DNA of 63,932 bases, the filler included, from Hyphochytrium catenoides (lineage: Eukaryota; Protista; Hyphochytriomycota), in assembly GCA_900088475.1 (NCBI GenBank). It is 10 parts of 10 records of this genome, joined end to end, with 100 filler letters (N's around TTAATTAATTAA, not from the genome) between each part and the next. Parts side by side here need not be neighbours in the genome. Positions count along the whole stretch, not along the records: positions 26,574 to 40,351 come from FLMG01001612.1; 9 more parts are not named here. One strand, written 5' to 3'. Position numbers and translations under genes: made by a program. The notes below the pieces were generated by a model that worked only from the letters and a program-made list of their open reading frames with translations, was not told the DNA's origin and made no database searches. Of the stretch, positions 1-63,932 are shown piece after piece. Within the stretch, counting starts at the first letter, position 1. Each line of letters starts with the position of its first letter.

Positions 1-68
1 GAGAGAGAGAGAGAGAGAGAGAGAAAGAAAGAGAGAGATCCCCTCCTTCCCACATTGCCATGACCTAC

Positions 69-651
69 CAAGGTCTTGTTCTCTGAAATACGTCAAGATC
101 AGGGTAACTTCAGATTAGAGACCTATCATTTAGCACTTGCTGGATCGCAGAGTGTTTGCATCCACCATACCTAATTTCCCCAATATTCATAATACGAATA
201 TCTCAGACCGTAAGGGCTGATCTGACAATTCCCAAGCGCGAGGCCGAGTCGAGCTCCCTAATAAAATGATAACGAGGAAGTCGAATGCAAGAAACAAGAA
301 ACCCACCCTTCCTGTGCACGTACAAGGGTCCTGGACAGCCCCGTCGCTTAAGAGAAGAGAGTGTCTCTGACCAGGTTTCTTTCTTAGGCAATAGTAGCTC
401 ATCGAGGGAAGAAAGCCATCACGCTACGCCTATCTACCCTACTAATAGTGCCGCAGTGGAGGTCCACGAGGGCGTTTACATACAGAGGATACGCGGCCTG
501 GGGCTGAAAGAGAAACAGACCACAATCTGGCCACGTGACAGGCTTTTGAAGCTTTTGAAGTGATGCCAGATCCTGTCTTTCTCACATACTTTCGCTCGGT
601 ATTCTTCTCAAGATGGCAGGGATGTGCATTGGATGGCATCCTGAGGTTCAT
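69..651 (-). CDS. Hypothetical multi-exon protein, 5' part (continues beyond window start)
   Basis: Five phase-compatible GT-AG exons can be joined: MNLRMPSNAHPCHLEKNTERKY|PQAAYPLYVNALVDLHCGTISR|LLLPKKETWSETLSSLKRRGCPGPLY|GARLGLALGNCQISPYGLRYSYYEYWEIS|YPDLDVFQRTRPW. The last donor (gtagg at 68) leads into a CT-rich intron. No family recognised; start codon uncertain. Confidence 0.45.
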
Positions 652-920
652 CCACCTGAAAAGTCGCACCTATTTCCTTTCTTCTTGCCTGTCCCAACCA
701 CCAGACGAGTATTCGAATAAAAGGAGATTCAAAGCCTCCCATCCCAGGAACTCTTATCCCTTGCCATCTCCGGGGAAATCAGAGGAGCTCTCAGAGGCAG
801 ATAGATAGATGTATAGTGAGAGAAGACAGATCAGAAACGCAGATTGAAAGTTAGGAGAGAGGGAATAGAAGCACAAAGAAAGGGAGCCGCGGAAGATGTT
901 GAGGCAGCGAAGATTCTCCT

Positions 921-2192
921 CTAAAGTGATATGCCATAGACATTCAGGATGCAATGCATCGACTGGTTCTCCCAGCGGACCGTCACGGATCCTGCAGCGG
1001 TGCCAGGAGGTATCAATGAGATAGCGAAGTCAGTGACGTAGGTCATAGGCAAAAAGAGTGACGCGGAAGCGTAAAGAGCAGGTTTGCGCGAATGCTACCT
1101 TCCATGTCGCATCGATTGAAGAACGTAGAAAAGATTGGCAAGGATAAGGTAGGAGAATAGGTGAACGCTGTAGGATAGACGGCGGTGGATACAGGGAGCA
1201 GAGATATCCACAGGGTAGGCAGCGATGTGAATGAGAGAATCGAAGACTTTGACGAAATCTTTCTGGTTCCTACCATCTTGCTTGGTGTCCCAAAGGCACG
1301 TAGCGCTCGTGTGGAACCCAGCACCGCGCTTCTGTAGAATGGAGGCTTGGACTGTAGCGATCAGCGCAGCAAATGGCACGGAGATGAAAGCGAGGGGATA
1401 AGCGGGGATGTTGAGAGAGAGAGAGCGAAGGAGTAGAAAGGATGGAAAAGCTCGCAAGAAAAACACTTCTGCCAGACCTCTATTCGCTCGATATCTAAAA
1501 GCATCCCTGCTTGCTTTCATCTCACTCCGCGCCGTGGTCCTTCTGCGCCAGCTTACCGATGAACTTGAATGCTATAGCGCCCCCTTTAAGGCTCTTGAGT
1601 TCACCGAGGATCTGGCTTGTGATGTCTGCTGTCCAGTGCTGAACGGCTGCTGACTCGAAGGTCTTTCCTTGAAGAATCGAATCAATCACCTGTAGCCATT
1701 AGAGCAGAAAGAGAAGGAAAGCATGATGAGAAGGAGCCGATGATCTAAGGTAACGGCCGACAAGAGTGAACAAGTTGCAAAGCATCTATCGAAGATAGAG
1801 GCTCACAGAGTAGGACTGACGAGAAAGAACCATATTTTCTACGGCGTACACGGCATTAAAGCCACAGCAAAAGGAAAGAGAGGTAAGATAAGCTTAGCAG
1901 GTGAGAAGGATGAAACCTTTCTGGAGAGCTGCTGGACGTCCTCTCGGATTACATTGAAGTCTCTCTGAAAAAATTGATCGTTAGAATGGATGGCCCTCGC
2001 TGAAACTGAGATCATCCAATAAATTCTGGAAGGAGAGCCGAGGACAATCGCAGCCCTCCATTGACAGTAAGGCGCAATCGGCAGGACTATTTCAAACCAG
2101 AGCTATGCATCACGCTACAGCCCGAGCTTCCGTCGTCTTACCAGGGGTTCTTGAGGGGCATTAGTCGCTGTTGCGTCCTCTTTCGATTGCAT
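921..2192 (-). CDS. DYNLT1: Dynein light chain Tctex-1 family (5 exons)
   Basis: Spliced translation MQSKEDATATNAPQEPL|RDFNVIREDVQQLSRK|VIDSILQGKTFESAAVQHWTADITSQILGELKSLKGGAIAFKFI|VQASILQKRGAGFHTSATCLWDTKQD|GSVTVRWENQSMHCILNVYGISL*. Matches Tctex-1 motifs (QKxGAGxHT, WDxxxDGS, VRWEN). All introns are GT-AG and in phase. Confidence 0.93.
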
Positions 2193-2559
2193 CGTTAGTT
2201 CTTGCTCTCTTCTGTACACTCTAAAAACACTTTCTAAAAGGTCTCCTCAGGTGCCAGCACTGTTGGGCAATCCTTCTCGCTCTTTGCTATCGTGGCAAGG
2301 CCGTGTAGCAAGAGAACTTATTATGGGTCTTGCAGCGATGCAATGCTACCTGTGCGCTGTATAAGATCGAAGCGAATGCGGACACAATGGCCATGCGGAC
2401 ACAATGACCTGCCTTATGCCTCACGCAGAGTTGCTTTCTCTGCCATTGGAGGTCCTGCCCTGCAGTCTCAGGCTCTGTTGAAGCTCTGTCATCGATTTCT
2501 CAAGGCTGCAGATTCTCGTCAAGCTCACAACACACAGATCCGCGGTTATTCCGAATAGG

Positions 2560-2650
2560 TATACTGTACCACATTGTACGTACATGTACACCTTCCACTA
2601 CGACTTTGCAAAACATTGACAAAAGGGTGTACACCTTACAAAAACATTAT
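2560..2650. promoter_or_regulatory. GTAC-rich element with GTACATGTAC palindrome in divergent intergenic region
   Basis: TACATGTA at 2581-2588, several GTAC cores and a repeated TGTACACCTT (2585, 2628), between the divergent Tctex-1 and 3256 genes. Confidence 0.3.
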
Positions 2651-3255
2651 TCCAGATACATTGGGTTTGATTCTGGACATTGGCGCGGCTTACATGAGGG
2701 TTTTCAACCCGCTAACGGCTAGATAATATCGGGTTCTGATGGAGGTTTGAGAAGCTCTGGTGAGCAGCTGCAGGTCCTGTCTGGGAGCTCATCATCGTGA
2801 GGCCATTGCTCCTTCTGCTAGGTGCCTCATCGCCAGCCGGCTGATCGGGAGTGAGAGACAAGAGCTCAGAGCGTTGAGGATATGAGCCATGAGGGAGGAG
2901 GATGGAGGTAGAGGAAGAGGTGGGATAGAACAGCGAAGCTACGGAGGGTCAGAACACTAGAGCCAAAGACTCCTCGAAAGGCAGGAAAGAAGCTATCATG
3001 ACAAAGAGGAAACCAGCGTCCCACAGAGCAAACAGAAAGAACACTATACAGATGAAGATCCTCGTGGCGTAAAACTTGACAACCTCTGCGGCCTCTCTCC
3101 CTCAAATGTCCTTTGCTAAGGGAAGAAGGGTAAAAGCCCTGGGAGGATAGGCTAGGCTTGTCATACGAGACCACGGGTAGGAAGTTATAAAGACAGAGAA
3201 CCACAAGGCATAGGCCCCAGCTCTCAATAGAGGAAGGGGTCACGGCATAGCCAGA

Positions 3256-6200
3256 ATGCCTACCGCTCAACAGGCTATTGCACACTTGCAAGTCAACGCT
3301 CGGCTAGTCTTTCAAATAGGCAAAGCGCAGCACAACTGGCACAGGCTTCCACATTCTACCACGCCTTCAAAAAGCTCGTCTCATGTCCTTTCCGTTTCCC
3401 AGGAGAGAGAGATCTCCTTCCTCTGTCTCGTGAGTGCTTGGAGAGAATCGCAGAAGGAGAAGGAGAAGCGAAAGGACGGGGGACGAGAGAGAGATGCTGC
3501 ACTCTTTGTTGACGCTCTCTCTCTTGCCGGATTCGAACACTATCTTCTGAGGGACATAGAAGCCGTAGCGGGAAGTGACAGTCCCGACCTTCTTCTTCAT
3601 CTGCTTCTTCTTCGACAGCTCCAGGGTAACAAGGAGGACTACTCTCGCTCCTTTCTGCGCATACTCTTTGAGGACATCCTTGTCTCTCTTGCGCGTCAAC
3701 CTATCTTCTCCGCTCATTCTCTTTCTCCAGAGTTTCTGCAGACGCTATCAAGATGTTTAAGAGAGATCGAGGTTCAAGAGCTGTATCTAAAGAGAAGAAC
3801 AACCTGTCTCTTCTTGCTTTGGCTACTGAGAGGACAGAAAGGGAGAGAAGAGAGTCTTCTGTCTTCGCCTTCCGCTGTCCCACTGCTCTCTCTCGCTATG
3901 TCTCTTCTGCGGCATCACCGTCCTGGCTACGGGATAAAGCTTGAGCCAAGGGAGGTCCTGACGGCTATCGGGAATGAGTGGAGAGCGATAAGGGTTCTTC
4001 TCCCTCTTGGTACGGTGCAGAGAGGGAGAGAAGAGAAAGGAAGGGAAAACGAAGAGGAAAGGGACGAGAAAGTCCTTATATCGGCCTTTGACTGTCAAAT
4101 GAGCCAGCTTCTGGAGGAACTTCGGCTTGAGGAAGCTGCAGAGAGTGAGAGGGTTTTCCAGACAGAGAACTGGAAGCATCGCCTCAGTTCTATAACATGT
4201 ATGGATGGGCGACAGCCTGAGAAAATAGTGTCTGAGAAGAGGGAGCAAGAAGGAGAGCTTGCCACCTCTCAGAAGATGCGGAAAGAACTTCTCAGGCAGG
4301 TAATTTGCTCTCGCAGACCATGGACCTTCTCCCTAGCGCGCCCTTCCCTCTCTCTCGCATCGACCTCGGAGTTCACTGGCGTTCAAGGAGACGAGACGCT
4401 AGACCAAGAGATGACACTGGAGGCGCTAACAGTGCATATGAAGCTTCAAAGCATCCTGGAGTTCTTAAGAGGAGATGAAGTGGATCTGCAGATGTCTGAG
4501 AAAGATATCTGGAGCTTCTTTCTGTATCTCTCCCGAAAGGGCCTTCTCAAGACGGCCTACCGCCACAGGCCCTCTTTGATCTCTACTCTTCTTGAGATAA
4601 TCTTAGCGCTTGCGCTAGAAGAGCAGCCTGAGGGTGCTACTTTTGGCTCAGGCGTAGCGGAAGAGGGGGAAATGACAGAAAGGGACAGGTTGCCGAGAAC
4701 AGAAGAGAGAGAGAAGGCGCACATGGCAGCCGTCGCCTTACTCGAGCATCTTTTTCTGTCTCTCGATGCTGATGGCGCCTGTAGGCTTTTGGCAAAAAGT
4801 GTAAGAAGGGAGCTTTCCGGCGCATGTTCCTCTACAGCTTTCCCTCTCTCTTTTATAGAAGGAGGCCAGGAAGAAGTGCGCTACGTCTTTAGTCTCTTTG
4901 TCTCGTGTCAGACTAGAGAGAAAGAGAAGGCTTTATCTCGCCGTCTTCTCTTCTTCTCTTTACAAGAGCCTCTCCTTGTGATACGGGTCTTTGTTCAACA
5001 GCTGATGAGGGTTCATGAAGACGAGAGAGAGAGGCTTCTTCAGTTAGTCTCTCCCTGCTCTTGTGGCCTCCTCTCGGATCTGATGAAGATCTCAGACAGA
5101 TCTCCAGATTTGGACGTCGGGGTAGAATGTAGGTATATCTATGTCTCAATCAGATGGTTGCTGGAAGGAGAGGAAGGGGACGAAGAACTGGAAGCTGCTC
5201 TTCCGCTTCCTTCACTTGGCCTTTGGATACCTGCCATGGTCAGTAGGCTGAGACACTTTTTGGGAGTCTCCAGCATCGGAGGAGCTTGCCCATGCAAAGG
5301 AGAGGTCTTATCCTCGTCTCTCTCTTCGGAAGTCGGAAGAAATGCAGGGGAAGGCGAGACGAATCTCAAGCCTCTCCTCAAGGGCGTGGTTATTCCCCTT
5401 CTGGACAAGAGTCTGTCTGTACTTATGGCAGAGAAAGACAGGCTAGGCGATGAGAAAGACAGTGAGAAGAGAGAGATTAGGAGACGAAGGATTGTACGGG
5501 CTCTCCAGTGGATAGATTTAAGCGTTCGCTTTCTCTTGGAGGTTGAGTGGCAGAAGGTTCTGTTGCCTGGGATTACTGAGGAAGAACGAAAAGAAGACAT
5601 CGCCCATCAAAGAAAGGGAGATGATAGCAGAAAGAAGAGGCAGCGAAAGAAGAGAAACGTCGCACTCTTCTCAGCTCTCTTCTCGCGGCTCCTCTCCGCC
5701 ACGGACTTGATAATAGCTGCGGCTCTTCCTTCCGACTCCGTCTGTTCCACTGCCTCTTCGTGTCTCCCTCCTCCCTTCCTTCGCTGCCGCCTGTGGAGCA
5801 CGGTGGTGCCTCTTAGCTACTGTTTGCACCTGTTGAACTTCTTATGGAAAGCCATGAGAGAGAAGATGCTCCCTTCTTTTCTCTTTCTCCTTTCGGATGA
5901 GAGAGATTCACTAGAGGAAGAGATAATGGCATCGCTGCTGGTGGCTTTAGAGGAGAGTTACTGGAAGGAGAGAATTGCTAACTGGCTGGCTGACTCTATC
6001 CAGACGTGGGCCACAAGCGAAGAACAAGAGCAGCTGCAGTCCCTGAGACTCATCGCCGAGGTTGAGGGGAAACAAGAGGAGACTCTCATAAATCTTCTCC
6101 GTGGGACAGCAGAGAGCGAGCTAGAGACAGCGGCGAGGAAGGTGGCTGGACTTTTAGAATGCTGTGTAGGCGGAACCACCCTCTTCCGGAAGATTATCCT

Positions 6201-6885
6201 TAGGATCCGGCAAGCCAAAGGAGAGAAGACCGTTCTTCGGCGTTCTCTTCTGCTCTCTCTGGCTCAGAACTTCCCCTTCTATACCTCGGAGGAGATGGAG
6301 AGGCTCCAGATAGTTCTGAGGGAGATGCTTGAGTTTGTTGAGGAGGAAGAGGCCGCAGTGGACGAGAGAGTAGGAGTAGGAGAAGCTCTATCTCCTACTC
6401 GTTCGGTTAGTTTTTCTGCTCCACTTCGCGTCATTCGTCTCTTCTCTCTCTCTTTCCTGATCTACTGTCAGACAGATGGAGGAAGTGGATATCAGGAGAG
6501 TGCGGCTCGCCGGGCCATCCATAACATCTCTCTCGTGCTCTCTTCCCTTCTCTCTAAGGCGGAAAGAGGAATGGAGAGGATAGTAGAGGAACAGGGGAAG
6601 ACAGTAGGATGTGAAGAAGAGTTGATCACGGCTTTCTCTTTCGGTGCTCTCTGCCTCTCTTCATGCCAAGGCTGGCCCAATGATGAGCTCTTCTCTTCTG
6701 TCTCTCTCCTGGGCAAGGAGTTGGCGGAAAGGTTACGAAGAGAGGCACCTGAGCTGGCCATGCCGGAGAGAGAGAGGGAGAGAAGGGAAGCAAGGTTGGC
6801 TCTACAATGTATAGGGGATAAGAATCAGAGAGACCTCCTTCTTGGGCTCTTTATCTCGGGGGTAGACGCTATTTATTTAGTCTAG
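3256..6885 (+). CDS. Large alpha-helical protein (1209 aa), tentatively Gemin4-like
   Basis: 3.6-kb uninterrupted Leu/Glu-rich ORF. The segment LLLSLAQNFPFYTSEEMERLQIVLREML...LRVIRLFSLSF recalls the C-terminal region of Gemin4. Coding status is strong, the family call is weak. Confidence 0.7.
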   Translation: MPTAQQAIAHLQVNARLVFQIGKAQHNWHRLPHSTTPSKSSSHVLSVSQEREISFLCLVSAWRESQKEKEKRKDGGRERDAALFVDALSLAGFEHYLLRDIEAVAGSDSPDLLLHLLLLRQLQGNKEDYSRSFLRILFEDILVSLARQPIFSAHSLSPEFLQTLSRCLREIEVQELYLKRRTTCLFLLWLLRGQKGREESLLSSPSAVPLLSLAMSLLRHHRPGYGIKLEPREVLTAIGNEWRAIRVLLPLGTVQRGREEKGRENEEERDEKVLISAFDCQMSQLLEELRLEEAAESERVFQTENWKHRLSSITCMDGRQPEKIVSEKREQEGELATSQKMRKELLRQVICSRRPWTFSLARPSLSLASTSEFTGVQGDETLDQEMTLEALTVHMKLQSILEFLRGDEVDLQMSEKDIWSFFLYLSRKGLLKTAYRHRPSLISTLLEIILALALEEQPEGATFGSGVAEEGEMTERDRLPRTEEREKAHMAAVALLEHLFLSLDADGACRLLAKSVRRELSGACSSTAFPLSFIEGGQEEVRYVFSLFVSCQTREKEKALSRRLLFFSLQEPLLVIRVFVQQLMRVHEDERERLLQLVSPCSCGLLSDLMKISDRSPDLDVGVECRYIYVSIRWLLEGEEGDEELEAALPLPSLGLWIPAMVSRLRHFLGVSSIGGACPCKGEVLSSSLSSEVGRNAGEGETNLKPLLKGVVIPLLDKSLSVLMAEKDRLGDEKDSEKREIRRRRIVRALQWIDLSVRFLLEVEWQKVLLPGITEEERKEDIAHQRKGDDSRKKRQRKKRNVALFSALFSRLLSATDLIIAAALPSDSVCSTASSCLPPPFLRCRLWSTVVPLSYCLHLLNFLWKAMREKMLPSFLFLLSDERDSLEEEIMASLLVALEESYWKERIANWLADSIQTWATSEEQEQLQSLRLIAEVEGKQEETLINLLRGTAESELETAARKVAGLLECCVGGTTLFRKIILRIRQAKGEKTVLRRSLLLSLAQNFPFYTSEEMERLQIVLREMLEFVEEEEAAVDERVGVGEALSPTRSVSFSAPLRVIRLFSLSFLIYCQTDGGSGYQESAARRAIHNISLVLSSLLSKAERGMERIVEEQGKTVGCEEELITAFSFGALCLSSCQGWPNDELFSSVSLLGKELAERLRREAPELAMPERERERREARLALQCIGDKNQRDLLLGLFISGVDAIYLV

Positions 6886-6947
6886 ACGGACTTCTAAAGC
6901 TGTGTATTCGTGCAAAGACATGGATAAAGTTAGAGAGGGAGAGAGGT

Positions 6948-8086
6948 CTAGACTGGGATGCCAGCAAGCTCTCTCTCTCCCGGCTTCACCATTTCCCCAT
7001 CAATCTTCTGCACTTGAGGAAGTCGCTNNNNNNNNNNNNNNNNNNNNNNNNNNTCTCTCTCTCTCTCTCTCTCTCTTTTTCCTCCCTTTCCCTTGCTCGT
7101 TTCGCTCCATGGCCTAATGTGCCACGTTCTATAAGTTGCATCGCTCTCCCTTTTATTCCTCTCTCTCTCTCTCTCTTTCTCTCTTCCTTACCTCAACTCT
7201 ATAGTCCTCTTTAGAGAGTCCTTCGCACATGATGTTTCCCGTGAATAGGACATCCCGCAGCTCGGACAATCCTTTCTATAGAGGAGAGAGAGAGGAGATA
7301 GAAGGGACATGGAGGTCGTTTGAAAAAGGAGAAGCCACGTTAAGGAAAGAGATAAAGATAGCAGGCTTGGATGGAGAGAGAGGAGAGAGAAGCTCTTACC
7401 AGCTTGAGAAGTTCATCGAAGTTCTTGATCTGGTTGTTACTCATATAGAGAACCTGCAGTATGGAGAGAGAGAACGAGTGAGAGAGAGGCGGGGAGAGCC
7501 GAAGAGCTACACGGTTGAGTTGTTGAGAGAGAGAGAGAGAGACATAGAAAGACTGAGAGAGAGAGCGGAGAAAGAGAGCGAAGTATAAAGGTGGGAGTGA
7601 TTGAGAGAAGAGGAGAGAGAGCGAGGGCGACGTGCCTGCAGCTTGGTGAGTGACTGTAGGCCGTCTAGAGAGTTAATCTGATTGTAAGAGAGCCAAAGCT
7701 CCTGAAGCGTGGCGGCGTTGTCCTCCAGCTTCTCAATCTTCTTCAGCTGATTCCGCCCAAGAGAGAGAATCCGAAGCTTCTTCATCCCGCTCAATGGGAT
7801 CAAACGGTCGATCGAGTTCGTAGAAAGAGAGAGATGTCTGCAGGGAGTGAGGGAACAGTAAAAGCAAAGAAGGTCGACCAGCCGACGTCGAGAAAGAGAG
7901 AACATTTGTTAGAAAGAGCATGAAGAGGTATAGAGGAACCTTTGGCTACTTCATGTGGAGCGGTACGTAATAGGAGTTGCGAAAGGGTCCCAGAGTGACG
8001 GAAGAGGTGCGGCAGGGAGAGAGAGAGAGAGAGAAAGAGAGAGGGAGAGAGAGAGGATGACAGACGCAAACACACAGAGAAAAAAT

Positions 8087-8123
<37 letters not shown>

Positions 8124-8530
8124 AAGAGAAAGCGAGTGTAGCCCGAGCCACCCGAGGCACCGCTGCAACTGTTTCAAGCGTTCTATGGCAGACGAGAAAG
8201 AGAGAGAGAGCAAGAGAGAGAGAGAGACACTGCTGCCTTACTCGCAGTTTGTTAAGTTATTGAGGATCGGGTCCATCTTGGCGATGGGCGGAATCTGACA
8301 ATAAAGCTTCACCACGTCCGCATCTGCCAGGTTCTTTCCTGAGTTCTTCTCCTCCTATAGGGAGAATGCACAAAGAGAAAGATGAGAAAGAAGCGACGAG
8401 AAAGAGAGAGGATGAGGGACGGCGATGAGAGAGAAAAGTTCTGCCCGAACGGAACACTGTGCGAGATGCAACAGGCAGTATTACGACGCAGAATGGCACC
8501 TGAGATAGATAGATAGATAGATAGATAGAT

Positions 8531-8570
<40 letters not shown>

Positions 8571-8829
8571 AGAAAGAGAGAGAGAAGGAGAAAGAGAGAG
8601 AGAGTCACATCAGGAGGAGGAGGACCAGCCGAAAAGGAAGTGGGATAGGAGACTTCGAGTAAGGAGAGAGAACATTAGTGATGCCCAATAATGGGACTGG
8701 GACCTCGACTACAGAGGCGTGGCTGAGACAACGGGGAGAGGAATACGCTTACCCATTTCTGAAGAGCCTGCGCACAAGTGGTCTTTTGACACGGACAACG
8801 GGCGAAAGAGAGAGAGAGAGAGTGAGAGA

Positions 8830-8862
<33 letters not shown>

Positions 8863-9196
8863 TGAGAAAGAGAGAGAACGAAAGAGATAAACAGAGGCGA
8901 CAGAGAGAGAATATACAGATGCCACAGATGGACAGCTTTGTCAGAATGGGGAGTGAAGGACATTCAAGAACTTATTGGGCTGCGCGCGGACACCAAGGAA
9001 GAGAATCTGCAGAATACATAAAGAGAGAGACAGAGAGAGACAGAGAGGAGAGACAGAGAGATTGAGAAACAAAGAGACACCCCAAAAGCGACAGATGGCA
9101 ACGAGGAAGAGCGAGTGCGAGGAAAAGGGAGAGAGAGAGAGACCACGGATGCCAGACAAGAGGGAGAAGCATGGGGTGACTCAAGAGTCTTACCAT
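6948..9196 (-). CDS. DNAL1: Axonemal dynein light chain 1 (LC1, leucine-rich repeat)
   Basis: Exons give M|TTCAQALQKW|EEKNSGKNLADADVVKLYCQIPPIAKMDPILNNLTNCE|HLSLSTNSIDRLIPLSGMKKLRILSLGRNQLKKIEKLEDNAATLQELWLSYNQINSLDGLQSLTKLQ|VLYMSNNQIKNFDELLKL|KGLSELRDVLFTGN...|(gap)RLPQVQKIDGEMVKPGERELAGIPV*. Unmistakable LC1. The ATG-only first exon is inferred. Confidence 0.93.
8503..8532. repeat. (AGAT)n tetranucleotide microsatellite within an LC1 intron
   Basis: Direct reading; abuts a (GA)n tract. Confidence 0.9.
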
Positions 9197-9656
9197 GATT
9201 CCTTCGGTTTGCTACAGCTCGCGGAGTATCGTCCGTGAAACAGAGGAAGAACTTGAAGGTACGAGAGGCGAAGTACCAGGGCGCCCTTCGACGTGGTTCC
9301 GACGGTGTTCAGGCTCCGGGAAAGGAGAGAAAGAGACAGAGGGAGGGAGAGAGAAGAGAGAGAGACAGAGAGAGACAGACAGAGGGAGAGAGGAGAAGGG
9401 GGCGAGTACGCTCTGCTCAACGGAGTGGAGGAGTACCAACTCGAGAGGCTGGTCAAGTGGAGCTTATCGTCTGAGAAGAAAGTCAAGTTAGCCGAAGTCA
9501 GGGGCGGTAGCTTGGCCGACACCTGAAGAGAGGAGCCAGGAGAGAGAGAGGCGGCATCGGCGATGAGAAGCTGGTTGGAACGTCAAGCCGCCAGCTCTCA
9601 GGAAGTAGCCAAGGGCGGGAAGTAGAAACGTGTCACAGAGGAAGGGAGAGAGAGAG

Positions 9657-9687
<31 letters not shown>

Positions 9688-10091
9688 NNNNNNNNNNNNN
9701 NNNNGAGAGAGAGAGAGAGAGAGAAAGAGAGAAAGAGAGAAAGAGAGAGAGAGAGAGAGAAAGAGAGAGTCTCGAAAGGACACGAGGTGCTTTGAAGGTA
9801 TAGGCCTTTATTATTAGAGTGCGGCATCTTTAAAACGTAAAGCTCCCTAATGTTGGTCTTCACTTGAATCTGATGAGTCATCACTTTAAAGCAATTTCCA
9901 TAGTCCTGGAGGACAACTGAGACCGCAGATTTCTGCCAGTGGCTGGTGATAATCTTCGAGTGACTGCATTCTGAAGCTCCGATAATCTCCATTATTCAGG
10001 CCTCCGCGCCACTTTCTTATTCCTCCTAGCAGAAGACAGGGGCAAGTATCTGGCTTTTGAAGGAGGGGATTCTAAGCACTCTAATTTCACT

Positions 10092-10682
10092 ATGATTCGC
10101 AAGCTGGCCCTCAGCGGCCGTGGCTCCCTTTCTGTGCGCCCAAGGACACCTCTTTCCCGGTCGCTGCAAACATGCTCCTCGACGTCTCAAAACTTCCTCG
10201 GCGCTAGCTTCGTCCCTCCCCCAGCTATACCCAACAACAGTCCTATCGCCCCGGGGAGACCGAGTACGTCTACTTCAGCATTGAATTCTCAGGGCTGCCG
10301 CTGGTACTAACTCACTTCCGCTAATCTCTCAGGTCTCCCGTTTATTCCCCAACTGCCTACCATCTCTATTCCCCACACGGCCCCTCCGCTATCTACTGTC
10401 GACGTCTGGGATTCAATTCTTGACGACAACTCACTCATAATCGACCTACCTCCCCTGCAAGATCAAGGTAAGGCAGGGCCCACCATCCCATTTTTTCCAT
10501 AATTCTTAGAGCTAACTACTCTTAAACATGCAGCTCCTATGGAGGCAAAGAAGAGGACCTTTCAGCCCAAGGTATTGAGGCGGAAGAGAAAGCATGGATT
10601 CCTTGCGCGTCTTAGAACTAAGTCAGGCCGGCGGATTCTTCAAAGACGGAGAGAGAAGGGACGATGGCGCTTGGCAAGCTAA
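10092..10682 (+). CDS. MRPL34: Mitochondrial ribosomal protein bL34m with N-terminal transit peptide (3 exons)
   Basis: Last exon [49 protein letters not shown] is the L34 signature. The N-terminus is Arg/Ser-rich ([18 protein letters not shown]...). Both introns are phase-1 GT-AG. Confidence 0.92.
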
Positions 10683-11016
10683 TAGAAGCAGCTTTGGATG
10701 ATTGAACGTAAAGTCTTCAACGCACAGTCGTGCAGCTGAAGCTCTTTTAAGTATGATCACGAGGTTATAGGGACATAAAAGTCAAAGAAGAGATGGGGAG
10801 AAAGTAAGAAGAAGAGGAATAAGACCTGCTAAGAACAGCCCTCCGCTTGGGACCTACTTCTCCCTTCAATAAGCTAAATATTACTGCTGTCCACCGAAGA
10901 CAGCGTCCTTCCTAAAGCTCGAAGTGGCTGAGGCTTGACGGCTCGCCAAGGCTTTACGATCTTGAGGTTGGGCAAGAAGGGCTGCCTATGTCTCCTTTTT
11001 CCTAGCTTCCAAGACT

Positions 11017-13239
11017 TTACTCTTCGGCCCGAAGCTGCTCATAGAGGAGTGGAGGCACTAAGTGGGACTGCAAATAACCTTCAGGGGATGTGAAGTAGCT
11101 CTGAATCGCTCCCAGTCTTAGCCAACTGAGGTCAAAGAGAGTGTCCGAACGGTTCTGATGAACAAGGCTCACGGCGCTAACGATCAGCATCACCACGCAG
11201 AGCACATTGCTGATGATCTTCTCGGCTCTGTACTGACGGCCAGGAGCCAGTTTGGCAAGGAACAGAGAGGGAAAGAGGAAGCAGATAAGAGGACAGCAGG
11301 TGGCACCCAAAAAGCCCAGAACGGATGATATTTTCCGCGTAGAGAGAGCAAACAGGAGAGAGGTCACAAGGGTCCCTATCGAAAGGCCAACATGCCGCCA
11401 CCGGGTCATCTCTCTTCCGTCAAAGAGAATCTAGATAACACGTCCAGGTTAGAAGGGGCTGTAAGGTCCTTTTCTACAGAGAATAAAGGAGATGTACCTG
11501 GATTGTAAATGACAAGACGAAAGAGCACTTATATCAAAGCTCGTACAGTGGAGCAAGAGAGGAGAGGTGAGACAGCACACAGCACGTCAATAACAGCTTG
11601 GACAGAAGGGCAGGAGAGCATCGCAGGGTACAGGGAAGAGCAGTGGCAGGGCCGGTCATGCAAGATTAAGGAGGCGGCCAGCTAATGCGATGGCTAGCGC
11701 TCACCTACCTCGTTGAGTGACACTCTTAGCGAGTTGACCAGCAACGGCACGGTTAAGATGATAGCCGTACTGAGGCCGAAGCTACCAATAATCACTGCGA
11801 CATCTGAATGATAGTCATTGTGCAGAAAATTCTGATCCGTCAGGTCTCCAAAGGTGAAGATCACGAAGACGGAGACCAGCGCATAGATGATGGTGGAGAT
11901 GCAGATAGCGCGGAAATTCACCTAGAGGAGGAGTGAGTCACTCAGCGACAAATCCTAAAGAGAAGAGCTTGACTAGACTTGGTTGGCAGGTATGAGAAGT
12001 GCTAAAATTAAAGTATATAGTCCCAGAGGTACAATGACAGTTACCTTATCCATTCGCCGTCTGGACCGGTGGCGAAGTTCCGCATACACTGGCAGGACCT
12101 GAGAAAGCAAGGAGGGGGAAGCGTCAGGAGAGATTGGACGGAACAGCTGTCTTCGGAAAGGACATTGAGGGAAGGGAACAGTGCAAACACAAGCTGCCGT
12201 ACAATGGACCGAACAAGCTCTAGCAATCTCTATGGTAACGGAACTTACATTAGGGTGGCATGTATAGGAAGAGACCAACAATGGCACTGTCACAAGGAGC
12301 TGTGGGATTGAACGAGCATCAAGACAAGAAGGCGTTAAGCGATATGAAAGGGTAGTAAAGACCTCCACATCGTTGGCAATAACGGAGAACTGGACTTCAC
12401 TGATAAGTGTTGGCGAACGAGCAAGGCTCAATTGAGCTGCCTAGAGACAAGCTTCTTGTAGAGAGAATGAGACGAGAGGAGCGTACCACAGGTTGAAGAA
12501 GTACGTGGAGTGTCTGGAGAGAGCAAACCAAAAGTGGGTTGTTCATGACTTACTCTTTGTGGGTGCTTTGTGACCAATGTGGCGGAGCGGAGAGCCTCCA
12601 TAAAGCAAGGATTATAACCGAGGGAGCAAAACTCGAAGAACTTCACGATCACTACGAGGGTGAGGAAGCTCATACAGAAGATTGCGAGAAGAGAAGAGAA
12701 GCGAAGAGAGGACAGGTCGCGAAGAAGGGAGAGAGGCAAAGCCACTCCTACAGTTGCCATGACCATCACAGCGTCCCGATCACCAAAAGGATAGGTTTCT
12801 TTCTTAGCTAAGGTCTAACAGATAGAGTCAGATGGTTCTGTTAAGCTGTGGGAAGAGAACGAAGTAGAAGAGGCAAGAAGCGAACGGATAGGGAAAGAGA
12901 GAGGTTGTCCAAACAGGTAGACATAAGCAGAAAACGAGGAGGGAGAGATAATGTATAACAATCAGGCAAGGTCCCAGTCACCTGAACTGCAGCAGACAAG
13001 ACCTCTCCTACGCCCACAATATATGCAATGATAGCTCCATATAGAGTGACGCAGATGACTGCTTGGACTCCTATGGCGCCTCTGCAGTAATGTCGGGTAG
13101 AAGTTTAAGTAACAGTGCCTAAGCCTTGGCAAGAACAAGCAGCAAGCGAGCAGGAGGGAGAAAGAGTGAAGCCCTTTGCACAGAGAGTTCGCGAGAGCTC
13201 GAGAGAGGACACGATTCAAAAGAGTCGAGCTACCAAATC

Positions 13240-13273
<34 letters not shown>

Positions 13274-14124
13274 GAGAGAGAGGAGAGAGAGAGAGAGGAG
13301 AGAGCACAGACGGAGGGAGTATGTGAGATGCCTTACCTTACACCCAGAGTGTGCACGGCGAGCGAAGTGATGGAGAAAGTATGCGATAAGTCGCTGCAGA
13401 TGACGAAGATGTGTAAAGTGAAGTATGCCGCAAACGCCGCGAAGAGAAGTAGCAGAAGTCCCAATAGAAGGCCAGCCTAAGGAAGAATACTGTCAGTTCG
13501 GTGCTATAAGAGGTCGAGGGAGACTGCCTGCCATGAGGGAGTTCAGACTGATAAGAAAGAAATGAGAGAGAAAGCGCGCATCAAAGGATGATAGAGAAAG
13601 AGACACCAAAGGGAGAGAGATANNNNNNNNNNNNNNNNNNNNNNNNNNNNNNNNNNNNNNNNNNNNNNNNNGAAGAGCATGGAAAGTAAGGCAAAAAGAT
13701 CAGTCAAGGAGTCTGAGAGATGCGACGAGGGAGGGTTTGTCTGACATGAATGATGGCATAAGGCAGCGAAACCACTCCGATGCCGACAATGGTGGTCGTC
13801 AGATTAAACATAGAGCCTTTCTCTATATACAAGCGAGAAAGAGGTGATGCATTACGACCAGCAGCCAAGAATAGAAAGACAGAGGAGAATCGCAGTGACA
13901 TAAGGACAATTAGGAAGGCGCCAAAGAGAGGCAGCATTGACGGAGATTGCCTGACGAAGTAGAGGAGAGCTGAAAAGCGACAGGACTTGAAGCAGAGAAG
14001 AACAATGGATTTGGCTAGTGAGGGGTTGTAGCCCACCGGATCCACGTTCAAACCTCCTAGCCAGCCAGGCTCTCAGTCCTTGAGGTTCAGCTGCTCGATC
14101 GCTGGGTAGCAGAGCCTCCTCCAT
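11017..14124 (-). CDS. Amino acid transporter, SLC38/AAAP (Aa_trans) family, ~9 exons
   Basis: Motifs GSMFNLTTTIVGIGVVSLPYA, LPLSLLRDLSSLRFSS, SYTCHPNVLPVYAEL, TFGDLTDQNFLHND and VLGFLGATCCPLICFLFPSLF are joined by in-phase GT-AG introns. Confidence 0.92.
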
Positions 14125-16167
14125 GATCGGTGATCTTGGCTTTACACAGTGATGATAGAGAAGGGATCGGATACTATTTGACTTCTCAAAGCCTCATCAG
14201 AAGAAGGTACAATGACAGGAGAGGCAGTATTTTCACCCCGCTAAGAGCGGAGACAGAAGAGGTAGCCAGGACGGTTTCCTAGAATCCAAGGCGGCCTGTG
14301 GTTGCTCAGTGAAGGGACATCTCCTCCTTCATCGACTAACTATTGTGGGCGCTTGGGGGTACGTCTACCTGCGGCTTCTTTAACTCTCCGTGTGTCTCAT
14401 CTGCCTCTCTCCTTTCACCTCTCCCTCCAAGTTTGAGGCTCTTCCTCGCTCTCTTGCTGTCTGCGTCTCTTGACTCTGCCAGATGCTGCTGCTCCATCAT
14501 CCATCCTGCCATCATCATCGTCTTATCATCAAGGCATCAAGGAGCGCCAGCTCGGGCGGGCGGCAACAGTTGGCAAAACCTCAACTTGCAAAAACAATCA
14601 ATCTTTGTCTCCGTGGTCCAGGGGGGTGTCAGAAGCTTCGGATCCAAGTCTCCTATTTTCGTACAGTTTCGGCTCAAAGGGAGAGGCATATTCGACCAGT
14701 AGTAGTAGTTTTCATAGTGATAATTATCGGGAGAAGTCTTCCATGTCTTCGACGATTCCCTTCTTCTTCGTGATAGTGAATCCTTCTTCTTAGATCATCA
14801 TCAGGCTTCTCCTCCTCTTGGATTTGAAAGAGTTCCGAAAGCCCCGCCCGCCACCAAAAAGTATTGTCAACCCCTGCCAACAACAAACAGTAGGACTGGG
14901 GGAAAATGACAGCGTCGGTCGTAGCAAGATTTATTGAACCGTTGTTTTGTTGCGGTAGTAGCTCTACCTCCAGGAGGAGGAGCAAAAGGAGGTGGAGAAG
15001 TGCCATCTTTTATAAGTCACGTTTCTAGTGTATATTAAGACCTTATCTCCTTTCTTTCCTCATCAGTATTAGTTGATATTTATAATAGATATTCTCCTTC
15101 TTCTTCATTATAGTCGTCCTAATATCACTGGACGCTTACCACCGTAACTCTACTACTACCTCAAGGAACAAGAGTAGTAGGAGGAGAAGAGAAACAATTA
15201 GTAGGCCAGAAAGAGAAAAAAGAGGAAGGAAGCATCATGGAGCTCAATCGCCCGGCCAACCTCAGTGGCCCGAGAGGGATCGACAGAAAGTGGGTGCTGC
15301 GCTGCGCGGGGACATCGAGGCGGAGCGAGGAAGCGGGCGGCCGGGGGAGTTCATCTTCTTCAGTACTAATAATAATACGAAAGAGAGAAATTTCCTGATT
15401 CTCCTTTCGAATGAAATGACAACGGGAGAGATTATAGGAGCAGGGGCGGCGGCCGTAGCTGGAGGAGAAAAAGGAGAAGGAAGAAAAGAAAAAGAAGAAG
15501 AGAGCGGAGAAGAGTGGAAAGAAGAAGCAGGGAAATAGGGTGCCGAAGAAGGGGCCTCCAACCGGGAAACAACCATTCGGGCTGCCTCCTCGTGCAAAGC
15601 CAGGGACCTTGCCTGATCAAACGGTGTCTAAGAAAGAAGTGCACATGACATCGCGCTCAGCTGCGACCGTCGATCGGCTTGGGCTGGCAGCGCAGATGGT
15701 ATTGACAACAACAAAGCCCGCCACAGTAAGTAGTGGCCGGCCCTCGACGAATAGATAGATAGACTCCCCAACCAAAATAAGGAAGTCGACGAGCTGGTTG
15801 GCATTGCAGGCCGCCAGCATTATTTTATACTTATGGCGCTTCCGGTCCTCAACCGCAGCAATATAATATATGATATCCGGACCGATCCGCTGCTGCATAT
15901 CGAAGGGAAATTATTTATTGTTTGTGCAGAGGATGAATGACCATGATGATATCAAAGGCCGTGACTGGAGAATCGGCAGTGTATAGACAAAAGTAAGGAG
16001 AAGTTGAAATAGTACCGCTAACGGCCATTTCAAAGGCCGATAACGTCCATTATTATAGGGCCGTTACATAGATCTTGGTCCCTCTTCTCTTCTTTCTCTC
16101 GGCTCGTGGATGAGAGAGAAGGATCAGGGCTATGATGTGATGCAAGGTAGGGGCCAACGGTTGACAC

Positions 16168-16199
<32 letters not shown>

Positions 16200-17305
16200 N
16201 NNNNNNNNNNNNNNNNNNNNNNNNNNNNNNNNNNNNNNNNNNNNNNNNNNNNNNNNNNNNNNNGAGAGAGAGGAGAGAGAGAGAGAGATCTGCCGGAGCT
16301 GTCCAGGAGTCGAAGAGAAACGCTCATCAGGAGCCGCAGGTGGCAGGAGGAGAAAGCAAGAGAAGAAAGAGGAGGGTGAGAGACAGAGTGGCAACAAGAA
16401 GAGCTGTTGGTTGTCTAGTGTCATACTGCCTCTACCTTTTCTTCTTCTTCCACCTGCTCTTGTTGCCTCTTTTTCGTTTTGCTCCCTGGTGCTGCTGCTC
16501 GTTTTTATTGGCGGTTCTCTCGTACTATTTCCTCACTAGGACTGGTGCCACTTCTCTCTCCGTCCTGTCTGTCTCTCCTCTTAGTCCTCGTTCTATCATC
16601 CTTCCTCTCTCTCTCTCTCTGCTCTTCCCCGCGCGCCCTCTCTCTTCTTCTTGTTAAGTTATAATATTTTGTCTCTCTCCACTGGGACCCGCTCCACATC
16701 TCTTCTTTGGCAGTCTTGTGCTCTCTTCTTCTTCCTCCGCTTGTAAGGGCTAGCACACAAGGTATCTCTTCCCGTTCCTCCGCTCCGTAGGCGAAGTGGT
16801 TACTAGACGCATGAGTTCCTTCCCTTAGCTAAGTTCGTCCAAGAAGGACATTGGTGGCGCTAGAAGGAGTCCTGCATGCAGCCGGGTGACTGCTCCAGTG
16901 GCCGACGTGGACCGGCTCACGGTGCTCAATGCTGATCTCCTCTTAGTCGTCCTCGTCGACGAAGAAGAGGCGTTATTCTCATGTTAGGACAGGGACATCG
17001 TTTAGAGAGCAATCTTCATGATTGAGGTTGCCGCCCAAGGCATCTATGATGTCCTCTCAACTTCCAGTGTACCAGAGTCTCTTCAACCAGGGCCCATAAA
17101 GAGAGGGGTCCCTCCTCCTTCCGACCACCTTTCTCCTTTTCTTCTCTCTGTCCGTTGATGCTGTCCCCATAGTAGGCCATTTTAAGCTTCGATATAATTC
17201 CTCAAGACGGGAAGAAGAGAAGACAGCACAGGAGACAGAAGAAGAGACACGATAGAGCAGTTGGATACTGTCCAGCTCTGGGGCACCTCCTCCTCCCATA
17301 GATCG

Positions 17306-20300
17306 ATGACAGAGAGACGTCACAGCCAAAATGGCCAGAAAAATGAAGGCCCAGCACTGGTCTCTCCTCCTCCCTCTTCCTTCACTCATCTCCCCTCTTC
17401 CCCCTCCTCCCTTCCTGCGACAGAGAGTAGACCTCCCTGTTTCGTTGCCTCTCTCTGTCGAAGGATGTTAAAGGTGCTAAAAGAGGAAGAGAGAGGAAGA
17501 AGCCTCAAAGAGAGAGGAAAAAGGGTAGAGAGCCCATTTACTGGCGATGCTCTGCTAAAGCTCCACGACTTGGTCAGTCACAGAGTCCAGTTAGAGATAG
17601 CGAGGAGACAGACAAGGGGTGGTTCCCAGCCAAGTGGAGGAGGATGGTTGAGAGAGCGAAGAGGCAAGAAAGAGGCAGCAGGAAGCGGAACCCCTATCAT
17701 TCCTCTCACTGCGCAGATTCATCCTTCTTTACCATGTCTACCAGCAGGAGGAGGACCAGGAGGCTCATTCTTGCCGGCGGCTTCTCGTCTCTTTCCTCTC
17801 TCTCCTTCTCTGTCAGAGTCATCATCCTCTTCTGCGAAGACGCTCATCACGGGAGAGCAACCGCGGTCTGAGGCTACGGCAGGAGAGAAAAGAGTGAAAG
17901 AGGATGATGGCACTACTCCTTGTGATTTTAGTAGCAGCAGCAGGAAAGAGGAGGAGCCAGACGCAAAACAGAAGAAGGAAGAGGACACTAAGGCCAATCC
18001 TCTTCCTCCTCCTGTCCTTCAGACGTCTCTTTCAACCCTTCACCATTCAAGGCGACTCTCTTTGTCCTCATCGTCGGCCTCCAGCCCTTTGTCTAAACCT
18101 AACGCGCTTCCTGTTTCTCGTCGTTCTTTCTCTTCTCCGTCTCATCCTCCCGGGTCTTTGTTGCCTCCTCCTGTTAAATCAGACATCCTTCCTGGCTCCT
18201 CTCCTCCTGCTTCCCGTCTCTCTTTCTCTTCTTCTTCGCGTCCTACTCCCCGCCTCTCTTTCTCCGCGAGCGCTCCCTCTCCGGCGGGGCAGACTAATAA
18301 TACTGGCACACCTTCCATTGAAGGCCTTAGTAGCAGCAGCAGTCCGCCCCTCGCCCTCCAGACACCAGTGCAATGCACTGCTGGCACAGGTGATTCTGAA
18401 GGATTGGGAACCACTGTTTCCGCTTCTCTTCCCACTTCAATACCTCGTCCTCCGTCTCTGGCCGGTGGAGAAGGATGTACCAGAGAAGAAGAGAAAGGAG
18501 GAGAGGGTAGGCTACTGTCAAAAGGAGAAGAAGAGGGCACTGAAAAAGAGAAAAGGAGCGAGAAGAAGAGAGGAGAGAAAGGAGCTATGCGGAAGTGCTT
18601 GTTGGCGGTAACCCCAGTCTTCGTCCTGTCGGAGGATGAGCAGTCGAGGACGGTGCTAATGAAGCTGGTGGGAAGGAGAATGGTGAGCTCTTTGATAGGG
18701 ATGATCCGAGGAAGAAAGACATTTGCTTCCATTGGGCTTCTCGCTTCTTTGACGTCGTATCTCTTCTTGTTGCTGGCAGTGAAGGAGAATGACCTGTCTT
18801 ACGCCGCCGCATCTCTCTTCGGCACGCTAGTGAGTCTACTTCTCCACTGCGCGGTGGCTAACTTTAGACTCTTACGGTTCACTCTTACCATGTTCGATGC
18901 TGCCTTCCTCTCGATCCAGGTCTTATTCTTCAGTCTTGCTCTCTCTGCCATACTCTGTTCTACAATGGTAGGATATCTGTGTTCTCTCTCTCTCTTTCTC
19001 TCTCTTCTCCTGGACCTCTTCTACGACTGTCATCCTGCAAGGACTCGACGGTTTGCCGCCTGGGGCGTGTTGGCCGGCACACTCTGGACCCTGGTCATTC
19101 TCTGGGTCCTCCACCTCGAATTTCCTAAGCTAATGTGTGCTAGCCACTTGTTCGACCTTTCAGTCCCTGCCGTGGTGGTCCCGGGACCTTCAGGCGGGTC
19201 CATCTGGAGCTTCAGTCTCCATGAGTTCTGTCTTAACAGAGGATTCACCATCTTTGTGGTGAAGGTAAAGCTTAGCTATGTGGCCTTTAGACATCCTAAC
19301 GACTCCGCACTGATTAAAAGCAGAGTCACCATGCGCGCTATGGATGTGGCCTGTACCACCAAGGTTCTGTCTTCTTCCCCAACCTCTTCCCAGAAACCTC
19401 CTCTCTCTCCTACCTCTCGCTTTGGAATGGCCCCAACGCCAGTGAGAATGGACCAGAACGAGAAGAGCGTTAGTCAAGGCATCTTCTCTCTCTCAACGTT
19501 CGTGGCGGCAGACAGAAACACATATGAAGATTCCAGGAGCCTCTGTGAGGCTTTCTATCGTGCTCTTCTAGTGCTTCCTCCCACTTTCCAGCTGTCACAC
19601 TCTTCTTCTCCAAGTCTACCTCTCCCTCCTCTTTCTCAAACTTCAACGCCTTTATCGCCCTCTTCTTCTCCTACAAGTGAGGATGGCCAGGACAAGGGAT
19701 TGAAAAGAGATCAGAAGGTGAAGAAGAGCGAAGCAAACGCTAGAGCAGGAGATGAGGAAGGGATGCTCTTGGCAGATCTGATAGAGATAAAACTTCTTAT
19801 CTCTTCCCTACTACGTCCTTCTCGATCCTCCTTCGCCTCTGCGGGAGCCGGGGGAGCTTCCTCGCCCCGAAAGAAAAGCATCCATCAGCGCAACGGCAGC
19901 ACCAGCTCAGCTGTAGGTCTGCGAGAGCACGAGGAGAAGGAGGTTCAGGTCCTGGTGGCAGTGAGTCGCTTTGTAGAGTTTAACGAGGAAGAAAGCCATA
20001 AAACCTTGATGATGCAGGTCTTCGGCAAGCGGTTTACCTCTTTCTGGTTCCAAAAGAAGCTTCTCATCATTCCGTTGACATGGCTCGCCTACCTTGCTTT
20101 CAGTCTCCTAACCTTTGCCTTTGGCTTGGGCTGGACACCACCTACCAAGGCCACTGAACAGTTACTTAGCGCCCTCTTCACGGTCTCCAGTCCTGTCGTT
20201 GTGCTCTTTTACTGCTCTATTGCTAATCTGCGGGTGTTGAAGGAATGCTTTCGGACTTATGACAGCGCCATCTTCGTCGTTGAGGTTCTGATTGGCGTGC

Positions 20301-20722
20301 TCTGCTATGCTGTTATCGCGTGCTTTCGTGGGACAGCTATCTGTGTCGCGATCGCTTACTTTATCTCGTGCTCTTTGTTAGTCATTCTCGACTCCTGCCC
20401 GCCCCAGGCAAGGAAGAGGACGAGGGTGGGACTCTGTCTCTCGGTAGGGCTCATGACGACAGCATGGCTCTTCATCTTCTTCCGCCAGATCCCTTCTATG
20501 TGCTACTATCGCTTTGATTGGAGAGAAGGCATCTTGGTTCAAGATGCAGCTCCTACAACTCTAGGAGAAACGTCATGGAGTTTGAATCTGTACGATCTTC
20601 ATTTGAATCGCACGTTCACCGTCATTGTCTTCACGACCAAGTGGATGGTCTCCGCCTTCACAGACCCAAGCAGCTGTCTCACAATCAAGTCGCGAATGAG
20701 GCTGGTGGGAAGTCTGGACTAG
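17306..20722 (+). CDS. Intronless polytopic membrane protein with two homologous ~6-TM domains and long Ser/Pro-rich disordered regions
   Basis: 3.4-kb ORF (first ATG at 17306). Internal repeat: ANFRLLRFTLTMFDAAF / ANLRVLKECFRTYDSAIF; WSFSLHEFCLNRGFT / WSLNLYDLHLNRTFT; AFRHPNDSALIKSRV / AFTDPSSCLTIKSRM. Confidence 0.88.
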   Translation: MTERRHSQNGQKNEGPALVSPPPSSFTHLPSSPSSLPATESRPPCFVASLCRRMLKVLKEEERGRSLKERGKRVESPFTGDALLKLHDLVSHRVQLEIARRQTRGGSQPSGGGWLRERRGKKEAAGSGTPIIPLTAQIHPSLPCLPAGGGPGGSFLPAASRLFPLSPSLSESSSSSAKTLITGEQPRSEATAGEKRVKEDDGTTPCDFSSSSRKEEEPDAKQKKEEDTKANPLPPPVLQTSLSTLHHSRRLSLSSSSASSPLSKPNALPVSRRSFSSPSHPPGSLLPPPVKSDILPGSSPPASRLSFSSSSRPTPRLSFSASAPSPAGQTNNTGTPSIEGLSSSSSPPLALQTPVQCTAGTGDSEGLGTTVSASLPTSIPRPPSLAGGEGCTREEEKGGEGRLLSKGEEEGTEKEKRSEKKRGEKGAMRKCLLAVTPVFVLSEDEQSRTVLMKLVGRRMVSSLIGMIRGRKTFASIGLLASLTSYLFLLLAVKENDLSYAAASLFGTLVSLLLHCAVANFRLLRFTLTMFDAAFLSIQVLFFSLALSAILCSTMVGYLCSLSLFLSLLLDLFYDCHPARTRRFAAWGVLAGTLWTLVILWVLHLEFPKLMCASHLFDLSVPAVVVPGPSGGSIWSFSLHEFCLNRGFTIFVVKVKLSYVAFRHPNDSALIKSRVTMRAMDVACTTKVLSSSPTSSQKPPLSPTSRFGMAPTPVRMDQNEKSVSQGIFSLSTFVAADRNTYEDSRSLCEAFYRALLVLPPTFQLSHSSSPSLPLPPLSQTSTPLSPSSSPTSEDGQDKGLKRDQKVKKSEANARAGDEEGMLLADLIEIKLLISSLLRPSRSSFASAGAGGASSPRKKSIHQRNGSTSSAVGLREHEEKEVQVLVAVSRFVEFNEEESHKTLMMQVFGKRFTSFWFQKKLLIIPLTWLAYLAFSLLTFAFGLGWTPPTKATEQLLSALFTVSSPVVVLFYCSIANLRVLKECFRTYDSAIFVVEVLIGVLCYAVIACFRGTAICVAIAYFISCSLLVILDSCPPQARKRTRVGLCLSVGLMTTAWLFIFFRQIPSMCYYRFDWREGILVQDAAPTTLGETSWSLNLYDLHLNRTFTVIVFTTKWMVSAFTDPSSCLTIKSRMRLVGSLD

Positions 20723-21224
20723 TGGGAGGGTACTGGGTGGATAGGCTGAGCCAGGTAGGCCGACCGATTGGACCAAGAGTGAAACTGAAGACAGCAACAA
20801 GAGCAGAAGACGGGACAACGACGAAAGACCAGGCCGAGTGCGCCGGAGGTCGACGGACAGAAAAAAAAATCGCTTCACTGCGTCAATAAGCACCGGGTTC
20901 AGAATGGTCCTTTCCTTCTAGAACAGACAATGCGATCATAATAGGCGAGCAAGCCCGGAAAATATAGCATCGTCGTCGCGACCATGGGCTAAGTGACTGA
21001 CCCCTTGTGCGTGACGAGATGGCACTGAACGTGACGGATTAGAGTTGGTTCGGCAAAGTTTAAGCAAGGAAGGGCGTGTCGAAAGGCGTGCGAGTCAGAA
21101 ATGCGCAGACTCCTTATTGACCAAATGCTTGCCCATCATAGTGATGAGGGAGTAAGAAAGAGTGGCTCTAGGGTAGCAGTAGGCCGAGCGTCTCTCTTCT
21201 TGGTGCAACTCGCACAACTGTGCG

Positions 21225-23748
21225 TCAACTGCGCTCAGTTCTCTCCGTATCTTCTACAGCCCTCGCTAGCTGTGCCCGGACGGAGCTGAGAGCAAGAAGT
21301 AGCTAAAACGTTCAATGAGTGAGAAGGTTGATCCGTTTAGGAGACAAGAGGCACAGTTCGAACGTCTACTGAAAACCTCAGTAGAGAAGCCGATAGACGG
21401 AAGAATCATACCTCTTCCTCACATCGCGTTAAATAGTCCATGCTGGAGAGCAAATCAATAGACCCAATCAACTGCAAAGTTACAGAGGAATGTGCTCAGT
21501 ACCAGCAGATCGGTGGACAGATTATAGCATAAATGATGATGCAAATGATGATGCACAGGTTCCAAGATGAGTGCGCGAGAGAGAGACACAGAGAGAGAGA
21601 GAAGGGGGAGGGGGAGGAGAAAAGGAGAATGGACAGAAACAACAGGAAAGTGAGAAATGAAGAAAGACAGAGAGGCCACTTAGCTCTCATTGGAAAGCGC
21701 GCGCGACGTAGAAAAGAAAGCACCTGTCGCCAATCGTGGAGGAGATAGTTGATGTCAAAGTTATCGGCAGTGGTCTTGTCCTTTTCTATTGCTTCTTGTA
21801 TATCCTGTTCATCCATCTTCTGATGCGACGGTTCTCTTTTGTTCAATATCGTGCTCAGTGAAGGCGCTGCTGATAGGGCTCTTTCAGCTTCAAAGACCAG
21901 CAGACTGGCAAACTTTGGCGCCAGGGGCAACACGTCGGCAAGGAGACGAAAGAGCGGCAGCGCATTAGAGGATAGAGTAGGCTAGGGAAAGCGGAATGGA
22001 ATCCTTATACCTCTTTAAGGTCCATTCCCGTGTTGCATCGCATTATTAGCTGGCACTAGACCGTCAACGCCGCACAAACAAAGACCGGAGCATGGATGAA
22101 AGCGGTGTAAATAGCCCGCTTTAGGTCAAACAGATACAACAGCATCCGTGAGAAAACAAGCCTCTTACTTGCTCCAACCATTCGTTTAACGAATCCTCTT
22201 GACTGCGAAGATGTGAGAAGCGAGTTCAGGACAAGCTCAGATGTCGCGTGGATCCGAAAGAGCAGGGAGGAGAGAGAGAAGGGGAGAGAGAGCGAGAGTG
22301 ATTGAAGAAAGCCTCCTGGTCTCGTCAACTAGGCCGAGAAGGAGGATAGAGTCAAGAGGGCCACGCACCGGCAGTCCCATATCTCTCTTTCTACCGCTTG
22401 AAGTTCCGAAAGCAGGAACTTCGAGACCTGGTAAGAGGATAGTAAAGATGGAACAAGGGAGAGGGGTGATGAGGCGCTAAAAGAAAGGGCAGCTAAGACC
22501 CACGCGTGCTTTATCTCTTGTCTTCTACCTCTACAATGGAGGATCCATTGAACCAGTTGTGGTTGATAGAGATGCAGTCAGTCAGATTGACCACCTGTTA
22601 TCAGCAAACCACAGATAGATCACCTCGTTATAACGTGCAGAGGAATGTAGACGAATGGCAGATAGTTGCGGACACCGCGGCTAGAAAGTGCAGAAACATA
22701 GCATAACGAGAGAGGTACGACAAGGTGGCTAGGAGAGACACGCAAAGAAGGGAGAGAGAGAGAGTAACCAAAATCCGAGGAGCTCCAATGCGTCTCTGAG
22801 AACTACCTGATGATACCAGCCGCTAGGGACAAAGATTGCCGTACCAGGACGCTAAGGGATCAGAACAGAGGAGTCAATAATGGGTTAGAGTTTGCTGAAT
22901 CCTAAGTGAAGAAAGATCCCCGGGGACTAGACTCACTTGTTGAAGCACCACCTTCCTCGCAGTAGAAAAAGAAGGGAAAGCCTCTCCATACACCGATGGC
23001 GGTAGACGGATGTCCGGTACTGTTCGACGGCCTAATCTGTCCTTCAACTTCTCTTCCTAACGTGTCCGTGACCGCGGGCCCCGAGAGGTAAAGATAGAGT
23101 GAAGAGTCAAAGTCTATAGCATGAGAAATAAGGGTCCAGGCGTGGTCTTGGTACCTCTGATGGTGGGAATAGAGTCCACTCCTTTATCCCGCAGATGTTA
23201 ATGGACCAGCTTGAAGAGAGAAGGACGCCGAATAGTCAGAAAGAGGAGATAACCCCTATCAAGCCCTTTTGACCTCGTCGTCTATTGTTAGAACTCATTG
23301 CGAACCCTCTACTCCACATACGCACACTCTCTCTCTCTCTCTCTTTTTCTGTCAGTATGAGTGACTCTGAAGCTCCTCTGTGGCTTCTTCACGCATAACA
23401 GACGAGGATCTCCGTTCGGTTCTCCCCTGTACTCACCTGTTCGACTTGAACACGTCGTGATGCAACGGAGTCCAGGTGCCCTAAAAGGAGCAAATACATA
23501 AGAACTGAAGACCACGAGAAAGGGGAGAGAGCTATGTATACCGAAAAGAGGAGAGAAGAGACATTCAGGGAGTTAGCACGACAGCGACAGTGCTAGAATG
23601 TCCTCATAGTGTTGTCGAGAAGGGTGAAGCAGAAGGGCGAACAAAGACGCAGACAAGAACGATATGAGCCCAGTGAGAGAGCCTTGGACTGACCTTCGGA
23701 CCCATGTAGACGAACTTGTAGTCATCTCGTCCTTTGCGCTCCCACCAT
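21225..23748 (-). CDS. JMJD4: JmjC-domain 2OG/Fe(II) oxygenase JMJD4, 5'-truncated by scaffold end
   Basis: Exons: WWERKGRDDYKFVYMGPK|GTWTPLHHDVFKSNS|WSINICGIKEWTLFPPSE|...|RPGTAIFVPSGWYHQ|VVNLTDCISINHNWFNGSS...|VSKFLLSELQAVEREIWDCR|...|CQLIMRCNTGMDLKE. The HxD...H iron triad and the JMJD4-type C-terminal block are present. Confidence 0.9.
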
Positions 23749-23930
23749 CTGCCGTAGGCGAGAACGTTGAATAAGAAACAAACAGAGACAGCGATGAAGG
23801 ACTGTGAGGTTTGTCCGAGTTCATTATCGCGGTTGTCTCTCTCCGCTTCTTTCTCTCTCTCGCCCTCTCTCTCTCTCTCTCTCCCTCTCTCAGTCTCTCA
23901 CTCTCTCCCTTTCACCCCTCTCTCTCTCTC

Positions 23931-24030
23931 NNNNNNNNNNNNNNNNNNNNNNNNNNNNNNNNNNNNNNNNNNNNTTAATTAATTAANNNNNNNNNNNNNN
24001 NNNNNNNNNNNNNNNNNNNNNNNNNNNNNN
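23931..24030. other. Artificial scaffold linker
   Basis: N44-TTAATTAATTAA-N44 (six-frame stop), exactly 100 bp. Confidence 0.97.
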
Positions 24031-24970
24031 GCCCTCCTCTTCTGACGGACGACGAGACAGAAGTAGGCGAAGACAGTTCTCTGCTTGGTGCTGCTTAGTA
24101 AATAATATGGTGACTGATGCCGGCGAGACGGTAGGGACTTTGACAGGTCTTTGCAGTGTGGCAGTGACTCAATATTATCTCAGAGCTTCAACAGGCTCTT
24201 ACGCTATCCTCTTTGCGGGGAGGAATTGACCGACGAAGAGCCGAGGTAAACAGAGTCAAGCAGGGGACGAAAGTCATTGATAATATTCAGGTCATAGGCG
24301 AGAAGACTATCGCAGCACAGCGGAGGAGCTCAGCAAGCATCAAGGGCCTACAGGAGCTGGCTAAGAACCAACACGAGGGACGTATCACGGAGGCCTCTGT
24401 ACTCTTGACCACCGGCGGGCCCAACGGTAAGTTATTACCAGCGCCGCCAGAGGTTGATGCCTTTTATGGGCTTACCTTCTTTTCTTTACTTTATCTCCGG
24501 TGGATCTCTCTTATGTTGCTGTCATCTTGATGAGGAGTTGATGGTGAGTAGAGTCCCTACAGCCGGGCAGTCTGAAAAGTTAGACGTTAGCATCACTTCT
24601 CTCGCAGCTCACCACGATGAAGTCACAGCACACTTCTGTACACTACCCTCCTCATCTTACAAAGACGAGAATGAGCTACGCCACCTCGCTCTTAACCATG
24701 CAGAGGCAGTCGTATTCCGAGATCTTTTGCCACCTTCTAATCTGCGAACACAAGGACATCATGTGTGCCAAATCTGTACCCTTTCTCTTCCCAGCATGGA
24801 TGTATATATCTGGCCCTATTTTCTAACTCTTTCTCCACCTTTCTCCGTGCAAGGGGCGCACTCTACTATGTGCTGCTTTTCCCTAGTGTCGAATGCGAGG
24901 AGAAGAGTAGAAAGATAGAATCATCAATTCGCTAGACAAGATGATGACGCCAACAATGGCTTCCAGCTGA
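24031..24970 (+). CDS. Hypothetical multi-exon protein, 3' fragment
   Basis: In-phase exons LQQALTLSSLRGGIDRRRAE|VIGEKTIAAQRRSS...TTGGPN|AGQSEKLDVSITSLAAHHDEVTAHFC...GHHVCQI|YKMMTPTMASS*. No family recognised. Confidence 0.4.
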
Positions 24971-26473
24971 GCCTCCCAAGGTCATTTTCTCGGTAGCACC
25001 CGCTCGGAGCAGCAGCGTTAGCCCTTCATGGATCCATCCATCATCATCTGGTGAATGAAGAATGAACCTTTACGAAACGCCGATGTCATTTATTATTGTC
25101 TTGTTAAGAGCCTTCCTCCTACTGACGCACATTTGTGACACATACGTTTAGGAAAAGCACAGCGAGACAGAGGCATAAGGCGCAAGAAGAAAATAAATGG
25201 ATGAAGTGCGGGTTCGTTTGCCAGTTGTGATACCTGTGATCTGACGCAGCAAGAGCTGCCCAGCTACCTGTTCTATAATGTACAGAGGTTCCAGGCTAGC
25301 GGCAACTGTCACCAGAAGGATAACCGATCAAGGCAAGAGAAGAAGAAAGCAAACGGGCAAGAAGTGAGCGTCAGCTCTGCTTCCTCTTTGTGACGCCGTC
25401 TGACACCGAGACGATGGCTTGATTGCCATGCCGAGAAGTTCAATATTTCTCATCATTGATTGAGCCTTCCTTTGATGTGATGACTGACGCGAGTCGGCAT
25501 CCGACCTCTTGCCTGCAATCTTACGCTCGTCTGCTATATGGCTTCTTCGCGAAAATAGGAGAGATGCAAGCATAATGTGTTCCTTCCCTTCGACTTAGAT
25601 AGGAGATTAATGTCAGAGGAAGGAAGGAAGCTTCGTGACAGATAGAGAGAGAGAGAGAGAGAGAAAGACGGGACAAGCTGGTTGAGGAGAGAGAAAGGGA
25701 GCTAGAAAGTATCCAGCTTCGTTTAATGGCGATGGACTCTAATCTTAGTACTGTTAATAGGGAGATCTATTCTTATGAGAGGAAGACTATAAAAAGCAGA
25801 AAATATGCATCTGTGCCCTTTCGTCTGTGGCCTGCGAGGATGAACCTATGAAGATCGTAGTAGAGAGCAAACGAGGGACAGGGAGAAGAGAAAGTGTTGC
25901 TTGCATCAGTGCCATGAGGATGATGGAGATAACAGAAGGAGATAGTAGAAGACCTGCCGCCAGGGACGGGAAGATCTCAATTAACAATTCTATTAGCAGC
26001 AGCAGCTGAGGCACAAGAGCATTCCAGCCCCGGTAACAATAGAACAACATCCCTGGCTGGTGATCGCCACTTTGCAAGAGGCAGAGCAAAGAAGGAGATA
26101 GCAGGCAACAAAACCACCAGGCAGGAGAGAAGAGAAAGAAGCAGGCACGGCACACAACTCGAGCAAGAGATTCTTAGTGGTTTTCCTGCGAAAGAGGGTT
26201 ATAGGACGTCGCCGGTCAGACATCCAACAAAAGCGACAGAGAACTTATGTAGAGCATCTTTTTTTCTTGATGGATGACAGGAGGAAGGGAAGATGGAGAT
26301 TGTACGAAGGGAGAGAGACAGAGAGCCAGACGAGAAAGAAAGGGAAATGACAGAGACAGTGAGAGGGGGGAAGGAAACAAAGAGAGAGCGCTAGCTCCAA
26401 AAGAGCTAGAGAGAGAGAGAGAGAGAGGCACACACACAAACTGCCATAGAGACAAAAAGAGAGAGAGAGAGAG

Positions 26474-26573
26474 NNNNNNNNNNNNNNNNNNNNNNNNNNN
26501 NNNNNNNNNNNNNNNNNTTAATTAATTAANNNNNNNNNNNNNNNNNNNNNNNNNNNNNNNNNNNNNNNNNNNN
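26474..26573. other. Artificial scaffold linker
   Basis: N44-TTAATTAATTAA-N44. Confidence 0.97.
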
Positions 26574-27265
26574 GAGAAGAGAAAGGGAAGTGAGAGAATA
26601 ATAGAGCAACTTGACTGTAGGCATAAGAACACTGTTGTCACAAGGGTGACTGCGGAATAAACGCCAGTGCAGTGGAGAAAGACTAGTAGTGGTCGATAGA
26701 GTAGCAGAGACAAGTTAGGCCCCGTCCACCGTCCCCCCAACAGCCACGAGGAGGACAGAGAGAGCTGGCCTGTAATGACAGACAGCAAAAGCAGTACTAA
26801 TTCTCAGATAATGAGACATCAAAAAGAAAGGGAAAGTCTAAGACAGTACCTTCGTTTGCTCTCTCTCTCTCTTCTCTTTCTCTCTTTCTCTCTCTCTCTC
26901 TCTCTTTCTTCTCTCTCTCTCTCTCTCTCTTTCTGTCGCACTTGCCTTCCCCCACTTACTCTCTTTCCCTCTCTCTGTTCGTCTTCTCTCTCGCTTACTA
27001 CTTTCCCTTCCTCTCTCTTCTCTTATCCTTCCTTTCTCCTCCTCTTGCTTGCTTGCTCTCTTCTTCCTTAGACCCTTCTCGGGCTCTGTTCCTTCTCTCT
27101 TCTCTCCCTGCCTGCCTTCTCCCACTCTCTCTCTTTCATTATTGAATCTGCCATCAACAAAACGGACCAACAGCAGCAGGGCAGAAGGCCTTTCTGATAC
27201 TTATCATCCTACTAGGAGAGAAAAAGTCTCGGTAGACAGGTCAGGAGGTTCGAGAGGAATATACA

Positions 27266-28030
27266 ATGCACAGTGGCCAGCTTCACAAAAAAGAAGAGCG
27301 AGACACCTCCAAACGTGACATTCTCTTCGCTGCAACCCCGGGATGTGCCGAGGAAGGACAAGAAGTGACTGCCGTGGCTAACTATGGGATAGTTGCCGAC
27401 GAAGAGAACAAGGAGACAAGGAGGAAGTTTGTCTGTGCTCTCGGGGTGAGCAAGAACATCGGAGGCTCTAAAGGGCAAGCTCTTCACATCACAGCGGCTT
27501 GCCTTCTTTCTCTTGCAGCCATTATCTCCCTGAACGGTCTAGGAACAGTCTTTCAAGAACGGAGCCGCGTGCAGATTCTTGTCACTGTTATTCTCTCACT
27601 TGGAGCCAACGCCGGAGTTCTTCTCACCTATCGAACGCTGAAAGCTATGGCAGGAGAACGAGAGAGAGCGTGGGTTGTCGCACTGCTTGCTGCCTTGTCT
27701 GTTTCTCTCTTCGGAGTTGGCTTGGACTTTACGCTTAACAGGACTTTGCCCGTCTGCTCCGGCAATGTAGAGGAAGAGATGAGCGGCAGTGATGGTGGAG
27801 GACGAACAGGAGATGAAGAGGGGGCGAAAGACCTGCCCTGCGCTCAGGATGCAATCGCTAGTGCGCTTACTCTGACCTCTTCAGTCTTAATGGCGGTCAT
27901 TGTCCTTCTGTCTTTTGAGAAAAGGGAGAGAGAAACCATTGAGAAGCCCATCGATCTTCCTGATGGCGCTGACGTGAATGCTGAGACTCTAGCTGTACCA
28001 GTAAGCCTATCGATTGCAGTGAGCGGATGA
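27266..28030 (+). CDS. Hypothetical membrane protein, ~4 TM helices (254 aa)
   Basis: Intronless non-repetitive ORF with four hydrophobic segments (ALHITAACLLSLAAIISL, VQILVTVILSLGANAGVLL, WVVALLAALSVSLFGVGL, AIASALTLTSSVLMAVIVLLSF). Confidence 0.7.
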   Translation: MHSGQLHKKEERDTSKRDILFAATPGCAEEGQEVTAVANYGIVADEENKETRRKFVCALGVSKNIGGSKGQALHITAACLLSLAAIISLNGLGTVFQERSRVQILVTVILSLGANAGVLLTYRTLKAMAGERERAWVVALLAALSVSLFGVGLDFTLNRTLPVCSGNVEEEMSGSDGGGRTGDEEGAKDLPCAQDAIASALTLTSSVLMAVIVLLSFEKRERETIEKPIDLPDGADVNAETLAVPVSLSIAVSG

Positions 28031-28583
28031 GGGGACTGCTATTCCTCTTGCCTCATTCTCCCTACCTCATTTCCATCCGTTCCTCTGCCTTCTCTCCTCT
28101 CCCGGCCGCCCCTAACGGGCGAGGGACACGGAGCACCACATTTTCTCTTTCAGGAGCGCGTTAGGCCCATCATGAGCCAGAGAAGACATAGAGACACCAC
28201 GAGAAGAAAGCTGTAAATACATGGAGATATACATTTTTGCAGCCCACAGTTGCCAAAACAACAGCTTTCCCTCATTACTCAACATGTCTTTGGAGCCAGA
28301 GAGCTCTCTATACTTGCTTGGACGCCAGGTGCTCACCCTATGACTGGCACCTTAGTCGAGCCCTCTTCTCTTTGAAAATTAGAGTGACAGTCGAGAAGGT
28401 CTCTCTCTCTCTTTCTTTATTTAGCATGGTTATTAGGAAGGACATTATTCATTATGTGCGGGTGAGGACAGTCTTCTTCTTGAGCGAAAGAAAAGAGACT
28501 TCTTCTGAACCTCTTCTTCTCCAGCAGCACTTGCCTTCCTCTACTAAGCTTAGTTCTCTCCCTCTGCTACATTGTCTAGCTTC

Positions 28584-29471
28584 CTAATTGCTAGGCTCAT
28601 AGCGATAGAAGCCAAGAGCACCGTCCCATATCTTCTCTTCTGAGACGTTTCTTCCCGTTCTAGGTGCACTGATCATCTTGTTGTTGCCCACATAGATGCC
28701 TACATGGAAGACAGACGCCTCACTTTCACCAAAGAAGACGAGGTCTCCTTCTTTCTCTTGCTTGGCAGTCACCGCTTTCACCTTCTTGATCTGGGTCTTG
28801 GTGCTTCCTCCTCCCAAGACGTCGGAGCCGTAGGTCAAAGAGTAGATCCAACGTGCAAAGCCAGAGCAGTCAAAGCCCACTGTCCTGTCTGCCTCGCACG
28901 GTGTTGGTCCAGAGTAGCCACAGTTGTTACAGCAGCCTAATGTAGGCCCAGGAGAGGCTCCATGGCCTCCCATCCAGCTATAAGGGATGATTCCACCTCC
29001 CCATACGTCCATCTTCTCTCCCTTAGCTGCCTTCCGCGCCCAGCTGGCTGCGTCCCCTTCCGGAGCCACAGTGGGCTTAGGTGGAGCCACAGTGGGCTTA
29101 GGTGTTGCCACAGTGGGCTTAGCCGTTGAAGGCGCTGGAGGCAAGCAGCATTTAAAATAGTCAGGTCCTCTACAGGCCCCAGAGTGCAGCGTCCCAGAGC
29201 ACTGTCCGGGAACCTTGGCAGACTGGCACATTCCTGGCCGGTCATTAGCTGTGCAAGGGACGAAGATGCAGCATTGAAAGTCTGCAGGGCCTGGACAAAA
29301 GCCACTAACACTGCCACCGCCCTTAGCGCTGCACTGCGCAGTGTTCATGCAGGTACCAGAATAGCCGAAAGAGACAGTGCATGATTCTGCGACAGACTCC
29401 ACGCCAAACCAGAGAACGGAGGCAGTGGCTGCCAGAGAGAGAAGAAGAGCTTCTTTTCGGAGCATCATCAT
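28584..29471 (-). CDS. Secreted NlpC/P60 (C40) peptidoglycan endopeptidase with two N-terminal 6-Cys repeats
   Basis: Signal peptide (LRKEALLLSLAATASVLWFGVESVA), two C...C...C...C...CC modules and a KPTVA repeat linker. Catalytic domain motifs IPYSWMGG, GFDCSGF, GDLVFFG, FHVGIYVG, MISAP. No introns. Confidence 0.93.
   Translation of the reverse strand: MMMLRKEALLLSLAATASVLWFGVESVAESCTVSFGYSGTCMNTAQCSAKGGGSVSGFCPGPADFQCCIFVPCTANDRPGMCQSAKVPGQCSGTLHSGACRGPDYFKCCLPPAPSTAKPTVATPKPTVAPPKPTVAPEGDAASWARKAAKGEKMDVWGGGIIPYSWMGGHGASPGPTLGCCNNCGYSGPTPCEADRTVGFDCSGFARWIYSLTYGSDVLGGGSTKTQIKKVKAVTAKQEKEGDLVFFGESEASVFHVGIYVGNNKMISAPRTGRNVSEEKIWDGALGFYRYEPSN
29065..29122. repeat. 21-bp coding minisatellite x~2.8 (KPTVA linker repeat of NlpC/P60)
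   Basis: gccacagtgggcttaggtgga / gccacagtgggcttaggtgtt / gccacagtgggcttag. Confidence 0.9.
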
Positions 29472-30405
29472 CTTTCTTTGATCTTTCGGGTCTTGGTGGT
29501 CGAAGGCTGGTTGGTGGCTGCAGGGAAGTTGGAAAGTGAGAAAGTATCAGAAGGCGCTCCACAAGCTGAATCTCTCAGCCACCCTCCTGACTGCCATGCA
29601 TGCCAAGATGGATCTAGCCTGCCACTGCTCGTTCGTCTTCGAACAGCCATGGAAGAAAAAGGAAGAAGCGAATCCTTTTGGTGGTAGACCGGGAACGAGT
29701 GCAATGTGTGGACGGGTGCTCTGCTCGCCTCTTCTCGAGCTCTTCTCCTTCTTCCTCGTCTCCTTTTGCAGGTGGTGCTATTCCTACATTGTCTGCTGCC
29801 ATGACTTGGGTTCTAGGTGTTGCCTCTTGCTTTTGAACCGCCAACACAACGTACCGTTTCAGAGCCAACATAAAATTCTCTCATACTCTCTGTCTCTTCT
29901 CTCTCTCTTTTCTTCTATCTCTATTCCCTATCTCCTTGTTTGTCCTATCTCTCTTTCCATTGTCTCATTCAGTTCCCTCTCATCTTCAAAAAATACTTCC
30001 GTTTGGCTGAGTGGATTGAGCGGTCTTAGGCACCAGTCCAAAGGGAGTGAGCCGGGATCTTTGCCAGCTTGTCGCGTTTATTCAGATGACAAGGATCTCA
30101 TCCCGACTCTGAAGTGCTTGTCAGTCAACATTGACCTTCTCTTCTCGTCTTCTTCTTTTGGTCAGCTCGCTCCCTAGTGCTTCTCAGTTAGTCGGACCTT
30201 CTTTGACGACTCTGTCTCGAGTCTCCTTCCATTTTCTCTCCCTTTCGCCCAGAATTCAACTCCCTGTCCTTACGTCTCTCACACTCTGACTCTCAAGTCT
30301 ATGTCTCTCCTTTCCTGTGTCTCGTTCTTCTCTCTTTTGTCTTGAACGGAAGTTGACGTCTGCGACCAATAACACTAGTAGACGAGGAACCAGCATGGAA
30401 GGATG

Positions 30406-30645
30406 TCAGCCTGGAGGAGACGAGAGAACGCGGAACGGGGTAGGAAAGGGCACTGTCCAGAACTGCCAAGCAACGCCTCTGTAACCTGAGACAAGCCCTT
30501 GTTGGACGAGACGAGAGAACGCTGAACAGGAGGAACCATCATAAGATAAGCTTCCAACAAGGGTGCCCAGCGTTCTCTCGTCTGGTCCAGGCTGAACAGG
30601 GTAGGAAAGGGTACAGTCCAGAACTGCCAAGCAACGCCTCTGGAA
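30406..30645. repeat. Compound direct + inverted repeat element
   Basis: ~50-bp direct repeat GTAGGAAAGGGYACWGTCCAGAACTGCCAAGCAACGCCTCTG (~30440 and ~30601). GAGACGAGAGAACGC occurs at ~30417 and ~30508, with a reverse-complement copy at ~30568-30595. CCCTTGTTGGA (30496) pairs with TCCAACAAGGG (30553). Confidence 0.8.
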
Positions 30646-31622
30646 GGATCATAAGAGCAATCTTTGATGGTAAAAAGCTAGACAAGGGCAGACCGTCCAG
30701 ATCATCATCTTCGCTTCTTGCCGACATCTGGTCTGTCGGCAAGAGGAGGGAAGAACAGTGCAAGAAGGATGATGGAGGGAAAGAACGGAGAGAAGTGGTA
30801 GGGGAGATAGAGCATCAGGGAAAGGCGTAGGAGAATAGCTAGGAGAAAAACAAAGCGGAAGAAAGATTGACATCAAGAGAGGGACAGACTCACTGCCAAC
30901 GGGTCACAGAGAGACAAAGAGAGACGAGAGAAAGGGAGACAGAGAGAGAGAAAAGAGAAAGAGAGAGAAAGAAGAGAGAGAGAGAGAAAAAAGAAAGACA
31001 CAGAGAGAGAGAGAGAGAGAGAATGAGAGAGAGAGAGAGAGAGAGAGAGATCAGGATCAAAGAGACCATCACTCTGACAAGTGAGCCGTCCAAAAGATAC
31101 TGTACCCTTTCCCGATGTACACGTACAACGCACCTTCCTTCCTCCTAATATTGACAATGGGAGGACACCCTTCTTGCCTGTCTCCGTCACGAACAGCGTT
31201 TCTCCAAAGGTTGTTCTGATCTTCTGATGGTCCTTGCTTGTGAGGAGCTTGATCTTCTGCAATTCATCGGTCTTGGTTCTTCTTGAGGCAACATTTGCTG
31301 CTGCACTGACAAGGTTCAGCATCAAAGGAAAAGGAACACTCTTAGCTGTTGCAGCGTTGCTGCTGCAGGGAATGGTGAAGGATAGTAGACAAAGCAGAGA
31401 TCGGCATAGCTATAGACTAAAGAAGAAGACATATGTCGGACGGGGTCGTAGTGGGGTGATGAATGAGGAAGAGCGGAGGGAGAATGTAAGTAGTAGTATG
31501 AGGGCAGCGCGGTAGATGGGGCCTGCAGGTCACCTCGTAGTTTGCAGGGCAACCCTTTGTATGCGGCCCAGTTCTTCATCAGTCAGTCACGTTTCTCTAT
31601 GACTAGACATCGAGCGGGTAAC

Positions 31623-34318
31623 CTACTGAATAGGCAGCCAGGGCAATTCGTCGCAGAAAGGAGGAGACTTGTGGTGTTCATAGCTTAAGCACGATATTGT
31701 CCTAAAGGAGATGAATGCATGGAAGCAGGCATAAGCTCTTCTTCGTCGCGGCAAGAATAATAAAAGCGTGATGCTCCTTTCTTCTTAGCCCGCTGCCCGC
31801 TCAACATCTGCAACGGGTCTCCCACAATAGGTTTCCGGCATCAGCTCGTCTTCTCATCGTTACATATTCGCCTCTTCTTATAATGCCTAATGACATAAAC
31901 ACCATCATCATCATTAAAGTAACCTATTGAGAGTTGCACTGCTACAAATAGCACCTCTGCTTGTTGCTCCAAACTGGGCGGTCCATCTCCTCTAAGGTGA
32001 CAGTTAACCCTTGGCCAGCGCCCTCGTGATAGGAGATGATTAGGGTTGCGTCTCGCTATGAATCATAACTGTCAAGCTAACCAGGGCTTCGTCTGCTTCT
32101 GGAGGCTTACAGTTAGTCAGATAACGAAGCCATGAGAAAAGCAAAATACCTCTTTGATCCATGGCAATACCTCTAACTACTGGCGTTCACTTCCTCGGGA
32201 CGAGCATGTTGTTGACGGAAAGAGACCAACAGTTCTGTTACTTAGCCTTTATGACGCCAACCGCTGGTGCAATATCATAAATAAGCCTGTCATTTAATAA
32301 ACATATCTATAGAGGTTGCTGGTAGGGCAAAGCGGTCGCAGAGACTCTTATCCTTACACTGAAGACGCGATAGCTCCGGCGACTATACTACCTTCCAACT
32401 CTCGGTTTCCGAAGCCTCATCATCCAACTCTTCAAAAGAAAGACAAGTCTTCGTGATAGTCTTGAGAGAAGCCAAGGCAGATGCGCACATAAGACGGCCT
32501 CTTACTTTAGTGCTAATTCTCTGGTAGTCCAAAGAAGTGTAAGAAGAACTTTTCTCTTAGTAGAAGCATCCCGCCATCTGTCGCTACTCGGCTAACCGAG
32601 CTTGCGTGCTGATAACTGCTGTTCCTGCTGCTACGAAGCAATGTCGACAGCAAGATTCCATGTTCTGTTGCTGAATAAACAGACAACGATCTCACGTTGG
32701 CCAGCTTCGTCATAAGCTGCTATAATCCTTTCTGCTTTGCACAGTTATCACCTTGACATCAGTCCTTGAGAGGCCGTTAAGCAGACCTCGAATGATACTG
32801 CGACAATGTTCTGCATTAGATCTTCATGACGGTGGTTGATGACAAGCGGGTACTTTTAGCGGAGCTGAGTAATGTCCGTCCATGTTGATACCTTCCGTCT
32901 CGGCCTCATGACGAACTTTGGAGGGCTCTGCATAGTTGAATGTAGAAGATAACGTATGGACCTGAAGGAGACAGACGTCAGAGAATCGAGACAGTCGGCC
33001 CGGTCATCATCGTCTCCTAGTCGACAGGAATCTCAGATACTAGGAACAAGAAAGAACCACGGCTAGTTCTCCCTATAGTCCTGAGACCCTTTTTGATAAG
33101 AGTACAACCCCTGCTGTCTCGAGCAAGGATCAGCCTCAGAAGTATACTCTCGACGAGAGCAAGCAAACAAGCTGTCAGTGGCAGTACTATCACGACTAGC
33201 AATGGAAAGCAATCCTCCCCTAAAGGTTCCAGATAGACGGTACGTAGTGCACCACAGCGGTCCTGAATGGCATGGGAGTCTGGAAGGAAGGCAACAAGCT
33301 ACAAGCCCTACTTCACTGCTCACCAGTTCCAACAAACACCGGTAGTCTGCCGCACAGAGTCCGTTACAATCAGATCATCGCAGACGGGTGTCTTTCCACA
33401 GCAGTGTGGCTTTCTGTGTATCTCATGTGCTCTCTCTCTCTCTCTCTCTACCTACCTATCTCTACCTATCTCTTTCTCTTTCTCTCTCTCTCTCTCTCNN
33501 NNNNNNNNCTCTCTCTCTCCTCTCTCTCTCTTTTTATCTACGTCTAATCCTATATTATCTACTATCTGTGGGCGGGAAGCCGCCCATCAGCCAGCAAACT
33601 CAGTGACGGACCCCTGGTAGTAGTTCTATCATCATTTGCAACTGGTTTTTAGTACTCCGTAGAACTACTGATCTAACTAAGGATAAACAGTATTTACACT
33701 GATATGCTAGACCTCATTGACCACGTAACAAGCTACCTACCAAGACTGCTAATGAATATGACTCGTCAGTATAAATGGAAAGGAGGGCAACCACTACTTA
33801 GCTGTACTACGCACTATGCAGATCCATTATTGTCAACTGTTTTACTAAAGTCAAGCACAAGCCTGACGTGGTCAGGCAAGGGGAAGGAACTGAGAATCCA
33901 GGTGGTCGTTGGAAATGGACCGTCCTTTCTTTCTATTGATCAGAGACAGGGAGCAGCAACTTTAGGTTAGTTCGTAGAACTACTAGCCAAGCCATCGCCG
34001 TCGTTCCCACATCACGTTATTATTAGAGAATTAACTGATGGAGGTCTCAACTCACGCGAGTGGTGGTGAAAGAGACAGCACAACTCTAGCCACAGGGATG
34101 ACGTGTCCAAGTAGTAGTAGCTCTCTGGCATGTCGACATTGCTATGACTGATAACAGTAGAGAAGGAAAACGGTAGAAGGACAATTTGAAGCAGATGGGT
34201 CATGATAATTTATGAGAGGTGAACTGTTCGAGCTCAGTTGTCGTTCTACAGGTACCATGTTCTCAGGAGAATCGGTAATCTCCTTCATCGACCAGAAGAG
34301 ACATTCCTTGTTCGGCAT
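31623..34318 (-). CDS. Hypothetical intron-dense gene of short exons
   Basis: Phase-compatible pieces MPNKECLFWSMKEITDSPENM|QCRHARELLLLGHVIPVARVVLSLSPPLA|RKDGPFPTTTWILSSFPLPDH ... ELDDEASETESWK|ICLLNDRLIYDIAPA|LEVLPWIKE|KQTKP.... The middle is not resolved and no family was recognised. Confidence 0.3.
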
Positions 34319-35191
34319 TGCAACGCTTGTGGGCAGCTTGCTACTGTTTCACATTAGACAGAGCAGGAAGAGAGTAGAACTACTTCAGTGAGAAGGAAAA
34401 GGATGCCTAGAGGCCTAGAGTAAGTAAATGATAAGGCATGGAAAAGGATTAGGAGAAAGAAAAGAAGGACTGAGACTGAGTTGCTGGGGATCAGTTGTGA
34501 GAGAAAGAAAAGACGGATTAAGGGAGAAGGAAGCAACAAGTAAGAGAAAGAGAGACAAAGCGAGTGAACGAGACAGAGATGAGATGGTGAGGAGAGCCAG
34601 GGACAGAGGGGAGAACTAGAGAGTGTGAGAAAAGAGAGGAAGAGAGTGATGAGAGTGGATGTTATGATGTAACAACCCATAGCCGTCAAGGCTGGAGGCT
34701 AGTGACACCGTTTCCCTCCTGTCGGATCAGCTCTGAGCACATGAGCTGAGAACAGCGGGATCCGAAGGAAGGGAAAGAATCTATAGAAGTCCAGCACTGA
34801 TAGGAGCATGCTCATCCATAGAAGTTCTGATGCTGCTACCACTGACAATTGAAGAGATATCTCCCTTGCATCTTTCACCCTAGCGTGCCTGTAGCCCTTT
34901 ATGCCTTCAGCGACAACCAAACCATAAACTCTATCCTGTCTTCTCCTCCTCCTCTTATCGATTGATGGGTGCCTATGGCGCAGGAGTAGTCTTCTGGGAT
35001 GCATTTCTTGGTCCCGATAGAAATGGACAACCAAAGAGAGGTCGCTGCCCTTCTTTCAACAATCATCATTCCGCAATTTGCAGTGCCCATCTCAAGATCG
35101 ATCAGCAAGCATTCAGCCAACAGCTAGGCGTCACAAGCACTCCGCAGCGATAGTAAGACAGAGGACGCGAGCCTCACCTTTCACCGTCACC

Positions 35192-36718
35192 ATGACGCAA
35201 AAAAGAAGCTGGTCATCACCGTCACTCCTTTCTTCTATCGTCCAAGCTAGCCTTCTGGCTGCCTTTCTTTGTGGTGGAACGGTCCCAGTAAGGGCTGATG
35301 TTCCTCAACTCAAGGTGTTGCCATCTCTGATCCCAGTTGACGCTAGATGCTCTGACCAGGTTGGCTGCATGGTCAAGGTTGATGGGATGACCTGGAACCT
35401 GCCTGCTATCACCACTTACACGTGGCAGAGCTGCAATGGCTCTACCTGTGTCCTTGCCAAAGGAAACAAGGGAGGAAGCAAAAGCATGTCTCCTTACTAT
35501 ATTCTTGACCACACAGATATAGGGCGGACCATCCAGGTGAAAATCCAGGGACAGTATATCTCGGATCTAAGCAAGGTTCACACGGTCGTCGGATCCTTCG
35601 TGGTAAAGGCGTTTGAGGGGACGAAAGGGCCATATCTTCAGTTTATCAACGGTCTTCCAGATCCTTCCCTCTCATCTAGTACTAGCTCCATCATTGAGTA
35701 CATGGTGACAACCGATAGCGCTGTCTCAGTAAACATCGTGGCAGATGGCGTCGTCCAGCCAGCAAACTTCAAGCAAAAGACGATCAGTGGAAACAACATA
35801 AACAGAATCCAGCTGAAGAACCTCAAGCCTGGGCCACATACCGTCCGGATAAATGCTGTCTCGGCCAACGGATTATCGCAGGAGATCTCTTACTCTTGGA
35901 CCACGCAGGCCGCTCCGGAGCCTCATCCTTGTACTTCCTGCCAGTGGAAACCGAAGGTTTCGGAGACTTGGGATTGGCAGCTGCAGGTTCCTGTCAACAC
36001 CGGTTTCGTCCGTGATGTGTATGATATAGATGGGCTTCTGAATAATAAGCAGGCAGTGAGTGGACTGAAGGCTAAGATGGGCAATGATGGCCTTCCCCGG
36101 CGTGTAATTGGCTACTTTGAGGCGGGCACTCTATCGGTCTGGAGAACGGACGCCGCGCAGTTCCCAGCCAACATCCTCGGCAACCCTTACGATCCTCCTT
36201 ACACTGACGAGCGCTGGATAGACTTCCGCCAGCTCTCTGCAATCCTTCCTTTGATGGAGAAGCGGCTAGATCAGCTGGTGGCGAGCGGCTTTGACGCTGT
36301 GGAGTTTGACAACATTGATGGATGGGATATCCAGCAGTATCGTACTTCTTTCCCTCTTACTTACGAAGATGGCGTAGCCTTCACCGCTGCCCTGGCTAAC
36401 CTCGCAAGATCTAAGGGCCTTCGTGTGTCTCACAAGAACAACTTTGTACAGGTCCAGGATAATCTGCCTTATGTCGACTTCGCCGTCAGCGAGCAGTGCT
36501 TCGAGTACGAGATGTGTGATTACCTCCTTCCCTTTATCAAGGCAGGAAAACCAGTCTTTGCCGTGGAATACAAGCCTTACAATGCCAAGAATAATGTCTG
36601 CAGCAAGGCCCGTGGATATGACATCCGCATGCTGTACAAGCAAACAGCATTGAACTCCTACGGGATCAACTGTGACGCCTCGAAAGCAGGTGGAAAGAGA
36701 AGGATGATGCGTGGATAA
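35192..36718 (+). CDS. Secreted GH114 endo-alpha-1,4-polygalactosaminidase with N-terminal Ig-like domains
   Basis: Signal-like N-terminus from ATG 35192, then beta-rich modules (TYTWQSCNGSTC...YYILDHTDIGRTIQVKI; LKPGPHTVRINAVSANG...SYSWT). GH114 motifs TWDWQL, VYDID, VIGYFEAGT, ERWIDFR, GFDAVEFDNIDG, KNN, FAVSEQCFEYEMC, GKPVFAVEY. Intronless. Confidence 0.93.
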   Translation: MTQKRSWSSPSLLSSIVQASLLAAFLCGGTVPVRADVPQLKVLPSLIPVDARCSDQVGCMVKVDGMTWNLPAITTYTWQSCNGSTCVLAKGNKGGSKSMSPYYILDHTDIGRTIQVKIQGQYISDLSKVHTVVGSFVVKAFEGTKGPYLQFINGLPDPSLSSSTSSIIEYMVTTDSAVSVNIVADGVVQPANFKQKTISGNNINRIQLKNLKPGPHTVRINAVSANGLSQEISYSWTTQAAPEPHPCTSCQWKPKVSETWDWQLQVPVNTGFVRDVYDIDGLLNNKQAVSGLKAKMGNDGLPRRVIGYFEAGTLSVWRTDAAQFPANILGNPYDPPYTDERWIDFRQLSAILPLMEKRLDQLVASGFDAVEFDNIDGWDIQQYRTSFPLTYEDGVAFTAALANLARSKGLRVSHKNNFVQVQDNLPYVDFAVSEQCFEYEMCDYLLPFIKAGKPVFAVEYKPYNAKNNVCSKARGYDIRMLYKQTALNSYGINCDASKAGGKRRMMRG

Positions 36719-37891
36719 GAAAGATGAAGCACCGATTGCCAGCATGCTGAGGCAAATGTGGGAGATTAGGCAGTGTCTATAACTTGTGGCAGAAGGATGA
36801 GCAAGGCCGCTTCGCAAGAGGTGATGAGAAAGAATGGCGAGCGGCTGGAGATGTTGGCGCGACATCTCTCGCCCCCGCTTGTATATTACTTTTTTTGAAA
36901 AACCAGTGAAGGAACGGATGGTAGTTGATAGGAGTTTAACTTACATAACCGGAGTAACAAACTGAATGTCTACTCAGCTCTCCTGCTGGATATAACTCTC
37001 TCATTTCTACTATGATGTCGAGTGAAGGCAGAGAATGAATTTTCTAACATTGAAGGACTCCTCCTTTGCAGTGCAGAGCGACCGAGGGTGGAAGGATGGA
37101 AATGATGGGACCAACCAGGTTAGCAAAAGGACGGTCAAACGACGGGACGAAGAAGAGCAAAGCTGAAGCTAGACCAAGATGTTGCTCGCATAGTACTACT
37201 ACCTGATGCATTGATAGTAGGAGATGGTGGTAAGCAGAATCGCAAGGAAGGATTGAACCAGAGCACTGTTGAACATCTTCGGTGCCTACCCCTATCATAT
37301 CTTTAGCGATGGAAAGTACCCTTGCCTTTCTTCTTCTGAGGATGGAAGCACCCATTCTAGTAGGGCCACTAGTAACCTCAATAGACAGCGGCGCGACAAA
37401 GATTCCGTACCAAAGCGAATTGAAAATTTCTCTTATGCACACGTTAGGGAGTAAGAGTCCACAATCCTGCTTGCCATACTTGTTGCCATCCTCCTCTTTC
37501 TGCTTGTGAACCCACCAACATTATCATCGTTCCATGCTCTCAGTTTCTCTGCTTTCTAGAATCATCAGAGCATGCGCAGCCGCATGATGGCGTTGCAATC
37601 TGGGAGGACAAGGTTGTTACCCTGATTTAGGTCTTCGTTCTAGAAGCAGCTGCAAGCGAGCGACGGCGGGAGAATCAGCATCATCAACACTGATCACGAG
37701 AGCGGGGTCGTTCGTAGAGGCGGCGCTGTCGTTGCTGTCTCTGTGCTGTCCTCTCCGTCCGTCGTCATCACACTCTTCTTCTTTGGTTTCCTACTTGGTG
37801 ACGGATTCTTCCTATTTCGTTTTCTTATCTTCTAGAAGCCCGACAGTACAGGTACCAGGAATGGGACATAAGGAACGAAGGGCAGCTTGCA

Positions 37892-38005
37892 TGATGTCGG
37901 CGTGACGCTGATGACGTCAGGACGCCTGGGATAACCCTAGCTACCTAACGTCATAGCCAGTGGTCACTAGATAATAGCGGGATGGTGCTCTTGGTGCTGA
38001 CGTCA
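37892..38005. promoter_or_regulatory. Cluster of CRE/ATF-like (TGACGTCA) motifs
   Basis: Perfect TGACGTCA at 37912-37919 and 37998-38005, plus half-sites TGACG (~37903) and ACGTCA (~37948). Confidence 0.3.
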
Positions 38006-40351
38006 ACTCCATCAAAAAACAGTAGTAATGATAGTAATAAGTAGAGGACGAACAGAACGCATAGCTCATGGTGGTGCCGTCGAGGGAAGAAGAAGAAGAT
38101 TATTATGTTGACGAGAAGGGAGAAGCCACCCTAACTTCTTGGCCATTTCAGGCCTATTGTGGCGTCCTCCGCCGCTCTTCAGTACATGGCCTTATCTTTT
38201 CCTCATCTTCTTTCCTTGGATGGATTGGTGGATGATGTGCTCCTTGTCGGCTTAGATTACATTGTTGCTTACCTGTTAGCTCCCTTTCAAACTTGGTCAT
38301 TCACCCATCTTGCGGGAACTGCTGCTGCTGCCGCACCGCCATCCATTGAACAACGGCGGATGATGGACATGCTCCCTGCTGCTGCTTCTAGAAGTCTCCA
38401 CGGTCCTACTAAGGGATCTTGCGGCCTGTTGGATGTCCAACCGGACGGGACTCCTTGGCTATTATTCTCACTCTTCCACAGCGCCGCCACTGCGTAGCAG
38501 GCTCCGTGTCTCTCTTGGACACTGTGGCCTTTCTCTCCGTTCTCCCTGCTTTTTCCTTCTTCTCCCTCTTCTGCTGTTATTAGGAGGTTTAGATCCTCAC
38601 CAACTTAACGCCATTTTCTTCCTCTTGTTCTCTGTCTGCGAGGGCTTTCCTCTCTCGCGCTTCTGGTTCTAAATATAATCCATTAAGAAGAGCACTCTGT
38701 CTGTCTCTTGTAATCGGTGAGCTCCTTCCGGTGCCGCTTGCTTCTGTTTCGTGGGAGTCCTGAAAGAATGGCCCAATGTGTGGGGAATATTCCCCATAAA
38801 CATTTCTTTCACTGGAAAGAATACAAGGACGCCAATCATAAACTAGTTGCGACAACTCAATTAAGGTTTGTTTCCAGAAACGTTCCGATTTGACCCTCCT
38901 TGGAAATTAAAGTATTTGGCCAAAGCAGGCCTCCTTTTCTCTCTCCCTTTGTGCCATTGTGACTTTTCTTCTTCTTCTACTCCTTGTACAAAAATGCAGC
39001 AAGAAGAAAGACAGAGTTCGACAGACAGACTGAGGAGAGAGATTTCTCCGTCCTTCAACTCCTTACAACCCCTAGTAAGTAGATAATGTGGTGACCTTAT
39101 TGTGTGAGAGAGAGAGGAAGAAGAGAAGAAAGGCAAAGAAGGAAGATCGAAGACGAAGAAGGAACAACAAGCTGCCTGGTTGTTGGCGGTAATGAGTAAT
39201 AAAGAAGCTCTTGCCATTTGCCTCGAGTTGAATGATGCTGCAAAAAAAGGAAGATGATGATGAGCAAAAGGAGTGGAGTCTGTGGAAGAAGAAAGCGGGT
39301 GACGTTAGGATGACGCGATGCTCCCGTAGTGGTACAAAGGCTTCCACAAATGATGATGAAAACAAAAGCCAGATTGTTGCACCTGCCCTCCTGCTGTTGT
39401 TGGCTTCGATGATAATTCCTTCCTACTTTTATTACTGTATCTCTGCGAAGAAGAAAAGTCCTGCTGCTGTTGTTGGTCCAAACGGACTTTTTGGATCTTT
39501 GTGCAAGCCTCCTCTCACTGCGCCCCATCCACCTAACACAACGTGATGGAAATAAAGTGGCTCCTCCTACTTCTTCGCCCTCTTCTCATCAGTTCCTCCG
39601 TGCTTTCTCCCGTGCTGTCAGCAACAACTAAGAGAAGAGACAGAATTCAAAAATCAAAAATTGAAGAATGGTACATAATAACAGCAGAAGAACAAAAGAA
39701 GAAGTGAACGATTGCATAACCAAAGTTCATGCCAAGGAAGACCCTTACCATTCCCCAAGAAAGCAGCAGGCACTTTGATGATCCTCCCCGTTATCTCCCT
39801 TTTGAAGGAACATTTTCCTTTTTTTCCTTCCTGCTCTTGCTTTGTTCTGGTTCCTGCCGACTATAGCTCTTCTTTCTTCGTGTCTCCTTATCCTCCTATC
39901 CCCGCACTGTTGTCCGCTGTTTGGTTCAGCAATGCACTGACTGACATCTATTTATTATTGATGGTTCGGTTGCGCATATACTCGCCAATCTTTTGGCCTT
40001 CCTCCATTACCAAGGCTGAACTTTCTTCTTGGCCATGTCTGTTGAGGCTTCTCATGATGCCAGCAGTAAAAAGACTTAAGAGATTTGTGTAAGTGTTCCA
40101 AACAGGTCTTTTGTACCTAGGAGCCCCAGTACCTTGAAAAGAGGAAGAGAGATATGGACAGAGAGTGAGACAGAGCGAAGGAGAAAACGGGAAACCAATA
40201 GTGGAAGCAGAAGGAAGAGACAAGGATGGAAGTGGAGGAAGAGTTGAATGAGATGGAAGAAAGACAAGAGATGAAGGCAGTTCCAAGTGAGAGAGAGAGA
40301 ACAAAGAGAGAAAGAGAAGAAAATAAGAGAGAGGAGAGAGAGAGAGAGAGA

Positions 40352-40451
40352 NNNNNNNNNNNNNNNNNNNNNNNNNNNNNNNNNNNNNNNNNNNNTTAAT
40401 TAATTAANNNNNNNNNNNNNNNNNNNNNNNNNNNNNNNNNNNNNNNNNNNN
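40352..40451. other. Artificial scaffold linker
   Basis: N44-TTAATTAATTAA-N44. Confidence 0.97.
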
Positions 40452-41071
40452 GCGATAGCCCCTCTTCTCTCTCTCCTTCTCATCTGAAAAGAGAAAAAGA
40501 AGAAAAGAGGGAGAGGATGAGAGAGCAAGGGGTAGAACTGAAGGAGAGAAAGAAGAGAGAGAAAAGAGAGAGAGAGAAGGAACAAAGAGAGAGAGAAGAG
40601 AGAAAGAGAAGAGAGATTCGCCGCCGTCTTCTTCGACATGTCAAAGAACCAGACGGAAGCTTTAAGCTCCTGGAGTTGGAAGAGGAAGAAAACCAAAAAG
40701 AGAATATGTGTCTCTCTCTCTCTTCTTCTCTCTCTCTTGGTCTCTCTCTCTCTCCTCACGTCCTGGAGGAGCACGAGAGAAGGAAAAGGGAGAGAGAGCT
40801 GTCCGTCCAAAAGGAGAGAGACATGGCAAAGAGAGTGGAAGAGATAAGGAAAAGAAAGTTCCTGGACGAAGAGCGGACAATGGTGAGGAGACGAGGAAGA
40901 CAGAGAGAAAGAAAAACAAAGACAAAGGTACACACTTCTCTCTCTCTCTCTTTCTCTCTCTCTCTTGCTCTCTCTTTCTTTCTGTCTACATCGGATTCTT
41001 CTTTACTGTTCAACCCTCAGTCCTTCTATCTCTTCGCTGTCTGACGCTTTCTCACCAACTTTCTCTCCCTG

Positions 41072-41107
<36 letters not shown>

Positions 41108-41597
41108 NNNNNNNNNNNNNNNNNNNNNNNNNNNNNNNNNNNNNNNNNNNNNNNTCTCTCTCTCTCTCTCTCTCTCTCTCCCTCTCTCTCCTCTCTGTCC
41201 CACCTTCCCCACCAGCGCCGCATTCCGAGCCCCCAGCGTCAGATTTTAGGACCAGCGCCATATATTGCAGGAGAAGACAAGAGAGAGAAACAGGAGAGAG
41301 AGACAATAAAACTAGAAGAGACTGACAGGATAGAGCAGAGAGAGCCAACCAGAACGAAAGAGAGAGAGGGAGAGAGGCGCCAGAAAGAGGAAGAAGGAAA
41401 AGAGGAGAGAGAGAAAAAGAGGAAGAAGGAAAGGAAGAAAGAGCGAGAGGGAGATAGGCGCCAGAAAGACGAAGAAGAAGCGAAGGGGGAGAGAGAGGAA
41501 AAGAGAGAGAAGGAAGGAAAGAAAGAAGAGAAAGGCGATCCCGTGGTAAGTGCGACTGTCCATCTCTCTCTCCGTGTGCGCGCTGATACTTGGTTTT

Positions 41598-41663
<66 letters not shown>

Positions 41664-42932
41664 TTTGTGTGTGTGTATGTCTCTCTTATTCTATCGTGTC
41701 TTCTCTCTTTCTGCGCTGAGACTGCTTCTCTCCCTCCGTGTCTCTCTCTCTCTTTGGCACACACTGGTGTACCGTCCCTGTAATATCTCAGACTTATGTA
41801 GCCTTCCCACTCGGGTTTTCTTTCTTTCTCTCTCTTTCTCTCTCTCTCTCTCTCTTTTTTCCTCTTTCTCTCCCTGCTCTTTCTCCCTTCGCTCTCTCCC
41901 TCTCTCTCCCGTGTCTCTCTTTCAAAGATTGTCTTTGACGTCGGCGGACTGCTGCATCGCTGCCTCCGCTCTCGGATATTGCAATATCCCGGTCGCCCTC
42001 TCGCTAATATTATCCATAGGAAAAAGCCCACCTGCAGGTTACTCTCTCTCTCTCTCTCTCTCTCTCGCTCTTTTCTCTCTCTCTTCCTCTCTCCCCTAGC
42101 TGCGCGGCTCAGGTCACCATTCTCTTCCCCTTCTTCTGCTGCGCTCTCTCTCTCTCTCTCTTTCTCCTCTTTTATCTCTGGCTTCCTCGCTTATCGCACT
42201 TCTCTCTGTTGTTGAGCCTCTCTCTCTCATGCTCTCTTCCACTGTTGCCCAGGCTCTTTCCTCTCTTATTCTCTTTATCCCTCTCCCGCTCTCTCCCTCT
42301 CTTTCTCATATATATGTATATACTTCGTCAACATCGTCTCTCCCTTTCTTTCTTTTTCTTTCTCTCTCTCTCTTTATCTCTCTCCAATGGTATCCCCGTC
42401 TTCATTTCCTCCTCTCTCTCTCTCATCTAGGTTTGCCGTGCGTCTTTGTCTCTCTTTTTTTAGTGAAATCTCTTCTCTTCTTCTCCATCTCTTGCTCCTA
42501 CCTCCTCTCTCTCTCTCTCTCTCCTACCTCCTCTCTCTCTCTCTCTCTCCACCCTCTCGTGTTCTCCTATTCCCCTCTCTCTCTCCCTCTCTCTCTCTTA
42601 TCCTTCTTCTCTCTCTGTCTCTCTCTCTCTCTTTTTTTCTCTCCCGTCATGTGTCTGTCTCTCTCTCTTCTAGGTATTTTGCTCTGGATTCGGCGCTAAC
42701 CTCGGATTCTGAGGCCTTTGAGATTATTCTCGGCTGGTATCGGACCGGAAGTGTGGATCTCAAGAGAGAGAGAGAGGGAGAGAGAGAAACACAGAAAGAG
42801 AGAGACAGACTCACGGAGAGAGAGAGACAGGGAGAAGAGAGAGAAAAGAAGAATGGAGAGAGAGAGTTAATGAAGAGAGTGCATGGCCTAGCGAAGAAGC
42901 TTCAGGTCTATGAGGATATGTTTCCCTTATAA
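40452..42932 (+). CDS. Charged coiled-coil protein with C-terminal BTB/POZ (KCTD/T1-type) domain, 5'-truncated
   Basis: Exons ~40452-40927, 41216-41545, 41928-42037 and 42674-42932 join in phase: ...EKGDPV|IVFDVGGLLHRCLRSRILQYPGRPLANIIHRKKPTCR|YFALDSALTSDSEAFEIILGWYRTGSV...VHGLAKKLQV. Fits the BTB pattern (VxFxVGG...YP..LA...YF.D...F..IL.WYRTG). Confidence 0.75.
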
Positions 42933-42979
42933 GAGGAAGAAGGCGAGGGAGACAGAAGGGAGAGAGAGAGAGAGAGACC

Positions 42980-43031
<52 letters not shown>

Positions 43032-43117
43032 AAGTAAAAGAGAGAGAGAGAGAGAGACAGAGAGACAGAGACAGAGAGAGAGAGAGAAAGTAAAAGCCCT
43101 GATAATCTTTATATAAA

Positions 43118-43492
43118 CTAAAGTAAGAGCCTATTTATAAAAGTGAAGAGTAAGAGAGGAACCTCTTGAGATAAGTGGGGGATAAGAGAGGGAGGGAGAG
43201 AATATAAGAGAGAGAGAGAGAGAGAGAGAGAAAGACGCAACAGTATATGATATAGGGCTTGAGAAGGAAGAGAGTCTCTTTCCGTGACCACTAAGGAAGT
43301 ATTCCAAGAGAGACGAGAGAAAGACCAATAAGAAAGAGGCCAAAGGTTGGTAAGACCCAAATAGAGAGACCAAGAGAACGAGGAAAAGAGGGGGAAGGGG
43401 GAGAGAGAGTGGGGAGAAAATTGCATTGAAGAATGGAGATCTTGAATTTGCACTAAAATTTATTCTAAGAAAAAGGAGAGATCGATAGCGAC

Positions 43493-43554
<62 letters not shown>

Positions 43555-43917
43555 TTGTCGCCGTGCTAATCTCCCTCATTTAAAACCATAGACGCCTAAC
43601 CAGAAAAGAGAGGCAAAGAGAAAGAAAGAGAGAGAGAGGACAAAGGGAGAGGAAGCATTTGGACACTAAGGGGAAGATGAGGGAGAGAGAGAGAGAGAGA
43701 GAAGTCCCGGCAGGGTCCTTCCTGCCAAGGCTCGCCTTGCAAACTTCTGTTGTGTAAATGTTAGGATTTCTGCTCCGTCTCCCTCTCCCTCCAGCGCTCC
43801 AAAATGAGCAAACCAGCGAAGAGTCTCTTCTCCATAGAGATAAAGCCGCGGGAGTTGTTTTCCTTCGGAAAAGAAGAGAGAAGATGACACAAAGGGAGGG
43901 GCAGAGAGAGAGCAACG

Positions 43918-43953
<36 letters not shown>

Positions 43954-44034
43954 AATATGCAGCCATTAGTTTCCTTTACAAGCAGTTCAGGAGAAGAAAG
44001 AGAGAGTAAAGTGAAGGAATGTTGGGAGCTAAGC

Positions 44035-44082
<48 letters not shown>

Positions 44083-44309
44083 CAGAGGGAGAGAATAAGA
44101 GAGAAACAGAAAGAGACAGCGCCTATCCCCAAAAGCAGTAAATAAGGATAAGACCATGCGAGAAAGTTACGTAGGTCGAAGGCAAAAGAGTATAAAAAAA
44201 GGGATAAAACAGAGAGAGAGAGAAAGAGAGAGAAAGACTCACTTTCTCCTTGGGCTGCCTCTTTCTCTTTCTCTCTTGCCAGCAGAGGCTCAAGAAGAGC
44301 CTTTGTCCC
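43118..44309 (-). CDS. Possible multi-exon gene fragment
   Basis: Non-repetitive islands between CT-rich (minus-sense) tracts, e.g. GKQLPRLYLYGEETLRWFAHFGALEGEGDGAEILTFTQQKFARRAL. The splice model is incomplete. Confidence 0.25.
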
Positions 44310-44409
44310 NNNNNNNNNNNNNNNNNNNNNNNNNNNNNNNNNNNNNNNNNNNNTTAATTAATTAANNNNNNNNNNNNNNNNNNNNNNNNNNNNNNNNNNN
44401 NNNNNNNNN
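44310..44409. other. Artificial scaffold linker
   Basis: N44-TTAATTAATTAA-N44. Confidence 0.97.
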
Positions 44410-44422
44410 AGAATGAGAGAGA

Positions 44423-44468
<46 letters not shown>

Positions 44469-44785
44469 GAGACAGAGAGACAGACAGAGAGAGGAGAGAG
44501 AGAGAGAGAGCGAGAGAAAGCAAAGTACAGCAAAAGTTGATAACTCCTCCTGAAGACTTGGCAGAAAGGAGAGCGAAGCAAAGAGAGACAAAGGACGTGA
44601 CAATGATCAGAGAGAGGTCATCCACGTAGGAAAGAGCGCTTGCACGAGAGTCAAAAAGAGAGAAAGAGATAAGCAGACAACACACTCTGCTTAACCCAGG
44701 TGACACCCAGGGAGAAGCGAGAGAGAGAGAGAGAAAGAGAAAGGACGAAGAGAGAAAGACAGCGCTACAGGCCCTGTCAGGAGAG

Positions 44786-45132
44786 ATGACAGGAGAGAGA
44801 GAGGAGCACCAGGAAGAGGAAGTGCCTCAGGTGACAGGTCCAGTTGTCTTCCAGTGCGAGAGCTGCCACACCATCATCGGAGACTCTCTCTCTCTCTCTC
44901 TCATGGACGCAGAAGCAAGGACTATCACACTGAAGGGTAAATGCAGAAGAGAGATCCCCTGGCCTTTCCCTCTCCCCCTTTCTCTCTCTATCTCTCTCTG
45001 TTTCTTGACTCTCTCTATTCCTCTCTCCTTCTCTCTCTCTTGCGCTCTGTCTATCTGCCTTTCTCTCTTTCTGCCTTGCCCTTAAAAATGCGTGGGTTCT
45101 CTCATCCTCTTACGCCTCTCCTCTTCGACTTT

Positions 45133-45176
<44 letters not shown>

Positions 45177-45331
45177 TCTTTCTCCCTCTCCTCAGCGGCC
45201 GTTAATATTATTCAGGACTCAGAGCTAACGACCTCAAAGCAAGGGAGAGACTTGGGAAGCACTTTCACAGCCATTCTCTGTGAAACATGCAAGGTACAAC
45301 AAGGCATGACGACTATAGAGAGAGAAAAGGG

Positions 45332-45363
<32 letters not shown>

Positions 45364-45917
45364 TGGAGAGAAAAAGCGAGCAAGGAAGAGGGAGACAGAG
45401 ATAGCAAAGAAAAGAGAGAGAGAGACCTCTCTGCTCTGGCCTAGCACGGTGCCTCTGTCCCTCCGCTGCTCTAGCCTGCAGGCGCTATGTCCTCTTTTCT
45501 TTTGTCCTATCTAGTGTTCCTCTGATCCTTCTCTCCCCGTCACCTATTTCTCTCCTTCTCTCTTTTCTCTCTCTCGGTCTCTATATCCCTCATCCCTACG
45601 CCCACACCTCCTCTTCTCTCCCTTTCACTCGCGTCCTCTCTGTCTCCTACCTCTCCCCCCCCCTCCCCCCTCTTTCTCTCAATCTTGGTGTCTCTCTCTC
45701 TCCCTCTCTCTCTTTGTCTCTTTTCTTTCTTTTTTCTCTCTCTCTCTTGCGCCCCCTCCCGTTTTGGTCTCTCTCTCTCTCTTTGTCTCTCTCTCTTTCT
45801 CTTTCATACACACACACATACACACCCTCTCTCTCTCTCTCTCTCTCTCTCTCAGTCTCCCTTAGGCCGTATCTACATCACAACTCCTCGCGCCCTGGAC
45901 AGACTCCGCGACCTCTT
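44786..45917 (+). CDS. MIS18: Mis18 (Yippee/Mis18 zinc-binding) centromere-licensing protein, 3'-truncated
   Basis: PVVFQCESCHTIIGDS...RTITLK|AAVNIIQDSELTTSKQGRDLGSTFTAILCETCK|SPLGRIYITTPRALDRLRDL: two CxxC motifs and the Mis18 GxxYxxTP...RDL motif. Confidence 0.88.
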
Positions 45918-46017
45918 NNNNNNNNNNNNNNNNNNNNNNNNNNNNNNNNNNNNNNNNNNNNTTAATTAATTAANNNNNNNNNNNNNNNNNNNNNNNNNNN
46001 NNNNNNNNNNNNNNNNN
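45918..46017. other. Artificial scaffold linker
   Basis: N44-TTAATTAATTAA-N44. Confidence 0.97.
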
Positions 46018-46859
46018 CTCTCTCTCTCTCTCTCTCTCCGTTGGTTCCTTTGCTGTCCGCGAGACAACGAGCAGGAAGAGACAAAGCAAAGGCTTTGTGT
46101 CCTCCCTTCTTCTACGAACACGCCAGTTTGCCCTCTAACACATTCTTTTATGGTCTGCTGTCTGTCTGACGGCCATCCGACGAGAGGAACATCTAGACCG
46201 TAGAGAAGAGAGAGGCGCTGGACAGAAGAGAGAGAAGACAATAATAAGAAGGTGGTTATGCACAGCAGCACCAACAGCCTCGTCAGCAGAGAGAGACAGA
46301 GGACACTAAAAAGAGGGGAGATTGAGAAGACAGAGCCCGATATCACACTATTTGTCTGGTCAACAGCAGCGCCCCGCTGTCTCATCCCCGCCCGCCGCTT
46401 ATCGCCACTGGAGAGAGACACTAAGCCTCGGATAACGAACGAATGTCGCTGCGTTCTCTTCTCTTCTCTTCTTCTGCTCCCTGCCAACTGTCCCGCGCCC
46501 GCCCAGCCAGCAGTTCTCCGCCTGCAGCAGAAGGGACCGGGGCACCTTCATCAGTATCATTTCCTAGGTAAAGAGGAGCCAAGCTAGCGGGCTGCTGGTG
46601 CGGGACTGGAAGTGGATGGCAAGGAGAGAGCGAGAGCGCGAAGGGGTACCGCCGACGCTCTCGAGGAGCCAGCACCGATGGCTTCTCTCTCTTTTTTTTC
46701 TCGTAAGGAGAAGAAGGGTTTGAGAAGATGGTGGTAGAGGAGGGAGAAGCTCCGAAGGGTAGGAGGAGGAGAAGGAGGACGAGGTTTGCAAGGAAAGTAT
46801 GCTTCAGACAGAGAGCGAAGAGACAAAAAGATATTGGGAAAGAGGTAGAGAGAGTTAGT

Positions 46860-46892
<33 letters not shown>

Positions 46893-63932: not shown

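What the first reader, a model, noticed from the sequence alone, without database searches (positions are those of the whole stretch)
28584..36718. Candidate horizontally acquired bacterial-envelope digestion module: NlpC/P60 and GH114 on one scaffold
Seen: two intronless, signal-peptide-bearing hydrolase genes point away from each other ~5.7 kb apart, on a scaffold with host-type microsatellites and no linker between them. Established: NlpC/P60 enzymes cut peptidoglycan stem peptides, and GH114 enzymes (e.g. Aspergillus Ega3) cut alpha-1,4-galactosamine polymers such as GAG and Pel biofilm matrix. Inference: together they could let a protist dissolve biofilm matrix and then cell walls, i.e. 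a clustered bacterivory or antibacterial kit. Both look actinobacterial in style from memory. Intronlessness is only weak HGT evidence, since some other long ORFs here also lack introns.
Basis: partly seen in the sequence, partly recalled or inferred. Interest (0 to 1): 0.8.

Follow-up and report, generated by a model that had tools for sequence, protein, structure and literature searches.

The report
Two bacterial-derived secreted hydrolase genes
A gene-poor stretch of eukaryote-like DNA carries two intact, intronless genes of bacterial ancestry for secreted enzymes, one a bacterial cell-wall peptidase fused to a eukaryotic cysteine-rich module and one a polygalactosamine-cutting glycosidase, but both kinds of acquisition are already described and nothing shows the two work together.

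Summary
An NlpC/P60 gene (28584-29471, minus strand, 295 aa) and a GH114 gene (35192-36718, plus strand, 508 aa) are intact, intronless and divergent. Their start codons lie 5,720 bp apart and both proteins have signal-peptide-like N-termini. The assembly gap (33499-33508) lies inside a (CT)n microsatellite between the genes and breaks no reading frame. Both catalytic cores are intact (NlpC/P60 C202/H256; GH114 D373/E434) and are closest to bacterial sequences.

The NlpC/P60 protein is not a plain bacterial gene. It carries two six-cysteine repeats (CRR/CysRRep), already published as a hallmark of transfer-derived antimicrobial enzymes in eukaryotes. Their closest match is in a green alga.

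The GH114 protein keeps a complete bacterial architecture. It groups, with 100% bootstrap, beside proteins from Terriglobia and Nitrosomonas genome bins, not actinobacteria. A 68%-identical copy on another eukaryote-like contig gives dN/dS of about 0.13, so selection has maintained the gene.

The proposed clustered "kit" is unsupported. The likely donors differ. None of 78 GH114 loci has an NlpC/P60 neighbour. The linkage crosses the gap. The host is unidentified. GH114 substrates include fungal GAG as well as bacterial Pel.

Verdict: two new members of known kinds, of moderate-to-low interest.

The parts
28584..29471 (-). NlpC/P60 (peptidase C40) gene: single exon, 295 aa plus stop codon
   Evidence: ORF. 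Pfam PF00877 E 6.6e-17. PDB sequence hits to CwlO, SagA, RipA and LytE. AF2 catalytic domain pLDDT above 90, with Foldseek top hits RipB and RipA.
29388..29471 (-). Predicted signal peptide, residues 1-28
   Evidence: Charged R5 and K6 followed by a hydrophobic core L9-F22. Inferred; no predictor was run.
29268..29381 (-). Cysteine-rich repeat 1 (CRR/CysRRep), C31-C68, spacing C-9-C-5-C-11-C-7-CC
   Evidence: The spacing fits the published pattern Cx6-9Cx5-7Cx8-11Cx7-8CC. An HMMER search of 1.84 billion representatives gave 287 hits at E <= 1e-3.
29145..29255 (-). Cysteine-rich repeat 2, C73-C109, spacing C-8-C-8-C-8-C-7-CC
   Evidence: The second gap (x8) is one residue over the published 5-7 range, and the same x8 gap occurs in the Enallax costatus protein P0256.
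29062..29122 (-). Pro/Thr-rich linker encoded by a 21-bp tandem repeat (2.9 copies, 95% matches), giving KPTVAxP three times
28587..29051 (-). NlpC/P60 catalytic domain, residues 141-295. C202 and H256 are present, the third triad position is S268, and an extra Cys-rich insertion (GCCxxCGYSGP) is shared with P0347
   Evidence: C202 and H256 are invariant in 49 sequences. Position 268 reads N 28, D 15, H 4, S 2. The shared insertion is seen.
29472..35191 (.). Spacer of 5.7 kb between the two start codons. No family-matching ORF, AG and CT microsatellites, and a 55-nt direct repeat at 30430 and 30591
33430..33530 (.). (CT)n microsatellite holding the assembly gap 33499-33508
35192..36718 (+). 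GH114 endo-alpha-1,4-polygalactosaminidase-family gene: single exon, 508 aa plus stop codon
   Evidence: Pfam PF03537 E 2e-61. Ega3 (6oj1) at E 3.7e-31 by sequence and TM 0.87 by fold. A copy 68% identical in L001.
35192..35293 (+). Predicted signal peptide region, residues 1-34
   Evidence: Hydrophobic core I16-C27 and a VRA motif before D35. pLDDT is below 50 over residues 1-34. This stretch is not conserved with L001.
35309..35911 (+). Two N-terminal beta-sandwich accessory domains, about residues 40-140 and 165-240
   Evidence: AF2 predicts all-beta segments with pLDDT 70-80. The region aligns to P0122 and to bacterial loci L004-L006 and L047-L049 from residue 14-57 onwards. Weak PKD and He_PIG hits occur in relatives.
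35927..36676 (+). GH114 (beta/alpha)8 catalytic domain, residues 246-495, with nucleophile D373 and acid/base E434
   Evidence: pLDDT 90-98. D373 and E434 are invariant in 48 sequences. They align to Ega3 D189 and E247 (residue roles from PMC12054363).

Best explanation
The piece is gene-poor, eukaryote-like DNA. It carries two secreted hydrolase genes of bacterial ancestry that were acquired separately and have been maintained by selection. Gene 1 encodes a signal peptide, two eukaryote-type cysteine-rich repeats (CRR), a Pro/Thr linker and an NlpC/P60 cysteine peptidase of a subfamily whose named members are all actinobacterial. It most likely cuts peptidoglycan stem peptides as a gamma-D-Glu-diamino-acid endopeptidase. 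The CRR pair occupies the place that PG_binding domains hold in the bacterial relatives. It probably acts either as a stabilising pro-domain removed at maturation, as shown for a placozoan lysozyme, or as a targeting module. Gene 2 encodes a signal peptide, two beta-sandwich domains and a GH114 barrel. This complete architecture also exists in Terriglobia and Nitrosomonas genome bins. By family membership it is a retaining endo-alpha-1,4-galactosaminidase acting on polygalactosamine-type polymers (bacterial Pel, fungal GAG). Shown here: the gene structures, domain memberships, catalytic residues, bacterial nearest relatives, purifying selection on GH114, and the absence of the pair in donors. 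Inferred: secretion, substrates, the antibacterial or matrix-degrading role, and that the adjacency is coincidental rather than functional.
For: Domain matches and folds. Catalytic residues. NlpC/P60 catalytic domain: 45-56% identical to bacterial proteins, and every named hit is actinobacterial. Many bacterial relatives carry PG_binding_1 or PG_binding_3 domains N-terminal to it. CRR: the published pattern fits. There are 287 HMMER hits, named ones from Neocallimastix, Onygenales, Entomortierella and Enallax. The partner domains are mostly muralytic: Phage_lysozyme 8, NlpC/P60 6, VanY 6, plus M15, CHAP, M23, YkuD, SpoIID and GH25. P0347 has the same architecture and the same GCCxxCGYSGP insertion. 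The CRR pro-domain role is reported in PMC12855814. GH114: window plus L001 form a clade with 100% bootstrap, sister at 100% to L006, P0122 and L005. L006 carries dnaX, ApbE and a Lon-like gene. Terriglobia and Nitrosomonas bins hold the full-length form. dN/dS against L001 is 0.13 overall and 0.08 in the catalytic part. No GH114 locus has an NlpC/P60 neighbour. Published precedents exist for bacterial GH114 in Bracteacoccaceae green algae and for laterally acquired NlpC/P60 in Trichomonas.
Against: No conserved eukaryotic gene lies on the piece. Its eukaryotic nature therefore rests on low coding density, microsatellites, the CRR module and composition. The NlpC/P60 tree is poorly resolved: support is 48-67% and the window sits near the base of the bacterial clade rather than nested within it. 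The trees contain no fungal or other named eukaryotic GH114 or NlpC/P60 sequences beyond those the searches returned. The third triad residue is Ser, which is rare in the family (2 of 49). The CRR region folded with low confidence. Adjacency of two transfer-derived secreted hydrolases could still be more than chance, and this could not be quantified without the genome.
Confidence: 0.68

Rival explanations
1. One reading: the two genes form a functional, co-regulated cluster (a 'bacterial-envelope digestion kit'). GH114 would strip the Pel-type biofilm matrix and NlpC/P60 would then cut the cell wall, serving bacterivory or antibacterial defence.
For: Both products look secreted and catalytically competent. 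They are the only recognisable genes in 13.8 kb and sit head-to-head. CRR-bearing proteins are mostly antibacterial muralytic enzymes. GH114 enzymes can act on Pel-type polymers according to the literature.
Against: The 5.7 kb between the start codons is long for a shared promoter, and the true distance is unknown because of the gap. The likely donors differ. No donor locus links the two genes. L001 shows no partner within 3.1 kb. GH114 substrates include fungal GAG, so the target need not be bacterial. There are no expression data.
Confidence: 0.12
2. Scaffolding artefact: the two genes come from the same organism or sample but are not physically adjacent. The join at the (CT)n gap would be a mis-join through a common microsatellite.
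For: The gap lies exactly between the two genes, inside a repeat type that occurs at least four times in this piece.
Against: Both edges of the gap carry the same repeat in the same orientation. Tetranucleotide profiles of the two sides correlate at r = 0.85-0.87. Neither point proves adjacency.
Confidence: 0.1
3. Contamination: the piece, or one half of it, is bacterial DNA assembled into a eukaryotic scaffold.
For: The nearest relatives of both catalytic domains are bacterial, and neither gene has introns.
Against: There are two genes in 13.8 kb, long AG/CT microsatellites, and no other ORF with a family match. The NlpC/P60 is fused to CRRs, which the preprint found in 324 eukaryotic species out of 339. 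Best bacterial identity is only 36-56%. Composition is unlike the bacterial contigs. A compositionally similar, equally gene-poor contig (L001) carries the GH114 relative.
Confidence: 0.03
4. Vertical inheritance: both genes belong to old eukaryotic families, and their similarity to bacterial proteins reflects deep ancestry or transfer from eukaryotes to bacteria.
For: The CRR plus NlpC/P60 architecture occurs in fungi, a green alga and uncultured eukaryote-like contigs. The window sits near the base of the bacterial clade, not nested within it.
Against: The catalytic domain is closer to bacterial proteins (50-56%) than to other CRR-bearing proteins (31-45%). GH114 keeps a multi-domain bacterial architecture and nests beside bacterial sequences with 100% support. 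The relevant family and subfamily memberships are overwhelmingly bacterial.
Confidence: 0.07

Closest known systems
CRR/CysRRep-bearing transfer-derived enzymes of eukaryotes: rusticalin of Styela rustica (PMC6339383), the Neocallimastix GH/GL proteins (bioRxiv 10.64898/2026.06.07.730663) and placozoan PLys (PMC12855814)
   Same: A signal peptide is followed by one or more six-cysteine repeats with the same spacing, then a catalytic domain whose nearest relatives are bacterial and act on peptidoglycan. Actinomycetes are the commonest inferred partners.
   Different: The catalytic partner here is a particular NlpC/P60 subfamily (motif GGGHG..PGP) with an extra Cys-rich insertion. The closest repeat pair, 54% identical with the same spacing, is in the green alga Enallax costatus but is fused there to a different NlpC/CHAP subfamily. 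The host here is unknown.
Trichomonas vaginalis NlpC/P60 peptidoglycan hydrolases (PDB 6biq, 6bim, 8ev4; PMC6299479, PMC10461829)
   Same: A eukaryote holds laterally acquired NlpC/P60 enzymes aimed at bacteria, with the same fold and a Cys-His core.
   Different: Sequence similarity is only distant (E 8e-4 to 1e-2). The accessory domains and the likely donor group differ.
Mycobacterial RipA/RipB and Bacillus CwlO/LytE D,L-endopeptidases
   Same: These are the best structural and PDB sequence matches to the catalytic domain, and the catalytic Cys and His are in place.
   Different: Those are bacterial autolysins with bacterial regulatory or binding domains. Here the third triad residue is Ser, and the N-terminal module is a eukaryotic CRR pair.
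GH114 endo-alpha-1,4-polygalactosaminidases: Aspergillus fumigatus Ega3 (6oj1) and Fusarium solani FsGH114 (9ep6)
   Same: The (beta/alpha)8 barrel matches with TM 0.87, and the nucleophile Asp and acid/base Glu are conserved.
   Different: Identity to Ega3 is only about 30%. The window protein has two extra N-terminal beta-sandwich domains and is closer to bacterial sequences (36-43%).
Bacteria-derived GH114 (EAG) reported as specific to Bracteacoccaceae green algae (PMC11811186)
   Same: A GH114 gene of bacterial origin sits in a eukaryotic (chlorophyte) genome.
   Different: Whether the window or L001 belongs to that lineage could not be tested. Those genomes have 54% G+C, against about 47-49% in the non-coding part of this piece.

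Membership tests
NlpC/P60 (Pfam PF00877, peptidase C40) | Profile match above the curated cut-off | tested here: met
   61.8 bits against a cut-off of 23, E 6.6e-17.
NlpC/P60 (Pfam PF00877, peptidase C40) | Papain-like alpha+beta fold | tested here: met
   AF2 pLDDT is above 90 over residues 141-295. Foldseek top hits are RipB, RipA, MAP1204 and SagA, probability 1.00.
NlpC/P60 (Pfam PF00877, peptidase C40) | Catalytic Cys (DCSGF motif) and His | tested here: met
   C202 and H256 are invariant in a 49-sequence alignment.
NlpC/P60 (Pfam PF00877, peptidase C40) | Third polar triad residue (His, Asn, Asp, Glu or Gln) | tested here: inconclusive
   The window has S268. The column reads N 28, D 15, H 4, S 2. 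Ser is polar but rare here.
NlpC/P60 (Pfam PF00877, peptidase C40) | Cleavage of peptidoglycan stem peptides | not testable with these tools
   Inferred from family membership and from the muralytic partners of CRR modules.
Cysteine-rich repeat (CRR/CysRRep) proteins | Spacing Cx6-9Cx5-7Cx8-11Cx7-8CC | tested here: met
   Repeat 1 has spacing 9-5-11-7, which fits. Repeat 2 has 8-8-8-7, one residue over the range in the second gap.
Cysteine-rich repeat (CRR/CysRRep) proteins | Sequence homology to known CRR proteins | tested here: met
   287 hits at E <= 1e-3, including the cluster of Neocallimastix californiae ORY74019.1 at E 1e-40.
Cysteine-rich repeat (CRR/CysRRep) proteins | N-terminal position after a signal peptide, followed by a prokaryote-like domain | tested here: met
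GH114 (Pfam PF03537) | Profile match above the curated cut-off | tested here: met
   207.6 bits against a cut-off of 27, covering profile positions 1-227 of 231.
GH114 (Pfam PF03537) | (beta/alpha)8 barrel like Ega3 | tested here: met
   Foldseek hit to 6oj1 at E 2.3e-20, TM (target) 0.87.
GH114 (Pfam PF03537) | Nucleophile Asp and acid/base Glu (Ega3 D189 and E247) | tested here: met
   D373 and E434 align to them and are invariant in 48 sequences.
GH114 (Pfam PF03537) | Endo-alpha-1,4-galactosaminidase activity and the actual substrate (Pel, GAG or other) | not testable with these tools
   Family inference only.
Prokaryote-to-eukaryote horizontal transfer | Nearest relatives are prokaryotic and the gene groups with them in a tree | tested here: met
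   GH114 groups at 100% bootstrap with bacterial full-length proteins. For NlpC/P60 the best hits are bacterial but tree support is weak, 48-67%.
Prokaryote-to-eukaryote horizontal transfer | The gene sits on genuine eukaryotic DNA | tested here: inconclusive
   Evidence in favour: low gene density, microsatellites, the CRR fusion and composition unlike bacteria. No conserved eukaryotic gene lies on the piece.
Prokaryote-to-eukaryote horizontal transfer | Patchy distribution among related eukaryotes | not testable with these tools
   The host is unidentified and the window proteins are not in the protein collection.
Functional gene cluster or co-transferred module | The same pair is linked in donors | tested here: not met
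   None of 78 GH114 loci (0.85 Mb) holds an NlpC/P60 or CRR gene. The one bacterial NlpC/P60 locus examined has no GH114.
Functional gene cluster or co-transferred module | Linkage conserved in related eukaryotes | tested here: inconclusive
   L001 has no NlpC/P60, but it holds only 3.1 kb upstream of the gene against 5.7 kb in the window.
Functional gene cluster or co-transferred module | Co-expression | not testable with these tools
   No expression data.

The most novel reading that the evidence does not exclude
The adjacency is real and conserved. An unidentified eukaryote, possibly a green alga, would then keep a small island of independently captured bacterial hydrolases that are expressed together to strip polygalactosamine-type biofilm matrix and lyse the bacteria beneath it. 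The CRR pair would act as a reusable eukaryotic cassette that is grafted onto each newly captured muralytic domain in place of its bacterial wall-binding domains.
Probability: 0.1. Interest if true: 0.6.

Novelty: new member of a known kind. Interest (0 to 1): 0.33.

Why it matters
The finding adds one more clean case of a eukaryote retaining bacterial hydrolases under selection. One gene is an example of the CRR-plus-muralytic-enzyme chimera. In it, the bacterial PG_binding domains appear to have been replaced by a eukaryotic cysteine-rich pair. The other gene was taken over with its full bacterial domain set. The contrast between the two is useful for thinking about how transferred genes are domesticated. 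It does not open a new question. Transfer of NlpC/P60 (Trichomonas, mites, fungi), the CRR hallmark, and bacterial GH114 in green algae are all published. The one new claim, a two-enzyme kit, has no support beyond proximity on a gapped scaffold.

Tried and rejected
1. The word-index protein search with the N-terminal 27-112 region found nothing. The exhaustive HMMER search then resolved it.
2. Exact look-ups showed that the three window ORF products are not in the collection, so no source organism was obtained.
3. The two further cluster look-ups named fungi and one alga among the CRR relatives, but no organism for P0347, P0121 or P0122.
4. A paper search for the run accession of L001 found nothing. 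No supplementary files are held for the Bracteacoccus paper.
5. Pfam scans of 76 other open frames (36 of at least 70 aa and 40 of 45-69 aa) gave no credible hit. There were no tRNA or Rfam hits. The flanks therefore gave no host marker.
6. AF2 on the full NlpC/P60 protein left the CRR region below pLDDT 50, because the alignment had no depth there. No fold comparison of the CRR was possible.
7. The synteny test with L001 was inconclusive because the contig is too short.
8. The repeat search found only AG/CT low-complexity repeats and one 55-nt local duplication, with no LTRs or transposon ends around either gene.
9. A check of the 3' flanks for poly(A) signals gave an AATAAA about 165 nt after the NlpC/P60 stop and no clear chlorophyte TGTAA signal. 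This was not used as evidence.
10. The cysteine pattern resembles that of beta-defensins. This is recalled from memory only and was not tested.
11. The idea that the piece is bacterial contamination was considered and rejected.

Full report
**1. What is there**

In the piece 26574-40351 only two open frames carry recognisable protein families. The piece has about 49% G+C, AG/CT microsatellites, and no tRNA or Rfam hit.

- ORF 28584-29471 on the minus strand (295 aa) matches NlpC/P60 at E 6.6e-17.
- ORF 35192-36718 on the plus strand (508 aa from the first ATG) matches GH114 at E 2e-61.

Another 76 open frames of 45 aa or more gave no credible Pfam hit. Nothing else in the piece resembles any of the 409 proteins fetched up to that point.

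The genes are head-to-head, with 5,720 bp between the start codons. Both proteins begin with a short charged stretch and a hydrophobic core typical of signal peptides. This is an inference, because no signal-peptide predictor was available. Each gene reads from ATG to stop and aligns to homologues along the whole domain, so no intron is needed.

**2. The assembly gap**

The gap 33499-33508 lies inside a (CT)n microsatellite that continues on both sides in the same orientation. It is 4.0 kb from the NlpC/P60 start codon and 1.7 kb from the GH114 start codon. It interrupts no gene. The ORFs listed across it are translations of the CT repeat.

The linkage of the two genes does depend on this join. 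Tetranucleotide profiles of the two sides correlate at r = 0.85-0.87, and this holds with the genes removed. They correlate at 0.66-0.83 with the relative contig L001 and at about 0 with bacterial or phage contigs. Both halves therefore look like one kind of genome, but adjacency is not proven.

**3. The NlpC/P60 protein**

Domain order:

- signal peptide, residues 1-28
- two six-cysteine repeats, C31-C68 and C73-C109
- a Pro/Thr linker encoded by a 21-bp tandem repeat
- the catalytic domain, residues about 141-295

*Catalytic domain.* It is 45-56% identical to bacterial proteins. All named hits are actinobacterial: Streptacidiphilus, Streptomyces, Nonomuraea and Actinomadura. Many of them carry PG_binding_1 or PG_binding_3 domains N-terminal to the catalytic domain. 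One relative, P0007, combines NlpC/P60 with SLT and sits beside a TraG/VirB4-like ATPase, which suggests a conjugative-element wall hydrolase. C202 and H256 are invariant across 49 sequences. The third triad position is S268, where the family has N, D or H and rarely S. The AF2 model is confident for this domain. Its best structural matches are the mycobacterial D,L-endopeptidases RipB and RipA.

*N-terminal repeats.* They found nothing in the word search, which justified the exhaustive search. That search gave 287 representatives at E <= 1e-3. The repeats fit the published CysRRep pattern Cx6-9Cx5-7Cx8-11Cx7-8CC. The second gap of repeat 2 is one residue over the range.

Published work describes these repeats as follows:

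- They are found mainly in eukaryotes.
- They usually lie at the N-terminus.
- They are followed by domains most similar to bacterial proteins, chiefly from actinomycetes, or to phage proteins.

In a placozoan lysozyme the repeat domain stabilises the pro-enzyme and is cut off at maturation.

Among 107 of my hits, the partner domains are dominated by peptidoglycan enzymes: Phage_lysozyme 8, NlpC/P60 6, VanY 6, plus M15, CHAP, M23, YkuD, SpoIID, GH25 and muramidase. Named sources are the fungi Neocallimastix, Onygenales and Entomortierella, and the green alga Enallax costatus.

*Closest relatives.* The Enallax protein P0256 has the closest repeat pair. It is 54% identical over 85 aa and has the same cysteine spacing, including the unusual x8 gap. 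Its catalytic domain belongs to a different NlpC/CHAP subfamily. The metagenomic protein P0347 has the same overall architecture and a catalytic domain 45% identical. It also shares a Cys-rich insertion (GCCxxCGYSGP) that the bacterial relatives I read lack. The window protein therefore belongs to an existing eukaryote-type family, not a fresh one-off capture.

*Tree.* A neighbour-joining tree puts the window near the base of the bacterial clade with weak support, 48-67%. Bacterial ancestry is well supported by similarity. The donor and the timing are not resolved.

**4. The GH114 protein**

Domain order:

- signal peptide
- two beta-sandwich domains, about residues 40-140 and 165-240, pLDDT 70-80
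- a (beta/alpha)8 barrel, residues 246-495, pLDDT 90-98

The barrel matches Aspergillus Ega3 at E 3.7e-31 by sequence and TM 0.87 by fold. The experimentally verified Ega3 nucleophile D189 and acid/base E247 align to D373 and E434. Both are invariant in 48 sequences.

The closest relative is a 502-aa ORF on L001, a Logan contig of 5.6 kb with 48% G+C and no other family-matching gene. It is 68% identical over residues 56-507. Synonymous sites between the two are saturated. dN/dS is 0.13 overall and 0.08 in the barrel. Both the accessory and the catalytic parts have therefore been under long purifying selection.

The next relatives cover nearly the full length, from residue 14-57 to residue 494, at 36-38% identity. 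They lie on bacterial DNA. L006 carries dnaX, ApbE and a Lon-like gene. The genome-bin matches are two Terriglobia/Terriglobales bins and one Nitrosomonas bin. In a neighbour-joining tree, window plus L001 form a clade at 100%, and that clade is sister at 100% to L006, P0122 and L005. The gene was thus taken over with its complete bacterial architecture. Its nearest known bacterial kin are not actinobacteria. A bacteria-derived GH114 has already been reported in Bracteacoccaceae green algae.

**5. Is it a cluster?**

- The two genes point to different donor groups.
- None of 78 GH114-bearing loci has an NlpC/P60 or CRR gene nearby. The 84 fetched loci scanned total 0.85 Mb with flanks of up to 10 kb.
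- The bacterial NlpC/P60 locus examined has no GH114.
- L001 shows no NlpC/P60, but it extends only 3.1 kb upstream, so that test is inconclusive.
- The 5.7 kb spacer has no detectable gene or mobile element. It is long for a shared promoter.
- GH114 enzymes act on polygalactosamine stretches found in fungal GAG as well as bacterial Pel. The "bacterial envelope" reading of that gene is only one option.
- The host is unknown. The best lead points to a chlorophyte alga, from the Enallax repeat pair and the Bracteacoccus precedent. For such a host, defence or management of surface-associated microbes is more apt than bacterivory.

**6. Verdict**

The kit hypothesis is unsupported.

Both genes are new members of known kinds. 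One is a CRR-fused muralytic enzyme and the other is a bacterial-derived eukaryotic GH114. Interest is moderate to low.

Noticed in passing
window 27266-28030 (+), with the CT microsatellite 26859-26934 upstream: A 254-aa ORF with about four hydrophobic segments and no credible family match (DUF1129 at E 0.003, below the cut-off). It may be a lineage-specific membrane protein gene, or it may be non-coding.
   Followed up: partly
window 29062-29122: The Pro/Thr linker of the NlpC/P60 protein is encoded by a near-perfect 21-bp tandem repeat (2.9 copies, 95% matches). This suggests recent expansion of the linker.
   Followed up: partly
window 30430-30484 and 30591-30645: A 55-nt direct repeat, 91% identical and 161 bp apart, lies in the spacer between the two genes. 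Its meaning is unknown.
   Followed up: no
L002 8001-9101 and L003 3051-4151: A GH114 protein with a weak He_PIG domain (P0241, in the P0166 cluster) lies on phage-like contigs beside a DNA polymerase A gene, a UvrD-type helicase gene and many small ORFs. Phages therefore carry GH114 enzymes, perhaps as matrix depolymerases.
   Followed up: partly
L044 3310-10990: A bacterial NlpC/P60+SLT protein (P0007), 56% identical to the window's catalytic domain, sits downstream of a TraG/VirB4-like ATPase. This subfamily therefore includes wall hydrolases of conjugative elements, which are mobile potential donors.
   Followed up: partly
Proteins P0243-P0392, scanned: The cysteine-rich repeat is partnered overwhelmingly with peptidoglycan-active domains: GH24, GH25, NlpC/P60, CHAP, VanY, M15, M23, YkuD and SpoIID. 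A few partners are other secreted enzymes: ribonuclease, papain-type protease and phospholipase A2.
   Followed up: partly
window 28584-29471 compared with P0256 (Enallax costatus): The repeat pair is more conserved between the two proteins (54%) than their catalytic domains (about 31%, and of different subfamilies). This suggests the repeat pair is reused as a cassette with different captured enzymes.
   Followed up: partly
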